From contig CAZXJO010000002.1 in NCBI GenBank assembly GCA_964641155.1, positions 70,096 through 134,095 on the forward strand: a stretch of DNA of 64,000 nt, read 5' to 3'. A program made the translations under genes and the position numbers. Below the pieces are notes generated by a model, which worked only from the letters and a program-made list of their open reading frames with translations, did no database searches and was not told where the DNA came from. Shown piece by piece: positions 1 through 64,000 of the stretch. Within the stretch, counting starts at the first letter, position 1; each line of letters opens with the position of its first letter. The stretch comes from an uncultured Desulfurococcaceae archaeon (lineage in GTDB: Archaea; Thermoproteota; Thermoprotei_A; Sulfolobales; NBVN01).

Positions 1-663
1 CAAAGGCTTGATGGTGTGTGAGTCTAAGACCGCAGCACTGATACCTGAGTTCTTTAGCTCCTTAGACGCTTTAACAGCTTCTGAAACCATGGTGCCTACA
101 GCTACTATCGTCACATCATGTCCGTCCCTAACTACGTTGGCGACTCCAAGTCTGCATTGGCATTCCTCATAGACCCTCCAGTCTTCATCTCTGCCAATCC
201 TCAAGTACGCCGGACCTTCATCCTTAAGCAACTCGATTAGGCACTCCCTTAATTCCACTGAGTCCGCGGGCACCACCACTTTAAAATTCGGGATTACACG
301 CATCAGTGCTATGTCCTCGAAGCATTGGTGTGATGGTCCGTCGCCGAAGTTCGAAATACCGCCATGTGTTCCCACAAACTTCACATTTAGCCTGGCCCTC
401 GCGACGGTGTTCCTCATCTGTTCCCACGCCCTCATGAGGAATGGTGCGTAGGTGCATGCGATAACCTTCTTCCCGCATGAAGCTAGGCCTGAGGCTACGC
501 CGACGAGGTCTTGCTCACTAATGCCCACGTTAACGAATCTCTCGGGAAAGTTCTCAGCGAACAGTGAGGTCATGGTGTGGCTCGCTGAGTCAGCATCAAC
601 TACGTACAGGTCTCTATGGATGAGTCCTAATTCAACCAGTGTCTTACCGAACGCCAGCCTCAT
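1..663 (-). CDS. Transketolase, C-terminal (pyrimidine-binding) subunit; partial, 3' end lies beyond the left edge of the window
   Basis: Manual translation of the minus strand from ATG at 663..661 gives MRLAFGKTLVELG...VGISEQDLVGVASGLA...GTHGGISNFGDGPSHQ...DSHTIKPL, which is typical of the transketolase C-terminal half. It is absent from the ORF track because there is no stop in the window. Its ATG overlaps the TAA of the upstream N-subunit gene (TAATG). Confidence 0.85.
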   Translation of the reverse strand, partial: MRLAFGKTLVELGLIHRDLYVVDADSASHTMTSLFAENFPERFVNVGISEQDLVGVASGLASCGKKVIACTYAPFLMRAWEQMRNTVARARLNVKFVGTHGGISNFGDGPSHQCFEDIALMRVIPNFKVVVPADSVELRECLIELLKDEGPAYLRIGRDEDWRVYEECQCRLGVANVVRDGHDVTIVAVGTMVSEAVKASKELKNSGISAAVLDSHTIKPL

Positions 664-1841
664 TACATGATCCCTGCGGATCTGATTTCTTCCCTACTCA
701 CGGGCCTGCTGTGGTACTTATTGTTGCCTTCGGCTGGGGGGAACCCCTTACCCTTTACTGTATGTGCTATTATCACCGTCGGCTTCCCACAAGGCACGTC
801 GGCCTCTTGGAACGCCCTCAACAACTCCACGAAATTGTGTCCGTCGACTTCAATCACACGCCATCCGAACGAGATCCACTTCATAGCCAGCGGTTCTAGG
901 GGCTTTACGACCTCGGTCATATCTTCTTGTTGGTAACCATTTCTGTCAATTATGGCTATCAGGTTATCTAGCTTTAACTTACTCGCAGTTAGTGCTGATT
1001 CCCACACTTGGCCCTCATCCAGTTCACCATCACCCATAATCACGTAAACCTTAGCCGGAACTCCATCCCTCTTTAACGCTAGCGCCATCCCACAACCGAC
1101 TGAGAGTCCTTGGCCTAAGGAGCCTGACACCATATCAACTCCAGGTATGTCGATGTCAGGATGTCCTTGGAGTATTCCCTCAATATCTCTAAACCTGCTT
1201 AACTCTTCCTCAGGTATGAATCCAACAGCAGCTAACGTCGCGTATAGGGCAGGGGCAGCATGTCCTTTACTCAGTATTAACCTGTCCCTTAAAGACCACT
1301 TCGGGTTGCGGGTGTTGTACCTCATCTTCACAGTGTACAGTACCACCAATATGTCAACGACTGAAAGTGAAGCACCTACATGCCCTGATCCAGCATCAGC
1401 TATCATCTCAAGCACGCGTTTTCTCACAAGGTTGGACATCTCAGCTAAAGTGCTAAGTGTTGTCAAGTCCGGCTCATAGTTTCTAGGTAACGAAGTGTTC
1501 ATTAATTCCGTCACGAAGTGCCCCAGCTGTGTCAGCGTTACTTCCCTACTGCCATTGCCGTCCCCAGTCCTTAACAGGTTAAGCTCTTTCAGAACTTTAG
1601 CGTTGACCCTAAGGGTGGATATCGGTATACCGTACTTTCTCGACAGACTTCTGAGTGCGGATGATAAACTTTTATATGATGTCTGCTTCAACTCCCTGAG
1701 CAGTATTAATTGGTTGTTGTTGAAGCCCCTCTTAACAATTTCCCTAACTACTTCTAACTCGGATTTCGGAGAATTGGGGTTTAACGTATTTGATATTGGA
1801 ATTGGTTCACCATACGACCCCCTATAGAGTGGGAGCTTCAT
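663..1841 (-). CDS. Transketolase N-terminal (TPP-binding) subunit carrying a roughly 115-125 aa N-terminal winged-helix-like extension
   Basis: Shows GSGHVGASLSVVDIL and the TPP motif GDGELDEGQVWES...IIDRNG. The N-terminal extension contains an HTH-like segment, KYGIPISTLRVNAKVLKELNLLRTGDGNGSREVTLTQLG. An alternative internal start (MNTSL, residue ~113) would remove the extension, but 112 stop-free codons upstream argue that it is coding. Confidence 0.8.
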   Translation of the reverse strand: MKLPLYRGSYGEPIPISNTLNPNSPKSELEVVREIVKRGFNNNQLILLRELKQTSYKSLSSALRSLSRKYGIPISTLRVNAKVLKELNLLRTGDGNGSREVTLTQLGHFVTELMNTSLPRNYEPDLTTLSTLAEMSNLVRKRVLEMIADAGSGHVGASLSVVDILVVLYTVKMRYNTRNPKWSLRDRLILSKGHAAPALYATLAAVGFIPEEELSRFRDIEGILQGHPDIDIPGVDMVSGSLGQGLSVGCGMALALKRDGVPAKVYVIMGDGELDEGQVWESALTASKLKLDNLIAIIDRNGYQQEDMTEVVKPLEPLAMKWISFGWRVIEVDGHNFVELLRAFQEADVPCGKPTVIIAHTVKGKGFPPAEGNNKYHSRPVSREEIRSAGIM

Positions 1842-1907
1842 GTTTAAAAACGTGTTGGATAGGTGTAGATAGCCAGAACTTCAAAAGTGTTTGAACGGTG
1901 TGTTGCT

Positions 1908-2912
1908 TTAGACGAAGGCCTCTGAAAGTGATGAGATGTTGGGCATTTCGATACCGGCGTCGGCGATCATTTTGCTAATAGACTTAACGTCTAAGTAGTG
2001 CTTTATCTCATATTCTTTAATCCCTCTACTCACTAGGTCTGCGTTGATACCGACTAAGGCAGAGTACCATTCAACCCACTTGTGGGGATCTTTTGAGAAC
2101 AGCTCTAAAGCTTCCTTATATGACTGCGATACCTTCGACCTGAGATCTTCTTCAATGCTCGACGAAGATGCAAGGGTGCAACAGTAGGGTATCCCTAGCT
2201 CACTGCATTGCATTAAAGTCTTGAATCCGCGGTCCTTGAGGTACTCAGTAATGGGGTGCCAGACGATTACAAACCTTGACCCATGTTTAGCAGTGTATGT
2301 GTTGATCTCACTTATGGGGTTGCTGAAGTACCTAACTTCAGATACATCTATGATGCATTTCTTGATGGCGAGCGTCCTGCATAAGTCCATGGTGGATAGC
2401 TCACTGCATAACACCACATCTTCTTGGGCATGTTGATTTAACATTATTGATGAACCCCCGGAGGCCCCACCCCCTATTACTTTAATGGATTTTGTAAGTG
2501 CGTAGGTGAATAACTGCGTAATTAGCGGTGTCAGGGCTAGGTCAACTTCGCCAGTTATTAATGACCTAGTAGCCGCTAACGCGTTGGGGAAAACCTTCAC
2601 GAAGACCTCATAACCATAGTTCTTCTTCATGAGTTTAACGAAGGGTGTTATGAAGGGGTACTCGCTCGACCATACAAGTCCTAATTTAAGTGCTTTCCCT
2701 CCAGCATGTTTGAAGGTTTTAGTGGGGGGTACAACCATGTATTGATTTCCTATTTTAATCCTGTGGACCAAGCCATATGATTCCAATTCCCTCAAAACTT
2801 CGCTGGTCCTGCCCTTAGATATCCTCAGCGCCTTATGGATATTTGATTGAGGTACACCTTCCGGGTGGTTCCGTATGAGCTCAAGTATCTTACCTTTCAC
2901 TGATGACTTCAT
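1908..2912 (-). CDS. Putative transcriptional regulator: N-terminal winged helix fused to a periplasmic-binding-protein-like (NMT1/THI5/SsuA-like) ligand domain
   Basis: The N-terminus ILELIRNHPEGVPQSNIHKALRISKGRTSEVLRELESYGLVHR has a wHTH pattern. The remainder (KLGLVWSSEYPFITPF...ALAATRSLITGEVDLALTP) resembles type-2 solute-binding folds. There is no signal peptide, so it is cytoplasmic. Confidence 0.55.
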   Translation of the reverse strand: MKSSVKGKILELIRNHPEGVPQSNIHKALRISKGRTSEVLRELESYGLVHRIKIGNQYMVVPPTKTFKHAGGKALKLGLVWSSEYPFITPFVKLMKKNYGYEVFVKVFPNALAATRSLITGEVDLALTPLITQLFTYALTKSIKVIGGGASGGSSIMLNQHAQEDVVLCSELSTMDLCRTLAIKKCIIDVSEVRYFSNPISEINTYTAKHGSRFVIVWHPITEYLKDRGFKTLMQCSELGIPYCCTLASSSSIEEDLRSKVSQSYKEALELFSKDPHKWVEWYSALVGINADLVSRGIKEYEIKHYLDVKSISKMIADAGIEMPNISSLSEAFV

Positions 2913-2982
2913 ACGTCAGCCATCATTATCTACTGGGCGTTAAGGATTTAAATCGGTATCGAACGATCGTTCGGGAAATCCA

Positions 2983-3156
2983 GTGAAGGCGCAGAAGGCG
3001 TATATCGCACTACTATGCGTATTCATCTTAGCTTTCTATTTAGTACCTTACGAGTTCCTGGCGAGTTCCAAGGGTATGTCGTTGTTAGTCTATTGGGCAT
3101 CGCTCACGTTAGTCTGGATTCTTATAACGTTAATCTACTTGAGGAGGTGTTGGTAG
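2983..3156 (+). CDS. Small two-TM membrane protein (DUF3311-like accessory subunit of a sodium:solute symporter), 57 aa, GTG start
   Basis: Found by manual translation and falls below the ORF-track length cutoff: VKAQKAYIALLCVFILAFYLVPYEFLASSKGMSLLVYWASLTLVWILITLIYLRRCW. Its stop TAG (3154-3156) directly abuts the ATG of the symporter (3157), and a GGAGG lies inside its 3' end. Confidence 0.5.
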   Translation: MKAQKAYIALLCVFILAFYLVPYEFLASSKGMSLLVYWASLTLVWILITLIYLRRCW

Positions 3157-4632
3157 ATGTTGGTTACCTTCATAACGTTTCTTGTGATTTATGTCGTTGT
3201 TGGCACGTTTATAGCTGTGATTTCCAGGAAGTTCGGAGTCAAGTCAAGCAGTGAGTACTTCGTAGGTAACTACAGGCTGGGTGGATTCCTTTCATCTATG
3301 ACTTACGCCGCCACCACGTACAGCGCCTTCATGATGGTTGGGTTGGTGGGGCTTACGTACTCCACCGGTGTGGGCGCGTTGGGGTTTGAACTGATATACT
3401 TGTTGGGTACTGTAGCCTTCTTGGCGTTGTTCTCTAAGAGGGTGTGGGTTATGGCTAGGGAACGCGGGTGGGTAAGCCCTTCTGAAATGCTTTCAGATCT
3501 TTATAATAGCAGGTTTCTAGGGAGGTTCGTGGCGATTGCCTACTTGATAGCGTTGGTGCCCTACACATCGGCTCAGGTGATAGGCATTGGAACGATATTC
3601 GAGAGCTTGGGCTTAGATTACTCGTTGGGTGTTGCATTAGCAGCAACCCTCATTCTTATTTGGACCGTGTTGGCTGGGATCTGGAGCGTTGCAAGCACTG
3701 ACGCGTATCAAGCCATCATCATGATTGCTGCTTCAGTGATGTTCTTGACTTTAACGTTAATGAATGTCCTTAGCTTCGGTCCGGGTGATGTGTTTAGAGT
3801 CCTTGACAGTGCCGGAGTTACGGGTATAACGCCCTTCTGGTCATTCAACACGTTCCTAGCATACACACTGCCTTGGATATTCTTCGCGTTGACGAATCCT
3901 CAAGTAGTTCAGAGGATTTTCATGCCTGCAAGTGAGAAAGCCCTCAAAAGTATGGTGAGGAACTTCTCGTTCTACGGTTACATATATACGCTAATCGTAG
4001 TCGCTATAGGTCTTATGGCTAGGGCTTTAACGGAGCTCAAAGCGTTACCCCTAATAACTAATAGGGACTTAGTTACGCCGACGTTGGCCAAGATGCTGGA
4101 CCCGTCAATCGCCTCACTAATCTACGTATCCATTATCGCTGCGGCTGTCTCGACCGCCAACTCCATAATATTGAGCATATCATCATCCATAATCAGGGAC
4201 TTCTACGAGGTGAGGGTTAAGAATGTGAGCGCTAGGAATATTATTATATACAGCGAATTAGTTGTAGTTGGCTTAACCATTACAAGTATGGTAGTAGCTC
4301 ATCTGAGACCGGGCTTCATAGTTGAGATGTCAGTGCTATCATCTGTCATACTCCTCCCAATAGCGCCAGTAACCATGCTCGGTTGGATGAGCCCTAACAA
4401 GGCTAAGCGGTTGAAGTACGGTGCTGTGGCAGCGCTAGCGGTCGGCGTAGGGCTCGCCCTATACTTCGCTTTAACGTATGGACCTGTGAGGACATTCCTA
4501 GCTGTTTCCTACGGGCTCCCTATCTCACTTTGGATTTTACTGATAGCTACGGCAGCCCTATTGGTTAATTACTTAATTGCCACTAAAGCCGAGTGGTTAA
4601 AATCTGTAAGTTTCGTACGACTCAGACGATGA
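3157..4632 (+). CDS. Sodium:solute symporter family (SSS) transporter
   Basis: A 491 aa polytopic membrane protein with about 13 hydrophobic helices. It shows an SSS-like N-terminal pattern (GNYRLGGFLSSMTYAATTYSAFMMVGLVG) and is preceded by a coupled small membrane ORF, as in many SSS loci. Confidence 0.7.
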   Translation: MLVTFITFLVIYVVVGTFIAVISRKFGVKSSSEYFVGNYRLGGFLSSMTYAATTYSAFMMVGLVGLTYSTGVGALGFELIYLLGTVAFLALFSKRVWVMARERGWVSPSEMLSDLYNSRFLGRFVAIAYLIALVPYTSAQVIGIGTIFESLGLDYSLGVALAATLILIWTVLAGIWSVASTDAYQAIIMIAASVMFLTLTLMNVLSFGPGDVFRVLDSAGVTGITPFWSFNTFLAYTLPWIFFALTNPQVVQRIFMPASEKALKSMVRNFSFYGYIYTLIVVAIGLMARALTELKALPLITNRDLVTPTLAKMLDPSIASLIYVSIIAAAVSTANSIILSISSSIIRDFYEVRVKNVSARNIIIYSELVVVGLTITSMVVAHLRPGFIVEMSVLSSVILLPIAPVTMLGWMSPNKAKRLKYGAVAALAVGVGLALYFALTYGPVRTFLAVSYGLPISLWILLIATAALLVNYLIATKAEWLKSVSFVRLRR

Positions 4633-4654
4633 CTAATAGGCCATAACTATAAAT

Positions 4655-5674
4655 ATGTTTAATGTTAAATTACTCACGGTGTTATTGTTGAGAGTTGAGT
4701 CTCTGAAGGAATTCCTCATGAAGGGTTCAGTACTAGTAGTCCAGATGACTCCCTTCAACGACGCAGACGAAGTTGACGTAGAAGGTTTCAGGGAAAACAC
4801 TAGGTACCTAGTTGAGGTCAGTAAGAAAGGGCCCCTGGCATTAGTCCCATGCGGTAGTAACGGGGAGTTCTACGCGATGAAGGAGGACGAGATCAAGAAA
4901 GTTATCAAGGTAGCAGTTGAGGAAGCCGGGGGGAAGGTGCCGGTCATCGCCGGCACCGGGGCTGCAGGTACTAGAATAGCTTTAGAGCTCTCTAAATACG
5001 CGGAGGATGTCGGCGCTGACGGGATTCAAGTGGTTCTCCCATACTACCACGTACCTGACGAGGAAGGTATGTACCTACACTACAAGAAAATTGCTGAGGC
5101 AGTAAATATCGGAGTCATGATATATAACAACCCAAGCGTGTCTAAAGCTTACATTAGGCCGGCCTTGATGAAGAAATTGGCTGAGATCCCGAACATAGTA
5201 GGTGTTAAGGAGAACACACCCTTCATAGATGTGTTCCATCAACAGGTTAAGGCAGTCGGTCATAAGATACCGGTGGTTCAAGGACGTGGTGAGTGGTGGT
5301 ATGTTGCAACACTACCCTACGGGGCTAAGGGGTTTGTATCAGGGCTAGCCAACTTCCTACCAGAGTTCAGTTTAGAGCTACTTAAGTCAGGTTGTGAAGG
5401 TGAGTGGAAGAAAGCGCATGAACTAATCAAGAAGTTAGAACCCCTTGACGAATTCATAAGTAAGATGCGGGAGAAGTACGGACCCTCAACCGGCATCCTA
5501 CAACACCCCTACACAACCTCATACATATACATGAGTATTAGGAAGGCTGCAATGGATCTGGTAGGTCTTAAAGGAGGGAATATGAGGCTACCTCTAGTGA
5601 ATCTCAAAGAAGAAGATAAGGCAGAGCTATCTAAAGTTCTCTTCGACATGTTGGGCGTTAAGAGAGTTAAGTGA
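4655..5674 (+). CDS. Class I aldolase of the DHDPS/N-acetylneuraminate lyase (DapA-like, KDG-aldolase-like) family
   Basis: Motifs PCGSNGEFYAM, IAGTGA, VLPYYH, and the Schiff-base lysine context VGVKENTP. The likely true start is ATG 4718 (MKGSVLVVQMTPF). Confidence 0.8.
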   Translation: MFNVKLLTVLLLRVESLKEFLMKGSVLVVQMTPFNDADEVDVEGFRENTRYLVEVSKKGPLALVPCGSNGEFYAMKEDEIKKVIKVAVEEAGGKVPVIAGTGAAGTRIALELSKYAEDVGADGIQVVLPYYHVPDEEGMYLHYKKIAEAVNIGVMIYNNPSVSKAYIRPALMKKLAEIPNIVGVKENTPFIDVFHQQVKAVGHKIPVVQGRGEWWYVATLPYGAKGFVSGLANFLPEFSLELLKSGCEGEWKKAHELIKKLEPLDEFISKMREKYGPSTGILQHPYTTSYIYMSIRKAAMDLVGLKGGNMRLPLVNLKEEDKAELSKVLFDMLGVKRVK

Positions 5675-5729
5675 GTTCTCAACCAAGCGATACGTGAAAA
5701 AAATCACCTTTTTCTGAGAGCTGAAAGAG

Positions 5730-5943
5730 CCACCATTCCGGTCTACCACTGGCTTTCACCCCTTCTCCCCTCTTTCCATGGGAGGCCCTCCGCAGTGAAC
5801 GGATGAAGCTCGCATCAATCCGGTACTCACCCACACCAGTTCGGGCTTAGCCTTCCCCCATATATCAGGTGTAGGTCTGAGATACCTCCAAGAACAGATT
5901 TCAGAAGGTGATAAACAAACTTCACGCTACACAAAACTGCTCC
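5730..5943 (-). repeat. Dispersed noncoding repeat family, copy A (full length, about 215 nt)
   Basis: The reverse complement aligns by eye with copies at 13230-13395, 9820-10032, 46967-47189 and 56795-56960. Shared blocks are GGAGC.GTTT.TGTGTAGCGTGAAG.TTGTTTAT, TTCTTGGAGGTA.CTCAGACCTAC, and the core GTTCACTGCGGAGGGCCTCCCATGGAAAGAGG...GAAAG...GGTAGACC. Confidence 0.75.
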
Positions 5944-6437
5944 GTAATCCCGCTAATTTCCCCTTCCGTAAGTTCCTACATCACAGCGTCAACTACTTCG
6001 AACTTGAACGGCCCCGCCCTAGGTCTATACCTTACCTCCTACAATCCATTCCAGGCCCTTATAACGTCATCCCTCCTTCATTCCCCTATCGTCCCAGTAA
6101 CTTCTTGGCTCAGCATTAACTGCGGTTTTGGCGGGGGTAATTCATCATCAAATGTTTCCTTCGTAATAGATTGACGTGTTCCCATAGCCTCAGTTCTCAT
6201 AACGGCCTCCCCGTAAGTGGTTACTGGAATATGTGCTCCAGAAACCTCCGCCCATTGGAGAAGCTCATGAGGTGATATAGCTTTCACACTGTCACATCAT
6301 AATTTACGACCTCTAATGTTGAACGTCATAATTTCATGTGTGAAGGCGTGAGGGCAGACCGTAATTCGACCTGTGATTGAACGTGAAATCTCATTCTAAG
6401 AGGGGTTCGAATTCCAATTAATGGGTGGTGTCATAGA

Positions 6438-6452
6438 TTTTTTAAAAAAGCG
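6438..6452. terminator. T6A6 palindrome (TTTTTTAAAAAA), a candidate bidirectional archaeal terminator just after the DUF169 gene stop
   Basis: Sequence gattttttaaaaaagcg lies immediately 3' of the minus-strand CDS ending at 6457. It gives an oligo-T run on either strand. Confidence 0.35.
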
Positions 6453-6456
6453 TGTG

Positions 6457-7230
6457 TTATGAGCTCCTTCCTATTAGGTGTGTTAGCGAGTGTTCGGGGA
6501 TGGGAGTGGTCATAAGTATTTGGAAGACTGGAGGCGGGTATCTGCTACCAACGCTCTTCAACCTGGCGATGGTACTTCTAAGCTGCTCCGGGGTCATCCC
6601 CAGCCATATCTCATCGTCTTGTGCTTCGGCGATCCCCCTAGCACCTCCGCAAGGTATTGTTAGCCAGGGTGACTCACCTTTCGCTACGGTTGCGATTATC
6701 TCACATGCTGCGTGGCCGTTGAAGTCTGACTTGGGTTTAATCCCCTGTGAGTCGAAGAATCCGACGAGCAGTAGGTAAGCTTGGGCTGAGTTAGCCATCA
6801 TTATCACTGCATCGGGATCTACGGCCAGTTCGTCGAACTTCCTGAGTGGGGCCAGCACTGCTGATTTGTACTTACCCATAGGGAGTGTATGTGTGTTGGC
6901 AATCACTGACTTTGCCACTTCCTCACTCATCTTCCTCAAAGTCACCCACTTCTTATGATAATTCTCTGGGAGTTCCTTAAACCCAAGTATGTAGGTTCCT
7001 ATCACGCATGCATCGACGTTATTCGCTGAGATACCGACGGTTCTGCCGTAGATGCTTGCCAGCTTAAGAACCTGGCATAATGCCAGGTTCTTGTTGATGT
7101 ACGGTAGGTCGCTACGTAGTTCTTCGTAGAATTTAATACCTACTGGGTCGGATTTGAGTTTAACTATCTCTAATAAGTCTTTATGTAGGTTCTCGTAGGG
7201 ATGCGATGACGCAGTGATCCCCAATAACAT
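6457..7230 (-). CDS. DUF169-family protein
   Basis: 257 aa with PVGIKFYE near the N-terminus, LALCQV, a C..IG pattern and a late PCGGARG motif. This matches my recollection of the DUF169 family. It lies 28 nt downstream of the LarA-like gene on the same strand. Confidence 0.55.
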   Translation of the reverse strand: MLLGITASSHPYENLHKDLLEIVKLKSDPVGIKFYEELRSDLPYINKNLALCQVLKLASIYGRTVGISANNVDACVIGTYILGFKELPENYHKKWVTLRKMSEEVAKSVIANTHTLPMGKYKSAVLAPLRKFDELAVDPDAVIMMANSAQAYLLLVGFFDSQGIKPKSDFNGHAACEIIATVAKGESPWLTIPCGGARGIAEAQDDEIWLGMTPEQLRSTIARLKSVGSRYPPPVFQILMTTPIPEHSLTHLIGRSS

Positions 7231-7258
7231 TAATCCTACTTCCTCCTAATTAATTTTT

Positions 7259-8554
7259 TTATCTTTTTAACGCTGGGTATACTTCACCGCCGTGGTGTAT
7301 TATCCCTATCTTAGCATTACTGCCGTGTCTAGCTAACGCTAATTCAAGTGCTTCTAATAAGGTGTCTGCGTGTTTGAATCTAAGCACTTTCTTATCTTCT
7401 AAGGTGAGACCTCTTGAAACGCAGATGCATTCCACCCTATGCACGTATTTTGTGTGGACGTACACTGTGGCCAGTCCCACTAAGTCTTCCTCACTTCCTT
7501 CCTCAATTACTTTGTTTAGGTCTTCCAACCTGGAATTTCTGTATTTTTCAAAAGTTTTACCATGAATTGGTGAGATCCTATCAGGGCAGTCGGTGTAAAG
7601 TACTACAGTACCACCGTCCCTAACGCCTAATTGGCAATGTATGAATCCCTTAATTGCTTGCCAATAATCGATTAGTGCAGGGTAGGTGTTAACCACTACG
7701 ACGTCCGCTAACTCAGGAATTTCCCTCTTGTATATTGTTTCAGCAACTTTTACCCCCTCCCTGAATGCCTTCCTCATGTCGCCGGCAGCTACTTTAACCA
7801 CCTCACCCTTCCCGTTGAACACGACATTAACTATGAAGTCCAAGCCCACAACATCTGCTACCTCTTCCATCTCCCTCCTTACAGGGTTATCAGGATCTCC
7901 AAGCAGTTTCACAGGGTCTTCTAGAGCTGCTAGTATGTGTGTGTACGCGGTTGTCTTCTCGCTGCACACCCCTGGCTGTATTATCTTAGCCCCCCCACCG
8001 TAACCGGCGTACAGGTGTGGTATTATGCTGCCAACGCCTATCACGAAATCTGCTTCGTAGACCAACTTGTTAGCATAAACGGGAGTTCCTTTCTTAGTGG
8101 TCCCCACATACACTAGCTTACTGCTATCCATCCACTCATGATTTACTATCTTAACCCTCCTAACGACTTCCTCCCCAAAGCACTTCAGGATCTCATAATC
8201 ATTCATGTATCTATGAGTGCCTAGTGCGATGACTATGGTTATATCTTCGTCCGGGATGCCGGCTTTGTTTAATTCGTTTAGAAGTATCGGGATTATCTTC
8301 TCTCTGGGCGTGGCTCTTGTAATGTCATCAGCTACTATGACGACCTTCATTCCGGGCTTTAATAACTCACTTAGGGGTTCGCAGCCGATGGGATTTCCAA
8401 TAGCTTCTGAGATAGCTCTACTCAAGTCCGGCACGGGGGGTAAGTCGTTGGGGCCTATCTCATAGATAATGTTGTTGCCGTAATTCTTCTTTATGAGTTC
8501 TAAGGAGTTGAACCAAATATCCATGAATTCCTTTACGGACATGACCGCTACCAA
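7259..8554 (-). CDS. LarA-like nickel-pincer-dependent 2-hydroxyacid racemase/epimerase (DUF2088 family)
   Basis: Motifs VADDITRATP, IALGTHR, and PHLYAGYGGGAKIIQPG. The size (431 aa) fits LarA. Confidence 0.8.
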   Translation of the reverse strand: MVAVMSVKEFMDIWFNSLELIKKNYGNNIIYEIGPNDLPPVPDLSRAISEAIGNPIGCEPLSELLKPGMKVVIVADDITRATPREKIIPILLNELNKAGIPDEDITIVIALGTHRYMNDYEILKCFGEEVVRRVKIVNHEWMDSSKLVYVGTTKKGTPVYANKLVYEADFVIGVGSIIPHLYAGYGGGAKIIQPGVCSEKTTAYTHILAALEDPVKLLGDPDNPVRREMEEVADVVGLDFIVNVVFNGKGEVVKVAAGDMRKAFREGVKVAETIYKREIPELADVVVVNTYPALIDYWQAIKGFIHCQLGVRDGGTVVLYTDCPDRISPIHGKTFEKYRNSRLEDLNKVIEEGSEEDLVGLATVYVHTKYVHRVECICVSRGLTLEDKKVLRFKHADTLLEALELALARHGSNAKIGIIHHGGEVYPALKR

Positions 8555-8957
8555 TTAATAACTTACATTCAAGGGTTAATATCTCCGCGTGCGACACGTT
8601 TATGACCGCTGTGGCAGTAAGCGAAGTGTCAAGTTTGGGTAATGATGCAGAATTCTCTGCTGACTATCAATCTATCCATAGCAATCCGGATGAGTAGCTG
8701 ATGTGATACAAATGTTGCTAATGCAACATAATTTGACAAGATTTCTCAATCACTTAAGCAGACGTGCATGGAGTATTAGGACATACATGAATAACCCAAG
8801 CGTCAGTGGATGTCATCGATAAAAACCAGTGCTAGGGGATGTAAAACCCGTGATAAAGTGATTGATGATGACGTGGTTCGAAAGCTGAAACGCTGTCTTA
8901 GGGTTAGTATGGTTTATAAGTTGCGTTGCCGTAGACGAATTATGGTGAGTTCTCAAA

Positions 8958-9401
8958 ATGGTTCTTGATGAGATTAAGAAAGCGCTTGAGGCGGAATCAG
9001 TTGCTGTGACTTCGTACATGCATGCATTACGTGTGTTAAGATTATATGGTGCCGATTTAAAGGATTTAGAAACCATTATTAAGAAGGTGGCCATTGACAC
9101 CCTCCTGCATAAGTGGCTTATGGATGGTATGTTAAAAGCTTACGAGGAAGCTTATAACAAAGATGCTGAAATTATGAGGGATATTGAGGAGGTCAAACCC
9201 TCCGCTGCGGAAAAAGCGTTGATGGTGAAGCTACTTAAAGACCACCTAAGCATAGAGAGCGACATGATCGAACTTTACAAGGAGCTAGCTAGAAGCGTTC
9301 AATACCCAATCCTCAGAGAACTTTCGGAGGCCCTTGCTAAAAATGAAGAGGAACATCATAGGTTAATAAGTGACTTAATAAAGAAGTACGAAGCTCAATA
9401 A
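8958..9401 (+). CDS. Ferritin-like/rubrerythrin-like four-helix-bundle protein
   Basis: 147 aa, all-helical, with paired E...ExxH-like motifs (LEAESVAVTSYMHA; IESDMIELY...AKNEEEHHRLI). Confidence 0.45.
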   Translation: MVLDEIKKALEAESVAVTSYMHALRVLRLYGADLKDLETIIKKVAIDTLLHKWLMDGMLKAYEEAYNKDAEIMRDIEEVKPSAAEKALMVKLLKDHLSIESDMIELYKELARSVQYPILRELSEALAKNEEEHHRLISDLIKKYEAQ

Positions 9402-9548
9402 TCAATGAGGGGGTAAGGGACGGCGAAGGTAAAAAGCAACTCGATTTTTCTTAATAAAGACTACTTGTAGGGAAGGCGTCCTCAATGTTTCGAGAGTAAT
9501 TTATAAACTTCTAAATGATAGTATTTAAGTGAGTTGGTCGGTTGCGCG

Positions 9549-9752
9549 ATGCCCCTGGTACATGTGTACGTTTGGAAAGGTTTTTCAAATGAATCTAAGA
9601 AGAAGGTAATAACAGGCATTACCAAGGTATTCACCGAGTTAGGTATCCCACCACACGCTGTTGAGGTAATCATTCATGAAATTTCGAAGGAAGATTGGGG
9701 TGTGGGAGGGGAACAAGCGAGCGAGAAGTTCAAGGAAGTGCAGCCACCTTAA
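9549..9752 (+). CDS. 4-oxalocrotonate tautomerase family enzyme
   Basis: An internal ATG at 9549 gives MPLVHVYVWKG..., so the catalytic Pro-1 follows Met. About 67 aa, with the typical beta-alpha-beta length. The ORF track starts at TTG 9534. Confidence 0.75.
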   Translation: MPLVHVYVWKGFSNESKKKVITGITKVFTELGIPPHAVEVIIHEISKEDWGVGGEQASEKFKEVQPP

Positions 9753-9819
9753 GTGCGGGATCAGTTAAGGTAATTTTAAACTCCAGGTTTCTTTGAAACC
9801 CTTACCGAAGGAGGTTATG

Positions 9820-10032
9820 AAACTGTTTTTGCTCGACATGGGGTTTATTTGCTGCAACAACTGATGATCGATTTTAAAGGTATCTCAGACCCACGCACTG
9901 CACGTGGAGGAGTAGGCCCGAAGGGGTACGGGCGGATTTGATAAATACCGGGTAGATGTGGTATCATCAGTCGTTCACTGCGGAAGCCCTTCCATGAAAT
10001 GAGGAGAATGAAGGCAACGCTAGGCCAGAACG
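9820..10032 (+). repeat. Dispersed noncoding repeat family, copy C
   Basis: Contains AAGGTATCTCAGACCCACGCACTGCACGTGG and the core GTTCACTGCGGAAGCCCTTCCATGAAATGAGGAGAATGAAGGCAACGCTAGGCCAGAACGG. It starts about 70 nt after the tautomerase stop. Confidence 0.7.
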
Positions 10033-10384
10033 GATTCAAGTTATGATGAAATCAATTGATGCGAATGTACCTAGGCTGACTTAAAAGGGTGCGTTATGGA
10101 GTGCTGCCTCGAACCTCACCTCAACGGTAACTTATGGCCTCTAAGACTAGGGAACCTCTCGCTGAAGGTTTATCCAGGGCCGGGACCTCCATCCACTGTC
10201 CCCGCCACCACGAGGACAGTAGTTATGGGTATTTCAAATGTACCTACGAGGTCTGAGTTGAAGACCCTGTACTGCTTCGGCACCTAAAGCTAATCTCTAT
10301 TATTCTTCTATCATTACTCGTGTAGCGGACGTTTAGATATTGTGTACACTTCAACGTAGATTATGTCGAACCCGCACTACTCGG

Positions 10385-10560
10385 AAGCGTCGCGGGTTTC
10401 ACCGACCCCACACCTATTAAAGGGGTGAACACCCCCTTACGTCATCACTGATAATGACAGCGTTCACATATACTCTCCAACAAGTCCGTGTAGGGGTTGT
10501 GATTTGCTGAATTACAACGGATCAGAGGTGTAGGTCCTTGAACAGCCTAAGTCAGTAGTT
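10385..10560 (-). repeat. Degenerate repeat-family copy in inverted orientation relative to copy C
   Basis: GGATCAGAGGTGTAGGTCCTTGAACAG matches the reverse complement of CTGTTCTTGGAGGTATCTCAGACCTACACCTGAT with a gap. GGGTTTCACC and GGTGAACAC blocks also appear in the expected order. Confidence 0.3.
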
Positions 10561-11060
10561 CCTCAAAACACATGTCATAATTACGCGTACTCAAACCTGG
10601 TCTTAATATCAGTTCAGTAGTGGAACGCCCCTAGTTACCCTAAACTCCTCGATTTCTAACCCTGCTGTATGATGATTAAATCATGAATTAAAGACGTTAC
10701 CCGAATAGTGAAATACTTAATAGCCCTTAAATCACAGTTGATAGGGATATGATGAGACGGCTGTGGTCTTAGTATCCAGTGCTGACCCGTGTTTAAACTG
10801 ACTGCGGCTGGTGTGGATGGAGCAAAACGTTATAGCCCCGGCGATTGCCCGCATAATGCAGGCTACTAAATGTTAAACATCCTTGCTAGGGAGTTAGGTG
10901 GAGTCTTGATAAGTCGTAGCTCTCATCAATCTTCCCCAAATAGATGGCTATCTTCAAATCAAGAATTTGCCATTATAACTAATGATTATTTTGGTATCAT
11001 GTTGACTTATTTATAATCTCCAAAAGTGTAAAATTTAAATTTTCCAATAAGTACCATACA

Positions 11061-12857
11061 TTGATGGTGTCTTATATGGGGAAATCAACACGTAAGTTAG
11101 TACTCTCATGTTTGATTGCATTGTTGGTTGTCGGCTCAGTATCAGGTGTTGTGTCGCTAGCCTACATCGAGAAGTTACCAACTCCAAGGGAGTGTGACCT
11201 GTTAGGCCTTAAGGTTGTGGAGTTGACTAATCCAATACAGAACGAGGTCATTAAGTGGTTCGGGATTGTCGGTGAGGTTTCGACGTTAGCCACAGTTCCT
11301 AAGGACGGTTATTATTCGCTATTCCTTAATAATTCGGGGGAGCACGTAGGGACTCATGTGGATGCTCCGGTGCATTTCTACTATGACGGATTATTCATTA
11401 ACGAGTTGCCGCTGGAGGTCCTTTACGGGGTTGCAGTGGTTGTTGATGCTAGGAAGTATGTCTCACACCCGAACGACACTATAACTATGAGTGAGTTAAT
11501 GGATTGGGAGAGAAGTGTTGGGGTGGAGATTCCTAAAGGTTCCATAGTTTTGATATACACCGGTTGGGCTAATTACTGGGGCCTCTACACTAGTTGGGAG
11601 CAGTATTGGGAGATAGCGAGGGGTTGGCCCGGCCTCTCACCTGATGCTGCCAAGTACCTGGTAAGTAAGGGTATTGTAGGGGTTGGTTTAGATACCTTAA
11701 GCGTGGACCCGGCACCTGCCGCAAACTTCCCAGCACACTACATATTGACCGAAGCGAACATATACATAATTGAGAACATAAACACCAACCTAGAAAAACT
11801 CGCTAATAATGCTGCATTCTTGTTACTAGCCCCCATGAAAACTAAGTATGGTTCCGCTGGCCCAGGCCTTGAATTACTAGCTATTTATGACCCCAACGCA
11901 GACATCCACCTCAATCTAATGCTCGCAAACATGGTCAAGGTGTCATTAGATCAGTCTGAGAAATACGACCTAGCATTCAATGTCGAGAACGGTATACCAG
12001 CATGGTTTACTATATGGTCAGGTTTCAAGGTTTTAGGCAGTCCTAAAGAGATGATAAGTACTTACGGCGCCTACTACGGGTTCTTAACGATGAACGAGCA
12101 TGTGGGCACTCATATCGACGCGCCGGCACACTTCGCAGTTGGTGTTTGGAAGATTGATGAAGTACCTTTAAGCAGGTTCTGGGGGAGGGCTGTGATTATG
12201 GATATGAGGACCTACATAAAGCATCCTAACTACTCAATAACCGCTGAGGATGTGAGGTCGTGGGAGGAGAAGACAGGCATTAGGATAAGCAAGGATGATA
12301 TAGTTCTCGTATATACTGGATGGGCTCGTTACTGGAAAACCTACAAGACATGGGATGAGTACTGGAATGCCATGGGTAGGGGGTTCCCGGGACTATCGCC
12401 TGATGCTGCCAAATACTTAGTGAGTAAGGGGATTAAAGGTATAGCCCTGGACACCCTTAGTGTAGACCCACCGACCCAAGCCGTAGATTTCCCGGCACAT
12501 AAAATCCTAGTAAATGTCAATATATGGATTGGGGAGAACTATAACCTAGCCATACTACCGAAGAGAGACACCACAGCATTTATACTATCATTGCCGGCCA
12601 TGGTCGTTAAAGAAGGTTCCGGAGCTCCTGCAAGACCTATATTAGTCTACAATTTCAACTTAGAATCCATAGTTAATCACTACAAGTATCTTAAAAATTT
12701 AGTGTACAGTGCGAATAGTGCTAAGACCGCACCCGCAAGCACAGCAACCCCCAGCAGACCATTATTGCTCGGCGACACGGCGTTAGCACTCTCACTAGCT
12801 ATGGCGTTCGCTGCAGCACTATACATCACCCTACGTGGGGGGACAAGTCCTACCTAA
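11061..12857 (+). CDS. Secreted, membrane-anchored protein with two tandem putative-cyclase / kynurenine-formamidase-like domains
   Basis: N-terminal signal/anchor (LVLSCLIALLVVGSVSGVVSLA). Two HxGTHxDxPxH metal motifs (GEHVGTHVDAPVHF; NEHVGTHIDAPAHF). The near-identical segments SPDAAKYLVSKGIVGVGLDTLSVDP and SPDAAKYLVSKGIKGIALDTLSVDP show an internal duplication. A Thr/Pro/Ser-rich linker precedes a C-terminal TM helix (LLLGDTALALSLAMAFAAALYITL). Confidence 0.8.
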   Translation: MMVSYMGKSTRKLVLSCLIALLVVGSVSGVVSLAYIEKLPTPRECDLLGLKVVELTNPIQNEVIKWFGIVGEVSTLATVPKDGYYSLFLNNSGEHVGTHVDAPVHFYYDGLFINELPLEVLYGVAVVVDARKYVSHPNDTITMSELMDWERSVGVEIPKGSIVLIYTGWANYWGLYTSWEQYWEIARGWPGLSPDAAKYLVSKGIVGVGLDTLSVDPAPAANFPAHYILTEANIYIIENINTNLEKLANNAAFLLLAPMKTKYGSAGPGLELLAIYDPNADIHLNLMLANMVKVSLDQSEKYDLAFNVENGIPAWFTIWSGFKVLGSPKEMISTYGAYYGFLTMNEHVGTHIDAPAHFAVGVWKIDEVPLSRFWGRAVIMDMRTYIKHPNYSITAEDVRSWEEKTGIRISKDDIVLVYTGWARYWKTYKTWDEYWNAMGRGFPGLSPDAAKYLVSKGIKGIALDTLSVDPPTQAVDFPAHKILVNVNIWIGENYNLAILPKRDTTAFILSLPAMVVKEGSGAPARPILVYNFNLESIVNHYKYLKNLVYSANSAKTAPASTATPSRPLLLGDTALALSLAMAFAAALYITLRGGTSPT

Positions 12858-13229
12858 ACTAAACCTTCCTTTTTCGTCAGTCATAAATCTTAACACTGAC
12901 TCACCACTTCAGCCCCCAGTAAATCGTTTAGCACTCATTAGTCAATCGAAGACCACAGCATCTTCAACGTTTTGACATCATAGGTATTTCGAGATTATTA
13001 CTTAGACAGCTGCATCAAAAATTTGTTAATAGCTTCAAGGGGAGGCAGCAGGATTTCGGACGTATTGCGAAAGATGGCTCAGGGTGAGGAAGGTGGAATA
13101 GTAGCTGTTTCAATTGCCTTCAACCCCCACATCAACAGGCTTAAACTATTTTACAATAACTGTTGCAGAGATATGTCGAAAATAGAGGGCGAGGGGTCTA
13201 GGAGGCCTTGAGATTTTTTTTGGGGTCAT

Positions 13230-13395
13230 GGAGCTGTTTCTGTGTAGCGTGAAGCTTGTTTATTACCTTGTGAAATGTGTTCTTGGAGGTACTTCAGACC
13301 TACGCCCGGTATGTGGAGACTCCACCCGTTCACTCCGAAAGCCCTCCCATGAAATGAGGAGGGAAGGGATGAAAGTCAACGCTAGACCAGCAACG
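13230..13395 (+). repeat. Dispersed noncoding repeat family, copy B (short form lacking the roughly 70-nt central module)
   Basis: GGAGCTGTTTCTGTGTAGCGTGAAGCTTGTTTATTACCTTGTGAAATGTGTTCTTGGAGGTACTTCAGACCTACGCC is followed by GTTCACTCCGAAAGCCCTCCCATGAAATGAGGAGGGAAGGGATGAAAGTCAACGCTAGACCAG. At the deletion junction, GTGGA-gac-TCCAC forms a hairpin. Confidence 0.75.
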
Positions 13396-13522
13396 ATCTA
13401 TAAACATCTTCCAACATTGATGGAGGTGGTGTGGCGATGCCGGAAACTTGGGCTCAGTGAAGCGCTACCCTCAACGGCTGAGAGGAGCTTAACTACGTAG
13501 GCCAGTACAATGGTATAGTGAG

Positions 13523-13603
<81 letters not shown>

Positions 13604-13664
13604 GAGTAATTAAATTATCATTTTTAAGTTTTTAGCTGTTACACAGCTCACTTCCTCGTTGGTC

Positions 13665-13800
13665 CGACCCCTCATGAGGGACTTCAGTCCACATGCAAAT
13701 TTATGAGGCTGACGTTCATTGGTCGTATCCTTCACTCAGTGGAGGGAATCGCTGGGTTTAGGGATGTGGGTCGTCCTGGGAAGGATCGCAAGTCTTAAGC
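13665..13800 (+). repeat. Degenerate repeat-family copy on the other side of tRNA-Val
   Basis: GAGGGACTTCAGTCCACATGC resembles GGAGGTACTTCAGACCTACGC of copy B. CCTTCACTCAGTGGAGGG resembles the core CGTTCACTGCGGAGGG. Confidence 0.3.
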
Positions 13801-13881
13801 ACTCGGATGCGTACCTCCTGAGGATTTAAGTTCGCGGCGACGTCCTACGGCCAAGGGTCTACGACCCCACACATAATTATT

Positions 13882-14787
13882 CTACTGACTTGGTTCTAGG
13901 AAATCCTTGATGCTTACGTGATCCTTAGATATCTCTGCCCTAACTCCCTTCAACGGGTTCACTACTTGATTTATCCTGAGCTCCACGAGTATGCTGGATA
14001 GCATGTAGGCTTCCTGAAAGTTAATATTGAACGCTTTCATCAACACTTTAACGGCCTCCTCAACAGCCTTGTATACGGCTTCGTCTAGATCATTGCCTGA
14101 AGTTATTATTGAGTAGCTTTCCTCTGTTTCAGCTATCGGATATGTAGGCTTCCTACCTTTAATTACGTCTACCTTGACCGTCACCTCACCTTCGACCTCT
14201 ATGGGGGTTATTCCTGACTCTCCATCGGATTGGACTGCATGTAAGTCACCCATAGCCAGTAAAGCTCCTTCAACGAATACTGGAAAGTATAGTCTGCAAC
14301 CCCTCCGCACTATCTTCAGATCCATATTACCTCCGTGAGGTCCGCACATGACGGTAGGAACTTCACCCTCTGCTGGTGAGACACCGATAGTACCAACCAT
14401 TGGTTTGATAGGTATTTTAAGATTGTTGAAGAGCACGTAACCGTCCTCGATCCTCACTATCTTGATTTTAGGTTCGAATTTCTTATCACGTAAAGCTCCC
14501 CCTCCGGGGAATACTCGGATCCAACCGCTGTTAGATATCTCAACATCAAGAATATCCACAACTAACGTATCCCCCGGCCGGGCGCCTTCAACGTATAAGG
14601 GACCTGTGGAGGGGTTCCTCTTACTTATGTCTATAGCCTCAAGCGGTATATCCTCCCTTCGAATCTGCCCACTTAAATTGTCCATAACCTCAAACACTAC
14701 TACATCGCCCGGACTTGCGTAAGCAGCAGGGATGGAGTCGCTAGAAAACCTATATGTGAACTTACTCTTAGGTATTCTAACAAGCAT
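13882..14787 (-). CDS. Acetamidase/formamidase family (FmdA/AmdA) amidohydrolase
   Basis: 301 aa with NPSTGPLYVEGARPGDTLVVDILDV, GPHGGNMD, and MGDLHAVQSDGES, which are characteristic of the family. Confidence 0.85.
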   Translation of the reverse strand: MLVRIPKSKFTYRFSSDSIPAAYASPGDVVVFEVMDNLSGQIRREDIPLEAIDISKRNPSTGPLYVEGARPGDTLVVDILDVEISNSGWIRVFPGGGALRDKKFEPKIKIVRIEDGYVLFNNLKIPIKPMVGTIGVSPAEGEVPTVMCGPHGGNMDLKIVRRGCRLYFPVFVEGALLAMGDLHAVQSDGESGITPIEVEGEVTVKVDVIKGRKPTYPIAETEESYSIITSGNDLDEAVYKAVEEAVKVLMKAFNINFQEAYMLSSILVELRINQVVNPLKGVRAEISKDHVSIKDFLEPSQ

Positions 14788-14825
14788 ACTTGACCACGAG
14801 AAGATCTTAGCCTTAAATTTAAAAA

Positions 14826-15040
14826 CCTAGGTACTTCCATACATCGAACGCTCGACGGTCCCGTGCAAACCATGCCCCACCTGAGGCAGTTTCACATGCG
14901 CAGTCCGCTTTACCACGCCATAAACAGCCCTAGATCGCTAAGGGTTAGGGGTGGAGCCGCTGTAACGCGGGACGTGGGTAATGGTCCGAAGCCGGGGGCA
15001 GAGAACCCTTGAGGTTGTGGGGTACTAAACCAATGAAACT
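14826..15040 (+). repeat. Degenerate repeat-related sequence (copy F)
   Basis: ACGCGGGACGTGGGTAATGGTCCGAAGCCGGGGG parallels ACCCGCACATTGTACGTGGGATGGGACCGAATCTGAGTGGG (copy E) and CACGTGGAGGAGTAGGCCCGAAGGGG (copy C). AGGTACTTCCATAC at the 5' side resembles AGGTACTTCAGACCTAC. Confidence 0.25.
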
Positions 15041-15141
15041 ATGTGACCCTTCGGGTAGGGTCGAATATAAAAATTTTTCAACGATGTACACTTAAATAAT
15101 CGGATAGCAACTGAGGCTGAAGAGTTGGGCATTGGTGGTCA

Positions 15142-16317
15142 GTGATGGTTAATTGGAGGTATGTGTATGCTTTAGGTGCTGCCTTGAACACAGCTACGTG
15201 GGGGCTTTATTTCTCCTTTACTAGACGTTACTTAAGTGTTGAATTAGGAGGGGGGACTCAGACGCTTCTACTGATCTCAGGGCTTGAATGGGCTTTCACC
15301 CTATTCGCCATACTTTCAAGTAAGTTGGTGGAGAAGGTAGGCAGTAAGTACGTCGCGCTTTTAGGGATTACGGGAGTCATACCGTTCATAGTGGCGTTAA
15401 GGATCTACGACCCAAACATCTTAGCAGTAATTCTAAGCTTAGCAAGTCTTTCCTGGGCTCTTTCATGGCCTTCAATTCTACAGGCAGTATTCAGTGGTGA
15501 TGACCTCACGCCTGGGAGGGCATACGGTTACTTCACAGTGGGTTCAGGTATAGGGTATAGTCTGGGCTCCATGGCTATGGGGATCTTATATGGTCTCACC
15601 GGAGCTGAAGGAGTCTTCATCACGATAGTGCTCATGTACGCCGTGACTTACCTAATTTTCTTCAAACTATACCCTGCTGAGAAGCCTCACAGGATTTACT
15701 CCAGAAATTACGGTGGAAACCGAGGAGTCATTTATGGTACGCTACCAGCCCTAATCGCGTTATCGCTCACAGTCTTTACTAGGGAAATACTGTACTCGAT
15801 AGCACCACTTAAGCTCAGTTCCGAGATCCTTAAAGTGCTTCCAGCATCTTCAGAGTTAACGGAATACACGTTATTCGGGGTTGTGTTCGGAGGTATTACT
15901 GCCTTACTCTCGGTACCGGCCAGAATAACCGCCGGCAAACTCTCAGATAAGTATAACCCCTTAATAATATTATCAGCCACTAGCTCAGCTTACTTGATCA
16001 CTTACTGGTCGTTCGTGAGAACTGAAGGGCTGGTCCCCATAATTGTATGGCAAATCCCGCTATATCCATTCCTGGACGTGTCTATAAACGCATACATCGC
16101 CAAACACGTACCTAGACACGCTATGACACTAGGATTTGGAACTGCCTTAATGTTCAGCGCCGTTGGTGGGTTAATGTTGTTGCCAGTTCTAATGATGCAG
16201 AACACAAGCCCCGAGTTCCTAGGATGCTTGGTCACAGCATCAACGACGTTAGCAGTACTCATCATAGCACTGAAATTGAGGCATATCAAGCGATCCGAGC
16301 GATTAATTAATTCGTAA
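15142..16317 (+). CDS. Major facilitator superfamily-like transporter
   Basis: 391 aa with about 10-12 hydrophobic helices arranged as two halves with a central loop (PAEKPHRIYSRNYGGNRG). No more specific motif was recognised. Confidence 0.55.
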   Translation: MMVNWRYVYALGAALNTATWGLYFSFTRRYLSVELGGGTQTLLLISGLEWAFTLFAILSSKLVEKVGSKYVALLGITGVIPFIVALRIYDPNILAVILSLASLSWALSWPSILQAVFSGDDLTPGRAYGYFTVGSGIGYSLGSMAMGILYGLTGAEGVFITIVLMYAVTYLIFFKLYPAEKPHRIYSRNYGGNRGVIYGTLPALIALSLTVFTREILYSIAPLKLSSEILKVLPASSELTEYTLFGVVFGGITALLSVPARITAGKLSDKYNPLIILSATSSAYLITYWSFVRTEGLVPIIVWQIPLYPFLDVSINAYIAKHVPRHAMTLGFGTALMFSAVGGLMLLPVLMMQNTSPEFLGCLVTASTTLAVLIIALKLRHIKRSERLINS

Positions 16318-16386
16318 CTGAAAATTGCATCCCTAGGATGAGGGAGGGTAGTTGATTTTTAAGCGATTGCGTAATATCCCATGTAA

Positions 16387-17070
16387 GTGACGGTGTTAGA
16401 CGTGAACTCGCTAAAGGTCGTCGTATTCGACCTCGACGGCGTCTTAGTACCGTTTAGGAGTTCTTGGGAGTTCCTACATAGGTATTTCGGGGTCGTCGAC
16501 GATAGAGCGAGGGATGAGAACGTGGAGCTCTTCTACAGAGGTCTGATATCTTATAAGGAGTGGATGCGAAGAGATCTAGCATTACTGACTTCAAGGGGAT
16601 GTATTACAAGGGAGGAAGTGATCAAAGCTTTCAAAACTGTTAAACTTCGTCGAGGAGCTAAAGAGCTAAGCGAGTACCTCGTCAGTAAGAATGTGGAGTT
16701 AGCCATTGTGAGCGGGGGCGTTGACGTGCTGGCCCAGCTGGTTGGCGGCGAATTAAACATTAAGCGGATATATTCTAACAGGTTAGTGTTTGATGAACAC
16801 GGATGCTTACAACCTTACGGGGTAGAAGTCGTAAACCCTCTGAAGAAGGATGTCGTGCTCGAAGCCCTCTCCCTAGAATTGGGCATACCCTTAAGCAGGT
16901 TTATGTACGTGGGTGATACTTTATGGGATTTATGTGCTTTTAAAAAGGTTGGCTACCCAGTAGTAATTAACTGCAATCAATGTATAGACGTTCTCAGCGA
17001 GTGGGGGAAGAACTTCATAGTTGTGGACGAACTGGATGAGTTAATGGCATTCCTTGATGACCTCATTTAA
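16387..17070 (+). CDS. HAD-superfamily hydrolase (phosphoserine-phosphatase-like subfamily)
   Basis: HAD motif I is VVVFDLDGVLV, motif II is IVSGG, and motif IV is VGDTLWD. GTG start. Confidence 0.8.
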   Translation: MTVLDVNSLKVVVFDLDGVLVPFRSSWEFLHRYFGVVDDRARDENVELFYRGLISYKEWMRRDLALLTSRGCITREEVIKAFKTVKLRRGAKELSEYLVSKNVELAIVSGGVDVLAQLVGGELNIKRIYSNRLVFDEHGCLQPYGVEVVNPLKKDVVLEALSLELGIPLSRFMYVGDTLWDLCAFKKVGYPVVINCNQCIDVLSEWGKNFIVVDELDELMAFLDDLI

Positions 17071-17077
17071 AATGAGG

Positions 17078-17923
17078 TCAACCGCCTAATAACCTACTAA
17101 TGTTATTGTTTAATAACTTTAGGTAACCGTCTATGAAAGCCCTAACAGCCTCATAGGAGCCCTTATCCCTCAACACTTCCACGAAGCTCCTACACACATC
17201 CACTTCCGGCCTGCCGAGCATTTTAACGTGTATTTCTGAGCTGCATTCTCTTAACAAATCTTCTTCAGCCTTCTTAGCTTCTAAGGGTTGGTTAGTCCAA
17301 TACGCTAGTTCAGCCACGTAGGCGAGCACCACCAAACTAAGTAACGGCCTTAAATCCTCAAACGTTAGTAACGTCTTAACGAATTCGTCAATAGATCGCA
17401 CCATGTTGAAGGCCAACTCCTTAACACACCTCTTCACCCCTTGTACACTCCTCAACTCTGCATTGCGGCTTAGTTCGTCTACGTAATGTTTAATGTTTAT
17501 TCCATACGTGTTTAAGTTTTCAGAGACTATATACAGTTCTCCAATCAATTGAGGGGTTATAATCCACCTGCCGACGATGTCCTCATGGAACGACTTGACG
17601 ACGCTGACTAGCGCTTGAAACGCTCTCGCGGCATTAATCAGTAAGTCCTTAATAACGGCTGAGAACCACGCGTATCGAACCCTTAGTTCCACCACTCTAC
17701 CTATCTCTTTAACTAAGGGTGATGAAGGCCCCGACGTACTGATGAACACTCTTTTCGTGGGTGTTTCAACGACTAATGTGTCATCTTCTTGATACACCCT
17801 CATAACATCTGAAACTCTTACCTCATACATTACGTCCCTATGAACGCTCTGAATTAGGATTTTACCGCTAACTAAGGATACGTCACATATGAATACTTCA
17901 CCCTCTAATGTACATCTGGTCAA
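17078..17923 (-). CDS. Hypothetical protein, third gene of the orphan operon: N-terminal PH/GRAM-like beta domain plus a helical domain
   Basis: 281 aa. The N-terminal ~95 aa (VSLVSGKILIQSVHRDVMYEVRVSDVMRVYQEDDTLVVETPTKRVFIS) have the strand pattern of bacterial PH-like domains. The rest is helical. No catalytic motif was recognised. It lies 11 nt downstream of the membrane protein gene. Confidence 0.6.
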   Translation of the reverse strand: MTRCTLEGEVFICDVSLVSGKILIQSVHRDVMYEVRVSDVMRVYQEDDTLVVETPTKRVFISTSGPSSPLVKEIGRVVELRVRYAWFSAVIKDLLINAARAFQALVSVVKSFHEDIVGRWIITPQLIGELYIVSENLNTYGINIKHYVDELSRNAELRSVQGVKRCVKELAFNMVRSIDEFVKTLLTFEDLRPLLSLVVLAYVAELAYWTNQPLEAKKAEEDLLRECSSEIHVKMLGRPEVDVCRSFVEVLRDKGSYEAVRAFIDGYLKLLNNNISRLLGG

Positions 17924-17934
17924 CGCCGTAGTCC

Positions 17935-20085
17935 CTACCCCTTAACCTTCTTTAAGACGTTTCCCTCCACCACAACATCATTCCTAATAGCCGTGTAAAC
18001 GTTGATGAACCATTTCAAGGCTTCCTTAGACAGCGGGATATCGTCCAGCGACAAGCTACCGTACTTCAACCTCTCATCGAAGTATTTAATGAAGAGTTGT
18101 AAGTAATTGGTATAACGTAGAGTTTTATCGAAGATTTCCAGGTAAAATAAATGCTCGTATAGTAGCCCCAACCACTTAGAAGACATCCAATCAATTAAGT
18201 CGTAGCAGGTGGGGAGATTTCGGAAGACCGTAAAATCTTTCGAAGATTTACTCATCACTGAAGGAGACACAGGTGTTAGAATCCTATAATCCAACCCCAG
18301 GTTATCTGCAACACTAATGAGGAGTTTTTCCTTGATGTTCAGCTCCTGTAATATTAAATCTGACAGCCTGATTAGGCAGTCTCCTAAAGCACTGCATCTA
18401 ATCTTCATATCATTAAGGTGCTTAAACGTTAGGATTCCTCCTTGCGGGAATGACCCTAAGTTTGTGGAGACCTCCTTAAGCAGCTCAAGTAACTCCCCCC
18501 GCACCTTATGCGTGAACTCCTCGATGACCCCACCTATGGAGTCCTTCAAGCGTGTTGCCCTCTCAACAATGGCAGAGGCTTTTGAGGTGACCTCATGGCT
18601 GCTCAAGAGGTTTTCTAGGACATCAGCATACGCTTTGGTGATGTCTAAGAGTAGTATATTTTCAGGGCATTGCATCGAGGTATCAACGCTTACCCTAACT
18701 GCTAATACCTCAGCAATTATCCGAGCTAGGTCGTTCAGGGTCTTGATATAAGACTCACATATTATTTTCAATGCCTTCCTCAATCCCACACCAACACTTG
18801 GGATGTCCTCAAAACGTTTGATGCTTTCCAATAATTTAACCAAATCATCTAGCTCCGCGTTCCTAAGACCGCTGATGCTAACCCATTTATCGTACGATTC
18901 CCTCACCTCCTTAACGATTGATTGATATGCATCGACCACCTGATGCCTAGTATCAACTAACTCTTTGCCCACCTTTTCCAGTAGGGCTGCATAGCCCTTA
19001 ACCCAGTTTAATGAGGGAGTCGGCTTCCCCACCCGCTCTTCAACATGATCCAGCTCCCTTTCCAATTCTCTCAGCTTGTCTTGAAATGCGCTGACCTTAA
19101 CCCCGAGAAGGGGGTCCACAATTAACTCGTTTAAGACTGAACTGCAAGCGTTTAATTCGTCCCTAAGGCTGTGGATGTTTCTAACTAAGTCATCACTGAG
19201 ACGTACCAGTTCTCTATTAAGATTCCATGAACAACTCAACATGGAAACAAAAAATGACGGGATTGACGCGTAAATTACTGATAGGTACGATTCCACAGGT
19301 TTGGCCACCGTGACCAGGCCCGTAATTACGTGAATGAGGGTTAACACAGCTAACGACATACCGTACGAAACAGAGGAGTAAGGCAGGAGGTGTCTGGGCT
19401 CGGTCATCTCAGGTAGATAATGCCTTAAGAACTTATGGTACACCGTATTGAAGATCACGTAGACGAGGCAAGCTATGAGCATGGTGATAAGTAAGTTCAG
19501 CTCACCCCCACTAACGTACAAGACGTTAGATAGTTTCATGTGAGGAACTGCGGATACATCAGATACTGACACTGGGATAAGCAGGTACGGGAGGTACACT
19601 AGTAGGGCAATGCCTGCAAATCTCAGACCATCAGTAGCAGTTTTAAGGAGTAAGATGTGAGGGGTCATCAAAGCGAACGGCAGGAGTCCTCCGAAATCTA
19701 AGAACGCTGAAGGTAAAGAAATTATTATCAGCACTTGAGCTAAGGAAATTCCGAGATCGCTCCGAAGGGCTAAGATACTTGCGGCCAGGCCGGAAACTAT
19801 GGGTGTTATGAACATCATGTAAGGTCCTAGTGCCGACTTGAAGACGAGGTTGGGAGCTGTCCCGTATGCATATATGAAAACTAACGCCAAGAACAAATAC
19901 GTCGCAGCTAACCCTTTTCTGATGTCTTTGTAGATTATGACTGAGGTGATGGCCAACGACGCCGCGTAGAGTGCGGAGAACGTGACAAAGGTAATAACGC
20001 CCTTACTAAGCCCTACTAGATACGTGAGTATGTTGAATGAGATGATGCATAAAACCAGTGCTGATAGTTCGTAGTACCTCATCAC
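17935..20085 (-). CDS. Hypothetical polytopic membrane protein (about 9-10 TM in the first ~290 aa) with a roughly 430 aa cytoplasmic helical/coiled-coil-like domain
   Basis: 716 aa. The N-terminus is hydrophobic (LVLCIISFNILTYLVGL ... IPSFFVSMLSCSW). The C-terminus is rich in heptad-like helices (LRDELNACSSVLNELI, LRELERELDHVEERV). No Walker, HExxH, DEAD or Cys-cluster motifs were found. Its start overlaps the upstream stop (ATGA at 20082-20085). Confidence 0.65.
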   Translation of the reverse strand: MMRYYELSALVLCIISFNILTYLVGLSKGVITFVTFSALYAASLAITSVIIYKDIRKGLAATYLFLALVFIYAYGTAPNLVFKSALGPYMMFITPIVSGLAASILALRSDLGISLAQVLIIISLPSAFLDFGGLLPFALMTPHILLLKTATDGLRFAGIALLVYLPYLLIPVSVSDVSAVPHMKLSNVLYVSGGELNLLITMLIACLVYVIFNTVYHKFLRHYLPEMTEPRHLLPYSSVSYGMSLAVLTLIHVITGLVTVAKPVESYLSVIYASIPSFFVSMLSCSWNLNRELVRLSDDLVRNIHSLRDELNACSSVLNELIVDPLLGVKVSAFQDKLRELERELDHVEERVGKPTPSLNWVKGYAALLEKVGKELVDTRHQVVDAYQSIVKEVRESYDKWVSISGLRNAELDDLVKLLESIKRFEDIPSVGVGLRKALKIICESYIKTLNDLARIIAEVLAVRVSVDTSMQCPENILLLDITKAYADVLENLLSSHEVTSKASAIVERATRLKDSIGGVIEEFTHKVRGELLELLKEVSTNLGSFPQGGILTFKHLNDMKIRCSALGDCLIRLSDLILQELNIKEKLLISVADNLGLDYRILTPVSPSVMSKSSKDFTVFRNLPTCYDLIDWMSSKWLGLLYEHLFYLEIFDKTLRYTNYLQLFIKYFDERLKYGSLSLDDIPLSKEALKWFINVYTAIRNDVVVEGNVLKKVKG

Positions 20086-21038
20086 TGACCCGTAACCTTA
20101 GCTAAGTCTTCCAAGGAGATCTGCAATTTCCGCTCCCTAACTAGCTCGTAAGATTTAGCTATAAACTTTCGTAATGTGAGAATTAAGTTGTTGCAGGGTT
20201 CAACGGTTAATACCGTAAGTAGGTCGCTCTTGGACGGAATGCTAATCAGAATTAATTCCCTCACATTTAACCTGTTTTTAAGGTAGTTGATCTGGGAGCT
20301 CAAATCCTTTAAGTTATGAGCGACTGCTATTAAGGCGGAGTCTATGGAGTTTGTATAGTCATGCATTAAATGGTGCGAGAACATGACGATGTTTGCAAGA
20401 CTACCGAAGACCTCCAAATCGGCTTTTGGGAAGCAAGTGATGATGCCTAGCCTCCCGTGCTCGCTCAGGTACTTCTCAATATCGGAAGAAATCTTAAGTA
20501 TGTTAACCACGCATGCTGAAAACGTTTCCTCACCACCAACAAGTTTTAAGTAACTTATCAAGTCTTCGTGAATTAGAAGCATTAAGTCGGCTATCCCCTC
20601 CTTCGTTGCGAGTGCTAGGTATGTCAATAGGTTAATAAAGTCATTATCGGATGGATTGGAAGGCACCCTCAACACAGTAATGGTCCTCGAGCTAACGTTG
20701 ACTTTCTTCACCTCCCTCATCAGTTCATATGAGAGCAGTAGGTTGTGAGGGTTTGCGTCTATAAATGCGAGTGTCTCTAAGACATCACTGGTCACACATA
20801 ACCTCATGTTCGAAATGGGGTCGTAAGACTGGTCTCCAAGCCTTGAGAACCAGTAACCACCTTCAAGGGCAGGCTGGGTTGCGGAGCTGTTGGCGGGTAG
20901 GTATACCGTGCTATCACTCCCTAGTAGCGACCTTAAAACGTTAAGGTCGTCCCTAGCTGATGCAAGCACTAACCTGGAGTAGGTTTTGAAGTCCACAGAG
21001 TCTATGAGCCTGATCAGCCTATCTAGGTAATAGCTCAT
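20082..21038 (-). CDS. Hypothetical soluble protein, first gene of the orphan operon
   Basis: 318 aa with mixed alpha/beta character, no Walker A and no other recognisable motif. It is translationally coupled to the downstream membrane protein gene. Confidence 0.6.
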   Translation of the reverse strand: MSYYLDRLIRLIDSVDFKTYSRLVLASARDDLNVLRSLLGSDSTVYLPANSSATQPALEGGYWFSRLGDQSYDPISNMRLCVTSDVLETLAFIDANPHNLLLSYELMREVKKVNVSSRTITVLRVPSNPSDNDFINLLTYLALATKEGIADLMLLIHEDLISYLKLVGGEETFSACVVNILKISSDIEKYLSEHGRLGIITCFPKADLEVFGSLANIVMFSHHLMHDYTNSIDSALIAVAHNLKDLSSQINYLKNRLNVRELILISIPSKSDLLTVLTVEPCNNLILTLRKFIAKSYELVRERKLQISLEDLAKVTGQ

Positions 21039-21209
21039 AAGTTAGCACCATGGTTTCATATGATTTTGATGTACTGGCGGTCATGACTAGCACCTAGGTA
21101 TATAAGTATCAAGTCCCCAACAATTTTGTCTAGGTGACTAATTAACTTTATTAGTTGCCTTATATACCATAAGCTGATGATGAGGGAGGTGATCTTAGAT
21201 AGGTGAAGA

Positions 21210-21899
21210 GTGGTGTTCTCGTCTGACCTCCTAAACCAACTCACCAAACTCTATGGCAAACTTTCTGAGGGTCCGTGCGTGCGAGCTGCTGAGGTCCCCG
21301 AATCCATACTAGAGTTTCTGATGGGTAATGACTTAGTTTATGTTGGGCTGAGCGACGAGCTGTGCATTAAGTCCGCGGTTAAGTTAGCGTTGGAACTCCT
21401 TAAATTAGGCTCAGATGCTGAGACGGTATCCAAACCACTTAACTGGAAGGACTTCGAAGAACTAATTAACGAATACCTGGGCCTAAGAGGCTACTACGTA
21501 ATTAGAGGACTGCGCTTCGGCCGTAGGAGATATGAGGTAGACGTCATCGGTATTGACGAAGTCTCCAAGGTTGCATTTATCATAGATTGCAAGCACTGGA
21601 GCCCGGGGTACAGCAAGAGAGGGAGGTTGGCCCACATAGCTAAAGAACACAGATCTAAAGTTGAGGTGCTTTCCACTGAATGCGATTCCGTCATCGGCAA
21701 GTGCTGGGCACTGAGTAGGGCTAAGGTCTTAATCCCGGTCATCGTGACGTTGACTGACGTCGTGCGTGGTTATGTAGGTGGTTCGTTTATAGTGCCCGTA
21801 CTCCGGTTCAACGATTTCATATGTAACGCACAGTTCTACGTAGATTCCATGGTGAGCAGGTCTGACGTAATAATAAACAAATGCTACCGTGAAGCTTAA
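21210..21899 (+). CDS. PD-(D/E)XK nuclease superfamily protein, Mrr-cat-like restriction endonuclease fold
   Basis: LNWKDFEELINEYLGLRGYYVIRGLRF..RRYEVDVIGIDEVSKVAFIIDCKHW matches the Mrr-type layout: an FE..L helix, the D of the first beta strand, then (D/E)xK, here ID-C-K. GTG start. It is divergent from the orphan operon across a 171-nt AT-rich spacer. Confidence 0.65.
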   Translation: MVFSSDLLNQLTKLYGKLSEGPCVRAAEVPESILEFLMGNDLVYVGLSDELCIKSAVKLALELLKLGSDAETVSKPLNWKDFEELINEYLGLRGYYVIRGLRFGRRRYEVDVIGIDEVSKVAFIIDCKHWSPGYSKRGRLAHIAKEHRSKVEVLSTECDSVIGKCWALSRAKVLIPVIVTLTDVVRGYVGGSFIVPVLRFNDFICNAQFYVDSMVSRSDVIINKCYREA

Positions 21900-21945
21900 A
21901 CCATGACAGCATTCGATTGGACCACCTAAAAATGATGCAGGATCG

Positions 21946-22185
21946 TCAGGTCCTCACGGTGGTCGTTGACGTGTTAGGTCCCGTAGATACGGGTTCACTA
22001 ATTGTGGTGTTCTCGCTGACCGGAATCTGTGGACTCGCAATCTGTGTTTGGGTGTTGGCTGTCATCTCAGTTCCAACTTTCTTCTCCTCTAACGTACCGG
22101 CAATTGCAAGGGCTACCGTTATGATCATCAAAACCGCAAGCAGTAATATGCCTCCAACAGGTTTTTGTTGCCGTGTTTTAGACAT
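21946..22185 (-). CDS. Small N-terminally anchored Thr/Ser-rich protein (hypothetical)
   Basis: 79 aa. MSKTRQQKPVGGILLLAVLMIITVALAIAG (charged N-terminus plus TM) is followed by a T/S/P/Q-rich tail. It competes with an overlapping plus-strand ORF (21917-22198) that looks less protein-like. Confidence 0.35.
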   Translation of the reverse strand: MSKTRQQKPVGGILLLAVLMIITVALAIAGTLEEKKVGTEMTANTQTQIASPQIPVSENTTISEPVSTGPNTSTTTVRT

Positions 22186-22304
22186 ACCACGTACCTAGAG
22201 ACTAGTGGTTCTTACCTTAATAACTATAATCCTTAATAACACTATAATGATTTAACAAGTTTAACCATAACCTATAATTGTGACATAGTAATTAGATTGG
22301 AGGT

Positions 22305-23486
22305 GTGCATGACGTGGTCTTAGAAACGTTGCTCATCGTGTTGGTCGTTGAGTTACTGCTCTATTTAATGTTCACCTATTGGAAAGGTTTCTCAGCAAAG
22401 CTTAAAGATAAGGGTTTACACATAAGCGCGTTCACAGTGATGTTGGACATAAAGAAGGCTATGGAACCTAAAAGCTGGAGATCCAGCGCGGTCAGCAAGG
22501 CAATAGGTTTTATTGGAGTTATTAACGTAGCAGTGCTCATAGTGTTGTTCTACTGGATGGTGATTCCATCAATTTTTGAATTCGTGAAGGCCTTAATGGG
22601 GACCCAGAGGGTTGTTTCCGCACCATTCGTACCCGTAGTTCCAGGTATTACCATTAAGGGGAGCAACATAATCTGCTTCATGATAGGTGTAGGTGTTGCT
22701 GTGATCACGCATGAATTACTTCATGCCATAACCGCGTTGAGGGAGGGGATTAAGGTGGAATCATGGGGTTTGGGGGTGTTCTTGATATTTCCCTTCGCTT
22801 ATGTTAGGATAGATGACGAAGGATTTAATAAATCATCGCTTAGCAGTAAGGTTAAGGTGTTATCGGCCGGGGTTCTGTCGAACACCGCATTCGCCCTGAT
22901 GCTATTAATCGCCTTAAATGCCGGGGCTTCAGCGCTCGAGCAGTATTCGGTGGTAGTCATATATGAGTTGGATAGGAGCTTAGGTCCTGAAGCACCTGCC
23001 TTGATTGCTGGTATACCGACCCCTTCAGTAATTAACAGTATTAATGGGACCGAGATCAAAAGCTTAGCGGATTTGAGGAATTACCTCCTATCAATCAGTG
23101 ATAAGTCAACCTCACTGATATTGAATATTTCCAGGTTTAATGCCTTAGTCGATGATGTATTCGTTAGGGGGTTGCAGGAGCCTGAGCTAATCGTGGTTAA
23201 CAAACCTTCAAATATGTCTAGGTTGGGGATATTGGTTATTGAAGCTCTCTCACCCTCCACTCCTGCATATCTGTACTACTTGAACAGGATCTTCTACTGG
23301 ACATACGTGGTTAACATCAGTTTAGCAATATTCAACGCCGCACCCCTTGTAATAACTGATGGGGGGAGGATACTGCAAGAGGTGTTCAGGAAATATGGTA
23401 TGGTTAAGGTAGGCAATATCCTTCAATGGGGCACGGTAGCGGTGACGGCTGTCCTCCTGGTGGCTGGGTTTATACGCTTTATATGA
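22305..23486 (+). CDS. Site-2 protease (M50 family) intramembrane metalloprotease with a PDZ-like insert
   Basis: HExxH is present as THELLHA within a TM helix. The second metal-ligand motif is NAAPLVITDGG. The PDZ-like segment is SVINSINGTEIKSLADLRNYL. Confidence 0.85.
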   Translation: MHDVVLETLLIVLVVELLLYLMFTYWKGFSAKLKDKGLHISAFTVMLDIKKAMEPKSWRSSAVSKAIGFIGVINVAVLIVLFYWMVIPSIFEFVKALMGTQRVVSAPFVPVVPGITIKGSNIICFMIGVGVAVITHELLHAITALREGIKVESWGLGVFLIFPFAYVRIDDEGFNKSSLSSKVKVLSAGVLSNTAFALMLLIALNAGASALEQYSVVVIYELDRSLGPEAPALIAGIPTPSVINSINGTEIKSLADLRNYLLSISDKSTSLILNISRFNALVDDVFVRGLQEPELIVVNKPSNMSRLGILVIEALSPSTPAYLYYLNRIFYWTYVVNISLAIFNAAPLVITDGGRILQEVFRKYGMVKVGNILQWGTVAVTAVLLVAGFIRFI

Positions 23487-23615
23487 GTGCTGCGGTACGT
23501 CCACACGATTGGTGATGTTAGGTGTTGTAGTATTAAATCCATGATTGCTTAAATATCCAGTTTAACCACATTAAAGAGATGTGGGAATGTTTACGCCTGG
23601 CAGGGTGACTACCCA

Positions 23616-24317
23616 ATGGTTAAGGTGTTGGGGATTAACGGATCGCCGAGGTCTTATGGGAACTCCATTCAAGCCCTGCAACTGGCGTTACGGGCAGCAG
23701 AGCTAGAAGGGTCTGAAGTTGAGGTGTTAAACCTCTATGAATACGACATTAAGCCATGCATGGGCTGCGTTAGTGATGACATCATGGCCTGCACCTACCC
23801 GTGCCCGATAAAGGATGACATGACGAAAATATACCTCAAAACCATTGAAGCGGATGGGATTATTATCTCATCACCCATTTACTGGTTCGGCGTCAGTGGG
23901 CATCTCAAAAACCTAATTGATAGGTTAACGGTCCTAGAGAATATGATATACGTTGATGGGAGGAGTTGGCTTGAGGGTAAGGTGGTTGGATTTATAGCCC
24001 TTGGAAATGATGAAGGGGCTGCGGCCGTGATATCCAACTTAATGATAGTGGCGAACAGTTTCGGAATGGTGATACCGCCATGGGCGCTGGCCTACTACGT
24101 CGGTGAGGGAAATGCTTTGGAGGATCCCAAACTATTGCTTGACGCGGCTAATGTGGGGAGGGCTGTGACCATAATGGCTCAAGTGCTTAAAGGCTTGAGG
24201 ACCCCTCCTAAGGTGTGGTATAGGGTTGATGACTCCTACGTGGAATTCATTAAGGGTGTGGCGAACGAAATAATTAAGGAGGTCAACGACAGGATCAACT
24301 TATCTGACAACTTATAG
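23616..24317 (+). CDS. NAD(P)H-dependent FMN reductase / iron-sulfur flavoprotein-like protein
   Basis: The flavodoxin-like N-terminus VLGINGSPRSYGNS is followed by a Cys cluster (KPCMGCVSDDIMACTYPC) as in Isf-type flavoproteins, and by SSPIYWFGVSG. Confidence 0.7.
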   Translation: MVKVLGINGSPRSYGNSIQALQLALRAAELEGSEVEVLNLYEYDIKPCMGCVSDDIMACTYPCPIKDDMTKIYLKTIEADGIIISSPIYWFGVSGHLKNLIDRLTVLENMIYVDGRSWLEGKVVGFIALGNDEGAAAVISNLMIVANSFGMVIPPWALAYYVGEGNALEDPKLLLDAANVGRAVTIMAQVLKGLRTPPKVWYRVDDSYVEFIKGVANEIIKEVNDRINLSDNL

Positions 24318-24334
24318 ACTCCACGGTGTAAGCA

Positions 24335-25666
24335 TCATTTAGACCTTCTAAACCGGCTGACGGTCTTTTGGATCCTAATCATCTTCTCAAACACTAGGAT
24401 CCGTGAGGTCAGTAGCACTAAGACGACTGAGAAGGTTAGGGAGGCCAGCAACCAGAGGGGCACTAAAGGATCGGGCTTTGAAAGCATGAGCTCTTTTGAC
24501 ATAGCCATGGGCTGCGTGAAGGGTATTGTGTAAAGCATTAACTTGATCGTAGGATTCAATTTGCTGATGTCTGTAAACATCACATAATAGCTTGGGATGA
24601 TGACAAACATTGAAAGAGAGCCTGACAACGTTGTAGCTATTCTAACATCACTGCTTAAAACCCCTATTGTGACTCCAAGTGTGGCCATCGCGAAGGACGC
24701 TAACATCAAGCTAATTGCTAGGTAAGCCATCGATTCAGGCTGGATGTAATGCAGTGATGGGGTGAAGCCTTCAACGCTACCTATGGCTGATGACATACCT
24801 ACCGCGAAAATGTAGAAGTAAAGTATGAATCCAACTATGTTTAACGTGGAGCCTACTAAAGCTACGGTGAATGAACCTAAGAGCTTACCTAGGAGTATCT
24901 TAAACCTCGAGATGGGTAGGGTTAGTAGCACTTCAAGGGTTTTTTCTTCGTTCTCTATCGCAGTGGATGTAGAAGCCATCTGGAGGACCCCAATGGTTAT
25001 TACCATGAACGCGAGAGGGAGTGTGAATGAAGTTATGCTCAACTGGGTGAGGACGGCGGGGCTGCTTGGCAACGTTTGATTACGTGTGACTATGTACGTC
25101 AACGTGACGATGTTTGTCGGGGATTTTATTAGTTGTAGCGACACGTTTACACCGTAATTTTCGAGGATGTATTTTCCTAGCAGGTCATTAATTGCTGATG
25201 CAACAATTGATGACTTGAGCGATGGTATGAATGCGGCGGATTTGACAATATCTATTGCGGTTATGTTAGGCCTCATATTTCGATTTATTGATTCGGTGAA
25301 GCCCTCATCGATGAGTATGACAACGTCGCAGTTGAGGTTAGATGCCAATGCAGTTAACTCCTCAACATCTGAAGTACTCGCAACTTCCACCCTAGATGCT
25401 ATTGCCTTGGTCTTCAAATCATTTATGAGGTGGGCTGTTAGCTCAGTGCGGTCTAGGTCGCTTACCAGTATGTTAATAGGAGATGTGATATCGCTCACTG
25501 ATTCCTTCACGCCTGATGAAATTACAAGACCCATCAAAGGTAGGATAAGGGCCGAAATGATGAACGGTATCCATATGCGGGGGTCTCTCACTAAGTCTTT
25601 GACTTCCTTCTTAATTAACTCCTCCAACATTCGAGCCGCCCACCAACTTAATGAAAAGTTCCTCAA
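24335..25666 (-). CDS. ABC-2 type transporter permease (NatB-like, large extracytoplasmic loop after TM1)
   Basis: 443 aa, with one N-terminal TM, a ~170 aa loop, then 5-6 TMs. It lies downstream of the ABC ATPase. The annotated start overlaps the ATPase by 56 nt, and the alternative ATG 25630 (MLEELIKKE) reduces that overlap. Confidence 0.7.
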   Translation of the reverse strand: MRNFSLSWWAARMLEELIKKEVKDLVRDPRIWIPFIISALILPLMGLVISSGVKESVSDITSPINILVSDLDRTELTAHLINDLKTKAIASRVEVASTSDVEELTALASNLNCDVVILIDEGFTESINRNMRPNITAIDIVKSAAFIPSLKSSIVASAINDLLGKYILENYGVNVSLQLIKSPTNIVTLTYIVTRNQTLPSSPAVLTQLSITSFTLPLAFMVITIGVLQMASTSTAIENEEKTLEVLLTLPISRFKILLGKLLGSFTVALVGSTLNIVGFILYFYIFAVGMSSAIGSVEGFTPSLHYIQPESMAYLAISLMLASFAMATLGVTIGVLSSDVRIATTLSGSLSMFVIIPSYYVMFTDISKLNPTIKLMLYTIPFTQPMAMSKELMLSKPDPLVPLWLLASLTFSVVLVLLTSRILVFEKMIRIQKTVSRFRRSK

Positions 25667-26357
25667 GGTTTCTAACGCCGTAGTTGCTAATCAACTCGTT
25701 CATGAAGCCCACGGCAAGTAACCTACCCTCCGACAGCAAGCCAACCTTATGACATAGCCCCTCCACCTCGAGCATGTTGTGACTGGAGATTAACACGGTG
25801 GTTCCGTAAGTCTTCACGAAATCTTTTACCAGCTCCCTAATGCTGTGTGAGTAAACGACGTCCAAACCCGCGGTTGGTTCGTCCAGTATAGCGATCTTAG
25901 GTTTGACCATTAAAGCCCTCGCCATCTGAACCCTTCTCTTCATACCCTTACTGTAGGTCTTCATTTTATCGTGGATTTTATCGTCCAAACCTGATAACTT
26001 TATGCCTAGCTCCAAGCATTCTTCATAATCGTATGGGGATTTGTAGTAAGCCTTAGCCACGAGCTTCAGATATTCGTAAGCGGTTATGTTCTTATACACG
26101 CCAGCATCTTCCGGTAAGTATGAAATGAGTTTCCTAACAACGTTCGAGTCCTTAACAACGTCGTGACCGTACACGCTCACCGTCCCTGATGTAGGGACTA
26201 ATAACGTGGCCAGAATCCTGAAAGCTGTGGTCTTCCCGGCGCCATTAGGACCTATGAGTCCGAAGATCTCACCCTCATCAACGTTAAAGGATATACCCTT
26301 CAATGCAGTGAAGCTTCCATAATTCTTCACCAGGTCCTTAACCTCCACAGCTTGCAT
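25611..26357 (-). CDS. ABC transporter ATP-binding protein
   Basis: Walker A is GPNGAGKTT, the signature-like motif is YSKGMKRRVQMARAL, and Walker B is ILDEPTAGLD. Confidence 0.9.
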   Translation of the reverse strand: MQAVEVKDLVKNYGSFTALKGISFNVDEGEIFGLIGPNGAGKTTAFRILATLLVPTSGTVSVYGHDVVKDSNVVRKLISYLPEDAGVYKNITAYEYLKLVAKAYYKSPYDYEECLELGIKLSGLDDKIHDKMKTYSKGMKRRVQMARALMVKPKIAILDEPTAGLDVVYSHSIRELVKDFVKTYGTTVLISSHNMLEVEGLCHKVGLLSEGRLLAVGFMNELISNYGVRNLEELFIKLVGGSNVGGVN

Positions 26358-26462
26358 CTACTTCGCCGCACCTAACACAATGGGCACTTAATTGTTTTTA
26401 AGTTTTAAGAAAAGAATAAGGAAATATTTACCGTATTCTCAGTACTTCATACGGGATTTAAC

Positions 26463-27746
26463 ATGCCCGGCATTAAGCCTAAAGTCTACGTAATGCCCAT
26501 AGGTTCGACCGCATCACCTGATGTATCAAGCGATTATGAAGGTATGTTAAACTCGCTTAAGAAACTGGATGCGGAACTCGTCTTCGGCTCACCGTTAAAC
26601 GATGAGGTCAGCATCCTCCACAGGGTCGATGAGGTTAAGAAGTTAGATCTCGACGCCGCGGTGGTTCTATCACTTCATGGATTTACAGGGCATTTGCAGG
26701 CATTGTTCGTAGAGGCCTTAGGGTTACCGGCGGTTATTTGGACGTTACCTGTTAGGTATTCCCTGCCCACGGCAGCGAGCGCGGTTGGTTACCTTAGGGA
26801 GAGAGGGTTTAAGGTGAGGCTAGTTCACGGCCCACCCACAGATGCAGGAGTTATTAGAAGTATTGAGCAGTTCGTTAAGGTCGCTTCAACGGTTAGTAGA
26901 TTGGCTAAGATTAGGATAGGTGTCATAGGCGGCATTATACCCCCTATGGTTGCGTCCCATTACGATAGAACAATACTTAAGAGCAGGTTCGGAGTGGAGG
27001 TTGTCCACATACCTCTAGGCGATGTTATGAGGAGCTACAACTCAATCACCGATGAAGAAATAAGCGACAAATTCAAGGAATTAAGTTCCAAGTTCTCGGT
27101 CGAAGCCCCTGAAGATGACGTTAGGAAGGCGTTAAAACTGTACTTAGCTATTAAGAAGCTGCAGAAAACGCTGAAGCTAGATGCTGTAGCCCTAGAGTGT
27201 TATACCGAACTATTCCAGATGTTCAACGTTAATCCATGCATAGGGTATGTCGACGATGAAATCATAGGGTGCGAGGGTGAGATATTGAACGTAGTAGGAT
27301 TACTGATAGCTAAGTGGTTGTCCGGTAAGGAGGCCCTTATCTCCGATCCCTTCTCCGTCAGCAATGACGGCGTGCTAACGTTCATGCATTGCGCAGCTCC
27401 CGCATCCGTAGCGGATTCACCGTCTAAGGTTCACGTGGTGCTGAGCGAGCCGCCATCGATAATTAAAACTAGGATCCCTGTAGTCCACTGCAGGCCTGAA
27501 ATACCTTTAACCGAAGTGACGATATTCAGGATATACGGTGGGTTGATCGATAAGATCCACATCACGCGTGGTAACGTGGTCAGCTACGATATAGGTAAGG
27601 CGTTGCAGATAAATGTTAAGATAGATAACCCGTCGGGGTTCGTGAAGGAGGTCGCAGGGAATCATTACGTGATAGCTTTCGGTAACATAAGTGAGGAAGT
27701 GAAGTTAATTAGCGAGTGGTTAGGGATTAAGTACATAGAAACTTAA
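26463..27746 (+). CDS. L-fucose/L-arabinose isomerase-family-like protein (COG2407-like)
   Basis: The central IRIGVIGG segment, followed by AVALECYTELF...CIGYVDD.EIIGCEGEILNVVGLLIAKWLSGKEALISDPF...FMHCAAP, mirrors the C-W...C..../CE-D/HCG layout I recall for FucI-like proteins. Confidence 0.5.
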   Translation: MPGIKPKVYVMPIGSTASPDVSSDYEGMLNSLKKLDAELVFGSPLNDEVSILHRVDEVKKLDLDAAVVLSLHGFTGHLQALFVEALGLPAVIWTLPVRYSLPTAASAVGYLRERGFKVRLVHGPPTDAGVIRSIEQFVKVASTVSRLAKIRIGVIGGIIPPMVASHYDRTILKSRFGVEVVHIPLGDVMRSYNSITDEEISDKFKELSSKFSVEAPEDDVRKALKLYLAIKKLQKTLKLDAVALECYTELFQMFNVNPCIGYVDDEIIGCEGEILNVVGLLIAKWLSGKEALISDPFSVSNDGVLTFMHCAAPASVADSPSKVHVVLSEPPSIIKTRIPVVHCRPEIPLTEVTIFRIYGGLIDKIHITRGNVVSYDIGKALQINVKIDNPSGFVKEVAGNHYVIAFGNISEEVKLISEWLGIKYIET

Positions 27747-27758
27747 GGTGATTAAGTC

Positions 27759-30044
27759 TCATGAGCTAACCCTGCTGATCTCCCCAACGTTCTCAACTTT
27801 TATGATCTTATCTGCTATGTTCATTACACTTTCGTCGTGTGTCACCACTATTACCTGCCTTAATGACTTGCTTAGCTCCTTGATGATTTCAAACACCTGC
27901 TTCCTCCTCTCCTCGTCCAAGTAGACCGTAGGTTCATCAAGTATTAACGTTGTGGGGGCCCTACCCATAATTAGTTCAGCGAGTGCTAATCGTAACGCAA
28001 TCGAAATACCAACCCTCTCACCACCGCTTGCATTGCCTATCGGTAACTCACCGCCTAAGACCTTCACACGTATTTGGAAGTCGTCGCCGATTTCGATCGG
28101 CCTTAACCCAAGCTTAGTTAATATCCTATTAGCCCTCCTCTCCAACTCATCCCTCGCCAGCCTAGTCAGTTCCCTGGCTATCAAGCCGTTCTTACCTAGG
28201 TACCTCAAGCAGAATTCGTGAATCACGCTATACGCTTTGATTTGGGCTTCAATCTCCTTAATCCTTTTCTCGATTTCCTTTATCTCAGCATCTAAGACAT
28301 TCATCCTACCATCAACTTCCTTCAGCAACGCTTCTAACGCCTTCTTATTGCCATCAACCTCAAGTAACTTCTTGCTTATGCTTTCTGACTCGGAATTAAG
28401 TTCCCTACTTACCTCGGCCAATCTCTTTCTTGCGGAGTCTAAGTCCTTTAAATCTCGAGGCACGCCTACATTAGGAACTAGCTTAGCAAATATCTGAGCC
28501 AACCTGTCTTGAATATATGCGGCGTCCAAACCCGCGATATCTGAGGGCTGCTCTCCCTTCAAGTTGTTTAGGAATTCTAACTCACCTCTATAGCTGACTA
28601 ACTTGTTTTTAAGTGTGCTAAGGGACTCCACGCACTCGTTAAGTGATGGGGGACTCATGAAACTTTCAGCTAAGCCACTACATAGCTGGAATGCTTTATT
28701 ATTTAACTGGTTCAACTTCTCCGCAGTTTTCTGAAGAGATTTTTCTACAACTTCGGCTTTACTTATCAACTTACCCAATTCTTCGGAAGCGGTTTGAGCG
28801 ACAGCGATTTTCATCTTGCTCGCCGTATGCTCGTTACTTAACTCCTTGATTCTTTCATTCAGCTTGACGAGTTCTTGGGTTAGATGGCTCTTTATGACTG
28901 CTGGGTCGCTTATTAACGAACCACATATCGGGCATTCCCTCCTACTCTCGAGCTTTTCAACATAAACTGAGTACAGTTCTTTGAGCGCTTTAGCGTGGTT
29001 GATTGAACCTGCAAGTTCCTCACTCCTCGCTCTAAGCTGAGCTAGTAAGGTGCTTAACGATTCATAGCTGTCGACATTAACCCCTAGCTTACTTGAGGTG
29101 CCCTGCAGTAATGCCGTGATCCTACTCCTAATGGATGCTAGTTCACCAACTAAGTTCTCATGCTCCCTACGAGTTTGTAAGTAATCGTTGACATCCCATC
29201 CGTCCAGGATGGCGAGCTTAGATACTAAGTTCTCTAACTCCTTAACCCTCCGAACGATGATTAAGGGCTTCAGCTTGTCGAGCAGTTCTAAGCCCTCATT
29301 GGACAACCTTGCCTTCTCAGCTATGGTGTCGTACTTCTTCTTTAAATCCTCAATGACCTTCTCAGCTTCTAATATCTTACTCATCAACATGTTTTTCCTG
29401 GACTTAAGCTCTGACAACTCATTCTTCTTGCTGTTCAGTAGTACTTTCTCGCTTTCCAACCTACCTTCCAACCTATCCCTCTTGCTGGTGTACTTCTTAA
29501 CCACCTCTAAGGACTTCTCCAAGTAGCTGAGGCCTAGAAGTGAGAGGATCCACTCCCTCCTCTCGGAGTCGCTCACATCCACTATCTTAGTTAGCTCGTC
29601 TTGGAGTGATATCACCGTACTCCTCACAATACTCCTTAAATCCTTAGCAGTAACGGCTGTCAGACCTAAAATTCTACCGAGTTCGTTGACGACGTTCGAC
29701 ACACCAACACTCTTAACCCTCCTACCCTCCCTATCTAAGAGGTATAGGGCGGCTTGTGCCGGTGAATCAATCCATATCTCCCTGAAGACGGAGTACTTAA
29801 CCCCCCCAACGTCTAGTAAAACTTCGATTTCTCCCTTCCTCTTACCTCTCATCACTAAGAACTCCTTCTTACGTCCCCTGATGTCTATTGATGCGTCAGT
29901 GAATAACGCGGTGTAAATGGAATCTATAATGGATGATTTACCGGCGCCGTTCGGGCCCACTATAGCCACTATTCCATCCGGAAATGACACTTCGGAACTC
30001 TCATGGGATAATATGTTGGTGAGTCTTACGTGCCTGATAATCAC
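27759..30044 (-). CDS. rad50: Rad50 DNA double-strand-break repair ATPase
   Basis: Walker A is GPNGAGKSS, with long coiled coils and a zinc hook (CPICG). The signature is SGGERVGISIALRLAL and Walker B is LILDEPTVYLD. It overlaps the mre11 stop by 4 nt. Confidence 0.95.
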   Translation of the reverse strand: MIIRHVRLTNILSHESSEVSFPDGIVAIVGPNGAGKSSIIDSIYTALFTDASIDIRGRKKEFLVMRGKRKGEIEVLLDVGGVKYSVFREIWIDSPAQAALYLLDREGRRVKSVGVSNVVNELGRILGLTAVTAKDLRSIVRSTVISLQDELTKIVDVSDSERREWILSLLGLSYLEKSLEVVKKYTSKRDRLEGRLESEKVLLNSKKNELSELKSRKNMLMSKILEAEKVIEDLKKKYDTIAEKARLSNEGLELLDKLKPLIIVRRVKELENLVSKLAILDGWDVNDYLQTRREHENLVGELASIRSRITALLQGTSSKLGVNVDSYESLSTLLAQLRARSEELAGSINHAKALKELYSVYVEKLESRRECPICGSLISDPAVIKSHLTQELVKLNERIKELSNEHTASKMKIAVAQTASEELGKLISKAEVVEKSLQKTAEKLNQLNNKAFQLCSGLAESFMSPPSLNECVESLSTLKNKLVSYRGELEFLNNLKGEQPSDIAGLDAAYIQDRLAQIFAKLVPNVGVPRDLKDLDSARKRLAEVSRELNSESESISKKLLEVDGNKKALEALLKEVDGRMNVLDAEIKEIEKRIKEIEAQIKAYSVIHEFCLRYLGKNGLIARELTRLARDELERRANRILTKLGLRPIEIGDDFQIRVKVLGGELPIGNASGGERVGISIALRLALAELIMGRAPTTLILDEPTVYLDEERRKQVFEIIKELSKSLRQVIVVTHDESVMNIADKIIKVENVGEISRVSS

Positions 30045-31204
30045 TTAGCCCTCACCAACTTCTCCAGCCTACTAATGAGTTCTTGGTCGTTTGCTAGGGC
30101 GGTTATTAGGGTCTCAACGTATCCCTCATCATCGCAGCCTTTTATGATGTTTAAAACGTAGTCGGCTATTTTAGAGTCCTTTAATAAGTTATGGACTACT
30201 GTATCGAGAGTTGGTGCCGCGGTGGGTTCCTCGTAGTGGGGTTCCTCAAAATCTTCAGAGACTCCTGGGGTTTCCAATCTGTATGTAATTATCTTACCGC
30301 TATCCCTCAAATAACTTAAGTGTTCGATCATCGCCTTGGGGTTCGAGCTCAGCACGTCTTTCCCCATCACCTTAGCGTAGAGAATGGGGGGCTTAGCGAA
30401 CTCGTCGTAATTTACCTTACTCAAAACCTTGAGTAATTCATTGTACGCGCTCGCGGTGACCACCAACCATCTCCTAAACTTGCTTAATTTAACCCAATGC
30501 ACTACGGCATCTGTGGTGCTTAAGTCAATTAGGGCTACGAATCTTTCATCACCGCTTTCAAGGTAATCCAATGCCTCCGTGGACCCCGGATAAACTACCG
30601 GTGTCCCACCGTACTCAGTCTTATACCTGAGGTGGTAGTCACCCAAGGCAACGTAATTGTAGTCCCTACTCCCCAGTTCCGCTAATGAGAGATGGGCTCC
30701 CGGGATGTTTAACTCCTTAAGTAGGAGGTGAGCCATTAAAACCCTCCGAGCCGTCTCCGGTTTCCGGACCCCCCTAATTTGCACCTGCATGGTCTGCGGA
30801 TCCGCGTATGGTATGGCGGTGATGCCTAGCTCGTTGCTGCGGAGCTTAAACACATGTGTTGCCGGCTCAGCAACGGCCAACACTTTAGCCAGACCTACCT
30901 CTTCCAGAACCCTTATAGGCGATAGAGCAGATGTCTTAGGCTGGTCATGCTGTCCGGCAATGACTAAAAACCCTATGCCGTTATCCCTTAACTTCTTCAA
31001 GGACTTAAACGCGTATAAGTATGTTTGGGGATTAGGTCGGGGGTCGTCGAAGAGGTCCCCGCAATGCAGTACGGCGTCCACCCTTTCCTTAACCGCTATC
31101 TCAATAACTTCATCGAAGACTTCGTAGAAGTCTAATTCCCTCTCCCTCAGCTTGCCGGGCTTGCTTGAACCTAAATGTGTGTCAGATACGTGGAGTAACT
31201 GCAA
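30041..31204 (-). CDS. mre11: Mre11 nuclease
   Basis: Phosphoesterase motifs LLHVSDTHLG, HCGDLFD, IAGQHD, and GDYH. Confidence 0.95.
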   Translation of the reverse strand: MQLLHVSDTHLGSSKPGKLRERELDFYEVFDEVIEIAVKERVDAVLHCGDLFDDPRPNPQTYLYAFKSLKKLRDNGIGFLVIAGQHDQPKTSALSPIRVLEEVGLAKVLAVAEPATHVFKLRSNELGITAIPYADPQTMQVQIRGVRKPETARRVLMAHLLLKELNIPGAHLSLAELGSRDYNYVALGDYHLRYKTEYGGTPVVYPGSTEALDYLESGDERFVALIDLSTTDAVVHWVKLSKFRRWLVVTASAYNELLKVLSKVNYDEFAKPPILYAKVMGKDVLSSNPKAMIEHLSYLRDSGKIITYRLETPGVSEDFEEPHYEEPTAAPTLDTVVHNLLKDSKIADYVLNIIKGCDDEGYVETLITALANDQELISRLEKLVRAK

Positions 31205-31210
31205 CGCGGG

Positions 31211-32824
31211 TTACGCCTCCCATTCCTTAATCAATGACCTCCTCTCCAACGCCTTGCCTATGGATTCCCTACCTTCCCTCCAGATTTTCACGATTTCCGG
31301 GGTTACACCAGCTCTCTTACCTAGGTGTCTATCAACCCTGATATATGCGGGGTATTTACCAATCCATTCCCCCATCAATATTGCGTGTCCCGGCGGGAGT
31401 GTTGGCAAGATCTCAACATACTCATCACCTAATATGTCGGTTAGCTCCATAACGGTTGATTTATCATCCTTCTGAACCAGCTTTAGGAATGCGTAACTCT
31501 GAACCTGGGACACTACGTTGACATCCAACGCCCTAGGTCTTTGGCTAACTACCGCCAACATACCTCCGAACTTCCTCCCCTCCCTGATGAACCTCTGGAG
31601 GACGCCCTTAGATTTAGTATTGACCCCACTCCCAAGGAATATGTGTGCCTCCTCTACAACCAGTAACGTAGGTATGGGGGCGCGTTCGGTACCCCTACCC
31701 CCTTCTTTGAGGTACCATAGAAGGTCCTCCGCAACTACCTTAAGCATGAAGTCCTTGTCATCGTCCGTGAACGTGGACACGTCAATTACCACGATCTTGC
31801 CATTGCCTACCACTTCGCTGACTTTACGGGCCTCTAAGCTAATCCTATGCCACTCGAAGAAATCATCTATTTTATCCTCAACGTCCGCTAATGTTTTATC
31901 GCTGTCCCCGTCATGTCCGACATCCCTAAGGTACTTCTTGAGAACTTCCTTATACGCTTCCTTAGGGTCCTCCACTTGGGCGTTACTCGGACTCCCCTCT
32001 TTGAAGATCTCCTTCACCACTTGGGCGTAGGGCTTTCTATTCATCTTCACTCTCCCCAGTATTTCATCGTTCAACTTCCTTAACGCGTTCTTGAGAATCC
32101 TTCTTTGCCTGGTGGCAGCACCCTCAGGGATTATGAAGTTCGTGAGTAAGCTGACCGGTGTTTCCACGGGGTTTATCGCCGCATCGTAAACTACTACACT
32201 CACGTTGTCGGGGTCTTCACTAACTAGGTTGCCGTACTCGCCGTGGACATCAAATATGGCCACCGAACCACCTACTTGTGCAATCCTATCAGCTAGGACG
32301 GCTACGAGGTTACTCTTCCCCGAACCGGTTGTACCCGTAATTAGTAAGTGTTTAGCTAATGAGTTCACGTTAACACTTATTCTTAAGTTGTTGAAGCCGA
32401 CTAAGGAGCCTACTTCAACACCTGCACCGGGTTCGCAGTCGTAAATAGTCTTCAGGTGTTTAAGTTCTGCTAGGTATACAGGAGTCTCAGGCGGGGGTGG
32501 GTATTCAGGGTTGTCAGCCCGTCCCCTACTTATGTCGGCTATGATGACGGCCTTCATATAGCTCTCGCTCTTTAAGCTCCTTAGTAATGACGTTGTCTCG
32601 TACATGGGGAGGTTTGGGGTGGTTAGCACCGGCACTACTGACCTGTATAGGCAGGAACCTATGATTCCAACTACCTCCCTATCAACTTCCTCTCCGAAGC
32701 TTGACCTGTCCCTTGCCTTAAACTTGATGTAGATGTAGGTACCTGGAGGGATGGGGGTTAACGCTTTAATATCAACTTCGGTCGGTTTCGAAACCTCACC
32801 AACTATACCTATGGGTTGGCTCAT
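31211..32824 (-). CDS. herA: HerA hexameric DNA helicase/translocase
   Basis: Walker A is ITGTTGSGKSN and Walker B is LLVVEEAH. It has an N-terminal HAS-barrel-like region and lies between nurA and mre11. Confidence 0.9.
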   Translation of the reverse strand: MSQPIGIVGEVSKPTEVDIKALTPIPPGTYIYIKFKARDRSSFGEEVDREVVGIIGSCLYRSVVPVLTTPNLPMYETTSLLRSLKSESYMKAVIIADISRGRADNPEYPPPPETPVYLAELKHLKTIYDCEPGAGVEVGSLVGFNNLRISVNVNSLAKHLLITGTTGSGKSNLVAVLADRIAQVGGSVAIFDVHGEYGNLVSEDPDNVSVVVYDAAINPVETPVSLLTNFIIPEGAATRQRRILKNALRKLNDEILGRVKMNRKPYAQVVKEIFKEGSPSNAQVEDPKEAYKEVLKKYLRDVGHDGDSDKTLADVEDKIDDFFEWHRISLEARKVSEVVGNGKIVVIDVSTFTDDDKDFMLKVVAEDLLWYLKEGGRGTERAPIPTLLVVEEAHIFLGSGVNTKSKGVLQRFIREGRKFGGMLAVVSQRPRALDVNVVSQVQSYAFLKLVQKDDKSTVMELTDILGDEYVEILPTLPPGHAILMGEWIGKYPAYIRVDRHLGKRAGVTPEIVKIWREGRESIGKALERRSLIKEWEA

Positions 32825-33873
32825 AAGAACTCACCCAGCAGCTCACGTCCAGTCGGTATTGACGAAAGACCTAACTTGTAGAGAACTGTTCTAAACTCGG
32901 TGTTGCTCAGTCTACACATGTTGTGCGCTACCTTGAGGGGGTCCGGATAACCGGTGTGTGAGTATGGATATATCTCGCTCACCAACTCAACTAATTCATC
33001 AATACCTACCTTACCCGGGATGGAGATCTGATACGGCTGCGTTGACGGGTTGAAACTCACGTAGGTGATCGTCACAGGGGTAAATGGGCTTAGGTCCACG
33101 TCTAACTCGGTTAGAGGCCGTGGCAGGTTATCGCGTTCTACGTGAACTGGTTGAAGTATGTAGGGGGTTTTGGGCAACCTCCCTAACCTCCTTAAAGCGT
33201 TGATTAACATTAAGTCATTAGTAACTGCTTTAACCTTCTTCGGCACGTCATGAGACAGAAGTATGTCTGTGTAGTAGTTCCTCATAAGGGTTTTAGATAT
33301 GAATAAAGGTTTAGCAACACGCGTGACTTCTACGATGCCTGAGTAGATTTCATACCAGATATCTCTAATACTTTTATAGAAGGCTGGGTAAAAACCCTTA
33401 GGTATTTTCTTGTTGCTATAGCCCCACAAAAACGAAATGAGTGAGCCATCGAATAAGACGACTTCACCATCAGACAATAACTCAATCATTGACTTCACCT
33501 CCAAGGTTCGGGACGTAAGTTTTAAGATTCTCTCAACTAATTCGCTGGAGGCCCCACCACCGGGAGTCGGTGTGTGGTAACCTGCGAATGATTTAACGAT
33601 TAATCTACTGTCCGGCGGGTCTTTTAGGGAAGCCCTTACCGCCACTGACTGTATCGCATACACTGTGGCGAACGATAGCTTCTTAACTACCCTGCTAGAG
33701 TCGCTGGCAGCTATGTGGGACGGCTCACTCGCAGGCCGTGATTTGATGGGGTACGCGTTCACATCACGTAAAAAATTACGTAAGACATCTACCGAGCTAA
33801 CTTTACTGAGTAAGTCGCGCATAGCTGATGAGAGGTCGTTAATCAACAAATCATGTAGTGGAATCGTATACAC
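32821..33873 (-). CDS. nurA: NurA 5'-3' nuclease
   Basis: 350 aa with the N-terminal catalytic Asp context IAASDSSRV. GTG start, and a 4-nt overlap (ATGA) with herA. The operon context with herA-mre11-rad50 supports the call. Confidence 0.8.
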   Translation of the reverse strand: MYTIPLHDLLINDLSSAMRDLLSKVSSVDVLRNFLRDVNAYPIKSRPASEPSHIAASDSSRVVKKLSFATVYAIQSVAVRASLKDPPDSRLIVKSFAGYHTPTPGGGASSELVERILKLTSRTLEVKSMIELLSDGEVVLFDGSLISFLWGYSNKKIPKGFYPAFYKSIRDIWYEIYSGIVEVTRVAKPLFISKTLMRNYYTDILLSHDVPKKVKAVTNDLMLINALRRLGRLPKTPYILQPVHVERDNLPRPLTELDVDLSPFTPVTITYVSFNPSTQPYQISIPGKVGIDELVELVSEIYPYSHTGYPDPLKVAHNMCRLSNTEFRTVLYKLGLSSIPTGRELLGEFL

Positions 33874-33892
33874 CTAAATCTTAATGATGCGG

Positions 33893-33906
33893 CGTAAAAT
33901 TTAAGG
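33893..33906 (-). promoter_or_regulatory. TATA box candidate for the nurA-herA-mre11-rad50 operon
   Basis: The minus strand reads CCTTAAATTTTACG, centred about 27 nt upstream of the GTG start at 33873. This spacing is typical of archaeal leaderless transcripts. Confidence 0.4.
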
Positions 33907-34077
33907 TTATAGAGACAGGCAGCCCTCACCTCGATGCGTGTGAGAGGTTGGGTCTACGACAAGTGACACCGAGTTACGGGGAGATTAGACCGCTGCCAAC
34001 AGCAGTTTGAGATCGTGTGGGTGGAGGGGATGATGACGTTTAAATAATCAACAGCTAACGGGTTGTGGTGGAGCTGA

Positions 34078-34494
34078 CTAATCGTCTCGGCAAACATACG
34101 CTATGACCTCCACCTCAACTTCAGCACCTCTCGGGAGGTTGGATACCTCAACTAAAGACCTTGCCGGGGGATTATCCGTGAAGTACTCTGAGTAGACATC
34201 ATTGAATGCTTGGAACAGTTTGATGTCTTTAATGAATACGGTGACCTTCACAACGTCTTTAAGTGTGGCACCTCCAGCCTCTAAGATAGCCTTTATGTTC
34301 TCCAACACCCTCCTAACCTTAAGTTTAAAGTCACCTTCAATTAAGTTCCCCGTCTTCGGATCGATGGGTATTTGGCCTGAGGTGAAGAGTAGGCAGCCGG
34401 CTATAATTCCTTGGCTGTAGGGGCCTATCGGTTTCGGAGCTCCTTCGGTACTAACCGTTTTAGGCATAGGGTACCACCTCTCACACCTCAACAC
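34078..34494 (-). CDS. ridA: RidA/YjgF/TdcF family reactive-intermediate deaminase
   Basis: PIGPYSQG, FTSGQIP, and the C-terminal ARSLVEVSNLPRGAEVEVEVIA. The likely true start is ATG 34467 (MPKTVST). Confidence 0.9.
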   Translation of the reverse strand: MLRCERWYPMPKTVSTEGAPKPIGPYSQGIIAGCLLFTSGQIPIDPKTGNLIEGDFKLKVRRVLENIKAILEAGGATLKDVVKVTVFIKDIKLFQAFNDVYSEYFTDNPPARSLVEVSNLPRGAEVEVEVIAYVCRDD

Positions 34495-34551
34495 TAATAG
34501 CTAACACCAACTATTATTATTAGTTCGGATAAATACCTGAGGTGTTCCAGG

Positions 34552-35316
34552 TTGAAAATCCTCATAGTTTCAGACATACACGGGAACGCGGACGCTTTGA
34601 AATCTCTGCTGAATAGCGTTGGGGGATGGGACCAAGTCTGGGTTTTAGGTGATTTAGTTGATTATGGGCCTGAACCGCATGTAGTTGTGGAATTAGTTAA
34701 GGATCTGAGGCCAGACGTAATTATCATGGGAAATCACGACCATGCCGTAGCGTTCGGGACTGACTGTGGGTGCGCCCCCGAACTACATGAGTTAAGCGAG
34801 TACACCAGGCTCAATATATCGTTTAAGTTGTTGAGTAAGGACCAAATAGATTGGCTTAAATCCCTCCCAACAACCCGCAACATAACCGTAGACAATAGGG
34901 AGGTCTACATAGTCCACGGGTCCCCTAGGAACCCACTCTACGGGTATTTGAAACCATCACTGCCTGAGTCCGATACCTTACTAGCCCTCACCCCTCACAC
35001 ATACGCTATTAGACCCAAGCCTGTGGATGCGAACTTCGTCGTTGTTGGACACACCCACATACCTATGGACATTGAGGTTGGTGGTGTAAGGGTTTTAAAT
35101 CCCGGAAGCGTCGGTCAGCCCAGAGACGGTGATTGGAGGGCCTCAGCAGCGATACTAGATTTAAGAAAAGGTGAGTTTAAGGTCCATAGAGCCGAATATG
35201 ATGTTGGAGAGGTTGTCCGTAAGTTAAGGTCCTTAAGCCTTGACTCGAGGTACGTTACGTGGTTGGAGGGGATATTGATGAGTGGTAAGGTGGTGAAGAA
35301 GTCATTAACCTCCTGA
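34552..35316 (+). CDS. Calcineurin-like metallophosphoesterase (YfcE/MJ0936-like)
   Basis: Motifs ILIVSDIHGN, GDLVDYGP, GNHD, and VVGHTH. TTG start. Confidence 0.85.
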   Translation: MKILIVSDIHGNADALKSLLNSVGGWDQVWVLGDLVDYGPEPHVVVELVKDLRPDVIIMGNHDHAVAFGTDCGCAPELHELSEYTRLNISFKLLSKDQIDWLKSLPTTRNITVDNREVYIVHGSPRNPLYGYLKPSLPESDTLLALTPHTYAIRPKPVDANFVVVGHTHIPMDIEVGGVRVLNPGSVGQPRDGDWRASAAILDLRKGEFKVHRAEYDVGEVVRKLRSLSLDSRYVTWLEGILMSGKVVKKSLTS

Positions 35317-35367
35317 ACGTTCAATAGAGGTTAATACGTTAGCACGGTTAAACATCTCAGATGCGTC

Positions 35368-36375
35368 ATGAGGCTAGTGGACTCATACACGTTCCTGGAA
35401 AAACTTTACGACCTCATCTACAGCTTACTTGAGTTCAGAGATAGGGTAAAGGATGAAGGGAAGGAGATTATTCCGTTGAGGGTCGGCACACCATTAATCA
35501 AGTATGGCTTCATCTCCATGCTTAAAGGAGGGGTTATAGTTGATGTAACTAATGTTGATCAGGCTAGCATTGCTGAGGATTCCGGCGCTGTGGGCGTTAT
35601 GGTTTTAGACAAACTACCGTACGATGTCAGGATGGCTGGAGGTGTTGCTAGGACGGCTGATTTAAACGTTATCACGCAGGTCATGGATGCCATAACCATA
35701 CCGGTGTCAGCTAAATGTAGGATAGGACATCTGTGGGAGGCCAAGCTACTTGAGGAAGTGGGTGTTGATTTAATAGATGAGAGTGAGGTCTTAACACCAG
35801 TTGATGAGAAGGTACATATAAATAAGTGGTTGTTTAAGACACCGTTCGTTAATGGGGCTAAGAATTTGCCTGAGGCGTTGAGGCGAATACTCGAAGGTGC
35901 GTCCATGATTAGGACTAAAGGTGAGCCGGGGACAGGGAATGTTGCTGAGGCAGTAACTCATATGAAGCTCGTGAATAGGGATATAGCCCTGTTGAGGGGT
36001 TATTACGCAGCCGGTGATGTGGAGTCAATATACCTGTACTCCAAGGAGAATAAAGTTCATTTTGAAATGGCATTACTAACTGCTAAGCTGGGGAGACTTC
36101 CCGTGGTGAACTTTGCGGCCGGCGGGATCGCCACCCCAGCAGATGCTGCGTTGATGATGTGGTTGGGGGCTGACGGAGTGTTTGTTGGTTCAGGTATTTT
36201 CAAGAGTAAGGACCCTGAGGCAAGGGCTAGGGCCATAGTACTGGCTACAGTCTTTTACGACGACCCTGAGGTAGTTGTTGAAGCTCAGAAGATGGTTTCT
36301 GAGAAATCTTCAATGTTAGGGCTCGATATCAGGAACCTCAAGCCGGAGCAGTTAATGCAGGTCAGGGGTGAGTGA
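35368..36375 (+). CDS. pdxS: Pyridoxal 5'-phosphate synthase, synthase subunit PdxS
   Basis: [26 protein letters not shown], and GEPGTGNV. The ORF carries about 35 extra N-terminal residues, so the true start may be an internal TTG near 35476. Confidence 0.95.
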
Positions 36376-36976
36376 GTTGGTTAGGGTTGGGATTCTAGTT
36401 CTTCAAGGGGATTTCCTAGAGCATGCGCAGATGTTGAACGAAATGGCTAATGTGGAGGTTACCTTGGTCAAGAATTCAAACGACCTCAAGAACGTTGACG
36501 CACTCATAATACCTGGGGGAGAGTCCACAACCGTAGGGTCCCTGATTAAATTCAAGGGCCTTGACGAAGAAATCATAAGATTTTCTAATGAGGGGAAGCC
36601 CATAATGGGTGTCTGCGCTGGTGCTATACTGCTAGCCAGTAAGGTCTTGGACAGAGTTGTGGGGGAGGTTAACCAGCACGTGCTGGGGCTCATGAACATA
36701 GCAGTTATTAGGAACATATTTGGGAGGCAGAAACACTCCTTCATCTCCAAAGTTCACGTCGAAGGTGTGGGTGATGTGGAAGGAGTGTTCATAAGGGCTC
36801 CCGGTATTATGGAGGCTTACGAGCCTGCCAGGATAATCGGCTACCTAGAACATCCTGTTGTGGGTAGGGTGGGTGCTGTAGCTGTACAGAAATCATTACT
36901 GGCCATAACCTTCCACCCCGAGATAAATTCCGAGAAGAAGTTATATGAGTACTTCCTATCCATGGTGAGGACTTGA
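36368..36976 (+). CDS. pdxT: Pyridoxal 5'-phosphate synthase, glutaminase subunit PdxT
   Basis: PGGESTT, the nucleophile context [10 protein letters not shown], and FHPE. It overlaps the pdxS stop by 8 nt. Confidence 0.95.
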
Positions 36977-36985
36977 CCTTAGGCA

Positions 36986-38101
36986 ATGACGGGGAATGAT
37001 AACCTCCTCACATCCTGCTTAGTTTGTAGGAAGGAATTTAACGAGTTCCTCATGAGATGTCCAGCGTGTGGTGGGCCTTTAGAGATAGTGTTTCCAAGCC
37101 CCAAGTTCAGGGTGGACAGGAGTAAACCAAGCATTTGGAGGTATAAATCACTACTCCCCCCATTCAGCAAGGTCGTCACGTACGGTGAAGGCCTGACACC
37201 AGTAAGTAAGATTCATAACGTGTTGGTAAAGAACGAAAGAAGAAACCCCACAGGGACCTACTCGGATAGGGCGTCATCACTGATAGCTAGTTACGTAGCA
37301 TCAACTAACGTTAGGAAGTTACGAATGAAATTCGTCGAAGACTTCACGTACTCCCTCTCCTATTACTTAAGCGGTCTCGCAGACATTGAGGTTGAAGTCC
37401 TCGGTGATGACGTTGACAGCGATGAGCTAAGCAGGCTAGTCGATCTAGGTGTTAGACTAACACCCGCCGGCGATGCTAATGATCCATCAAGGCTGGACTA
37501 CCTAAACCCCCTAACCATCGAGGGTTTGAAGACCATAGTTTTTGAGGTCCACGAAAGGAATGTGAGGTGTGAGAACATAGTCATACCTGCGATAACAGGT
37601 TTACTGGCCTACTCCCTATGGAAGGGGGTTAGGGAGCTTAGGGATTCAGGTCTAGACGTATGCTACACTATAGTACCGGCAATCATTAAAGGCCAGCCAA
37701 GACCTAAGCTAATACCCAACGATGTGAGGGTTGTTGAGGTGGAATTTGAGAGAGTCCTCCATACGTTCACAAAGCTATGTAAGTCCGGTGTGAGGGTCAA
37801 ACCTGTCTCAGCGTTAGCTTACGCCGCAGCAGAGGACTTAGAAAAATCTATAGCGATAATTACAGCTGGTTATAAACCAAGCGCTAGGAGGGACTGGGGC
37901 AAGATCAGGAAGGATATTATTAATCTGCTGGGTAGGGAAGGTAGTTTGACCGCGTATGAGATCTGGCAGGGACTTAAGAACTTCACTTTAAGGGGTGTTT
38001 ACAAGGCCCTCAAGTCGTTGGAGGTCAGCGGTGTGTTATGTAGTGAGTTTGAGGTTAGAGGCTCTCGAAAAATTAAGCGTTATAGGTTATGTGGGAAGTA
38101 A
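36986..38101 (+). CDS. Threonine-synthase-like (fold-type II PLP enzyme-like) pseudoenzyme fused to a C-terminal winged helix-turn-helix
   Basis: ThrC-type N-terminal zinc ribbon (CLVCRKEF..RCPACGGPLEI), followed by IWRYKSLLP, YGEGLTPV, and VKNERRNPTGTYSDR. Canonical enzymes have NPTGSFKDR at that position, so Ser93 (codon 37262-37264) replaces the Schiff-base lysine. The glycine-rich phosphate loop reads ITGLL. The C-terminal ~65 aa (INLLGREGSLTAYEIWQGLKNFTLRGVYKALKSLEVSGVLCSEFEVRGSRKIKRYRL) form a wHTH pattern. Confidence 0.7.
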   Translation: MTGNDNLLTSCLVCRKEFNEFLMRCPACGGPLEIVFPSPKFRVDRSKPSIWRYKSLLPPFSKVVTYGEGLTPVSKIHNVLVKNERRNPTGTYSDRASSLIASYVASTNVRKLRMKFVEDFTYSLSYYLSGLADIEVEVLGDDVDSDELSRLVDLGVRLTPAGDANDPSRLDYLNPLTIEGLKTIVFEVHERNVRCENIVIPAITGLLAYSLWKGVRELRDSGLDVCYTIVPAIIKGQPRPKLIPNDVRVVEVEFERVLHTFTKLCKSGVRVKPVSALAYAAAEDLEKSIAIITAGYKPSARRDWGKIRKDIINLLGREGSLTAYEIWQGLKNFTLRGVYKALKSLEVSGVLCSEFEVRGSRKIKRYRLCGK

Positions 38102-38111
38102 CTCGCAATAT

Positions 38112-39599
38112 TCAGATCTTAATCCCTAACTGCGACAGTATTGATGCTGAGAAGAAGAGCGCCGACAACACCATGAATATTAATAAGAACGCGTACTCCC
38201 AAGGCTTAGGCCTCAATTCCTCGGGTAGCTTAAATGTGAGGTACATAACCGCAGGTACTACGAATATGCCGACGAAGTTCGCCGCATTGGCTGCTATTAT
38301 AACTAGGATCAGCGGCTGCGTCTGGTAGAGGGCCCATATGGTGAAGGCCACGTATGTGGCAAGTATTGAGTAGTACAGCTTTCTGACATCGTTGCCGAAA
38401 GCTTTCCTCACCCTCTCTAAGCCCCATATCAGGTCGGTTAAGTTTCTCGGCACAGCATCCACGTAAGCACCTAGGGCGGAGCTGAATAACACCATAAAAC
38501 CTATTAAACATATTAGGTAATAACCCCAAGCACCGACTATGGCCGCAAATTCGTTGGCTATATGTGCTGCAACACCCCATGGCGGCAGGGTCTGTCCTCT
38601 GGGGAGCAGGGAAGCGGCTATCAGAGACGGTAGGTACATGCCTAAGAGGGCTCCGGGGAAGAATATTAGCCATTGGTCATAACTAAGTAGCTTCATCCAC
38701 GTCTTAAACCTCCTCACATTCTCATCATCTATCCTGAACACCTTACCTACGGGTGATAACATTACTTTCTTACCGCCTATCAGCGCCGGAATGTAACCGA
38801 CCACGGCCCCCATACCGTAGCCCTTGTCCCTGTACCAGCTCATGAATACGAAGTTGAGACCCGCAGCTAGTGCGGTATAGGCCCACCAAGCAGTTATTAA
38901 ACTCATATCAGCACCCGGGGGTATGTAGCCAAAATTGAACATGCCCCACAGAGCCTCGTAAACGACTTCGGCCTTCAAAGTAAGCGGTGCAACCACAAGC
39001 GCCAACGTGATGAGTATGAAGCCTGCGAAGAACCAGTTCACTATTTCTAAAGTCCTCTCAATCTTATACCCAAACAACACAGTAATCACGCATAAGGCTA
39101 TTATGACCATCGTTAAGTACCTGACTAACCAGGCATCATTAGCTGTGGGCAGTCTGCCAAGGATTAGCGACCCCAACGCCGTGGCTCCCGAGCCAGCTAT
39201 ACCTGCTAGGCCCCAGGCACCCCAACTAATGATCACTGCCGCTAAGAACACGCTCCAGAACTTAGACCCTGGAGGCACTCTGCTGAGGTATACTATGGGT
39301 GATTCACCGCAGTACATCGAAATCCTAACCAAGCTCACGTTATATACAGTCTGGAGGAACGATGACACTAAAACTATCCAGGCCATGCCAAGCCCGTAGC
39401 TGACGGCGGTCGCAGGACCTAATAACCATTCACCACCACCTATTGCGACACCAACAGAGATAATGCTGGGGCCTAGGACTTTAAAGACTATTTCCTTAGC
39501 ACCCAACCTGGATACTCCGAAGACCTCCTCGGGAGTGGGTAATCTATCGACGACTTCTGCCTCTTTAGTACCGAGTTTAGTATTGAACTCACGCGCCAA
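38112..39599 (-). CDS. Polytopic transporter, Nramp-related/APC-superfamily-like
   Basis: 495 aa with about 11-12 TM. The N-terminal GPSIISVGVAIGGGEWLLGPA resembles the Nramp-family first-helix motif region. The specific substrate cannot be called. Confidence 0.45.
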   Translation of the reverse strand: MAREFNTKLGTKEAEVVDRLPTPEEVFGVSRLGAKEIVFKVLGPSIISVGVAIGGGEWLLGPATAVSYGLGMAWIVLVSSFLQTVYNVSLVRISMYCGESPIVYLSRVPPGSKFWSVFLAAVIISWGAWGLAGIAGSGATALGSLILGRLPTANDAWLVRYLTMVIIALCVITVLFGYKIERTLEIVNWFFAGFILITLALVVAPLTLKAEVVYEALWGMFNFGYIPPGADMSLITAWWAYTALAAGLNFVFMSWYRDKGYGMGAVVGYIPALIGGKKVMLSPVGKVFRIDDENVRRFKTWMKLLSYDQWLIFFPGALLGMYLPSLIAASLLPRGQTLPPWGVAAHIANEFAAIVGAWGYYLICLIGFMVLFSSALGAYVDAVPRNLTDLIWGLERVRKAFGNDVRKLYYSILATYVAFTIWALYQTQPLILVIIAANAANFVGIFVVPAVMYLTFKLPEELRPKPWEYAFLLIFMVLSALFFSASILSQLGIKI

Positions 39600-39664
39600 C
39601 TAGTGCCTCTATAAACTGGGCCTCCCACTCCTTAAAAACCTTCAATGTCTTGGTAATTAAAAAA

Positions 39665-39765
39665 AGAGTTAGTGTTGTTAACGTAACCCTTCATAATATG
39701 AGGGCGGGCTGTGAACGTTTTAGTTCCCCGAGCGACGGTATATGTCCTATGTTGAGAAATTGTTG
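39665..39765 (-). repeat. Short degenerate fragment of the dispersed repeat core
   Basis: The minus strand reads CGTTCACAGCCCGCCCTCATATTATGAAGGG, compared with the core CGTTCACTGCGGAAGCCCTTCCATGAAATGAGG. Confidence 0.25.
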
Positions 39766-39801
39766 CTTGCGTGATTTGGGCTGGTCTCTGCTTAATCCCC
39801 A

Positions 39802-40842
39802 TTAAACTGTCTTCGGCAACTCCACTTTTAATTCGTTGGCCACATCGGTCAGCAATTTCCAAGTGCTTAAGTCTATGGGTATACCGTTCTTAATCCTTTC
39901 CTCGTAATTCCTATCCTCGGGCTCCCCTGGAACCAGTACCTCCTCAAAACCCTGCGCTGGCGGGCAGGTCTTTATCAGGTTAACCAAAGTATCCATATCT
40001 TTCAGGTAATCGCTATAATCCCTAAGTACTGCGGGGTTTATTGCTAATGCGAAGAACCCTCCCTGAGTTGATGGGTGGTTGAAGACGAATTTACTCAAAG
40101 TACCTCCCGAGAGAACCGCTGAAAGTATCTCGACAACCATCGATATGCTGTATCCCTTATAAGTTCCGAATGGAAGGAGTATCCCTTCATAGGCCTCCTT
40201 GGGGTCCGTCGTCGGTTTTCCATCCTTAGTTAATGCTATTCCTTCAGGTATTCTCTCCCCCTTCAACGCGGCGAGCCTGATCTTAAAAGCAGCTATGGCA
40301 CTGGTTGCCATATCGACCACCACGGGTTTACCCTTAGTAGGGAATGAGAGACTTATGGGGTTAGTTCCAAATATGGCTTGAGACCCTCCCCAAGGGGCTA
40401 CGCGTGCTGGCGCGTTAACGGTAACCATACCTATCAAGTCATTTCTCGCTATCTTCAACGTGTAGTACGCAAGCATACCTACGTGCCCTAAGTTCCTGGC
40501 GCTGACGAAGGCCACACCACTTAATTTGGCCTTACTTATAACTATTTCGGTAGCCTTATTAGCGACGGGTATTCCTAGGTAGTTATCACCGTCAATTAAG
40601 GCGGTCGTCGGGGTTTCCTTAACTATCCTGATCTCGCCCTTACTTTTAACGTAGCCCTTCTTAATCCCCTCGCCATAGTATGGGATCCTGATGACTCCAT
40701 GTGAGTCAACACCTCTTAAATTAGCTAAGACTAGGTGGTCAGCTATCAACAACGCATCATCTGGTGGAACTCCATACTTCATGAAGCAGGTGGCTGTAAA
40801 CCTTCGTAAATCGTCGGGTAGAACCCTTACGTAATCGGTCAT
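39802..40842 (-). CDS. Malate/L-lactate/L-sulfolactate dehydrogenase family 2 (Ldh_2) oxidoreductase
   Basis: LANLRGVDSHGVIRIPYY, NLGHVGMLAYY, and PWGG are characteristic of the Ldh_2/ComC family. Confidence 0.85.
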   Translation of the reverse strand: MTDYVRVLPDDLRRFTATCFMKYGVPPDDALLIADHLVLANLRGVDSHGVIRIPYYGEGIKKGYVKSKGEIRIVKETPTTALIDGDNYLGIPVANKATEIVISKAKLSGVAFVSARNLGHVGMLAYYTLKIARNDLIGMVTVNAPARVAPWGGSQAIFGTNPISLSFPTKGKPVVVDMATSAIAAFKIRLAALKGERIPEGIALTKDGKPTTDPKEAYEGILLPFGTYKGYSISMVVEILSAVLSGGTLSKFVFNHPSTQGGFFALAINPAVLRDYSDYLKDMDTLVNLIKTCPPAQGFEEVLVPGEPEDRNYEERIKNGIPIDLSTWKLLTDVANELKVELPKTV

Positions 40843-40932
40843 AATCCCACAAATAGTAACAGTTAAGTGAATTATTTAAGTTTAAGGGATGAAAGCTTAT
40901 TTAATTCGTGTTGAGAATTAGAGGGTGGTTAA

Positions 40933-41814
40933 GTGGGTGTACATAAGGTAGACGTCGCTATTTTAAATGACGACTACTCAGGGTTCACGAAATTACTCTC
41001 ATCTCACGGGCTTTCCGTGTTCCTGAGGGTGTACTCAGATACGGGTCTAGAGCACATAGTACTTGACGCAGGTCCGAGCAACAGCATATTAAAACATAAT
41101 GCTACTGCTTTAGGTATTGATTTAAGTAACGTGAAGGCCGTTGTACTAAGTCATAGGCATTACGACCACACAGGTGGCCTCAAATACCTGGCGAAGACCT
41201 CGAAAAGTTCCGGCAGACGCTTAACTGTGATAGCGCATCCCTGGATCTTCAAACCATCCATAGTGTTGAGTGAGGGTAAACAGGAGTTCGATAAGGGCAT
41301 GCCCTACAGTCGTGAGGAGCTTGCTAGACTCGATATCAATCTGGTACTGACCAAAAGTCCAATGCAGGTGGGGTCCTCAACATATTACCTAGGTGAGATT
41401 GGGAACTATTACGACCTATCAAGATATAAAAGAGATTTCTACACGGTGCTAGACGACGGTGAGTTAGTTCCGGATGAATTACCGGATGATACTGGAATAG
41501 CAATAAAGGTTGAAGGGCTGGGCTTAGTAGTCGTCAGCGGGTGCAGTCATAGCGGGATATCGAATGTGGTTAGAAGTGCTTCGGAGACTTATAAAGAGAA
41601 CGTATATGCGGTTATAGGAGGCTTCCACATGCTCAAATACGATGAGAACGACATCGGCGAAGCGGTGGGTGTGTTAAAGGAATTAGGTGTCGAGAAGGTC
41701 TACACAGGACACTGCACCGGGTTCAAAGCCGAGAAGGTAATGAGTGAGGTGTTCAAGGACAATTACCATAAAATCCACTCAGGATTCAAGTTCACACTTG
41801 CGTCGAGAAAGTAA
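40933..41814 (+). CDS. Metallo-beta-lactamase-fold hydrolase (COG1237-like)
   Basis: The HxHxDH motif is present as LSHRHYDHTGG, with later SGCSHSG and GHCTG metal-ligand contexts. Confidence 0.75.
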   Translation: MGVHKVDVAILNDDYSGFTKLLSSHGLSVFLRVYSDTGLEHIVLDAGPSNSILKHNATALGIDLSNVKAVVLSHRHYDHTGGLKYLAKTSKSSGRRLTVIAHPWIFKPSIVLSEGKQEFDKGMPYSREELARLDINLVLTKSPMQVGSSTYYLGEIGNYYDLSRYKRDFYTVLDDGELVPDELPDDTGIAIKVEGLGLVVVSGCSHSGISNVVRSASETYKENVYAVIGGFHMLKYDENDIGEAVGVLKELGVEKVYTGHCTGFKAEKVMSEVFKDNYHKIHSGFKFTLASRK

Positions 41815-41865
41815 TTATGTACCGAAGGTATATCGACCACACTTATTAACGGAGTCGACGGTCAT

Positions 41866-42465
41866 TTGCTTGATATAAGTTTCGATATAAATACCGTACT
41901 AGGGCTTTCGGTACAGCTCTACGCGATTATGGATCCCATAGCCGCGCTCCCGCAGTTCATGAGGATTTTAGAGTCCTTAAGCGACAGCAAAGTGAGAAGC
42001 GTTATCAGTAGAACCTCCATAGCGGTGTTCATGTTACTCACAACCTTCACACTCTGCGGTAACTACATCCTAACTTTATTCGGGATAAGTATAACATCGT
42101 TGAAAATTGCCGGCGGCATTATATTGATGGCGGTCGCGTTGGATACTTTGATAACCGGTCATAAACCATCTGAGATCGAGGTAGGTGAGTACATAATAGT
42201 TCCACTAGCAACTCCCTTAATAGTTGGGCCGGGCACCATGACCCTGCTCATAGTGTCCACAGGGGTTTACGGAGTGGTGAGCACATTAGCTTCAGCGTAC
42301 ATAGCTTTCATAGGTGTTTACGCCACATTGAGGCTTTCATCACAGATAGTGAAGTTGGCTGGGCCGACCTTTGTAAACGGGCTGGGGAGGTTTATGTCTC
42401 TAATAATAGCGTCCTTTGCTGTTGAGATGTTGTTAGGTGGTATCAAGGAATTGCTCGCTATTTGA
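41866..42465 (+). CDS. MarC family (UPF0056) integral membrane protein
   Basis: 199 aa with about 6 TM. The N-terminal motif is IMDPIAALPQF. Confidence 0.65.
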   Translation: MLDISFDINTVLGLSVQLYAIMDPIAALPQFMRILESLSDSKVRSVISRTSIAVFMLLTTFTLCGNYILTLFGISITSLKIAGGIILMAVALDTLITGHKPSEIEVGEYIIVPLATPLIVGPGTMTLLIVSTGVYGVVSTLASAYIAFIGVYATLRLSSQIVKLAGPTFVNGLGRFMSLIIASFAVEMLLGGIKELLAI

Positions 42466-42550
42466 TTCGACTTAAGCTTTAATAACACCTCAGCGATTTC
42501 AACCCATCCCATCCGGCAAGTTAATTCGATTCGGTGTGCTAAATGTTCAT

Positions 42551-43204
42551 TCAACTATGTTTCCTCCTCACCACCCCGTTAACGATTTCATACATGTTAT
42601 CCAACGCATCCTGCAGCTCAGGTACTATGTAGTGGGTGGCTAGCACAACGGTTGACCCGTATCGAGAAAGCTTTATCAGGTCCTCAATCAATAATGAGGT
42701 CTTATCAGCATCTATATGGCTTAACGGCTCATCAAGTAGTAGTGCCTTAGGTTTAACGGCTAATGCCCTGATAATCGAGACCAACTTGGCCTGGCCGGTG
42801 CTGAGTTTCTTAGCATCCCTTTCAACTATACTTGAAATTCCATACCTATCTATGAAGTACTCTAAAGCGTCACCGCTGTCAATACCCCTAAGCCTAAGCC
42901 CCAGTTCTAGGTTGGTTTTGACGCTGCCCCTGATCAGCAGTGCCCTCTCATGAACGTATACGATGTTCCTCCTAATTCGTAGCATGTCGTCTGCATTTAA
43001 ACTCCAGTAATCTGAGTTATCGACCACTACAGTTCCTTTATTAGGTTTGTACATAAGTGATGCTATTTTAAGTAAGGTTGTTTTCCCCGAACCGTTGGGG
43101 CCGACGATTACTTGTAAGCCACTGCTCAACTTAAGACTTACGTCCCTTAGGACGTAATTCACCCTATCGTAGGTGTACCAGACGTTCCTCAACTCGATGT
43201 CCAT
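42551..43204 (-). CDS. ABC transporter ATP-binding protein (TupC-like)
   Basis: Walker A is GPNGSGKTT, the signature is LSTGQAKLVSIIRAL, and Walker B is LLLDEPLSHID. It overlaps the permease gene by 16 nt. Confidence 0.85.
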   Translation of the reverse strand: MDIELRNVWYTYDRVNYVLRDVSLKLSSGLQVIVGPNGSGKTTLLKIASLMYKPNKGTVVVDNSDYWSLNADDMLRIRRNIVYVHERALLIRGSVKTNLELGLRLRGIDSGDALEYFIDRYGISSIVERDAKKLSTGQAKLVSIIRALAVKPKALLLDEPLSHIDADKTSLLIEDLIKLSRYGSTVVLATHYIVPELQDALDNMYEIVNGVVRRKHS

Positions 43205-43863
43205 CTCAGCTCACCTAGGAACTTTAAAGTGATTGACACGGCTAGGACGAGGGATATTAGAATTAGACCTAACGTCATAGCAACTTCGTACTCACCCATT
43301 GAGGTCATCAACGCTATAGCTGTAGTAAGCACTCTAGTGCTCCCAGCTATGTTACCGCCCACGATCAACGCAACACCTAACTCACCTATAGCCCTCGAGA
43401 AACCCATGAGGAAGGACGACGTCAGAGCAGGTATTAACTCCTTGAAGACTAACCAACTTATCTGCCTCTCGCTACCACCTAGGCTAATCACCAGCTCCTT
43501 CAAATCCTTCATAGCGGCCTCAACAGGTCTGGAGAGGGTTGATACTACTACGGGAAGAGCAACTAAGAACTCACCAATTATTATGGCGTAAGGCGTGTAG
43601 AGGAGGTTTAAAGTTCCTAAAGGTCCTCTGGGCGATATCAGCAAGTACACCATTAATGCTATGATTGTTGTAGGGACACCTATTAAAGCTTCGAAGAAAC
43701 CCAATATCAGTAGCTTAGACCTCGACTCAACCGTCCTAAGAACTATTGAGAAACCGACTAAGAAGGCTATGAGCGATGCTGCACCGGAAACGTGTATCGA
43801 CCTTATGAGTATTTCAATCACGTCCTCGTACATCAACGCCCACCCATCGCTAAGTAATTCCAT
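43189..43863 (-). CDS. ABC transporter permease, oxyanion (tungstate/molybdate/sulfate) type
   Basis: 224 aa with about 5-6 TM and an EAA-like loop (SRAIGELGVALIVGGN). Confidence 0.7.
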   Translation of the reverse strand: MELLSDGWALMYEDVIEILIRSIHVSGAASLIAFLVGFSIVLRTVESRSKLLILGFFEALIGVPTTIIALMVYLLISPRGPLGTLNLLYTPYAIIIGEFLVALPVVVSTLSRPVEAAMKDLKELVISLGGSERQISWLVFKELIPALTSSFLMGFSRAIGELGVALIVGGNIAGSTRVLTTAIALMTSMGEYEVAMTLGLILISLVLAVSITLKFLGELRWTSS

Positions 43864-44723
43864 GACGCGTTGATTAAATCCTCATACCCCTCAGCCGGAT
43901 TTATTAAGTCTCTGAACCTCTCCTCAATCAACTTCTGACCCTCACCTTTGACGTACCCGGCAAAGTTATTCACGTCATTTAGGAATTTACTACATGAGTG
44001 GGCGTTGGAGGCGTAGATGGAGTAGACGTTCACTAAGTACTTAGCATCCTTCAACAACGCGACCGTATTCCTCAACTTACCGCTGTTAATCAATTTTAAG
44101 TATGTCCCAACATCGCTTAACGTGTAACCCCTAATGTCGTCAGCTATTATAAGTACCTGCTGCATGCCCTGACCAGTTTCTAAGTACCAACCCTTCCCCT
44201 TCGGGTTTAGGCCGCTTAGATTCCACAACCAGAGCTCGCGGATGTTGGTACCTGAGTTATCACCCCTGCTGACGAACCTGGCTGTACCTGACTCACCACT
44301 TATGTAAATCCTCGTAAAAGCTTCAACAGCGTCTGTAGCTCCTGATACGTTAGCAGGATCTTCCTTAGGGCCAACGATTACGAACGCGTTAAAACCTAGG
44401 AAGCCTAACCTACGTATAGTGCCTTCTTCCACGTATTTATGTTCTATGGATGGCGCATGGGTGAATGAGATGCATGCGGTGCCGTCGGAGAGGAGTCTGA
44501 GGGCTTCCCCTGAACCGACCACTATTACCTCGAATTTTGTTCTGGAGCCTGATCTCTCCATGAAGTCCTTCACCAACGCGTCAACCACTCCGATTTGGTA
44601 CAAAGAAGTGGTTGTTGAAATCCTAATCACGTCCCTGCCTGACGTTATGTTGTTCACTGCAAGCAAGGAGATCATTATTAGAACAGTTAGTATTGTCAGG
44701 TGTTTCACACCGAACCCTATCAA
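43833..44723 (-). CDS. Oxyanion-binding protein, TupA-like tungstate-binding component
   Basis: An N-terminal anchor is followed by RISTTTSLYQIGVVDAL, which resembles the TTTS anion-binding motif of TupA, and by GSGEALRL. Confidence 0.55.
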   Translation of the reverse strand: MIGFGVKHLTILTVLIMISLLAVNNITSGRDVIRISTTTSLYQIGVVDALVKDFMERSGSRTKFEVIVVGSGEALRLLSDGTACISFTHAPSIEHKYVEEGTIRRLGFLGFNAFVIVGPKEDPANVSGATDAVEAFTRIYISGESGTARFVSRGDNSGTNIRELWLWNLSGLNPKGKGWYLETGQGMQQVLIIADDIRGYTLSDVGTYLKLINSGKLRNTVALLKDAKYLVNVYSIYASNAHSCSKFLNDVNNFAGYVKGEGQKLIEERFRDLINPAEGYEDLINASWNYLAMGGR

Positions 44724-44732
44724 AACCCATCC

Positions 44733-45029
44733 CTACTTATCCTGAGGTCTACCCCTTAAACCCCTCACGTTATGTACATGTACGTGCTCCCCTGGACGTA
44801 TGTACTTGGTAGCTATTCCTATGATCTCGCCGTATTTGAGGATTGGCTCCCCTTCCATGATCTCTTTAATAGCTACTTTATGACCGAGGGGGATATCGTT
44901 AATTAATTTTATCTTTACTACATCATCGCCTGCGGGGACCTCGATTAACTCCCCCTCCCTTAGATTGGTTAATGCCACAGCCACGTTGTCCTTCGGGTTC
45001 AGAACTATTGCCTTCCTCAACGACCTCAC
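44733..45029 (-). CDS. Stand-alone SAF domain protein (UxaA/GarD N-terminal-like)
   Basis: 98 aa. VLNPKDNVAVAL...IPLGHKVAIKEI.EGEPILKYGEIIG.A...I.PGEHVHVHN is the classic N-terminal SAF module of altronate/galactarate dehydratases. No C-terminal dehydratase domain gene is adjacent. Confidence 0.75.
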   Translation of the reverse strand: MRSLRKAIVLNPKDNVAVALTNLREGELIEVPAGDDVVKIKLINDIPLGHKVAIKEIMEGEPILKYGEIIGIATKYIRPGEHVHVHNVRGLRGRPQDK

Positions 45030-45847
45030 CTAAATGAACTCTCAATGAAGTCTATATCCCTATCGCTTAACCTCCACCCGAGTACTCCTTTAAACTCATC
45101 TACCCTCTCAACCCTCTCCGTCTTAGGTATTGCCACCACGTAGGGCCTTGAGATCAGGAAGTTAAGGGCTACTTGAACAGCTGTTTTACCGTATTTAGAC
45201 CCTATTCGCGTTAAGGTTTTGTCGTCAGCTACTTTACCGCCTTCGAGGGGTGTGTATGCCTGCACAGTAATCCCTTCACGGATGCACAGCGGTAGCAGAT
45301 CCACTTCTATACGTCTGTCATAGATGCTGTACTTGACCTGATTAACCACTATTTCGTACTTACTAGTTGATTCCAAAGCCGTCATCAATTCATTAGTTTT
45401 GAAGTTCGAGACACCTATGTACCTACACAGTCCTTCCTCAGCCAACGATTCCAAAGACTTTATTTGCCTACTAATGGGGAGGTGTCCATGAGGCCAGTGA
45501 ATGAGTATTAGGTCAACGGTCCTCAAACCTAACCTGCGCAGGCAGCCTCTCGCAGCTTTCACAGCCTCATCCTTACTTACAAAGCGTTCTGGCGGTAACT
45601 TAGTAGTTATGAAGACCTCTTCGCCGTAATCCTTTACGACCTTGCCGACAAGTTCCTCAGCTCTACCTGAGTCGTAAATCTCGGCGGTATCAATTAATTT
45701 GAGGCCGACATTTAAAGCATGTTTCAGAGCTCTCTCCGCGTTGGAGTAATTACGGATCCCCCACGTACCAATGCCAATAGCGGGTACTGATTCGTTGGTC
45801 TTACCGAGAGGTTTCCTGTCCGTGAAGTCTATGGGGAATGAAGGCAT
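45026..45847 (-). CDS. Aldo/keto reductase
   Basis: GIGTWG, IDTAEIYD, and LILIHWP, with about 273 aa. Its stop overlaps the SAF gene start by 4 nt. Confidence 0.85.
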   Translation of the reverse strand: MPSFPIDFTDRKPLGKTNESVPAIGIGTWGIRNYSNAERALKHALNVGLKLIDTAEIYDSGRAEELVGKVVKDYGEEVFITTKLPPERFVSKDEAVKAARGCLRRLGLRTVDLILIHWPHGHLPISRQIKSLESLAEEGLCRYIGVSNFKTNELMTALESTSKYEIVVNQVKYSIYDRRIEVDLLPLCIREGITVQAYTPLEGGKVADDKTLTRIGSKYGKTAVQVALNFLISRPYVVAIPKTERVERVDEFKGVLGWRLSDRDIDFIESSFR

Positions 45848-45914
45848 CTGGCAACCACTACAATATTAAAGTAATTGATATTTAATTAGTGTTAGCGGTT
45901 CCGGCATCAATAGA

Positions 45915-45944
45915 AACATATATTAACATATATTTTATTATATT
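45915..45944. promoter_or_regulatory. Tandem 10-bp AT-rich direct repeat (AACATATATT x2 plus a degenerate TTATTATATT) in a divergent promoter region
   Basis: Read directly from the sequence: AACATATATT AACATATATT TTATTATATT, ending 16 nt upstream of the ATG at 45960 of the AbrB-PhoU-like gene. It is a candidate TATA box or operator. Confidence 0.35.
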
Positions 45945-45959
45945 GGTGGATGTGAGGGT

Positions 45960-46961
45960 ATGGAAGTGAGGTCTGAGTTACGCACACTTCAAAAGGTTGG
46001 AAGTTCCCTAGCTATTTACATACCCAAAGAATGGTGTGAATCTAATAAACTTACGAAGGGTTCAAAGGTTACTTTAAGGTACACCGATAATTTCCTCTGT
46101 ATCGACCTCGAAGAAGTAGGTAATAGGAAAAGCAAGGTTGTGACGTTCGACATTACCCCCTTACCTGAGGACGAGTTAAAGTACCTGATCGTGTCCCTTT
46201 ACGTCATAGGTTACCATCGGGTAAAACTCGTTTCGCATAAGAAGATAAGCCTACCCTTGAGGAGGTTCATACTTTCGGTACTGCGTTATACGCCTAAATA
46301 TAGCGTAGTTGAGGAAGGAGAGAACTACATGGTTATCGAGGAGATTGGAGGGGTTGAGGACATTCTAGAGGCATTGAAAAGAGAATTCAACTCTGTGACC
46401 ACAGTATTTAAGTACACGATAGAGGCGTTCGAGGGCGACCATAAAACATTGAGCGACTACTACGAATCGATAAATGAGCTTGACGATGAAGTCGATAAAG
46501 CCCAGGTCGAAGTGGAGAGAGCTGCGTATAAGCTGATCGAAAGACCCCTCACAAGTATGGGGAAGGTCAGATACATTATTTCAGCAGCCGTCATCTCAAC
46601 ACTTCTTGAAAGATTATCAGACCATCTGGTGTTGCTGGTGAAAGAGGTCTCCGATGGGTTCGCCAACACTCAGAAAATTCTGACCTATCTTCAGGAATTT
46701 AACAACGTTTATAAAACGGTCTTGAAAGTAGTAGAGAAAATCACTGAAAACGGATACGATGCGAGCAACATCCAAAACACTTTAAGCTCCTTAATCCAGA
46801 TCATTGAAAGGAAGCGAGCTGTCAGGGAGAGCATAAGCAAAGCGATTTATGGGAAAGGTTATGAAGTGATAACATATCACGTTATCAGGATCTACGGGAT
46901 CATTGCAGACATAGCTGAAGTATTAGTCAACTTATTGATGAGTATTTACTCACCCAGGTGA
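45960..46961 (+). CDS. AbrB/SpoVT-domain plus PhoU-like-domain regulator
   Basis: The N-terminal LQKVGSSLAIYIPKEWCESNKLTKGSKVTL is a swapped-hairpin AbrB motif. The C-terminal ~200 aa are helical repeats resembling PhoU. Confidence 0.6.
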   Translation: MEVRSELRTLQKVGSSLAIYIPKEWCESNKLTKGSKVTLRYTDNFLCIDLEEVGNRKSKVVTFDITPLPEDELKYLIVSLYVIGYHRVKLVSHKKISLPLRRFILSVLRYTPKYSVVEEGENYMVIEEIGGVEDILEALKREFNSVTTVFKYTIEAFEGDHKTLSDYYESINELDDEVDKAQVEVERAAYKLIERPLTSMGKVRYIISAAVISTLLERLSDHLVLLVKEVSDGFANTQKILTYLQEFNNVYKTVLKVVEKITENGYDASNIQNTLSSLIQIIERKRAVRESISKAIYGKGYEVITYHVIRIYGIIADIAEVLVNLLMSIYSPR

Positions 46962-46966
46962 TTACA

Positions 46967-47189
46967 GTTCTGGTCTAGCATTTACTTCCATCCCTTCTTC
47001 ATTTCATGGGACGACCTCCGCCGTGAACTGGTTAGGACGGCGCATCCATCCAGTACTTATCGAATCCACCCGCGTCCGTTCGTGCTTAGCTCCCCTACAT
47101 CTCGGGCATAGGTCCGAGGCACCCCCAAGAGCAACCATCACCGCGGCAGTAAACAAATTTTACGGCATAAAACAGCTTCATAGCCACTC
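46967..47189 (-). repeat. Dispersed noncoding repeat family, copy D
   Basis: The reverse complement reads GAAGCTGTTTTATGCCGTAAAATTTGTTTAC...GGGGTGCCTCGGACCTATGCC...CCAGTTCACGGCGGAGGTCGTCCCATGAAATGAAGAAGGGATGGAAGTAAATGCTAGACCAGAAC. It begins 6 nt after the stop of the AbrB-PhoU-like gene. Confidence 0.7.
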
Positions 47190-47387
47190 GACAGCCACTG
47201 TTGATTGAGTAGGGTCTGTGAAGGGACAAGGTTTCGAGATCTAAGATTCCTAGGAATGGGGCTGGGCGGGGTGATTGAGGATGTTGATATATTTAAAATA
47301 TTTTTGTAAATTTTTCCATATGTTGAATATATATAACTATATATAAGCTTAAATACCATACTGATAAAAATATTATTGGGTGGTGGA

Positions 47388-47474
47388 ATGGCTATGAAGT
47401 GGGCAATTGGAGTGGTAGTGGCGTCTGAAATAGTGGCTGCGATATCTCTTATCTTGCTAGGCCTCGTTAACTAA
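47388..47474 (+). CDS. Candidate 28-aa hydrophobic micropeptide
   Basis: MAMKWAIGVVVASEIVAAISLILLGLVN forms a single TM-like helix. It is preceded by GGTGG 5 nt upstream and a ~150-nt AT-rich TATA-laden stretch. The evidence is purely sequence-based, with no family recognised. Confidence 0.25.
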   Translation: MAMKWAIGVVVASEIVAAISLILLGLVN

Positions 47475-47556
47475 GATATTTTTTACATACCTTTTAAAGG
47501 GGCAGCCATTAAGGAACTAGGGCCCTGGTCGTTCATCGTGCTTCTTAAAGTTTGTT

Positions 47557-48450
47557 TCACAGTCTATGTGATAACCCGACCAGGTCTCTAAGACTTTTCA
47601 CCCCCACTTCAATCATATACTCCTTAATGGATTTGACTATGTCCTTAATTATTGTGGGTGGGTTGTTGATTAGTGCTGATACGATTTGAACTGCTTTAGC
47701 ACCCGCTAATATGAGCTCTAAGGCCGTCTCATGGTTGAAGACCCCTCCAACACCGACAATATCACACCTAAATTCCTTGAACACCTCGAAAACCGCTCTG
47801 ACAGCCACGGGGTGGAGTGCTTGTCCTGAAAGGCCCCCGATGCTCGCCGTAAGTATGGGCCTCCCTGAATATACGTCTATCTTCATACCCCTTAAGGTGT
47901 TGGTGAGGACTAAGGCGCTTGCACCTCCTTCCAAGCACTTACCCGAAACCTCGACCACGTTGTCCCAGGGCCCCAGTTTAACCCAAGTAGGGATCTTAAT
48001 GACTGAGCTCACAGACCTTACAACCTCGTAAGTTGTCAGTGGATCCCTACCTAGCTCAGCCCCCAAGCCTTTAACGTGCGGGCAGCTGAGATTTAACTCC
48101 ACGGAAAATCCCCCAGCCTCCTCAGCAATGATTGCTAGTTCCGAGAACTCCTCAACACTGCTGCCCGCTATGCTGACTATGACTGGTGTGCTATGCTTAA
48201 AACCTGCGTCAACTAACTCCTTGGCCTTATCGATGCCTGGGTTAGACAGTCCGACCGCGTTTAGATAGGAGTTACAGCCCAACTCGACGATTATAGGTGG
48301 CAGGTAACCCTCCCGCGCCTTCTTAGTCAGCGTCTTAGTCACTACGGCTGCCGGCTCGCCTTCCCTAATTAACCTCTCAATCAGTTCGGGCTTATCACCC
48401 AGGAAGCCCGAACCAACCATGACCGGGTGTTTGAGCCTTAAACCACCCAC
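47557..48450 (-). CDS. pyrD: Dihydroorotate dehydrogenase, class 1B catalytic subunit
   Basis: GLSNPG and the active-site Cys context NLSCPH. It pairs with the pyrK electron-transfer subunit in the same operon. Confidence 0.9.
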   Translation of the reverse strand: MGGLRLKHPVMVGSGFLGDKPELIERLIREGEPAAVVTKTLTKKAREGYLPPIIVELGCNSYLNAVGLSNPGIDKAKELVDAGFKHSTPVIVSIAGSSVEEFSELAIIAEEAGGFSVELNLSCPHVKGLGAELGRDPLTTYEVVRSVSSVIKIPTWVKLGPWDNVVEVSGKCLEGGASALVLTNTLRGMKIDVYSGRPILTASIGGLSGQALHPVAVRAVFEVFKEFRCDIVGVGGVFNHETALELILAGAKAVQIVSALINNPPTIIKDIVKSIKEYMIEVGVKSLRDLVGLSHRL

Positions 48451-48457
48451 TGAGGTC

Positions 48458-49774
48458 TCAACTATGACATCCCCTACCGACGACCATCACCTCCGGCCTA
48501 CTAATAACCTCACCGGAGTCGTAGACCACCTCACCACCGACCACCGTCTTAACCACCTCCCCCCTGTACTTAAATCCATCCAATCCAGATTTAGATGCCT
48601 TAGTGAACCTCACCCCGGCAATCCCTTCCTTACTCAAATCAACTACGGTGAAAGACGCCCTACGACCCGCATCAATGTTTCCGAGGAAGTTCTCAATGCC
48701 TAAGATCTTGGCAGGCCCCCTACATAGATACTTAATCATTAGCTGGTACGGTATGAGGCCCTTAGTGAATAAGGTTAGCATGATCCTACTGGTAACCTCA
48801 ATTCCTGCAAAACCGGAAGGACATAGACGCCAATCACTCGTCTTCTCCTCATACGCGTGAGGGGCGTGATCGCTTACCACGGCGTCGTAAAGACCCTCGA
48901 TGAGGTTCTTCGCTATTAAGGACTTACTGATTAGGTCGTTGATCGGTGGGTTAACCTTCCTCCAGCAATCTCCAACGTCCTCACTGCTTAACATGAAGTA
49001 ATAAGGTGTGGTGTCGACCGTGAACCCCAATGACTTACATCTCGTAGGGGTTGATGGATGCACTGAATGGGTGATGTGCAACTCAGCCCTCCCTTTCATA
49101 CCTTGTAAGAGATCTATGACACTTAATTCGTTCCATGAAGGCATGTCTAAGTATCTGAGGCATATCTCACGTGTAGAGCCGCGTAACGCGTACTCAGGTA
49201 ACTCGGCATGAACCACCACCAAACCATCGTATATATGGAGTATGTAGTTAATTACGTCCAACCTGTCATTAAGGTCTTCAGGGTAAATCTTAAACCCCAT
49301 GAAGAGGTGTTGATTCTTAATTAACTCGTCAACAACCCCGAGATTGTCGGGGATGCCGCAGTAGGTGGCGTAGTCCACATATGACTTACTCCTCGCTAGT
49401 TCAGCCCTCTTAGCTAGGAGCTCAACATCACGTATGTAGGGGTTGGTGTTAGGCATATCCGCAACTAAGACATACCCTGATGAAACAGCTGCTCGTGTCC
49501 CGCTCTCCATAGTCTCCTTATAGCCGTAGTTGTAGTCCCTCATATGGACGTGGAGGTCTATGAAGCCCGGAAACGTAATCAACCCGTCCTCAGTTAAGTC
49601 AATAACCTCACACCCACTGGTACTTAGCTCCTTTCCCAAGGAAACCTTTCTTATAAAGCCCGACCCATCCACATATACGGTTAGTTCGGAGGGGGAGCCC
49701 CCAACAAAAGTCCTTATGTAGAACACCTTGCACGGATCTTTCAACCGATTGAACACCCAAAGTAAAGCGTACAT
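48458..49774 (-). CDS. pyrC: Dihydroorotase
   Basis: PGFIDLHVHMRD metal motif, ADMPNTNP, and a late DHAPH motif. It sits in the pyr operon. Confidence 0.85.
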   Translation of the reverse strand: MYALLWVFNRLKDPCKVFYIRTFVGGSPSELTVYVDGSGFIRKVSLGKELSTSGCEVIDLTEDGLITFPGFIDLHVHMRDYNYGYKETMESGTRAAVSSGYVLVADMPNTNPYIRDVELLAKRAELARSKSYVDYATYCGIPDNLGVVDELIKNQHLFMGFKIYPEDLNDRLDVINYILHIYDGLVVVHAELPEYALRGSTREICLRYLDMPSWNELSVIDLLQGMKGRAELHITHSVHPSTPTRCKSLGFTVDTTPYYFMLSSEDVGDCWRKVNPPINDLISKSLIAKNLIEGLYDAVVSDHAPHAYEEKTSDWRLCPSGFAGIEVTSRIMLTLFTKGLIPYQLMIKYLCRGPAKILGIENFLGNIDAGRRASFTVVDLSKEGIAGVRFTKASKSGLDGFKYRGEVVKTVVGGEVVYDSGEVISRPEVMVVGRGCHS

Positions 49775-49805
49775 GTCAAACTAATAAATCCGTTACCGTG
49801 GCCCG

Positions 49806-50543
49806 TCATGAAATCAGTCGCCTATATGAAACCACGTCAACTAAGGTACCATCCCTACATACTACGAAGTCCTTCAACGCGCATGAACCGCAGAACCCGA
49901 TCCCGCACTTCATTAAAGACTCCGTCAACAAGTAACCCCTAACGTGATCAGGTATGAGGACCGCCGCTTGGTCCAGTACTGCCTTAGGACCTGAGACAAT
50001 GCAGTAGTCGTACTTCGCACCACTCCTTAACTCCTTCCTTAAAAGGTCGATCACTGTGCCACCACCCGTTAAGTCCTCACTAATTAGCTCAACGTCCAGA
50101 TACTTGATCAACTCATCAACAACTGGGAGCTCATCTTTGCTCGCGAACCCTGCAAGGAGTTTGGAGCCCGTTAAAAGCTTACTATATGATTTAATAATGT
50201 ACGATATTGGGGCGATACCTATTCCCCCAGCCACCAGCAGACCCCTCCCGCAGACCATGTCCTCGGTGATCCCCTTACCTAAGGGGCCCCTAACACCTAA
50301 GTAGCTGCCGAGGGGTAACTCATTAACTAGGTAGTTAGTTGTCGCTCCTCTCACTTTAACCGTAATCCTGATGATGCCCGCAGAATAATCGCTGACACTC
50401 ATAGGTATCTCCTCAAGGCCAGGCACCCAAACCATCACGAACTGACCTGGGACCGGTCTCTTAAACTCCCGTAATGGCTTCAAGTATATGTGCGCTATGC
50501 CCTTAGCAACTAAATCTTTTCCGACGACCTTAGACGGATTCAT
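49806..50543 (-). CDS. pyrK: Dihydroorotate dehydrogenase electron-transfer subunit
   Basis: Ferredoxin-reductase-like fold (LLVAGGIGIAP) with a C-terminal 2Fe-2S motif, CGIGFCGSCA...C. Confidence 0.85.
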   Translation of the reverse strand: MNPSKVVGKDLVAKGIAHIYLKPLREFKRPVPGQFVMVWVPGLEEIPMSVSDYSAGIIRITVKVRGATTNYLVNELPLGSYLGVRGPLGKGITEDMVCGRGLLVAGGIGIAPISYIIKSYSKLLTGSKLLAGFASKDELPVVDELIKYLDVELISEDLTGGGTVIDLLRKELRSGAKYDYCIVSGPKAVLDQAAVLIPDHVRGYLLTESLMKCGIGFCGSCALKDFVVCRDGTLVDVVSYRRLIS

Positions 50544-51136
50544 TTAGAACCTCTCAAGTAGTTCATCACAGAATCGTAAGTGCTTTGGTCTAAGACCCCG
50601 TACTTCTTTAACACGGTGAATATCTGCGAGGTCTTAATTAAGGATATAATCGGAACTCCCAACTGCCTCACAGCGGCCTCAGCACCCTCTTCACGGTCCA
50701 GGATCACTGAGAACGCCGTAACGTCCACACCCTCCTCAATTAGTAAGTTGTAGGCCCTCACCAAGGTACCTCCCGTGGTTGCGACATCATCAACCACTAA
50801 GACCTTAAGACCTTTTAAGGAACCCTCAACCAACCTACCCGTGCCGTGGTCCTTCCTCTCAGCCCTAACATAACCTATTGGCTTCTTAGTTACGTATCCT
50901 AAAACAGCTGCATGCACTATGCCTGCAGAGGCGATGCCCACCACGCCATCGAAGCTTACCCCATACCTCTGCAGTGTTTGAAGCCAGAGATCAATTAACT
51001 TGGAGTAGACTTCGGGATATGAGGGCAGGGTTCTGAAGTCGAAGTAGTACGGGCTCCTCCTACCTGATGCTAGTGTGAAGTCACCGAACTTAATGACACC
51101 GACCTTGTAGAGGCTTAGAATCAGTTCTTCAAGCAT
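50540..51136 (-). CDS. pyrE: Orotate phosphoribosyltransferase
   Basis: The PRPP-binding motif is VLVVDDVATTGGT. It has 4-nt overlaps with its neighbours. Confidence 0.9.
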   Translation of the reverse strand: MLEELILSLYKVGVIKFGDFTLASGRRSPYYFDFRTLPSYPEVYSKLIDLWLQTLQRYGVSFDGVVGIASAGIVHAAVLGYVTKKPIGYVRAERKDHGTGRLVEGSLKGLKVLVVDDVATTGGTLVRAYNLLIEEGVDVTAFSVILDREEGAEAAVRQLGVPIISLIKTSQIFTVLKKYGVLDQSTYDSVMNYLRGSK

Positions 51137-51857
51137 GCTGCCACCACGTACAGTTATGACTCCTCAAGTATTCTGCCTGAGCCCTAACAACTCGTGCAGC
51201 AGCTTTAACGGGGTCGGCTGCCTTAGTGATTGCCCTACCAACTATTTCGAAATCCGCCCCCGCGCACAGCGCTGACCCGAACTCCGCTCCCTGAACTCCT
51301 ACGCCCGGAGATATTATCAAGTATGTTCCTCCCAAACGTTGCCTAACATGCTTAATAACTTCAGGCCTGGTGGCAGGTGCTACCACACCGGTCGGCCTCA
51401 AAATCTCGACCAGGGCTAAGACCCTGTCCATGTTCAAATCGTAAATTTCCGAACTCCCTGGATGTGACATGGAGACCAACACGTACAGGTCTACGCCCAG
51501 ATCGATGCATAACTTTGAAAGACCCTCCAAACCCCCTTCACGGCCTATAAACCCGTGAGCTATCACGCCATCAAAACCCGCCGCCTTAACTATCTTGGTG
51601 GTTAAGCCCATAACGACGTCTACGTCAGCTAGTTTTAAATCAGCTATGAAGTAAACGTCATCAAACCCCCTAATGATACCTTTGACGTTGTCTAAACCGT
51701 AGCTGAGGAGGTAGGGCACACCGACTTTATAACCGGCTACTAATTCCTTGGTGTTAAGTATTAACGACTCGAAGCCCTTCAAACTCGTTGAGGGGTCGTC
51801 GACGGCTATTAAGACCCTACCCCTACCGCTTGTAACCCTCCCTACCAGCTTGCTCAA
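51129..51857 (-). CDS. pyrF: Orotidine 5'-phosphate decarboxylase
   Basis: LIAVDD, and IADLKLADV with the catalytic DxKxxD context. It is the first gene of the minus-strand pyr operon. Confidence 0.85.
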   Translation of the reverse strand: MSKLVGRVTSGRGRVLIAVDDPSTSLKGFESLILNTKELVAGYKVGVPYLLSYGLDNVKGIIRGFDDVYFIADLKLADVDVVMGLTTKIVKAAGFDGVIAHGFIGREGGLEGLSKLCIDLGVDLYVLVSMSHPGSSEIYDLNMDRVLALVEILRPTGVVAPATRPEVIKHVRQRLGGTYLIISPGVGVQGAEFGSALCAGADFEIVGRAITKAADPVKAAARVVRAQAEYLRSHNCTWWQHA

Positions 51858-51885
51858 TGGACCCGCCGAATATTGATGTACTTAA

Positions 51886-51899
51886 ACTTATAAAAATTT
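51886..51899 (+). promoter_or_regulatory. TATA box candidate in the 78-nt divergent pyrF / pyrB intergenic region
   Basis: ACTTATAAAAATTT lies about 40 nt upstream of the pyrB ATG (51936), followed by GGAGGG 8 nt before the ATG. Confidence 0.4.
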
Positions 51900-51935
51900 G
51901 CCCCACCTTATTACAAGGAGTCGGAGGGTGTTGTC

Positions 51936-52868
51936 ATGGGTAGCGAGTTTTCGAGGTTCGAAGGCAGGGACGTGACCTCGGTTCTTGATTTCAGTAAGGA
52001 GGACTTCGAAACAATATTCAGATTAGCTGATGAATACCTCACCAACGGTTATAGGGAGGTGCTAAGGGGGAAGGTGATGGCTTCAGCCTTCTTCGAGCCC
52101 AGCACACGTACTAGGCTTTCGTTCGAATCCGCCATGCATAGGTTGGGGGGCTCAGTCATAGGCTTTTCAAGCGAGGAGGCTACATCCGTTGCTAAGGGTG
52201 AGAAATTCGTGGACACCATTAAGATGCTCGACTCGTACTCAGATGTCATAGTTATCAGACATAGGTATGAAGGCTCAGCTAAGCTAGCCTCTGAGGTCGC
52301 TGAGCACCCAGTCATCAACGCTGGCGATGGGAGGAATGAGCACCCGACACAGGCAATGTTAGACATCTACACCATAAGTAAGCTAAGAGGAAGCTTGAGT
52401 AACTTAACCATAGGTGTCATGGGTGATTTAAAGTACGCCAGAGTAGTCAATTCATTCCTTTACGCGTTAACAATATTTAAGCCTAAGAAGGTGTACCTGA
52501 TTTCACACCCACTGCTTAAGTTGAGGGAGGAGGCTAAGAACTTCATAGCTTCTCAAGGACTTAGCTTCGAAGAAGTAAGCGACATTAACTTGGTCTTGGG
52601 GGAGTTGGATGTGCTTTACGTAACCAGGGTGCAGAAGGAGAGGTTCCCGGACCCGTTGGAGTATGAGAAGGTTAAGAACGCATACAAGCTCACAGCAGAG
52701 ATAGTTAAGAGGTGTAAGGATGACCTTATAGTACTGCACCCATTACCGAGAGTTGATGAACTTGAAAGATCTATTGATAATACCAAGCATGCGGCTTACT
52801 TCATACAAGCATCATTAGGCGTTCCCTTAAGGGCTTCATTGCTATCGCTCATATTGGGGGGTGTGTGA
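51936..52868 (+). CDS. pyrB: Aspartate carbamoyltransferase catalytic subunit
   Basis: FFEPSTRTRLSFE, EHPTQAMLD, and VLHPLPRVDEL. Confidence 0.95.
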   Translation: MGSEFSRFEGRDVTSVLDFSKEDFETIFRLADEYLTNGYREVLRGKVMASAFFEPSTRTRLSFESAMHRLGGSVIGFSSEEATSVAKGEKFVDTIKMLDSYSDVIVIRHRYEGSAKLASEVAEHPVINAGDGRNEHPTQAMLDIYTISKLRGSLSNLTIGVMGDLKYARVVNSFLYALTIFKPKKVYLISHPLLKLREEAKNFIASQGLSFEEVSDINLVLGELDVLYVTRVQKERFPDPLEYEKVKNAYKLTAEIVKRCKDDLIVLHPLPRVDELERSIDNTKHAAYFIQASLGVPLRASLLSLILGGV

Positions 52869-53353
52869 AGGTGAGTGTTAGGGAGTTAATAGTCAGTAAA
52901 ATTAAGGATGGAACAGTCATAGACCACATACCTTCGGGCAAGGCATTGGATGTGCTGAAGGTGCTGGGGGTCTCAGGTAAGGAAAGTTTCAGGATAGCCA
53001 TAGTGATGAACGTTGAATCGTCCAAGTTGGTTAGGAAGGACATCGTCAAGATTGAAGGTAAGTTGCTGAGTAAGGATGAAACCGACATAATTGCGTTGAT
53101 AGCCCCCACAGCAACTATAAACATAATTAAGAACTTTGAAGTCGTTGAGAAGAGGAAGGTCACGCCCCCAAGATTCATCCCAGGGCTGTTCAAATGCCCT
53201 AACCTCACATGTATCACTAGACATGAAGGCATCGAAACCACTTTCGAAATAATCAGCACGGGCTTGAGGGCAAGATGCATTTACTGCGGAACGGAATTAC
53301 CTTACCAGGAATTTATTGAGTTAATATTGAAGCAGATAGGAAGTGTGACGTAA
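52865..53353 (+). CDS. pyrI: Aspartate carbamoyltransferase regulatory subunit
   Basis: KIKDGTVIDHI is followed by a C-terminal zinc domain, CPNLTCIT...RCIYCG. It overlaps pyrB by 4 nt. Confidence 0.9.
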   Translation: MKVSVRELIVSKIKDGTVIDHIPSGKALDVLKVLGVSGKESFRIAIVMNVESSKLVRKDIVKIEGKLLSKDETDIIALIAPTATINIIKNFEVVEKRKVTPPRFIPGLFKCPNLTCITRHEGIETTFEIISTGLRARCIYCGTELPYQEFIELILKQIGSVT

Positions 53354-53356
53354 GGA

Positions 53357-54103
53357 GTGATGGTTGAACGCAGGAAGCTTATGGACCTCTATGAGGTACG
53401 TAGCATACTATCCTACCCTAAATTCGTTCCTGAGCTAAGCTCGGTTAGGGTTAGGAGGCTAGTGGAGTTAGGTGTGGTCAGGGTCTACGACTACGGCCCT
53501 ACCTTAGTTGGCGGTATTAGGGTGTTGGGTAAGGGGCATTCATCAGTTGTTGTTTTAGCGAAGCACGAGAAGTTGGGCGACGTAGCCTTAAAAATTAGGA
53601 GGGTTGATTCGAAGAAGAACTCATTAGCTAAGGAAGGTTACTTGATGTCGCTAGATAAATTCAACGTGGTCCCAAAAGTCCACCACTTCGACGATGATTT
53701 AATAATCATGGAGTACTTAGAGGGAAGTACCTTGGGAAATTTCTTAAGGGGGACCCGCAGCCATGATGACCTGCTTAAAGTGTTCGCAAATACTCTCCAC
53801 GCAGCCCACCTGCTTGACTTGGACCTCATAGACCACCTAGAGCTTGCGAATCCCTATAAGCACGTGTTCGTGCTGGAGGACCTCAATGTAAAATTTTTGG
53901 ATTTCGAAAGTGCTAGGATCTCGGCCAAACCCTGCAACCTCTGCCGTATTATGTCCTTCTTGGTAAACTTCCTTAACTTAAGAGATGGAGAACGGTTCAG
54001 GGAACTACTTAAGAAGTACAAAAAGGGTTGTAAAGAGGCCTACCGCGAGCTCTTAACTGGGTTGGTGTCAAGTGGAGTTAGATCCTGCAACGTTAGCACT
54101 TAA
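53357..54103 (+). CDS. RIO/Bud32-like atypical protein kinase fold protein (COG2112-like)
   Basis: The glycine-loop-like LGKGHSSVVVLAK is followed by the lysine context VALKIRR, the catalytic-loop-like LIDHLELANPYKHVFV, and the DFG-like FLDFESA. GTG start 3 nt after the pyrI stop. Confidence 0.6.
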   Translation: MMVERRKLMDLYEVRSILSYPKFVPELSSVRVRRLVELGVVRVYDYGPTLVGGIRVLGKGHSSVVVLAKHEKLGDVALKIRRVDSKKNSLAKEGYLMSLDKFNVVPKVHHFDDDLIIMEYLEGSTLGNFLRGTRSHDDLLKVFANTLHAAHLLDLDLIDHLELANPYKHVFVLEDLNVKFLDFESARISAKPCNLCRIMSFLVNFLNLRDGERFRELLKKYKKGCKEAYRELLTGLVSSGVRSCNVST

Positions 54104-55012
54104 GTTATTACCTCCTGGTCTGGCGAAGACGTTCATGTAGAGCTTCTTCACATCTTCCTTAAGTAGGTGTAGGTATATCTGGGTTGTCTTAATGTCCCTA
54201 TGCCCTAAAATCCTTTGAAGCGCGGGTAGGGCTAGGCCACGCTTCAAGGCCTCAGTAGCGAACGTGTGTCTAAGTACGTGTGGCCTCACCTTCTTAGGGT
54301 CTACCCCAGCTATCTTAGCCAAAGTCTTCAGCCTCTTGTAGAGCCCTGAATAGGTCAGAGGTATTAACTTATCCCCGTTGTAGGCCTCTAAATATTTATT
54401 CAACACCTCCTCCGTTAAGGGCCCTATGAAGACCACCCTTTCCTCGCCGTACTTTCCAAGCCTGACGTATATCTCCTTGTTCACTAGGTCGACGTCATTA
54501 ACGGTCAGTGAGAGGAGTTCCTGGGCTCGCAGACCTGTTTCAATTAGGAGACATATGATGAGGAGGTCCATCACGTCCCTGGAAGCGTTCAATAATCTAA
54601 CAACTTCGTTCTCCGTTAATGTGGCCACTACTCTCCTCCTAGGCGCTTTTACAACACTGACCTCATCCTTGAAACCCAGCCACTTCAGGAAGGCCCTCAC
54701 GTAGAGTGAGTAGTAATGAAGCGTGAGTTGGGTAGCTTTAGAATCCCCCTTAACGCTCTTACTGAAGCCGCTCTTCAACCTGGCTAACCTCCACCTGATG
54801 ACATCGTTCACGTTCAACTCCTTAACACGTTCCTTACCGCAGAACTTTAAGAAGTCTGAAACACCAACCTTGTAAGACCTGATGGTCTTCTCTGAGGCTC
54901 CGGAGGATCTGAGATTGAGTAGGAACTCCTCTAAAGCATCCCAAACACTCAACTCCGGAATACCTTCAGGCGGTGGCGGCAGTTGGTACCTAGTCAAGTG
55001 ACTCCCTGGCAT
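54068..55012 (-). CDS. xerA: XerA-type tyrosine recombinase
   Basis: ETGLRAQEL (Arg I), HVLRHTFAT, and LGHRDIKTTQIYLH (catalytic Tyr). Its 3' end overlaps the convergent kinase-like gene by 36 nt. Confidence 0.9.
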   Translation of the reverse strand: MPGSHLTRYQLPPPPEGIPELSVWDALEEFLLNLRSSGASEKTIRSYKVGVSDFLKFCGKERVKELNVNDVIRWRLARLKSGFSKSVKGDSKATQLTLHYYSLYVRAFLKWLGFKDEVSVVKAPRRRVVATLTENEVVRLLNASRDVMDLLIICLLIETGLRAQELLSLTVNDVDLVNKEIYVRLGKYGEERVVFIGPLTEEVLNKYLEAYNGDKLIPLTYSGLYKRLKTLAKIAGVDPKKVRPHVLRHTFATEALKRGLALPALQRILGHRDIKTTQIYLHLLKEDVKKLYMNVFARPGGNNLSANVAGSNST

Positions 55013-55360
55013 TAGAGCTTCATATTAGATTTAATTTAAGGACTTGGCTTCCCAATTCAACGAAGCTTCGATGACCATTACTACTAGGTGGGTTAGGACC
55101 GCTAAACAATGAAGAGGTTAAGGCTACCCCTTCAGTGTAGGCCTAGTGATTGAGGCAGAGCTGTTAACTATGGTGGAGTTATTCATAGCCGGGCTGAGCG
55201 CAGGTATTATCGGGGTTCCGCCCAGGCAATGGATGTCCTTTAAGCTACTTGGCCCTACGTCAGTGGATTCGGTCACAACTTCTTATGTCCATGGATATTG
55301 GATTAACTTTCCTGCTTCCTTGATAATAAATTTATTAATTCATTGATTAATAGGTAATCT

Positions 55361-56149
55361 ATGGTGATGTCATTGGAGCTCGAACACCTAATTTCAAAAC
55401 TGGTAGTTTCAGAATCCAGTAGAGACCTAGTGGAGCACTTGGAAAACGATGTCATCATTGTTGGGGCAGGGCCGTCCGGATTAACGGCTGCCAAATACCT
55501 GGCTGAGAAGGAATTCAAAGTAGTTGTATTGGAGAAAAGGCTTAGTTACGGCGGAGGTATCGGTGGGGGTGGTAGTTTATTCCACAAGGTTGTAGTGGAT
55601 GAAAGGGGGCTCGAAGTATTAAGAGACTTCAAAGTAAGGTTTAATGAGACGAGTGTGAAGGGCTACTACGTAGTAGATGCTGCTGAGTTAATGACAAAGC
55701 TCGCAAGTGGTGCTCTCGATGCTGGCGCGAAGATCATTCTTGGAATAGAGGTAGAAGACCTGGTGGTACGTGAAGATCCAGAGAGGGTTGTAGGAGTTGT
55801 ATTTAAGTGGAGTGCTATTAGCATTGCTGGACTCCACGTAGATCCCTTATTCATGTTGTCAAGGGTTACTGTCGACGCCACCGGACACGACGCAGTGTTA
55901 CTCGGTATACTCGCAAGGAAGAACAAGGATTTTGGACTAGTAGTTAAAGGAGAGAGATCCGGCTACGCCGAGAAAGCAGAGAGGGATGTAGTGGAATACA
56001 CTGGGAGAGTGATACCAGGCCTCTACGTTGCGGGTATGGCCGTTGCAGCAGTTCATGGTCTATATAGAATGGGTCCGATATTCACTGGTATGCTATTATC
56101 CGGTAAGAAAGTCGCTGAGATAATATCGGGGGATTTGGGAAGACCCTGA
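55361..56149 (+). CDS. thi4: Thiazole synthase Thi4 (archaeal His-type, ribulose-1,5-bisphosphate-synthetase-like)
   Basis: The FAD/NAD fold motif is VIIVGAGPSGLTAA. The active-site region VDATGHDA carries His where yeast THI4 has the suicide Cys. Confidence 0.9.
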   Translation: MVMSLELEHLISKLVVSESSRDLVEHLENDVIIVGAGPSGLTAAKYLAEKEFKVVVLEKRLSYGGGIGGGGSLFHKVVVDERGLEVLRDFKVRFNETSVKGYYVVDAAELMTKLASGALDAGAKIILGIEVEDLVVREDPERVVGVVFKWSAISIAGLHVDPLFMLSRVTVDATGHDAVLLGILARKNKDFGLVVKGERSGYAEKAERDVVEYTGRVIPGLYVAGMAVAAVHGLYRMGPIFTGMLLSGKKVAEIISGDLGRP

Positions 56150-56164
56150 GTAGGGCTGGGTAGA

Positions 56165-56567
56165 GTACCTGCTCCAATTACTATTGCTGGAGGCGACTCG
56201 GGCAGCGGAGCTGGTGTTGAAGCTGGCTTAAAGATTTTTAGTGTTCTTGGAGCGCGTGGAATAACTGCCACTAGTACAACTGCTCAAAACACGTAATGTG
56301 TAACAGCGATTTACGATCCGATCTAGGGTAGACTACTCTGCGAGCAAGTAAGAGAAGTCTATGAAGGCATTGGTATTGATGCCGTTAAAACATGTACGCT
56401 TAATGGAGATCATTAGTAGCGTTGCAGAAGCAGTTAGAGAATTCAATTTAAAGCTCGTAGTATGCCCGGCTATGGTTGTTAAGTCAGGTGCTAGACTACT
56501 CCGAGAAGAAGCGGTCGAGGCCTCTTCGAGTGCTCGGCCCTCTGGTTTCCTAACATCGAATACTTAA
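56165..56567 (+). pseudogene. thiD: Decayed, truncated hydroxymethylpyrimidine/phosphomethylpyrimidine kinase (thiD) pseudogene
   Basis: Manual translation gives VPAPITIAGGDSGSGAGVEAGLKIFSVLGARGITATSTTAQNT*CVTAIYDPI*GRLLCEQVREVYEGIGIDAVKTCTLNGDH*. After a +1 shift near 56403 it continues MEIISSVAEAVREFNLKLVVCPAMVVKSGARLLREEAVEA...LTSNT*. This is collinear with the N-terminal ~135 aa of ThiD (TIAG.D.SGGAG...K.F...G....TA..AQNT...IDA.K.GML...VV.DPVM.AKSG..LL...ITPN). It has two in-frame stops (56294, 56324) and one frameshift, and the C-terminal half is missing. Confidence 0.85.
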
Positions 56568-56794
56568 AACCTGCTGCAAGAGATCATTTATTAAAGGATC
56601 TCTTCCATCTTTCGATCTTCCCACAGTTCTGGGTAGTCAAACACCGCTGCATCGCCAATGAGGGATGAGGTCAATGGACCTCTACGAACATACTAATACC
56701 CAGAGTGGCAGACAAAGACTGCTTGGGGGTGTGAGGCTCGATGATCCTGGAGTGGGGGAGGGGTTTGAGGACCTGGGAGGCTAAGTTCTCACAA

Positions 56795-56960
56795 TCATGG
56801 GGCTTGAAGATCTACTACTGCAGCTAAGGGTCAATTTTGAAGGTATCTGAGACCCGCACATTGTACGTGGGATGGGACCGAATCTGAGTGGGTATGGAGT
56901 GGGTTGGTAAGTATTGGATAAATGCATCGTCTTTATCCGTCATGAATATCCTTACGTTCT
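56795..56960 (+). repeat. Dispersed noncoding repeat family, copy E (5' two-thirds, 3' core degenerate)
   Basis: GGGGCTTGAAGATCTACTACTGCAGCTAAGGGTCAATTTTGAAGGTATCTGAGACCCGCACATTGTACGTGGGATGGGACCGAA is collinear with copy C (GGGGTTTATTTGCTGCAACAACTGATGATCGATTTTAAAGGTATCTCAGACCCACGCACTGCACGTGGAGGAGTAGGCCCGAA). Confidence 0.6.
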
Positions 56961-56981
56961 CAAACCACAGTATCACACAAC

Positions 56982-57719
56982 CTATTTAATGGATCTTAAG
57001 ATCTTGAAGTAATTGTTTAGCACCGCATTGAGTACTTCCCCAGATTCAATCCCCTTAATCGACGCTATTTCCTCAACGGTATCTATGACCATATCCGGCG
57101 TAAGCCTCGTACCTCTGTAGACGTAGGGGCCGTCGCTCTCCGTTAAAATGATCTCTAAAGGTGCATTAACGACGACATCACGTAATTTTAACTGGAATTT
57201 GATGGATGGATTGACGGTTATGTAGTAGCCAACCGAACGTATGTCATCAATTAATTTGGTAGGCCCGGTGTACCAGTGAACTATCGCTACCTTAACGTCG
57301 TATTTAAACAAGACCCTCAGCGCATCCTCCCACGCCCCTGCCGCATGAACGTTGAGGCCTAAACCATTGCTGGAGGCGTACTCCGCAAACGTCCTAAAGA
57401 AGTTTAATTGCTTGTCGTATGTTTCCGGTACGAACCTTTTATCAATTCCGACTTCACCCAAGAACTTAGCGTTTCCAGCCAAATCTAAGACTCCCCTCAA
57501 ATCACCTTCTGATGCCTTACCAACATTCCATGGGTGGATACCCACCGAAGGGATCATGTTGTTGCATGTCCTACAAATGCTTAATGTCTTCAACGAGCTC
57601 TCAAGATCGTCGGACACGGCAATCATTCTGAACTCCTTGGAGTTGCAGTACTTCTTTAACTCAACTTCGTTGAATTCATGTACATGGCAATGTGCGTCCA
57701 CTAACTCCAAGGTAGCCAC
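56982..57719 (-). CDS. TatD-family metal-dependent hydrolase
   Basis: The N-terminal LVDAHCHV, later GEVGID, HAAG and ESDGP contexts, and a length of 245 aa. Confidence 0.8.
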   Translation of the reverse strand: MATLELVDAHCHVHEFNEVELKKYCNSKEFRMIAVSDDLESSLKTLSICRTCNNMIPSVGIHPWNVGKASEGDLRGVLDLAGNAKFLGEVGIDKRFVPETYDKQLNFFRTFAEYASSNGLGLNVHAAGAWEDALRVLFKYDVKVAIVHWYTGPTKLIDDIRSVGYYITVNPSIKFQLKLRDVVVNAPLEIILTESDGPYVYRGTRLTPDMVIDTVEEIASIKGIESGEVLNAVLNNYFKILRSIK

Positions 57720-57766
57720 GCCGTGACTATATGAATTAGTAGGTGATAAAGTTTACCAATAGGATT

Positions 57767-57803
57767 GGGGCGGGTATGTGGGGGGAGTTGAGGGGTGTTG
57801 GGG
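57767..57803 (+). other. Potential G-quadruplex-forming sequence (five G-tracts)
   Basis: GGGGcGGGtatgtGGGGGGagttgaGGGGtgttGGGG, read directly from the sequence. Loops are 1, 5, 6 and 4 nt. It lies in the divergent TatD / TldD intergenic region. Confidence 0.5.
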
Positions 57804-57881
57804 ATGACTAGCTTAAGCATGTCAATGTGAAACGAAAGTCATTTTACCGGTCTAGTAAGATATTAGAACTGTGGTGGTTGG

Positions 57882-59321
57882 TTGAGTGAAGACCTACTCA
57901 ATTACGTAGTTGATTACGCGTTGTCCTTAGGGGCTAAGTATGCTGAGGCTAGGTATCAATCTGACGAGACCTTCGTCATGGTCTTGAGGAACGGTAAACT
58001 AGTTACTTTAGGTAGAACCTTAAGCGATGGCGTGGGTATTAGGTTGGTATATAACGGTGTGCTCACGTTTCTAGCCACCAATAAGTTGGGGAGGAACGAC
58101 CTACTAGATGTTGTGAGGAAGGTCGTGGATAGGGCTAAAGCCCTCTCACATTTAGTGAAATCACCGACTAGATTCAGCGATGACGAGGTTTGTAGGGGCT
58201 CATACGGCGTTAAGGTCATGAAGGATTTCGACCATGTAGATGCTGAGGGCAAGGTGAAGTTCCTCGAAGGGCTTCATGAAGTGGTAGTCAACACAGTTAA
58301 GGAAGCTAAGATACCGGCCACATACTGCGAGTACGTGGAACATGTCCAGAGAAAGCTCATACTTAACAGTGAGGGCGGGTTAGTGAGCAGCGAGGTGCCA
58401 CGGCTTTCAATAACTCTTAACATGATAATGCACCACGGTCAAAAAGGAAGCCTCCAAAGATTGATGCAGTGGGGTGCTTCCGGCGGTTTAGAACTGCTAG
58501 AGAAATGGGCTCCGGAAAAGGCTTTGGAGGACGAGGTGAGGAACTTGGAGGAGGTGCTCATCCACGGCATTGAACCGCCTAAAGAAGCTGTTGACGTGGT
58601 AGTGGGGTCTGAGATAGTGGGTTTAGTGGTACACGAATCCGCAGGTCATCCCATGGAAGCTGATAGGATACTGGGCAGGGAGGCAGCGCAGGGTGGTGAG
58701 TCGTACGTCAAACCCGACTACCTCGGGATGTTTAGGATAGGTAACGAACACGCGACCGTAATTGACGACCCCACCATTCCTGGGAGCTTCGGGTACTACG
58801 AGTACGATGATGAATGTGTTAGGGCACGTCCCAGGTTCTTGTATAAGGAGGGTTTAGTGAATGAGCCCCTACACAACAGATGCACCGCGTACGTCTTCAA
58901 GGTTAAAAGCAATGGTTCTTCAAGGTCAATGGATTATGCGAGCGAACCCCTTGTGAGGATGTCTAATACGTACTTCAAACCCGGTGACATGAGCTTCGAA
59001 GAACTCATCAGCGACATTGATTTCGGTGTGTACATTAAGTCTTACATGGAGTGGAACATAGACGACATTAGGTGGAATCAGAGGTACGTTGGTCTGGAAT
59101 CCTATCTAATAGTCAACGGCGAGTTGAAGGATGCGGTCAGGAATCCGGTGTTGGAATTAACGACTTCAAGCTTCTACAGTAAGATAACCGGCGTTGATAG
59201 GGAGTTAAAGTTTTACCCTGGGACCTGCGGTAAGGGTGAGCCCTCCCAGGGGATCCCGGTGTGGTTCGGGGGGCCTAACGTCAGGCTCTCAAAAGTTAGG
59301 TTAGGAGGTGTTGCGCCGTGA
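57882..59321 (+). CDS. tldD: TldD-family metalloprotease
   Basis: The HExxxH motif is VHESAGHPMEADR, followed by GxC (PGTCGKG) at the C-terminus. It is paired with a PmbA-like gene. TTG start. Confidence 0.85.
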   Translation: MSEDLLNYVVDYALSLGAKYAEARYQSDETFVMVLRNGKLVTLGRTLSDGVGIRLVYNGVLTFLATNKLGRNDLLDVVRKVVDRAKALSHLVKSPTRFSDDEVCRGSYGVKVMKDFDHVDAEGKVKFLEGLHEVVVNTVKEAKIPATYCEYVEHVQRKLILNSEGGLVSSEVPRLSITLNMIMHHGQKGSLQRLMQWGASGGLELLEKWAPEKALEDEVRNLEEVLIHGIEPPKEAVDVVVGSEIVGLVVHESAGHPMEADRILGREAAQGGESYVKPDYLGMFRIGNEHATVIDDPTIPGSFGYYEYDDECVRARPRFLYKEGLVNEPLHNRCTAYVFKVKSNGSSRSMDYASEPLVRMSNTYFKPGDMSFEELISDIDFGVYIKSYMEWNIDDIRWNQRYVGLESYLIVNGELKDAVRNPVLELTTSSFYSKITGVDRELKFYPGTCGKGEPSQGIPVWFGGPNVRLSKVRLGGVAP

Positions 59322-60652
59322 GCCGGGAATTACTAGCTCTTAATGAATTGATTATGAGTAAGTTACGCGATCTATATCACGAATCAGCCGTTCAGTTGAA
59401 TGAGGTTAACTCAGTCATGGTTAAAATAGTCAACAATGACATAGCCCTTAAGCACGTCCAAACACTTTACGCCATCAGTTTGTACTTAGTCAAAGACAGG
59501 AGGGTTTTCATAATGGAAACTTCAACATCGAATGTGAATGAGTTGCTAAAGCTTGTCGACAGAGTAGGTGATTACGTAGGATGGGTTCAGGAGTCGGAGA
59601 TGTATGCACCGCTGCCGGAACCTAGACAGCATAAAATAGTTAACGATCTAGTTGATGAGAAGGTATCGACACACATCAACAACCCCGCACAACTATGTGA
59701 GTTATTGCTTAACTCTGCTGTGAATGAGGGAGCTCAAAGGACGTCAGGCACTTTAAAGCTAAGCATCTCATCTAGAGCGTTAACAACTAGTAAGGGGTTC
59801 GAAGGGTTTGAGAGGAGCAGTGAGGTCGTAGCATACTTAAGGGCTTTTAGGGGTGATTCATCCGGTCACTGGGCGTATGGGAGCAGGGTCTTAGACCTTA
59901 AATCTGTGGAGGAGGTTGGTAGGACGGCTGCGCAATATGCAGTAGCTGCTAAGGACGTGGTGGACGTCCCTCCAGGGAAGTACGACGTGATATTATCACC
60001 GCTGGTTGTGGGTAACATCATGGAGTTGGTGGCTGTAATGGCCTCAGCTTTTCACGTGTTAGCGGGCTTCTCAATCTTCATGAACAAGAAGTTAGGGGAT
60101 AAAGTAGCGGCTGATGAGGTCACGTTGAGTGATGTGCCAAGGGACACGGAGTTGAGCGGCTCCACAGGATTCGATGACGAGGGTCTTGAAACTTATGACA
60201 AGGAAATCATAGGTGGGGGCGTTCTGAAGACATTGCTCCATAACTGTAAGACTGCGAGTAAGTTAGGGACTTCATCAACCGGTAACGCGGGTTGGATATC
60301 CCCCAAACCTTGGAACCTCTCCTTAGCGCCGGGTGATGCAGACCTCGATGAAATGGTTAGAGAGGTTAGGAACGGGTTACTCATCACTAATAACTGGTAT
60401 ACAAGGCTTCAAAACTATGTTGAAGGGATGTTCTCAACAGTTAGTAGGGATGCGGTGTTCTACATCCGCAATGGCGAAGTCGTTGGCCGTGCGGGGAGGG
60501 TCAGAATCGCAGATAACTTGAACAACTTGCTAAATAACGTGTTGATGATTGGTAGGGAACGCTACCTAATAAAGTGGTGGGAAGTCACAGTCCCTTCTAA
60601 GGTGCCATATCTACTTGTGGGAGACCTCAACATAACGAGACCGTTCGACTAA
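59318..60652 (+). CDS. pmbA: PmbA/TldE-family protein (partner of TldD)
   Basis: 444 aa and homologous in layout to the upstream TldD but lacking HExxxH. It has a 4-nt start/stop overlap with tldD. Confidence 0.8.
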   Translation: MSRELLALNELIMSKLRDLYHESAVQLNEVNSVMVKIVNNDIALKHVQTLYAISLYLVKDRRVFIMETSTSNVNELLKLVDRVGDYVGWVQESEMYAPLPEPRQHKIVNDLVDEKVSTHINNPAQLCELLLNSAVNEGAQRTSGTLKLSISSRALTTSKGFEGFERSSEVVAYLRAFRGDSSGHWAYGSRVLDLKSVEEVGRTAAQYAVAAKDVVDVPPGKYDVILSPLVVGNIMELVAVMASAFHVLAGFSIFMNKKLGDKVAADEVTLSDVPRDTELSGSTGFDDEGLETYDKEIIGGGVLKTLLHNCKTASKLGTSSTGNAGWISPKPWNLSLAPGDADLDEMVREVRNGLLITNNWYTRLQNYVEGMFSTVSRDAVFYIRNGEVVGRAGRVRIADNLNNLLNNVLMIGRERYLIKWWEVTVPSKVPYLLVGDLNITRPFD

Positions 60653-61698
60653 ACTACTTCCTGAACCCTTTCATATTCGCTTAACCCCTCATCACACTCC
60701 TCAACCTCGTCCCAGCCCTTAGGACATCCATCGCCGAACCTGATAAGGGGTTTTTCAAGCTTCGTCAGCAACGCAACTCTAGAAGGTATGCTGTACGAAG
60801 CTATGTTGTATCCTATCTCCTCAGATAACTTCCTGGCGAATTCCATTACCTCTTTAAAGGTAGGCATGTTATCCTTCCCCAACCTGTTGATGGACCTCCC
60901 CACATGCATGTATGCCTTCACCTCAACGTATGTGGGTTGTGAGAGGTCTAAGAGGTTCTTGAAGTTCTTAATTGCCGCATCCCCCGTGTTGAATCCATTC
61001 ACTAACGTAATTCTGATGACGGTAGGGGACGTGAAGCTGGGTAGTATTTCTAAAGTTTTCAAAGTGAGTTCCCAAGCACTGGGGACGAGAGGCCTGTTAA
61101 AGTAGGTGTAGGTCGGCTCATCATATGCTTCCAAAGATACGTAGAGTTGGCTCGGCTCTTCATCCAGGCTAGCCAGGACGTCGGGCCTTATACCCCTGGT
61201 AACCAAGAACGTAGATAGACCCCTTCTATGGAACTCGCTGATGAGTTCGGATAGTCTAGGATACAGTGTGGGTTCCCCGGTGAGGCTGATGGCTACGTGC
61301 TTGGGATTCATAGCCTCCTTGAACATCTTCTCTGAAGCCCTAGCCCTATACCCGCTCACGGTCCTCCTGTGCTCTAGGATTGCGGATTCCGCGATGAACT
61401 CCGGGTCGTCCACGTAAGGGAGTTTGGTTAAATACTCACTGCTTAAGCCCAAGTCTTGGGGCCTCATACGCCAGCAGTGTAGGCAGGAATTCCAGCACCA
61501 AAGCACTGAAGGTGACATCTGTATGCATCTATGTGACTCAATGCCGTAGAACTTACACTTATAGCAGAACTTCCCATGTACTAAGGCGTTGTGAACCCAT
61601 AAACACTTCTTGACAGCGCTATGCGCCCCTATGAGATGGTATTTCTGCTCCTTTAACTTCCTCATACATTCCGTGTATACGTCGGTGACTGACTGCAT
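60649..61698 (-). CDS. taw1: tRNA 4-demethylwyosine synthase (radical SAM, Taw1/TYW1)
   Basis: The radical-SAM cluster is CWNSCLHCW (CxxxCxxC), with an upstream second Cys cluster (CLW...CYKCKFYG...HRC) and ISLTGEPTLYP. Confidence 0.9.
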   Translation of the reverse strand: MQSVTDVYTECMRKLKEQKYHLIGAHSAVKKCLWVHNALVHGKFCYKCKFYGIESHRCIQMSPSVLWCWNSCLHCWRMRPQDLGLSSEYLTKLPYVDDPEFIAESAILEHRRTVSGYRARASEKMFKEAMNPKHVAISLTGEPTLYPRLSELISEFHRRGLSTFLVTRGIRPDVLASLDEEPSQLYVSLEAYDEPTYTYFNRPLVPSAWELTLKTLEILPSFTSPTVIRITLVNGFNTGDAAIKNFKNLLDLSQPTYVEVKAYMHVGRSINRLGKDNMPTFKEVMEFARKLSEEIGYNIASYSIPSRVALLTKLEKPLIRFGDGCPKGWDEVEECDEGLSEYERVQEVV

Positions 61699-61754
61699 TC
61701 GTACCGACTTAAGCTACGGTACCAGGTTTATAAGTTGAAGTAATAGTTAATTTA

Positions 61755-62732
61755 ATGGGTCACAACTCCATGAAGTCTGCCGCGGTTGTATGTCATGGGG
61801 ACTGCGACGGCGTCATAAGTGCTTTTCTCTACATAAAACATTTTCTAAGAGATTCCTACCCAAACAACACTGAGTTGATATTCACACAACCTTGGAGAGC
61901 GCACTTAGACCTCAAGAAAGTGCCTAGGGAAATAAGTGAGTTAGTAATGCTTGACATAGCGTTGAGTAAGGACATCATCGCAGAAGTCCTCCCCCTAGCA
62001 CGTAGGGCTAAGGTGGTGTTCATTGACCACCACATAAGCAGTGAGGAATTCTTAAACGAGTTGATGAGGGTAGGGGCTAAGGTCATTTGGAATAAGGCGA
62101 CCTCAACGCCTAGGTTGATGAACGATAACTTGAAGCTCATCACGAATCCGTATGAGGCGATGCTGATTCGGGTAGCTGACATATGTGAGGGTGTTGAGGC
62201 CCAAGACGACGTCAGTAGGGTAGCTGACTTAATAAAGCTCTCAATAGCAAGGGACCCAGGCGATACGGAATTCCTCAACCTCCTAATAAAATCCATGTTA
62301 AAGGGGGGTAATCTGTCAAATATGGAGGAAGTGGTTAAGAGGGCTGCAATAGCTAGGTGGTTGCTTAACAAGCTCCTCAAACTTATGAGGGATAGGGCCA
62401 TCTTGGTTGGGGAGTACCTCATAACCACGCTTACATCATCTGAGTCCAGGATATATGCCGGGTTGCTAGGGATAGCCTCCACCGAGTTTACCAAGGAGAT
62501 GAAGAAGGATGTGATACTGATTAGGGAGGAGGAGGGAAAGGTAGTGGTAACTATCAGGTCATCTAAGAGGAACGCACTAACACTCTGTAAATTGATTGCT
62601 GACAGACTTGGCGGCAAGTACGGTGGTCATGTCGAAGCCGCGTCGGCCACCTTAAGCAATGCAACACTTGAAAAGGTTCAGCTGGGAGTGTTAGAGGTGG
62701 TCAAAAGCGTTAGAAGAAGTACTCCTGCCTAA
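61755..62732 (+). CDS. DHH-family phosphoesterase (RecJ/NrnA-like)
   Basis: DHH motif I is HGDCDGVISA, motif II is MLDIA, and motif III is FIDHH. 325 aa. Confidence 0.65.
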   Translation: MGHNSMKSAAVVCHGDCDGVISAFLYIKHFLRDSYPNNTELIFTQPWRAHLDLKKVPREISELVMLDIALSKDIIAEVLPLARRAKVVFIDHHISSEEFLNELMRVGAKVIWNKATSTPRLMNDNLKLITNPYEAMLIRVADICEGVEAQDDVSRVADLIKLSIARDPGDTEFLNLLIKSMLKGGNLSNMEEVVKRAAIARWLLNKLLKLMRDRAILVGEYLITTLTSSESRIYAGLLGIASTEFTKEMKKDVILIREEEGKVVVTIRSSKRNALTLCKLIADRLGGKYGGHVEAASATLSNATLEKVQLGVLEVVKSVRRSTPA

Positions 62733-62745
62733 CGCTGATTGGGAG

Positions 62746-63408
62746 TTGTTGGGGGAAGTCCTGAGGAAGAACTTCAGGTCAAGCACTCTGATAATAGTCT
62801 CGGATTGTGAGGTCGTATACGAAGGCAGGGCCTCCAGTAAGGCATCAGAGGCACGTAGGTTAATAATAATCAAGGAGGATGGGTCGTTACTAATTCATGA
62901 GGGAAGGGGTGTTGAACCGATTAACTGGCAGCCCAACGCATCACTAACCTTTAAAGTGGGCGATAATTTCTTTGAGATAACAGCTATTAGGAGTAGGCCT
63001 AAGGAGGTAGTTAAGGTTTTTGTTAAGGACAGACCCCATGTAATGGTGGTAAGGTTAAGGAAGGGTGTTTTCACTATTAAAGGTACTGAGGAAGACCTGA
63101 TTAATCGCATAGCGTCCAACCCATCCATTATTGAGGAGAACGCTAAGCTGGTTGCTAAGGAATTTATGACACCTCACGGTAGGGTTGACGTGATCTTAAG
63201 AAGTGTTAACGAGGAGCTAATACTTGTTGAATGTAAGAGGGGTATGGCTGATTTGGACGCCGTTCACCAACTGATGAGGTATGTGGAATACTACAGCGGT
63301 TTAGGCCTTAAGGTTAAAGGAGTTATAGCCTCTCCAAGCATCTCACCGCAGGCACTCAAACTGTTGTCTAAGAATGGCCTAAACTACGTTAAGGTCTCCG
63401 TCAACTGA
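62746..63408 (+). CDS. nucS: Endonuclease NucS/EndoMS (mismatch-specific, RecB-like C-terminal domain)
   Basis: The N-terminal half-barrel (CEVVYEGRASSKASEARRLIIIKEDGSLLIHE) is followed by the C-terminal PD-(D/E)XK motif GRVDVILRSVNEELILVECKRG. Confidence 0.85.
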   Translation: MLGEVLRKNFRSSTLIIVSDCEVVYEGRASSKASEARRLIIIKEDGSLLIHEGRGVEPINWQPNASLTFKVGDNFFEITAIRSRPKEVVKVFVKDRPHVMVVRLRKGVFTIKGTEEDLINRIASNPSIIEENAKLVAKEFMTPHGRVDVILRSVNEELILVECKRGMADLDAVHQLMRYVEYYSGLGLKVKGVIASPSISPQALKLLSKNGLNYVKVSVN

Positions 63409-63462
63409 TATCAGATACGTAATCATTTTAACACCTTTTTAAAGGTGATCAACAACCAAGAT

Positions 63463-64000
63463 TTGGTGAGTGTGGTGAGTGATGAAGCTATAGACAAGTT
63501 TTTCCATCCCAACTCCGTCGCAATCGTGGGGGCTTCAAGGGATCCTAGTAAGGTGGGGTATCAGTTACTTTACAATCTAGCTTCTAAGTTTAAAGGCGAT
63601 ATCTACCCGATAAACCCCAACGCCGATCAGATCTTAGGAATTAAGGCCTACCCCTCCATTAAGTCGGTGCCTTACACCATTGACTTGGCCGTAATCTCAG
63701 TCCCAGCCTCCGCAGTACCTTCTGTTATGGAGGAATGCGGTGTGAAGAATGTGAGGTGTGCCATAATAATTGCCGCTGGCTTTAAGGAAGTGGGGACCCC
63801 TGAAGGTGTTGAAAGTGAGAGGAAGGTAGTTGAAATAGCTAGGAAGTACGGGATCAGGGTTATAGGACCTAATTGCATGGGTGTTTACGTACCTAAGGTA
63901 GGTCTAAATACTACGTTCTTAAATCCGGAGCGTATGGATTTCCCTGAGCACGGCAATATAGCGTTCATCTCTCAAAGCGGTGCATTCGGTATAGCGGTGC
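63463..64000 (+). CDS. ADP-forming acetyl-CoA synthetase / CoA-binding domain protein; partial, continues beyond the right edge
   Basis: Manual translation gives FFHPNSVAIVGASRDPSKVGY...INPN...LAVISVPA...IIIAAGFKE...IRVIGPNCMGV...FISQSGAFG, typical of the ACD alpha N-terminus. The start is uncertain (TTG 63463, or GTG 63466, 63472 or 63475). Confidence 0.75.
   Translation, partial: MVSVVSDEAIDKFFHPNSVAIVGASRDPSKVGYQLLYNLASKFKGDIYPINPNADQILGIKAYPSIKSVPYTIDLAVISVPASAVPSVMEECGVKNVRCAIIIAAGFKEVGTPEGVESERKVVEIARKYGIRVIGPNCMGVYVPKVGLNTTFLNPERMDFPEHGNIAFISQSGAFGIAV

Follow-up and report, generated by a model that had tools for sequence, protein, structure and literature searches.

The 64-kb stretch of DNA analysed here (the window) contains five copies of a dispersed repeat, which we call A to E (Table 1). 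As an earlier note on this DNA had described, all of them are intergenic; four of the five lie between convergent genes, one of these genes being a tRNA, and the pairs flanking these four copies are DHDPS/DUF169, cyclase/tRNA-Val, PhoU-like/DHODH and Thi4/TatD. The tRNA-Val(TAC) of the window (13523–13600, minus strand) is of the archaeal type. Beyond the relics in the copies themselves, tblastn found no tnpA or tnpB in the 64 kb (E > 3), in agreement with the note, which had seen neither a transposase nor tnpB in the window.

Several other features were seen along the way. The ~1 kb downstream of copy C (10060–11060) holds no ORF longer than 63 aa and no Rfam match; this gap is unusually long for this compact genome and is unrelated to the repeat family. 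In the 598-aa ORF at 11061–12857, a 92-nt direct repeat (11619–11710 and 12378–12469, 72% identity) is an internal duplication, since the protein has two Pfam Cyclase domains. Four adjacent ORFs on the same strand (27759–33873, minus strand) include, by Pfam, a Rad50-like SMC ATPase (27759–30044) and a HerA helicase (31211–32824), and the group looks like the herA-mre11-rad50-nurA cluster of thermophilic archaea, with 30041–31204 and 32821–33873 as the putative Mre11/NurA genes. This DNA-repair cluster and the archaeal type of the tRNA mark the host as an uncultivated archaeon.

Repeat copies within the window

The repeat family is genuine, with five statistically solid copies. An nhmmer search with the five-copy alignment gave exactly five places at E ≤ 1e-43 and one weak partial match at ~20.7 kb; copies A, B, C and D were placed by nhmmer and a covariance model, and copy E by an HMM built from A–D only, all nearly where the earlier note had put its five clear copies. 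The conserved 3′ core that the note had given to every clear copy is present in A–D and is missing from copy E, which is a 5′ fragment. In shuffles of the window, the 3′-core consensus pattern is expected 0.00 times and the 'GGTA.CTCAGACC' motif pattern 0.05 times, while the window itself has four and five occurrences, respectively. Four further, degenerate pieces had also been proposed (about 10385–10560, 13665–13800, 14826–15040 and 39665–39765), and these could not be recovered: four HMMs gave no match there, even at E ≤ 100 on the segments alone, and the covariance model with its filters off found nothing.

Table 1. Position, search evidence and putative parts of the repeat copies. LE, left end; RE, right end; A2 HMM, the RE/tnpB-3′ HMM.
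Feature	Position	Strand	Search evidence	Putative parts
Copy A (most complete element)	5733..5955	-	covariance model 75.4 bits; A2 HMM 5826–5721 (6e-18) and 5887–5830 (8e-7)	LE ~5906–5955; TnpB zinc-ribbon relic + ωRNA stem 1 ~5830–5887; ωRNA 3′ domain + RE 5733–5828; RE ends GGAATGG
Copy B	13219..13396	+	covariance model 89.4 bits; A2 HMM 2e-25; LE HMM E=0.0034	LE 13221–13270; Zn-ribbon relic 13285–13318; ωRNA 3′ domain + RE 13298–13396; ends GCAACG
Copy C	9810..10033	+	covariance model 72.5 bits; A2 HMM 1.7e-17 and 0.019	degenerate LE; relic 9868–9937, remodelled into two local hairpins; ωRNA 3′ domain + RE 9943–10033; ends GAACGG
Copy D	46965..47191	-	covariance model 76.2 bits; A2 HMM 4.6e-17 and 4e-6	degenerate LE; relic 47076–47124; ωRNA 3′ domain + RE 46965–47058
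Copy E (truncated fragment)	56796..56940	+	A–D-only HMM E=2.1e-11, model positions 39–176	
Possible sixth fragment	20688..20736	-	covariance model 24.8 bits, E ~1e-4; nhmmer E=2e-4 to 1e-3	

Pairwise identity among the window copies is 67–83%, and the divergence is fairly even along the element (0.54–0.81 per 20-nt block). No reading frame is common to the copies, as the note had stated: in A, C and D every one of the three frames is interrupted by stops, and only copy B has an open frame (frame 1), whose 90-aa ORF (13228–13500) is not conserved in the other copies. Copy E consists of the relic and the middle part alone, without a recognisable 3′ core or RE, and the covariance model matches it only at E = 0.83 (56909–56957). 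The possible sixth fragment is a 49-nt match to the RE hairpin and tail, lying in frame within a 318-aa ORF (20082–21038, minus strand) that has no Pfam match. It could be a chance match, or an RE fragment that was absorbed into, or created, an ORF, and its membership in the family is uncertain.

Relatives outside the window

A scan of one genome per species with a degenerate 30-nt core pattern, in which 21 bases are specified, matched 26 contigs of archaeal MAGs, a sample that a fixed pattern of this kind biases toward conserved cores. The MAGs are labelled Archaeoglobales/Archaeoglobi, Bathyarchaeota, Nezhaarchaeales, Methanodesulfokora, Methanomethylicaceae, Nitrososphaeria and Jordarchaeales, and one of them (SJ3.Bin61) carries at least 11 copies. 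The same pattern was found in 114 further stretches of JGI and ENA metagenomes, giving a total of 141 core occurrences in 140 related loci, all from archaeal MAGs and metagenomes of the hot-spring type. The core pattern is absent from IMG/VR by pattern scan, and the plasmid and phage collections gave no blastn match to a full-length relative.

The family is apparently spread across several archaeal phyla, provided that the MAGs are correctly binned. Loci L002–L027 have near-identical right ends in MAGs of very different archaeal phyla (Archaeoglobi, Bathyarchaeia, Korarchaeia, Methanomethylicia, Nitrososphaeria and Asgard) from hot-spring samples, which is due either to a recent transfer between phyla or to errors of binning.

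The core is the right end of an IS607-family element

In several loci, a gene for a resolvase-type protein and, after it, one for a TnpB-like protein lie upstream of the core. In intact relatives of ~1.87 kb, the core forms the right end of an IS607-family element, and five loci (L035, L079, L091, L114 and L141) have an intact tnpA-tnpB pair with the core at its end. The full-length layout is an LE of ~64 nt, followed by tnpA, tnpB and the RE. The LE starts with GG and has a TATA-like box (TTTATAAA) ~25 nt upstream of the tnpA ATG. The tnpA product is a 206-aa serine recombinase with Resolvase and HTH_17 domains, scoring 224.6 bits on the NCBIfam transpos_IS607 equivalog (cutoff 110), and its nearest solved structure is the catalytic domain of the Sulfolobus ISC1926 TnpA (E = 2.8e-50). 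The tnpB product (~380–400 aa) has the D/E/D RuvC motifs and a CxxC...CxxC zinc ribbon, and scores 152.8 bits on guided_TnpB, the NCBIfam model of the RNA-guided subfamily (cutoff 100); its nearest solved relatives are Cas12f and TnpB proteins.

The tnpB stop codon falls 45–71 nt past the point where the core begins, the distance being 45 nt in three of the five intact elements. The commonest form of the core encodes ...VHPEGPPMKRGGKG*, followed by ~30 nt ending in ...GCTAGACCAGAACGG, and the RE terminus of the intact relatives reads ...CCAGAACGG. Conservation stops exactly at this ...GAACGG terminus, beyond which the sequences from different sites are unrelated. The earlier note had offered a relic right end or ωRNA of a TnpB element of the IS200/IS605 type as one possibility for the repeat; the core does lie at a tnpB 3′ end, but the parent is IS607 and not IS200/IS605 proper.

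A 20-nt LE segment of the full-length element L035 (510–529, CGAAGCAGTTTCTTCCTAGC) is 80% complementary to a segment of its tnpB 3′ region (2215–2234), the latter being deleted from the window mini-elements. This pair may be a TnpA-binding motif common to both ends.

Deletion series and origin of the window copies

The related loci form a deletion series, with ~8 full-length, ~12 intermediate and ~56 short loci. The distance from LE to core is ~1.78 kb in the full-length loci and only 143–501 nt in the ~56 short ones, in which tblastn found either tnpA fragments of 15–101 codons fused to the last 15–75 tnpB codons, or no coding remnant. Most related loci are of the same internal-deletion type as the window copies.

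Both ends of the parent element can be found in the window copies with models built from other elements. An HMM of the LE, for which only six tnpA-bearing elements were used, four of these being fully intact, matches the window at 13221–13270 (E = 0.003) and 5959–5906 (E = 0.027), the places of the 5′ modules of B and A, respectively. The RE/tnpB-3′ HMM, built only from 29 relatives outside the window, matches A–D at E = 2e-25 to 5e-17. The 'GGTA.CTCAGACCTAC...ATGTGG' motif is matched separately by the 29-element HMM in A (E = 8e-7) and D (E = 4e-6), and the motif aligns with codons specifying ...GTSSLCPxCG, which is the first half of the zinc ribbon in TnpB. These matches, together with the deletion series, bear out the description of the repeat as a MITE-like element.

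The three parts that the earlier note had distinguished can now be assigned. The 5′ module is the transposon left end with its TATA-like box and does not belong to an RNA, and the 'GGTA.CTCAGACCTAC' motif is what remains of the zinc-ribbon codons of TnpB. The hairpin-rich middle corresponds to the zinc-ribbon coding region of tnpB, now decayed, which doubles as the 5′ stem of the ωRNA. The 3′ core consists of the last 15 tnpB codons and ~30 nt, and the middle and the core between them make up the ωRNA scaffold with the RE terminus.

From copies A, C and D, ~70 nt of the full-length tnpB 3′ region are missing, namely the second CxxC and the RuvC-III DRD motif, and the closest relatives of these copies, the metagenomic loci L009, L032 and L096, have the same deletion. 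An additional segment is missing from copy B, ~55–70 nt being absent between ATGTGG repeats and the 3′ strand of stem 1 being gone with it. Its junction lies at an ATGTGG(GG) motif that is present twice in full-length elements, and the sequence is consistent with a deletion between these short direct repeats, which would have removed half of stem 1. The missing middle segment of copy B had been noticed before and taken for a separable stem-loop domain; the segment is indeed missing, but what was removed is half of a stem.

A composite form of ~500–600 bp also recurs among the related loci, in which an LE is followed by the first 90–100 tnpA codons, a second LE-like segment, and the tnpB tail with the RE (L006, L022, L031, L043, L059–L061, L065–L067, L069, L092, L101, L105, L129 and L139). 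The LE matches in these loci lie at about -170 to -220 and about -370 to -570 from the core. This form looks like a mini-element that recombined with or inserted into tnpA and was then propagated.

Junctions and ends of the elements

At 47 distinct insertion sites, the LE's own GG is preceded by two bases that are G in 47 of 47 and G in 45 of 47 cases, and positions -3 to -10 are unconserved. At these sites the RE ends in GAACGG, and the left and right flanks share nothing else. The target-site duplications for which the earlier note had proposed to look were not found at the junctions of these 47 sites, the element ends showing the conserved GG instead. A repeat search for terminal inverted repeats gave no inverted pair in A or B, and none at the termini of the full-length L035. 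In the window, copy B retains GG|GG at its LE and copy C retains GAACGG at its RE, the other junctions being mutated. IS607 has been reported to have a GG target and GG termini, with neither target-site duplications (TSD) nor terminal inverted repeats (TIR) (PMC6188088), and since the invariant GG and the lack of both TSD and TIR match these hallmarks, we assign the ends to IS607.

In loci L017, L038, L087 and L090, the LE is directly preceded by GGGGGTTA(A/G)GG, a flank that duplicates in part the start of the LE, GGGGTTAG; this suggests insertion beside or into the terminus of an earlier copy.

A predicted ωRNA scaffold with covarying helices

In elements that encode TnpB, the ωRNA spans the tnpB 3′ end and the RE, with the flank as guide, and RNA-guided cleavage and homing have been demonstrated for IS607 elements (PMC10690162, PMC11061315). 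RNAalifold on 29 full-length REs predicted a long stem (stem 1) inside the zinc-ribbon codons, a closing helix between CCGUUC at the core start and the terminal GAACGG of the RE, and a hairpin CCCUCCC/GGAGGG; a pseudoknot between GGGG upstream of the core and CCCC inside the core was added by inspection. The hairpin that the earlier note had read as compensatory (GGAGG..CCTCC against GGAAG..CTTCC) occurs in A and C only, whereas family-wide CCCUCCC pairs with the downstream GGAGGG.

In the 29 full-length sequences, 96.1% of cells are paired, compared with 38–49% for slid partners. Their covariation score is 0.133 as against 0.076 when shuffled, and none of 500 shuffles reaches it, so that the covariation check proposed in the note came out positively, with the caveat that the structure was derived from the same alignment and that many of the counts may trace to few evolutionary events. 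Individual pairs illustrate this. Stem-1 pair 109/155 is AU in 12 and GC in 11 sequences, its bases being the synonymous third-codon positions of Leu and Tyr, and in a sub-family the pseudoknot changes from GGGG/CCCC to GCCG/CGGC, which is non-synonymous (Gly to Pro, and Pro to Gly). That the pseudoknot swaps its pairs despite the change of amino acids points to a constraint at the RNA level.

In a second set, made up of 54 non-redundant 3′ domains with the window copies among them, the paired cells amount to 94.2%, compared with 47–57% for slid partners. The closing helix of copy D (CAGUUC/GAACUG) is compensatory relative to CCGUUC/GAACGG, and its pseudoknot reads GCCG/CGGC, that of copy B being GGAG/CUCC. 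In copy A, nine of the ten stem-1 pairs are kept although substitutions destroy a zinc-ribbon Cys codon, and the minimum-free-energy fold retains the family stem 1 with an inner hairpin. This hints at some selection on the structure after coding was lost, and fits pure decay less well. In C and D the long stem is replaced by local hairpins, and the fold-energy z-scores of the window copies (-0.9 to +0.9) are no better than those of shuffles. An additional terminal hairpin, present in some relatives and variable in sequence, pairs in every case with the GCTAGACC segment (judged by eye); its variants include GGUCUAG/CUAGACC, GAGCG/CGCUC and a 12-bp version.

In the whole window, only the tRNA-Val passes the Rfam gathering thresholds. 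At E ≤ 10 there are chance-level matches only, both on the copies and on L010 (a tnpA/tnpB-bearing relative with an internally deleted tnpB), and RAGATH-18 is not matched; the Rfam search suggested in the earlier note thus returned no family for the copies. Since no Rfam family matches, the ωRNA assignment rests on position, architecture and covariation, and we conclude that the scaffold at the tnpB-RE boundary is a predicted archaeal IS607 ωRNA/reRNA, absent from Rfam. The sequence diverges immediately after ...GAACGG, which would be expected of a scaffold with a guide derived from the flank behind it.

Discussion

Taken together, the repeats are very probably non-autonomous (MITE-like/PATE-like) internal-deletion derivatives of an archaeal IS607-family insertion sequence. 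The homology of both ends, the deletion series, the junction signature and the covarying scaffold are demonstrated here. By analogy with known elements, TnpA acting in trans would move the mini-elements, with strand exchange at GG and no target duplication. The scaffold would be transcribed together with the adjacent flank, which would serve as the guide; in a mini-element, transcription may start from the TTTATAAA-like box of the LE, which in copy B would place the start near the stem-1 relic. TnpB in trans would cut the emptied donor site, and repair would restore the element. The window copies are at present most likely inactive, decaying relics, since they are diverged, contain stops, have lost or remodelled modules (B, C, D and E) and have no tnpA or tnpB nearby. 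Their survival mainly between convergent genes is most likely due to the fact that insertions there harm least and rarely hit promoters.

Is the retained structure a sign that the mini-elements still function as stand-alone guide-RNA genes, with a promoter in the LE driving an ωRNA-like transcript for a TnpB in trans or for a domesticated relative (in homing, retention or host regulation)? The deletions do drop the coding-only linker and keep stem 1, the pseudoknot, the closing helix and the hairpin (copy A and loci of the L032/L096 type); compensatory changes are seen in non-coding copies (the closing helix of D, the pseudoknot of B and stem 1 of A); the TATA-like box of the LE would put the transcription start near the start of stem 1; and trans-acting ωRNA PATEs have been proposed for IS200/IS605 (PMC10055086). 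However, B and E are without whole modules, the stems of C and D are remodelled, the low identity among the copies is spread almost uniformly along the element, the fold energies are no better than those of shuffles, TnpB is absent from the window, and the flank-derived 'guides' of the copies have no second match within it. We therefore consider such genes, whose RNA structure would be under selection and not in decay, unlikely. It is doubtful, too, that the mini-elements are minimal 'promoter + ωRNA' cassettes, an architecture spread across several archaeal phyla of hot springs, in which the tnpA promoter would fire into the scaffold, the structure would stay under selection once coding is lost, and a TnpB encoded elsewhere would serve the homing and retention of the non-autonomous copies.

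A cis-regulatory leader, terminator or riboswitch-like RNA of the neighbouring host genes could be suspected, since in many related loci an ORF on the same strand starts 80–650 nt downstream, and the copies in the window border on the 3′ ends of genes. In related loci, however, the downstream genes are housekeeping genes without relation to one another (among others GMP synthase, RNA polymerase B, SRP54 and the CCA-adding enzyme), for which reason the leader was rejected; the neighbours in the window are convergent, and the sequence is that of a transposon end, leaving this explanation very improbable. Equally hard to sustain is an IS200/IS605-proper PATE, mobilised as ssDNA by a Y1 tyrosine transposase via subterminal hairpins: TnpB and ωRNA are common to IS605 and IS607, but all full-length relatives carry a serine recombinase that passes the IS607 equivalog, the junctions are GG/GG without a TAM-like conserved flank, and no Y1 transposase was seen. 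A family of small-protein genes, for which the 90-aa ORF of copy B, opening at the ATG of the 5′ module, and the ATG at the beginning of several copies might speak, has practically no chance of being right. Stops interrupt each of the three frames of A, C and D, this ATG lies inside the LE, where full-length elements read TTAC/TTAT, and the frame of copy B is the +1 frame of the tnpB tail; the coding hypothesis was rejected on the stops, which are found in every frame except frame 1 of copy B.

With the repeats read as IS607-family derivatives, five unannotated intergenic repeats are explained as transposon relics and not as a new RNA class. The structure-annotated alignment could help to identify the guide RNAs of TnpB, and their gene-less derivatives, in archaea of hot springs. 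The deletion series also indicates which tnpB 3′ parts are dispensable for the RNA and the ends, which is mildly useful for minimising thermophilic TnpB scaffolds. No current model is changed.

Comparison with known systems

Like the classical MITEs of Sulfolobus (SM1–SM4), the window copies are small non-coding deletion derivatives of an insertion sequence, present in multiple intergenic copies; unlike these, they have neither TIR nor TSD, and hence can be called 'MITE-like' only. The archaeal IS607 elements (ISC1926, ISC1904 and ISC1913 of Sulfolobus, and MJ0014) have the same order of tnpA (MerR-like HTH and serine recombinase) and tnpB as our full-length relatives, with the same GG at both junctions and in the target, and without TSD or TIR. 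The window copies, in contrast, are without both genes, which makes them derivatives and not autonomous members.

The predicted scaffold resembles the TnpB ωRNA/reRNA of ISDra2 and of bacterial IS607 (RAGATH-18, ISFba1) in spanning the region from the tnpB 3′ end to the RE, followed by a variable flank, and in its multi-helix architecture, with a pseudoknot (predicted here) next to the guide-proximal helix. The G-rich junction is similar to the bacterial IS607 TAMs, which are AGGAG and GAGGG (PMC11061315); only GG is conserved on the LE side here, however, so that any TAM would be very short.

A parallel in form may be drawn with the PATEs of G. stearothermophilus, protein-less IS200/IS605 derivatives that retain ωRNAs (PMC10055086). 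They are likewise short, gene-less and multi-copy, with both ends and the ωRNA kept, and presumably rely on TnpA and TnpB supplied in trans. The parent of the PATEs uses a Y1 transposase and ssDNA hairpin ends, whereas the parent described here uses a serine recombinase and dsDNA exchange at GG; the copies here are archaeal, and those in the window are much more decayed. Protein-less derivatives with an ωRNA are already known for IS200/IS605, and IS607 is already known in archaea; to these the present analysis makes the modest additions of an uncatalogued archaeal IS607 ωRNA, predicted from its sequence, a natural deletion series, and an apparent multi-phylum spread.

Follow-up and report, generated by a model that had tools for sequence, protein, structure and literature searches.

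A lysine-less threonine synthase-like protein with a winged helix is a candidate regulator of vitamin B6 genes in Archaea

The third gene of a pdxS-pdxT operon, located within the 64-kb stretch of archaeal DNA analyzed here (the window), encodes a threonine synthase (ThrC)-like pseudoenzyme joined to a C-terminal winged helix-turn-helix (wHTH). We refer to this protein as ThrC-wHTH and consider it probable that it serves as a one-component, ligand-responsive transcription factor for the genes of vitamin B6 synthesis and uptake, acting at a palindrome in the pdxS promoter. A first-pass annotation of the same DNA had put the gene forward as a candidate B6-linked regulator, and the proposal gains strong support from linkage to pdxST in two gene orders, an invariant palindrome before pdxS, occurrence of that palindrome before transporter genes, and one case of co-variation between protein and site. 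A literature search retrieved no description of a ThrC-wHTH protein, of the palindrome, or of the related protein model PRK05638. A 2023 survey of PLP pathways left their regulators and transporters largely open (PMC9997740). For archaeal B6 synthesis, a candidate regulator can now be offered together with a predicted operator sequence and a promoter geometry.

Gene, fold, and former active site

The operon comprises three genes:

35368..36375, + strand: pdxS, lyase subunit of PLP synthase (PF01680, 5.6e-89; NF003215 PdxS, 445 bits against a cut-off of 395)
36368..36976, + strand: pdxT, glutaminase subunit of PLP synthase (PF01174, 1.5e-46; TIGR03800, 168.6 bits against a cut-off of 105.55)
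36986..38101, + strand: ThrC-like pseudoenzyme with C-terminal winged helix, 371 amino acids, third gene of the pdxS-pdxT operon

Pfam and NCBIfam models thus secure the identity of both PLP synthase genes, and the ThrC-wHTH gene lies directly downstream, as originally described, with its ATG 9 nt after the pdxT stop codon. The pdxS product (335 amino acids) carries a conserved N-terminal extension of ~40 residues, and the 202-residue pdxT product is encoded by a reading frame that overlaps pdxS by 8 nt. A homologue search returned 73 close clusters for ThrC-wHTH, which establishes the gene as real. The identical NCBI protein (P0001) is annotated from Met23, giving 349 rather than 371 amino acids; because that start would cut the conserved first CxxC, the longer form is supported.

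The AlphaFold2 model of ThrC-wHTH (pLDDT 92, pTM 0.79) finds its top Foldseek matches among threonine synthases (1uim, 2zsj, and 6cgq; E ~2e-15, TM 0.56-0.62). The modeled fold is that of a fold-type II PLP enzyme of the ThrC type. At the profile level, a match to PALP (PF00291, 7.4e-12) lies over the Pfam threshold, and the protein falls far under the cut-off of every NCBIfam threonine synthase model. The best of these, PRK05638, gives 106.6 bits against a required 421 and is matched only over positions 3-239 of its 442, while TIGR00260 gives 21.7 against 167.1. Compared with the long relatives (420-500 amino acids), the ThrC core has lost ~70 residues. The N-terminal motifs by which the first-pass annotation had recognized ThrC are all present, namely the zinc ribbon, W51-R-Y, L-L-P, G67-E-G-L-T-P, and N87-P-T-G-T-Y-S93-D-R. 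The cysteines of the zinc ribbon recur in lysine-bearing ThrC relatives (P0083 and P0084), and the ribbon is, on sequence comparison, an inheritance from ThrC enzymes that bear one.

Residue equivalences were taken from HMM alignments of ThrC-wHTH to the ThrC structures 6cgq, 1uim, 2zsj, and 2d1f. The ThrC-like part has the following features:

37016..37069, + strand: N-terminal zinc ribbon, C11-x2-C14 ... C25-P-A-C28-G-G, its four cysteines each at least 90% conserved in the family
37262..37264, + strand: codon of Ser93, at the site of the ThrC Schiff-base lysine (alignments to 6cgq and 1uim)
37331..37345, + strand: F116-V-E-D-F120, in place of the asparagine loop S84-T-G-N-T88 (HMM alignment)
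37592..37606, + strand: I203-T-G-L-L207, in place of the PLP-phosphate loop G-N-A-G-N (HMM alignment)

Ser93 aligns with the Schiff-base lysine (Lys61 of Thermus thermophilus ThrC in the numbering of the alignment). Across the family, locus-derived ORFs and database members alike, this column holds A, S, M, V, T, I, or L and never K; the 83 family ORFs taken from loci divide into 52 with A, 16 with S, 8 with V, 6 with T, and 1 with I. The asparagine loop has become a [YF]-x-E-D-F consensus, with F120 kept in 54 of 60 members and D119 in 48 of 60. In the former PLP-phosphate loop, G205 and L207 are invariant and position 204 is T or S in 48 of 60. F120, D171, Y172, and T177 occupy the positions of T88, N154, S155, and R160, all four thereby replaced; in T. 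thermophilus ThrC we take these to be the residues that bind the phosphate of O-phosphohomoserine. The alignments therefore uphold the changes first noted from the sequence (lysine to Ser93, phosphate loop to ITGLL) and resolve S-T-G-N-T to FVEDF. Absence of the lysine from every family member, together with replacement of the asparagine loop, the PLP-phosphate loop, and the substrate-phosphate residues, supports the earlier suggestion that ThrC-wHTH is a pseudoenzyme whose catalytic lysine has been lost.

The altered site is nonetheless conserved in its own form. Twenty-four of the 28 invariant family columns fall in the ThrC-like domain, and those around the former active site include N87-P-T, D94-R, Y172, G205, and L207. 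The Thr of the C-terminal T-x-G-x-K motif, which together with the NPTG...DR segment belongs to the cofactor site in ThrC, is likewise conserved, and the presumed pocket is lined by the acidic residues E118, D119, and D/E171.

Predicted operator, gene linkage, and winged helix

A search upstream of pdxS uncovered a conserved predicted operator that abuts a TATA-like box:

35314..35323, unstranded: predicted operator core, perfect palindrome TGAACGTTCA, the only exact copy in the window
35331..35336, + strand: TATA-like box TTAATA, starting 8 nt past the operator core, 32-37 nt upstream of the pdxS ATG

The first three bases of the core double as the stop codon of an upstream metallophosphoesterase ORF. 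In most relatives, the operator is a 16-bp palindrome (TATTGAACGTTCAATA) with half-sites T[A/G]TTGAAC and GTTCAA[T/C]A, and the window copy is symmetric over the 10-bp core only. Each of the 49 distinct (non-identical) upstream regions from relatives has the palindrome TTGAACGTTCAA, 52-62 nt ahead of the pdxS start codon. A position matrix built from these 49 promoters shows (A/T)-T-A-(A/T) in columns +17 to +21 (T in 42 promoters, A in 38), such that the TATA-like box keeps a constant spacing from the palindrome. The TATA and BRE assignments, which we presume from the usual layout of archaeal promoters, place the BRE between the TATA-like box and the predicted operator. In the 64-kb window, one exact core copy was observed against 0.03 expected. 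As a negative control, a profile search of contigs supplied 1.17 Mb of unrelated ThrC loci, 77 of 80 being ordinary lysine-bearing ThrC, and this DNA contained two exact copies. Single-mismatch copies at 53007 and 57346 of the window were rejected as regulon members: each falls within an ORF, and chance would supply 1.5 copies of this kind.

Linkage was surveyed over 43 clusters at 80% identity, of which 39 were informative and 4 uninformative. The ThrC-wHTH gene (X) adjoins pdxS-pdxT in 28 of the 39, arranged as pdxS-pdxT-X in 24, as X-pdxS-pdxT in 3, and with X at 2.8 kb from pdxS in 1; Desulfurococcus mucosus and a Thermofilum MAG exemplify the two gene orders. Linkage to pdxST is thus kept in most lineages and absent in 11 of the 39 clusters, where the gene adjoins neither pdxST nor any visible operator. 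No operator-like autoregulatory palindrome was found at the unlinked copies L003, L081, L099, L112, L135, L152, L153, L158, and L164. Single-mismatch copies at two of these loci, inside an ABC substrate-binding gene (L152) and inside an ORF (L003), were attributed to chance.

Other loci pair the palindrome with different genes. At L133 and L134, the ThrC-wHTH gene is followed by the palindrome and then by genes for an ECF S-component (PF07155), an ABC ATPase, and a T component; at L001 and L124, the palindrome precedes an MFS transporter gene, which precedes the ThrC-wHTH gene. These four palindromes, 46-62 nt away from the start codon, show the same TATA spacing as at pdxS. The predicted operator is thereby shown to associate with the ThrC-wHTH gene independently of pdxST. 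The B6 transporters PdxU and PdxU2/HmpT are PF07155 proteins (PMC9997740). The same family also holds S-components for substrates other than B6, and its Pfam name refers to riboflavin. The predicted regulon points to candidate archaeal importers of B6, namely a PdxU-family ECF system and an MFS permease.

The C-terminal region of ThrC-wHTH carries two further features:

37898..38092, + strand: winged helix-turn-helix domain, residues ~305-369 (AlphaFold2 model; Pfam matches in the family)
37991..37993, + strand: codon of Arg336, at the start of the predicted recognition helix (T-L-R-G-V-Y-K-A-L)

The wHTH that the first-pass annotation had assigned to the last ~65 residues reappears in the AlphaFold2 model as three helices (306-318, 323-329, and 335-347) and a hairpin (strands 351-358 and 361-368), joined to the sensor domain through a linker (residues 298-303) with pLDDT below 50. 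Among 60 family members, weak Pfam matches to TrmB (12), HTH_11 (6), and PadR (5) were obtained. As modeled, the C terminus has the three-helix bundle, β-hairpin wing, and conserved recognition helix of a wHTH. The predicted recognition helix ranks among the most conserved segments of the protein; Y339 does not vary at all, and K340 and R336 hardly vary.

Residue 336 offers a possible link between this helix and the operator. Arg occupies it in 137 family and related sequences; Gln does so in the Vulcanisaeta group and a distant long group, and Lys in a single small group. The pdxS promoter of Vulcanisaeta sp. JCM 14467 carries TTAAACGTTTAA, a symmetric G-to-A change at the same position; the regulators with R336Q were seen in congeners of JCM 14467, and the co-variation counts a single promoter (n = 1). 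A search with the Vulcanisaeta PdxS protein returned no further named PdxS from that genus, and the Gln-type regulator locus L172/L173 contains neither pdxST nor the variant palindrome. This one case of R-to-Q with G-to-A change supports co-variation between the recognition helix and its putative operator.

Lysine loss across the wider superfamily

In a comparison of ~200 related sequences, having a wHTH goes almost perfectly with lacking the lysine: 164 have the wHTH and lack the lysine, 28 have the lysine and lack the wHTH, and 1 (P0313) has both. The superfamily as seen here extends over ~125 clusters at 50% identity in Thermoproteota, Bathyarchaeia, and Asgard lineages. Distant members with a Lys-to-Arg replacement likewise adjoin PF07155 ECF genes. 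The crenarchaeal palindrome was sought at two such loci (L166 and L168) and is absent from both. These loci bear other repeats, a direct repeat of GTT(T/C)CATTTTGAATAT, and TTCTTAAAGAA.

With less assurance than for the regulator itself, we favor a broader reading in which this gene founds a large unrecognized archaeal superfamily of transcription factors with a lysine-less ThrC-fold sensor, which would be the first regulators built on a fold-type II PLP domain. The Thermoproteota branch would then be the missing archaeal regulator of B6 synthesis and uptake, with TTGAACGTTCAA as its site. Given the loss of the phosphate loop, its ligand may be an unphosphorylated vitamer and not PLP.

Many lysine-less members of the superfamily are currently annotated as threonine synthase, and the problem is systematic: wHTH proteins without the Schiff-base lysine either pass threonine synthase models or are named by them. 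For example, P0080, which has the wHTH and a Lys-to-Arg replacement, matches PRK05638 end to end at 473 bits, over the 421-bit cut-off. The threonine pathway can therefore be falsely filled in metabolic reconstructions of archaeal MAGs.

Proposed mechanism and comparison with known systems

We propose that ThrC-wHTH has a sensor domain, presumably dimeric, that derives from threonine synthase and would have kept a constrained pocket after covalent catalysis was lost. Two C-terminal winged helices would lie on the 16-bp palindrome, abutting the BRE and TATA before pdxS, and would occupy the palindrome at promoters of PdxU-family ECF or MFS transporters in other lineages. We infer that ThrC-wHTH, rather than another protein, binds the predicted operator. 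A B6 vitamer seated in the former active site would alter DNA affinity and thereby subject both the synthesis and the uptake of B6 to feedback control. Among the vitamers we rank PLP first, though an unphosphorylated one may serve instead; PLP binding is not assured because the PLP-phosphate loop and the O3'-binding Asn are not conserved and acidic residues line the presumed pocket. Since the gene is apparently co-transcribed with pdxS-pdxT in the window, it would be autoregulated. We lean slightly toward PLP-dependent repression, a simple negative autoregulation in which the site extends into the BRE. The arrangement, with the site upstream of TATA, would fit about equally well an activator that works in its apo form and is switched off by PLP; bacterial PdxR acts in this way, and a comparable mode has been proposed for RbkR.

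It is unlikely that ThrC-wHTH belongs to the B6 regulon without regulating it, either as a non-catalytic PLP carrier or buffer or as an accessory subunit of PLP synthase, with the wHTH reserved for protein contacts and the palindrome bound by a different transcription factor. PLP is reactive and cells use carrier proteins for it; co-transcription with pdxS-pdxT, the PLP-enzyme fold, and the lack of an autoregulatory site at unlinked gene copies would all agree with such a role. However, the palindrome accompanies the gene even where pdxST is missing and its position is filled by other target genes, the predicted recognition helix is highly conserved, and the R-to-Q replacement coincides with a symmetric change in the operator. 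The coupling of wHTH gain to lysine loss in ~200 relatives is also what would be expected of a sensor fused to a DNA-binding domain, not of a carrier.

A transcription factor for the pdxST genes could alternatively answer to O-phosphohomoserine, threonine, ribose 5-phosphate, glyceraldehyde 3-phosphate, or glutamine, a reading that we hold to be similarly improbable. It draws on the replacement of the G-N-A-G-N loop and the O3'-binding Asn and on the acidic and aromatic residues that the pocket has gained. O-phosphohomoserine is an unlikely effector because the ThrC substrate-phosphate residues (T88, N154, S155, and R160) are replaced as well. A B6 vitamer is further favored by conservation of the NPTG...DR segment and of the Thr of T-x-G-x-K, and by targets (PLP synthase, PdxU-family ECF, and MFS importers) for which sensing of the end product would be economical, as with PdxR, ThiR, and RbkR. 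It is scarcely credible that ThrC-wHTH works as a threonine synthase, or as some other PLP enzyme with an extra domain, despite JGI and NCBI annotations of "threonine synthase" or "pyridoxal-phosphate dependent enzyme" and a PALP match above threshold. The Schiff-base lysine is missing throughout the family, the asparagine loop, phosphate loop, and substrate-phosphate residues are gone, the best ThrC model awards 107 of the 421 bits it demands, and the core is shorter than that of long relatives by ~70 residues.

If the proposed regulator is borne out, it would represent a convergent and independent counterpart to the bacterial solution, with a PLP-enzyme fold of a different type reused as a B6 sensor. 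Cultured, genome-sequenced hosts include Desulfurococcus mucosus, Vulcanisaeta distributa, and Infirmifilum lucidum.

The closest enzymes are the zinc ribbon-bearing ThrC proteins, which have in common with ThrC-wHTH the fold, the N-terminal zinc ribbon, and the WRY, EG-TP, NPTG, and DR motifs. ThrC-wHTH differs from them and from PRK05638-type proteins in lacking the Schiff-base lysine and in the degeneration of three further segments, and it is ~70 residues shorter than the PRK05638 type. A fold-type II PLP protein also takes part in transcriptional control in Bacillus subtilis, where the active enzyme CysK binds the separate Rrf2-type repressor CymR in trans and signals metabolite status. 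In contrast, ThrC-wHTH would combine sensor and DNA-binding domain in one polypeptide, with enzyme function lost.

MocR/PdxR regulators are reported to be absent from Archaea, and reconstructed PdxR regulons in bacteria comprise pdxST, pdxK, and the ECF S-component gene pdxU, with PLP as effector (PMC5320631). Both the absence and the regulon content fit the initial idea of an independent archaeal solution (PMC5320631). As predicted here, ThrC-wHTH resembles PdxR in being a one-component protein with a wHTH fused to a sensor derived from a PLP enzyme, and its putative target set (pdxST, PF07155 ECF, and MFS genes) mirrors the PdxR regulon. The two are not homologous. In PdxR, a GntR-type wHTH at the N terminus is combined with a fold-type I aminotransferase domain whose PLP lysine is retained, whereas ThrC-wHTH has a C-terminal wHTH and a fold-type II domain without it. 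PdxR operators are direct or mixed repeats rather than a simple 16-bp palindrome, and the PdxR gene is divergent from pdxST, whereas that of ThrC-wHTH is part of the pdxST operon.

The nearest parallels in Archaea are ThiR, a vitamin B1 regulator derived from ThiN and discovered by comparative genomics, and RbkR. The latter is a vitamin B2 regulator that derives from riboflavin kinase and was found by the same approach (PMC5397151). Like the predicted ThrC-wHTH system, both are one-component proteins in which a DNA-binding domain is coupled to a sensor of the pathway product that descends from an enzyme, with palindromic sites beside the promoter elements of biosynthesis and transporter genes. 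Their DNA-binding domains are N-terminal and their sensor folds unrelated to that of ThrC-wHTH, and RbkR, unlike ThrC-wHTH, has kept its enzymatic activity. The sensors of RbkR and ThiR come from the vitamin's own pathway, whereas that of ThrC-wHTH comes from an enzyme that uses the vitamin as a cofactor. By analogy of architecture and logic rather than by homology, ThrC-wHTH belongs with ThiR and RbkR among the enzyme-derived vitamin regulators of Archaea.

The pdxST region and its ThrC-like gene

The predicted regulator, a threonine synthase (ThrC)-like protein with a C-terminal winged helix (wHTH), is encoded downstream of pdxS and pdxT, both of which match Pfam and NCBIfam equivalog models. 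The first-pass annotation had placed its start 9 nt after the pdxT stop and listed four sets of ThrC motifs (here reading CxxC...CPxCGG, WRY..LLP, GEGLTP, and NPTGTYSDR); the spacing was borne out by the coordinates, and all of the motifs were found.

Features of the region
34078-34494 (-): RidA/L-PSP family gene (PF01042, 1.5e-41)
35314-35323: predicted operator core, its first three bases being the stop codon of the upstream metallophosphoesterase gene
35331-35336: TATA-like box, downstream of the operator core
35368-36375: pdxS
36368-36976: pdxT, overlapping pdxS
36986-38101 (+): 371-aa ThrC-like ORF, with Ser93 of NPTGTYSDR at 37262-37264
38112-39599 (-): 495-aa multi-pass membrane protein

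The NCBI annotation of the identical protein (P0001, 349 aa) begins at Met23 (region concerned, 36986-37054). This start is doubtful because the conserved zinc ribbon would then lack its first CxxC; homologues and a Logan call (P0087) support the 371-aa start. PdxS carries an N-terminal extension of ~40 aa (35368-35490) ahead of the SOR_SNZ/PdxS profile, which begins at residue 39-43. Virtually every related locus conserves this extension starting at residue 1, and the start codon (ATG, GTG, or TTG) falls at one common position. The RidA/L-PSP gene, on the opposite strand, precedes the pdx operon by ~0.9 kb. RidA proteins quench reactive enamines produced by PLP enzymes; the proximity may be coincidence, since it is not kept in the closest relatives (loci L082-L084). 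The membrane protein gene is convergent with the ThrC-like gene (stops 10 nt apart), has no Pfam match and no operator ahead of it, and has a counterpart at that position (~81% identity) only in L082-L084.

The ThrC-like protein matches Pfam PALP (7.4e-12) and falls far under the cut-off of every NCBIfam threonine synthase model (best, PRK05638, 107 bits vs 421). The solved structures closest to its AlphaFold2 model (73 sequences; pLDDT 92, pTM 0.79) are threonine synthases of Thermus, Aquifex, Bacillus, and Mycobacterium (E ~2e-15). HMM alignment of the family profile to solved ThrC chains (1uim numbering) places S93 on the Schiff-base lysine K61, F116-V-E-D-F120 on S84-T-G-N-T88, D171 and Y172 on N154 and S155, T177 on R160, and I203-T-G-L-L207 on the G-N-A-G-N phosphate loop. 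For the catalytic functions of the ThrC positions, we follow T. thermophilus work. At the C-terminus, residues 306-368 are modeled as three helices and a beta hairpin after a low-confidence linker (298-303), and the wHTH of 60 family members matches TrmB in 12 cases (best 1.8e-6), HTH_11 in 6, and PadR in 5. The lysine loss, the altered phosphate loop and STGN segment, and the wHTH, all read earlier from the sequence, are thus upheld by alignment and modeling. The predicted recognition helix, T-L-R-G-V-Y-K-A-L, is among the most conserved stretches of the family.

Among 60 aligned family members, the lysine column is occupied by A, S, M, V, L, or T and never by Lys; 83 ORFs from related loci likewise lack it (A52, S16, V8, T6, I1). 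By these alignments the protein is a pseudoenzyme, consistently across the family, and enzymatic activity is very unlikely. Most invariant family columns (24 of 28) nevertheless fall within the ThrC-like domain, and they cluster at the former active site (N87-P-T, D94-R, Y172, G205, L207, and the Thr of T-x-G-x-K). Judged by this conservation, the domain is under strong constraint, as would be expected of a retained ligand pocket and not of a decaying gene.

Linkage to pdxST and the predicted operator

Co-localization with pdxST in relatives and a palindrome upstream of pdxS, both of which the first-pass annotation had proposed seeking, were found. Loci were sampled from a metagenome scan with a profile of the close family, the compact lysine-less homologues (80 loci), plus genome and protein look-ups, and the regulator sequences were clustered at 80% identity. 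Among the 43 clusters, pdxST is near the regulator gene in 28: 24 in the order pdxS-pdxT-regulator (e.g., Desulfurococcus mucosus), 3 as regulator-pdxS-pdxT (e.g., a Thermofilum MAG), and 1 with the regulator 2.8 kb upstream of pdxS. In 11 clusters, at least 2 kb on either flank is free of pdxST (Infirmifilum lucidum is an unlinked example), and in 4 the flanks are too short to tell. Linkage is therefore conserved, not universal, and the two distinct gene orders favor a functional connection over mere inherited synteny. In one unlinked lineage (L163 1176-2333, same as L099/L100), the upstream neighbor is a PLP-dependent Cys/Met-metabolism enzyme (PF01053), and the 360-nt spacer has no operator-like palindrome. 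The homologue in Vulcanisaeta sp. JCM 16159 (L003 10001-11079) is covered by two tblastn segments whose frames differ, reflecting either a frameshift, which would make it a possible pseudogene, or an error in the draft assembly.

Alignment of the 130 nt upstream of pdxS from 49 non-identical loci revealed a perfect palindrome, TTGAACGTTCAA, common to all, often lengthened to a 16-bp site (T(A/G)TTGAAC followed by GTTCAA(T/C)A). Its core starts 52-62 nt (median 57) before the pdxS start codon, and a TATA-like T-T-A-A-(C/T)-A follows at a constant spacing of 8 nt. The 64-kb window holds one exact copy (0.03 expected), and 1.17 Mb of unrelated ThrC loci hold two; in family loci, exact copies occur solely before pdxS or before ECF or MFS genes beside the regulator.

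The latter arrangement is seen at four loci without adjacent pdxST, where the palindrome-plus-TATA module adjoins the regulator gene 46-62 nt before the start codon of another gene. L133 and L134 read regulator, palindrome, ECF S-component (PF07155, 2e-20 and 4e-18), double ABC ATPase, and T component; L001 and L124 read palindrome, MFS transporter, and regulator. The predicted operator thus accompanies the regulator gene, not pdxST. The B6 ECF S-components PdxU and PdxU2/HmpT belong to PF07155 (PMC9997740), although the substrate assignment is uncertain because Pfam's name for the family refers to riboflavin. A predicted regulon of PLP synthase and importers parallels that of bacterial PdxR, which comprises pdxST, pdxK, and pdxU (PMC5320631).

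All named close-family members with Gln in place of Arg336 are from Vulcanisaeta. The one pdxS promoter recovered from Vulcanisaeta, that of sp. JCM 14467, where pdxST stands alone without the regulator beside it, has TTAAACGTTTAA in the usual position, 54 nt ahead of the start codon, with an identical G→A change in both half-sites. Arg-to-Gln with G-to-A agrees with common protein-DNA recognition preferences. This apparent co-variation of helix and operator is a single observation, its Gln regulators being read from congeners of JCM 14467; a second case was sought and not found. At L172 (11245-13328) and L173, both Vulcanisaeta-type, the Gln-type regulators have two MutS-like genes upstream and, downstream, genes for a conserved HTH-CBS protein and a radical SAM enzyme.

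The wider superfamily and its annotation

A profile search over 1.84 billion representatives (E≤1e-30) retrieved 137 proteins. The superfamily comprises ~35 clusters of the compact 370-385-aa type and ~90 clusters (50% identity; P0265-P0370) of 420-500-aa ThrC-like proteins with a C-terminal wHTH, in which the lysine position holds I, R, L, M, V, T, F, Y, or E. Across 200 sequences with a readable motif, a wHTH accompanies a non-Lys residue in 164 and Lys in 1, whereas proteins lacking it have Lys in 28 and another residue in 7 (mostly fragments). Acquisition of the wHTH is thus almost perfectly coupled to lysine loss. P0313 (Bathyarchaeota, 470 aa; a 62-member cluster), the lone wHTH-bearing relative with the lysine, retains NPTSSFKDR; it may be a "trigger enzyme" that is still active and stands midway between ThrC and the regulators.

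Distant wHTH relatives with Lys→Arg, including P0078 and P0080, adjoin PF07155 ECF S-component genes (L166, L167, and L168; Asgard-type and others). Upstream of the gene, L166 carries a tandem direct repeat, GTT(T/C)CATTTTGAATAT, containing TTCA-N3-TGAA (9270-9325), and L168 carries a repeat, TTCTTAAAGAA (5356-5433). P0080, encoded at L168, exceeds the PRK05638 cut-off (NF004170, PRK05638.1; 473 vs 421 bits), so this "threonine synthase" model labels regulator-like proteins as enzymes. Such naming probably misannotates proteins systematically and can make threonine biosynthesis in archaeal MAGs falsely appear complete.

Proposed mode of regulation and relation to known vitamin sensors

The data are most economically explained by a one-component regulator, proposed to be dimeric because its operator is palindromic and solved threonine synthases form dimers. 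The ThrC-derived pocket would bind a B6 vitamer, the wHTH pair would sit on the operator at the upstream edge of the core promoter, and pdxS-pdxT-regulator in the window would form an autoregulated feedback unit. The protein could instead be a PLP carrier or synthase accessory protein, with the palindrome bound by another factor, but this fails to explain why the operator tracks the regulator gene, the helix-operator co-variation, or the wHTH/Lys coupling. Response to a non-B6 effector is possible, although a poorer fit to the target genes. Among vitamers, an unphosphorylated form rather than PLP is a live alternative, suggested by loss of the phosphate loop and the O3'-binding Asn and by acidic residues in the presumed pocket (alignment of 60 members).

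For a B6-responsive regulator, the extended site reaches to within 4 nt of the TATA-like box, overlying the BRE position; the footprint would probably hinder TFB/TBP, an indication of repression in which the vitamer acts as co-repressor. Activation is the alternative by analogy: sites of archaeal RbkR just upstream of promoter elements were interpreted as activating (PMC5397151), and in bacteria pdxST is activated by apo-PdxR, PLP being the anti-activator (PMC5320631).

In the full-text literature, with subscription journals thinly covered, we found no description of this family, a regulator with a fold-type II PLP domain, an archaeal B6 regulator, or the palindrome. The protein is of high interest for archaeal regulation and cofactor metabolism, and its predicted role is directly testable. 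It represents a structurally new family that belongs conceptually with PdxR, ThiR, and RbkR, the enzyme-derived vitamin sensors.
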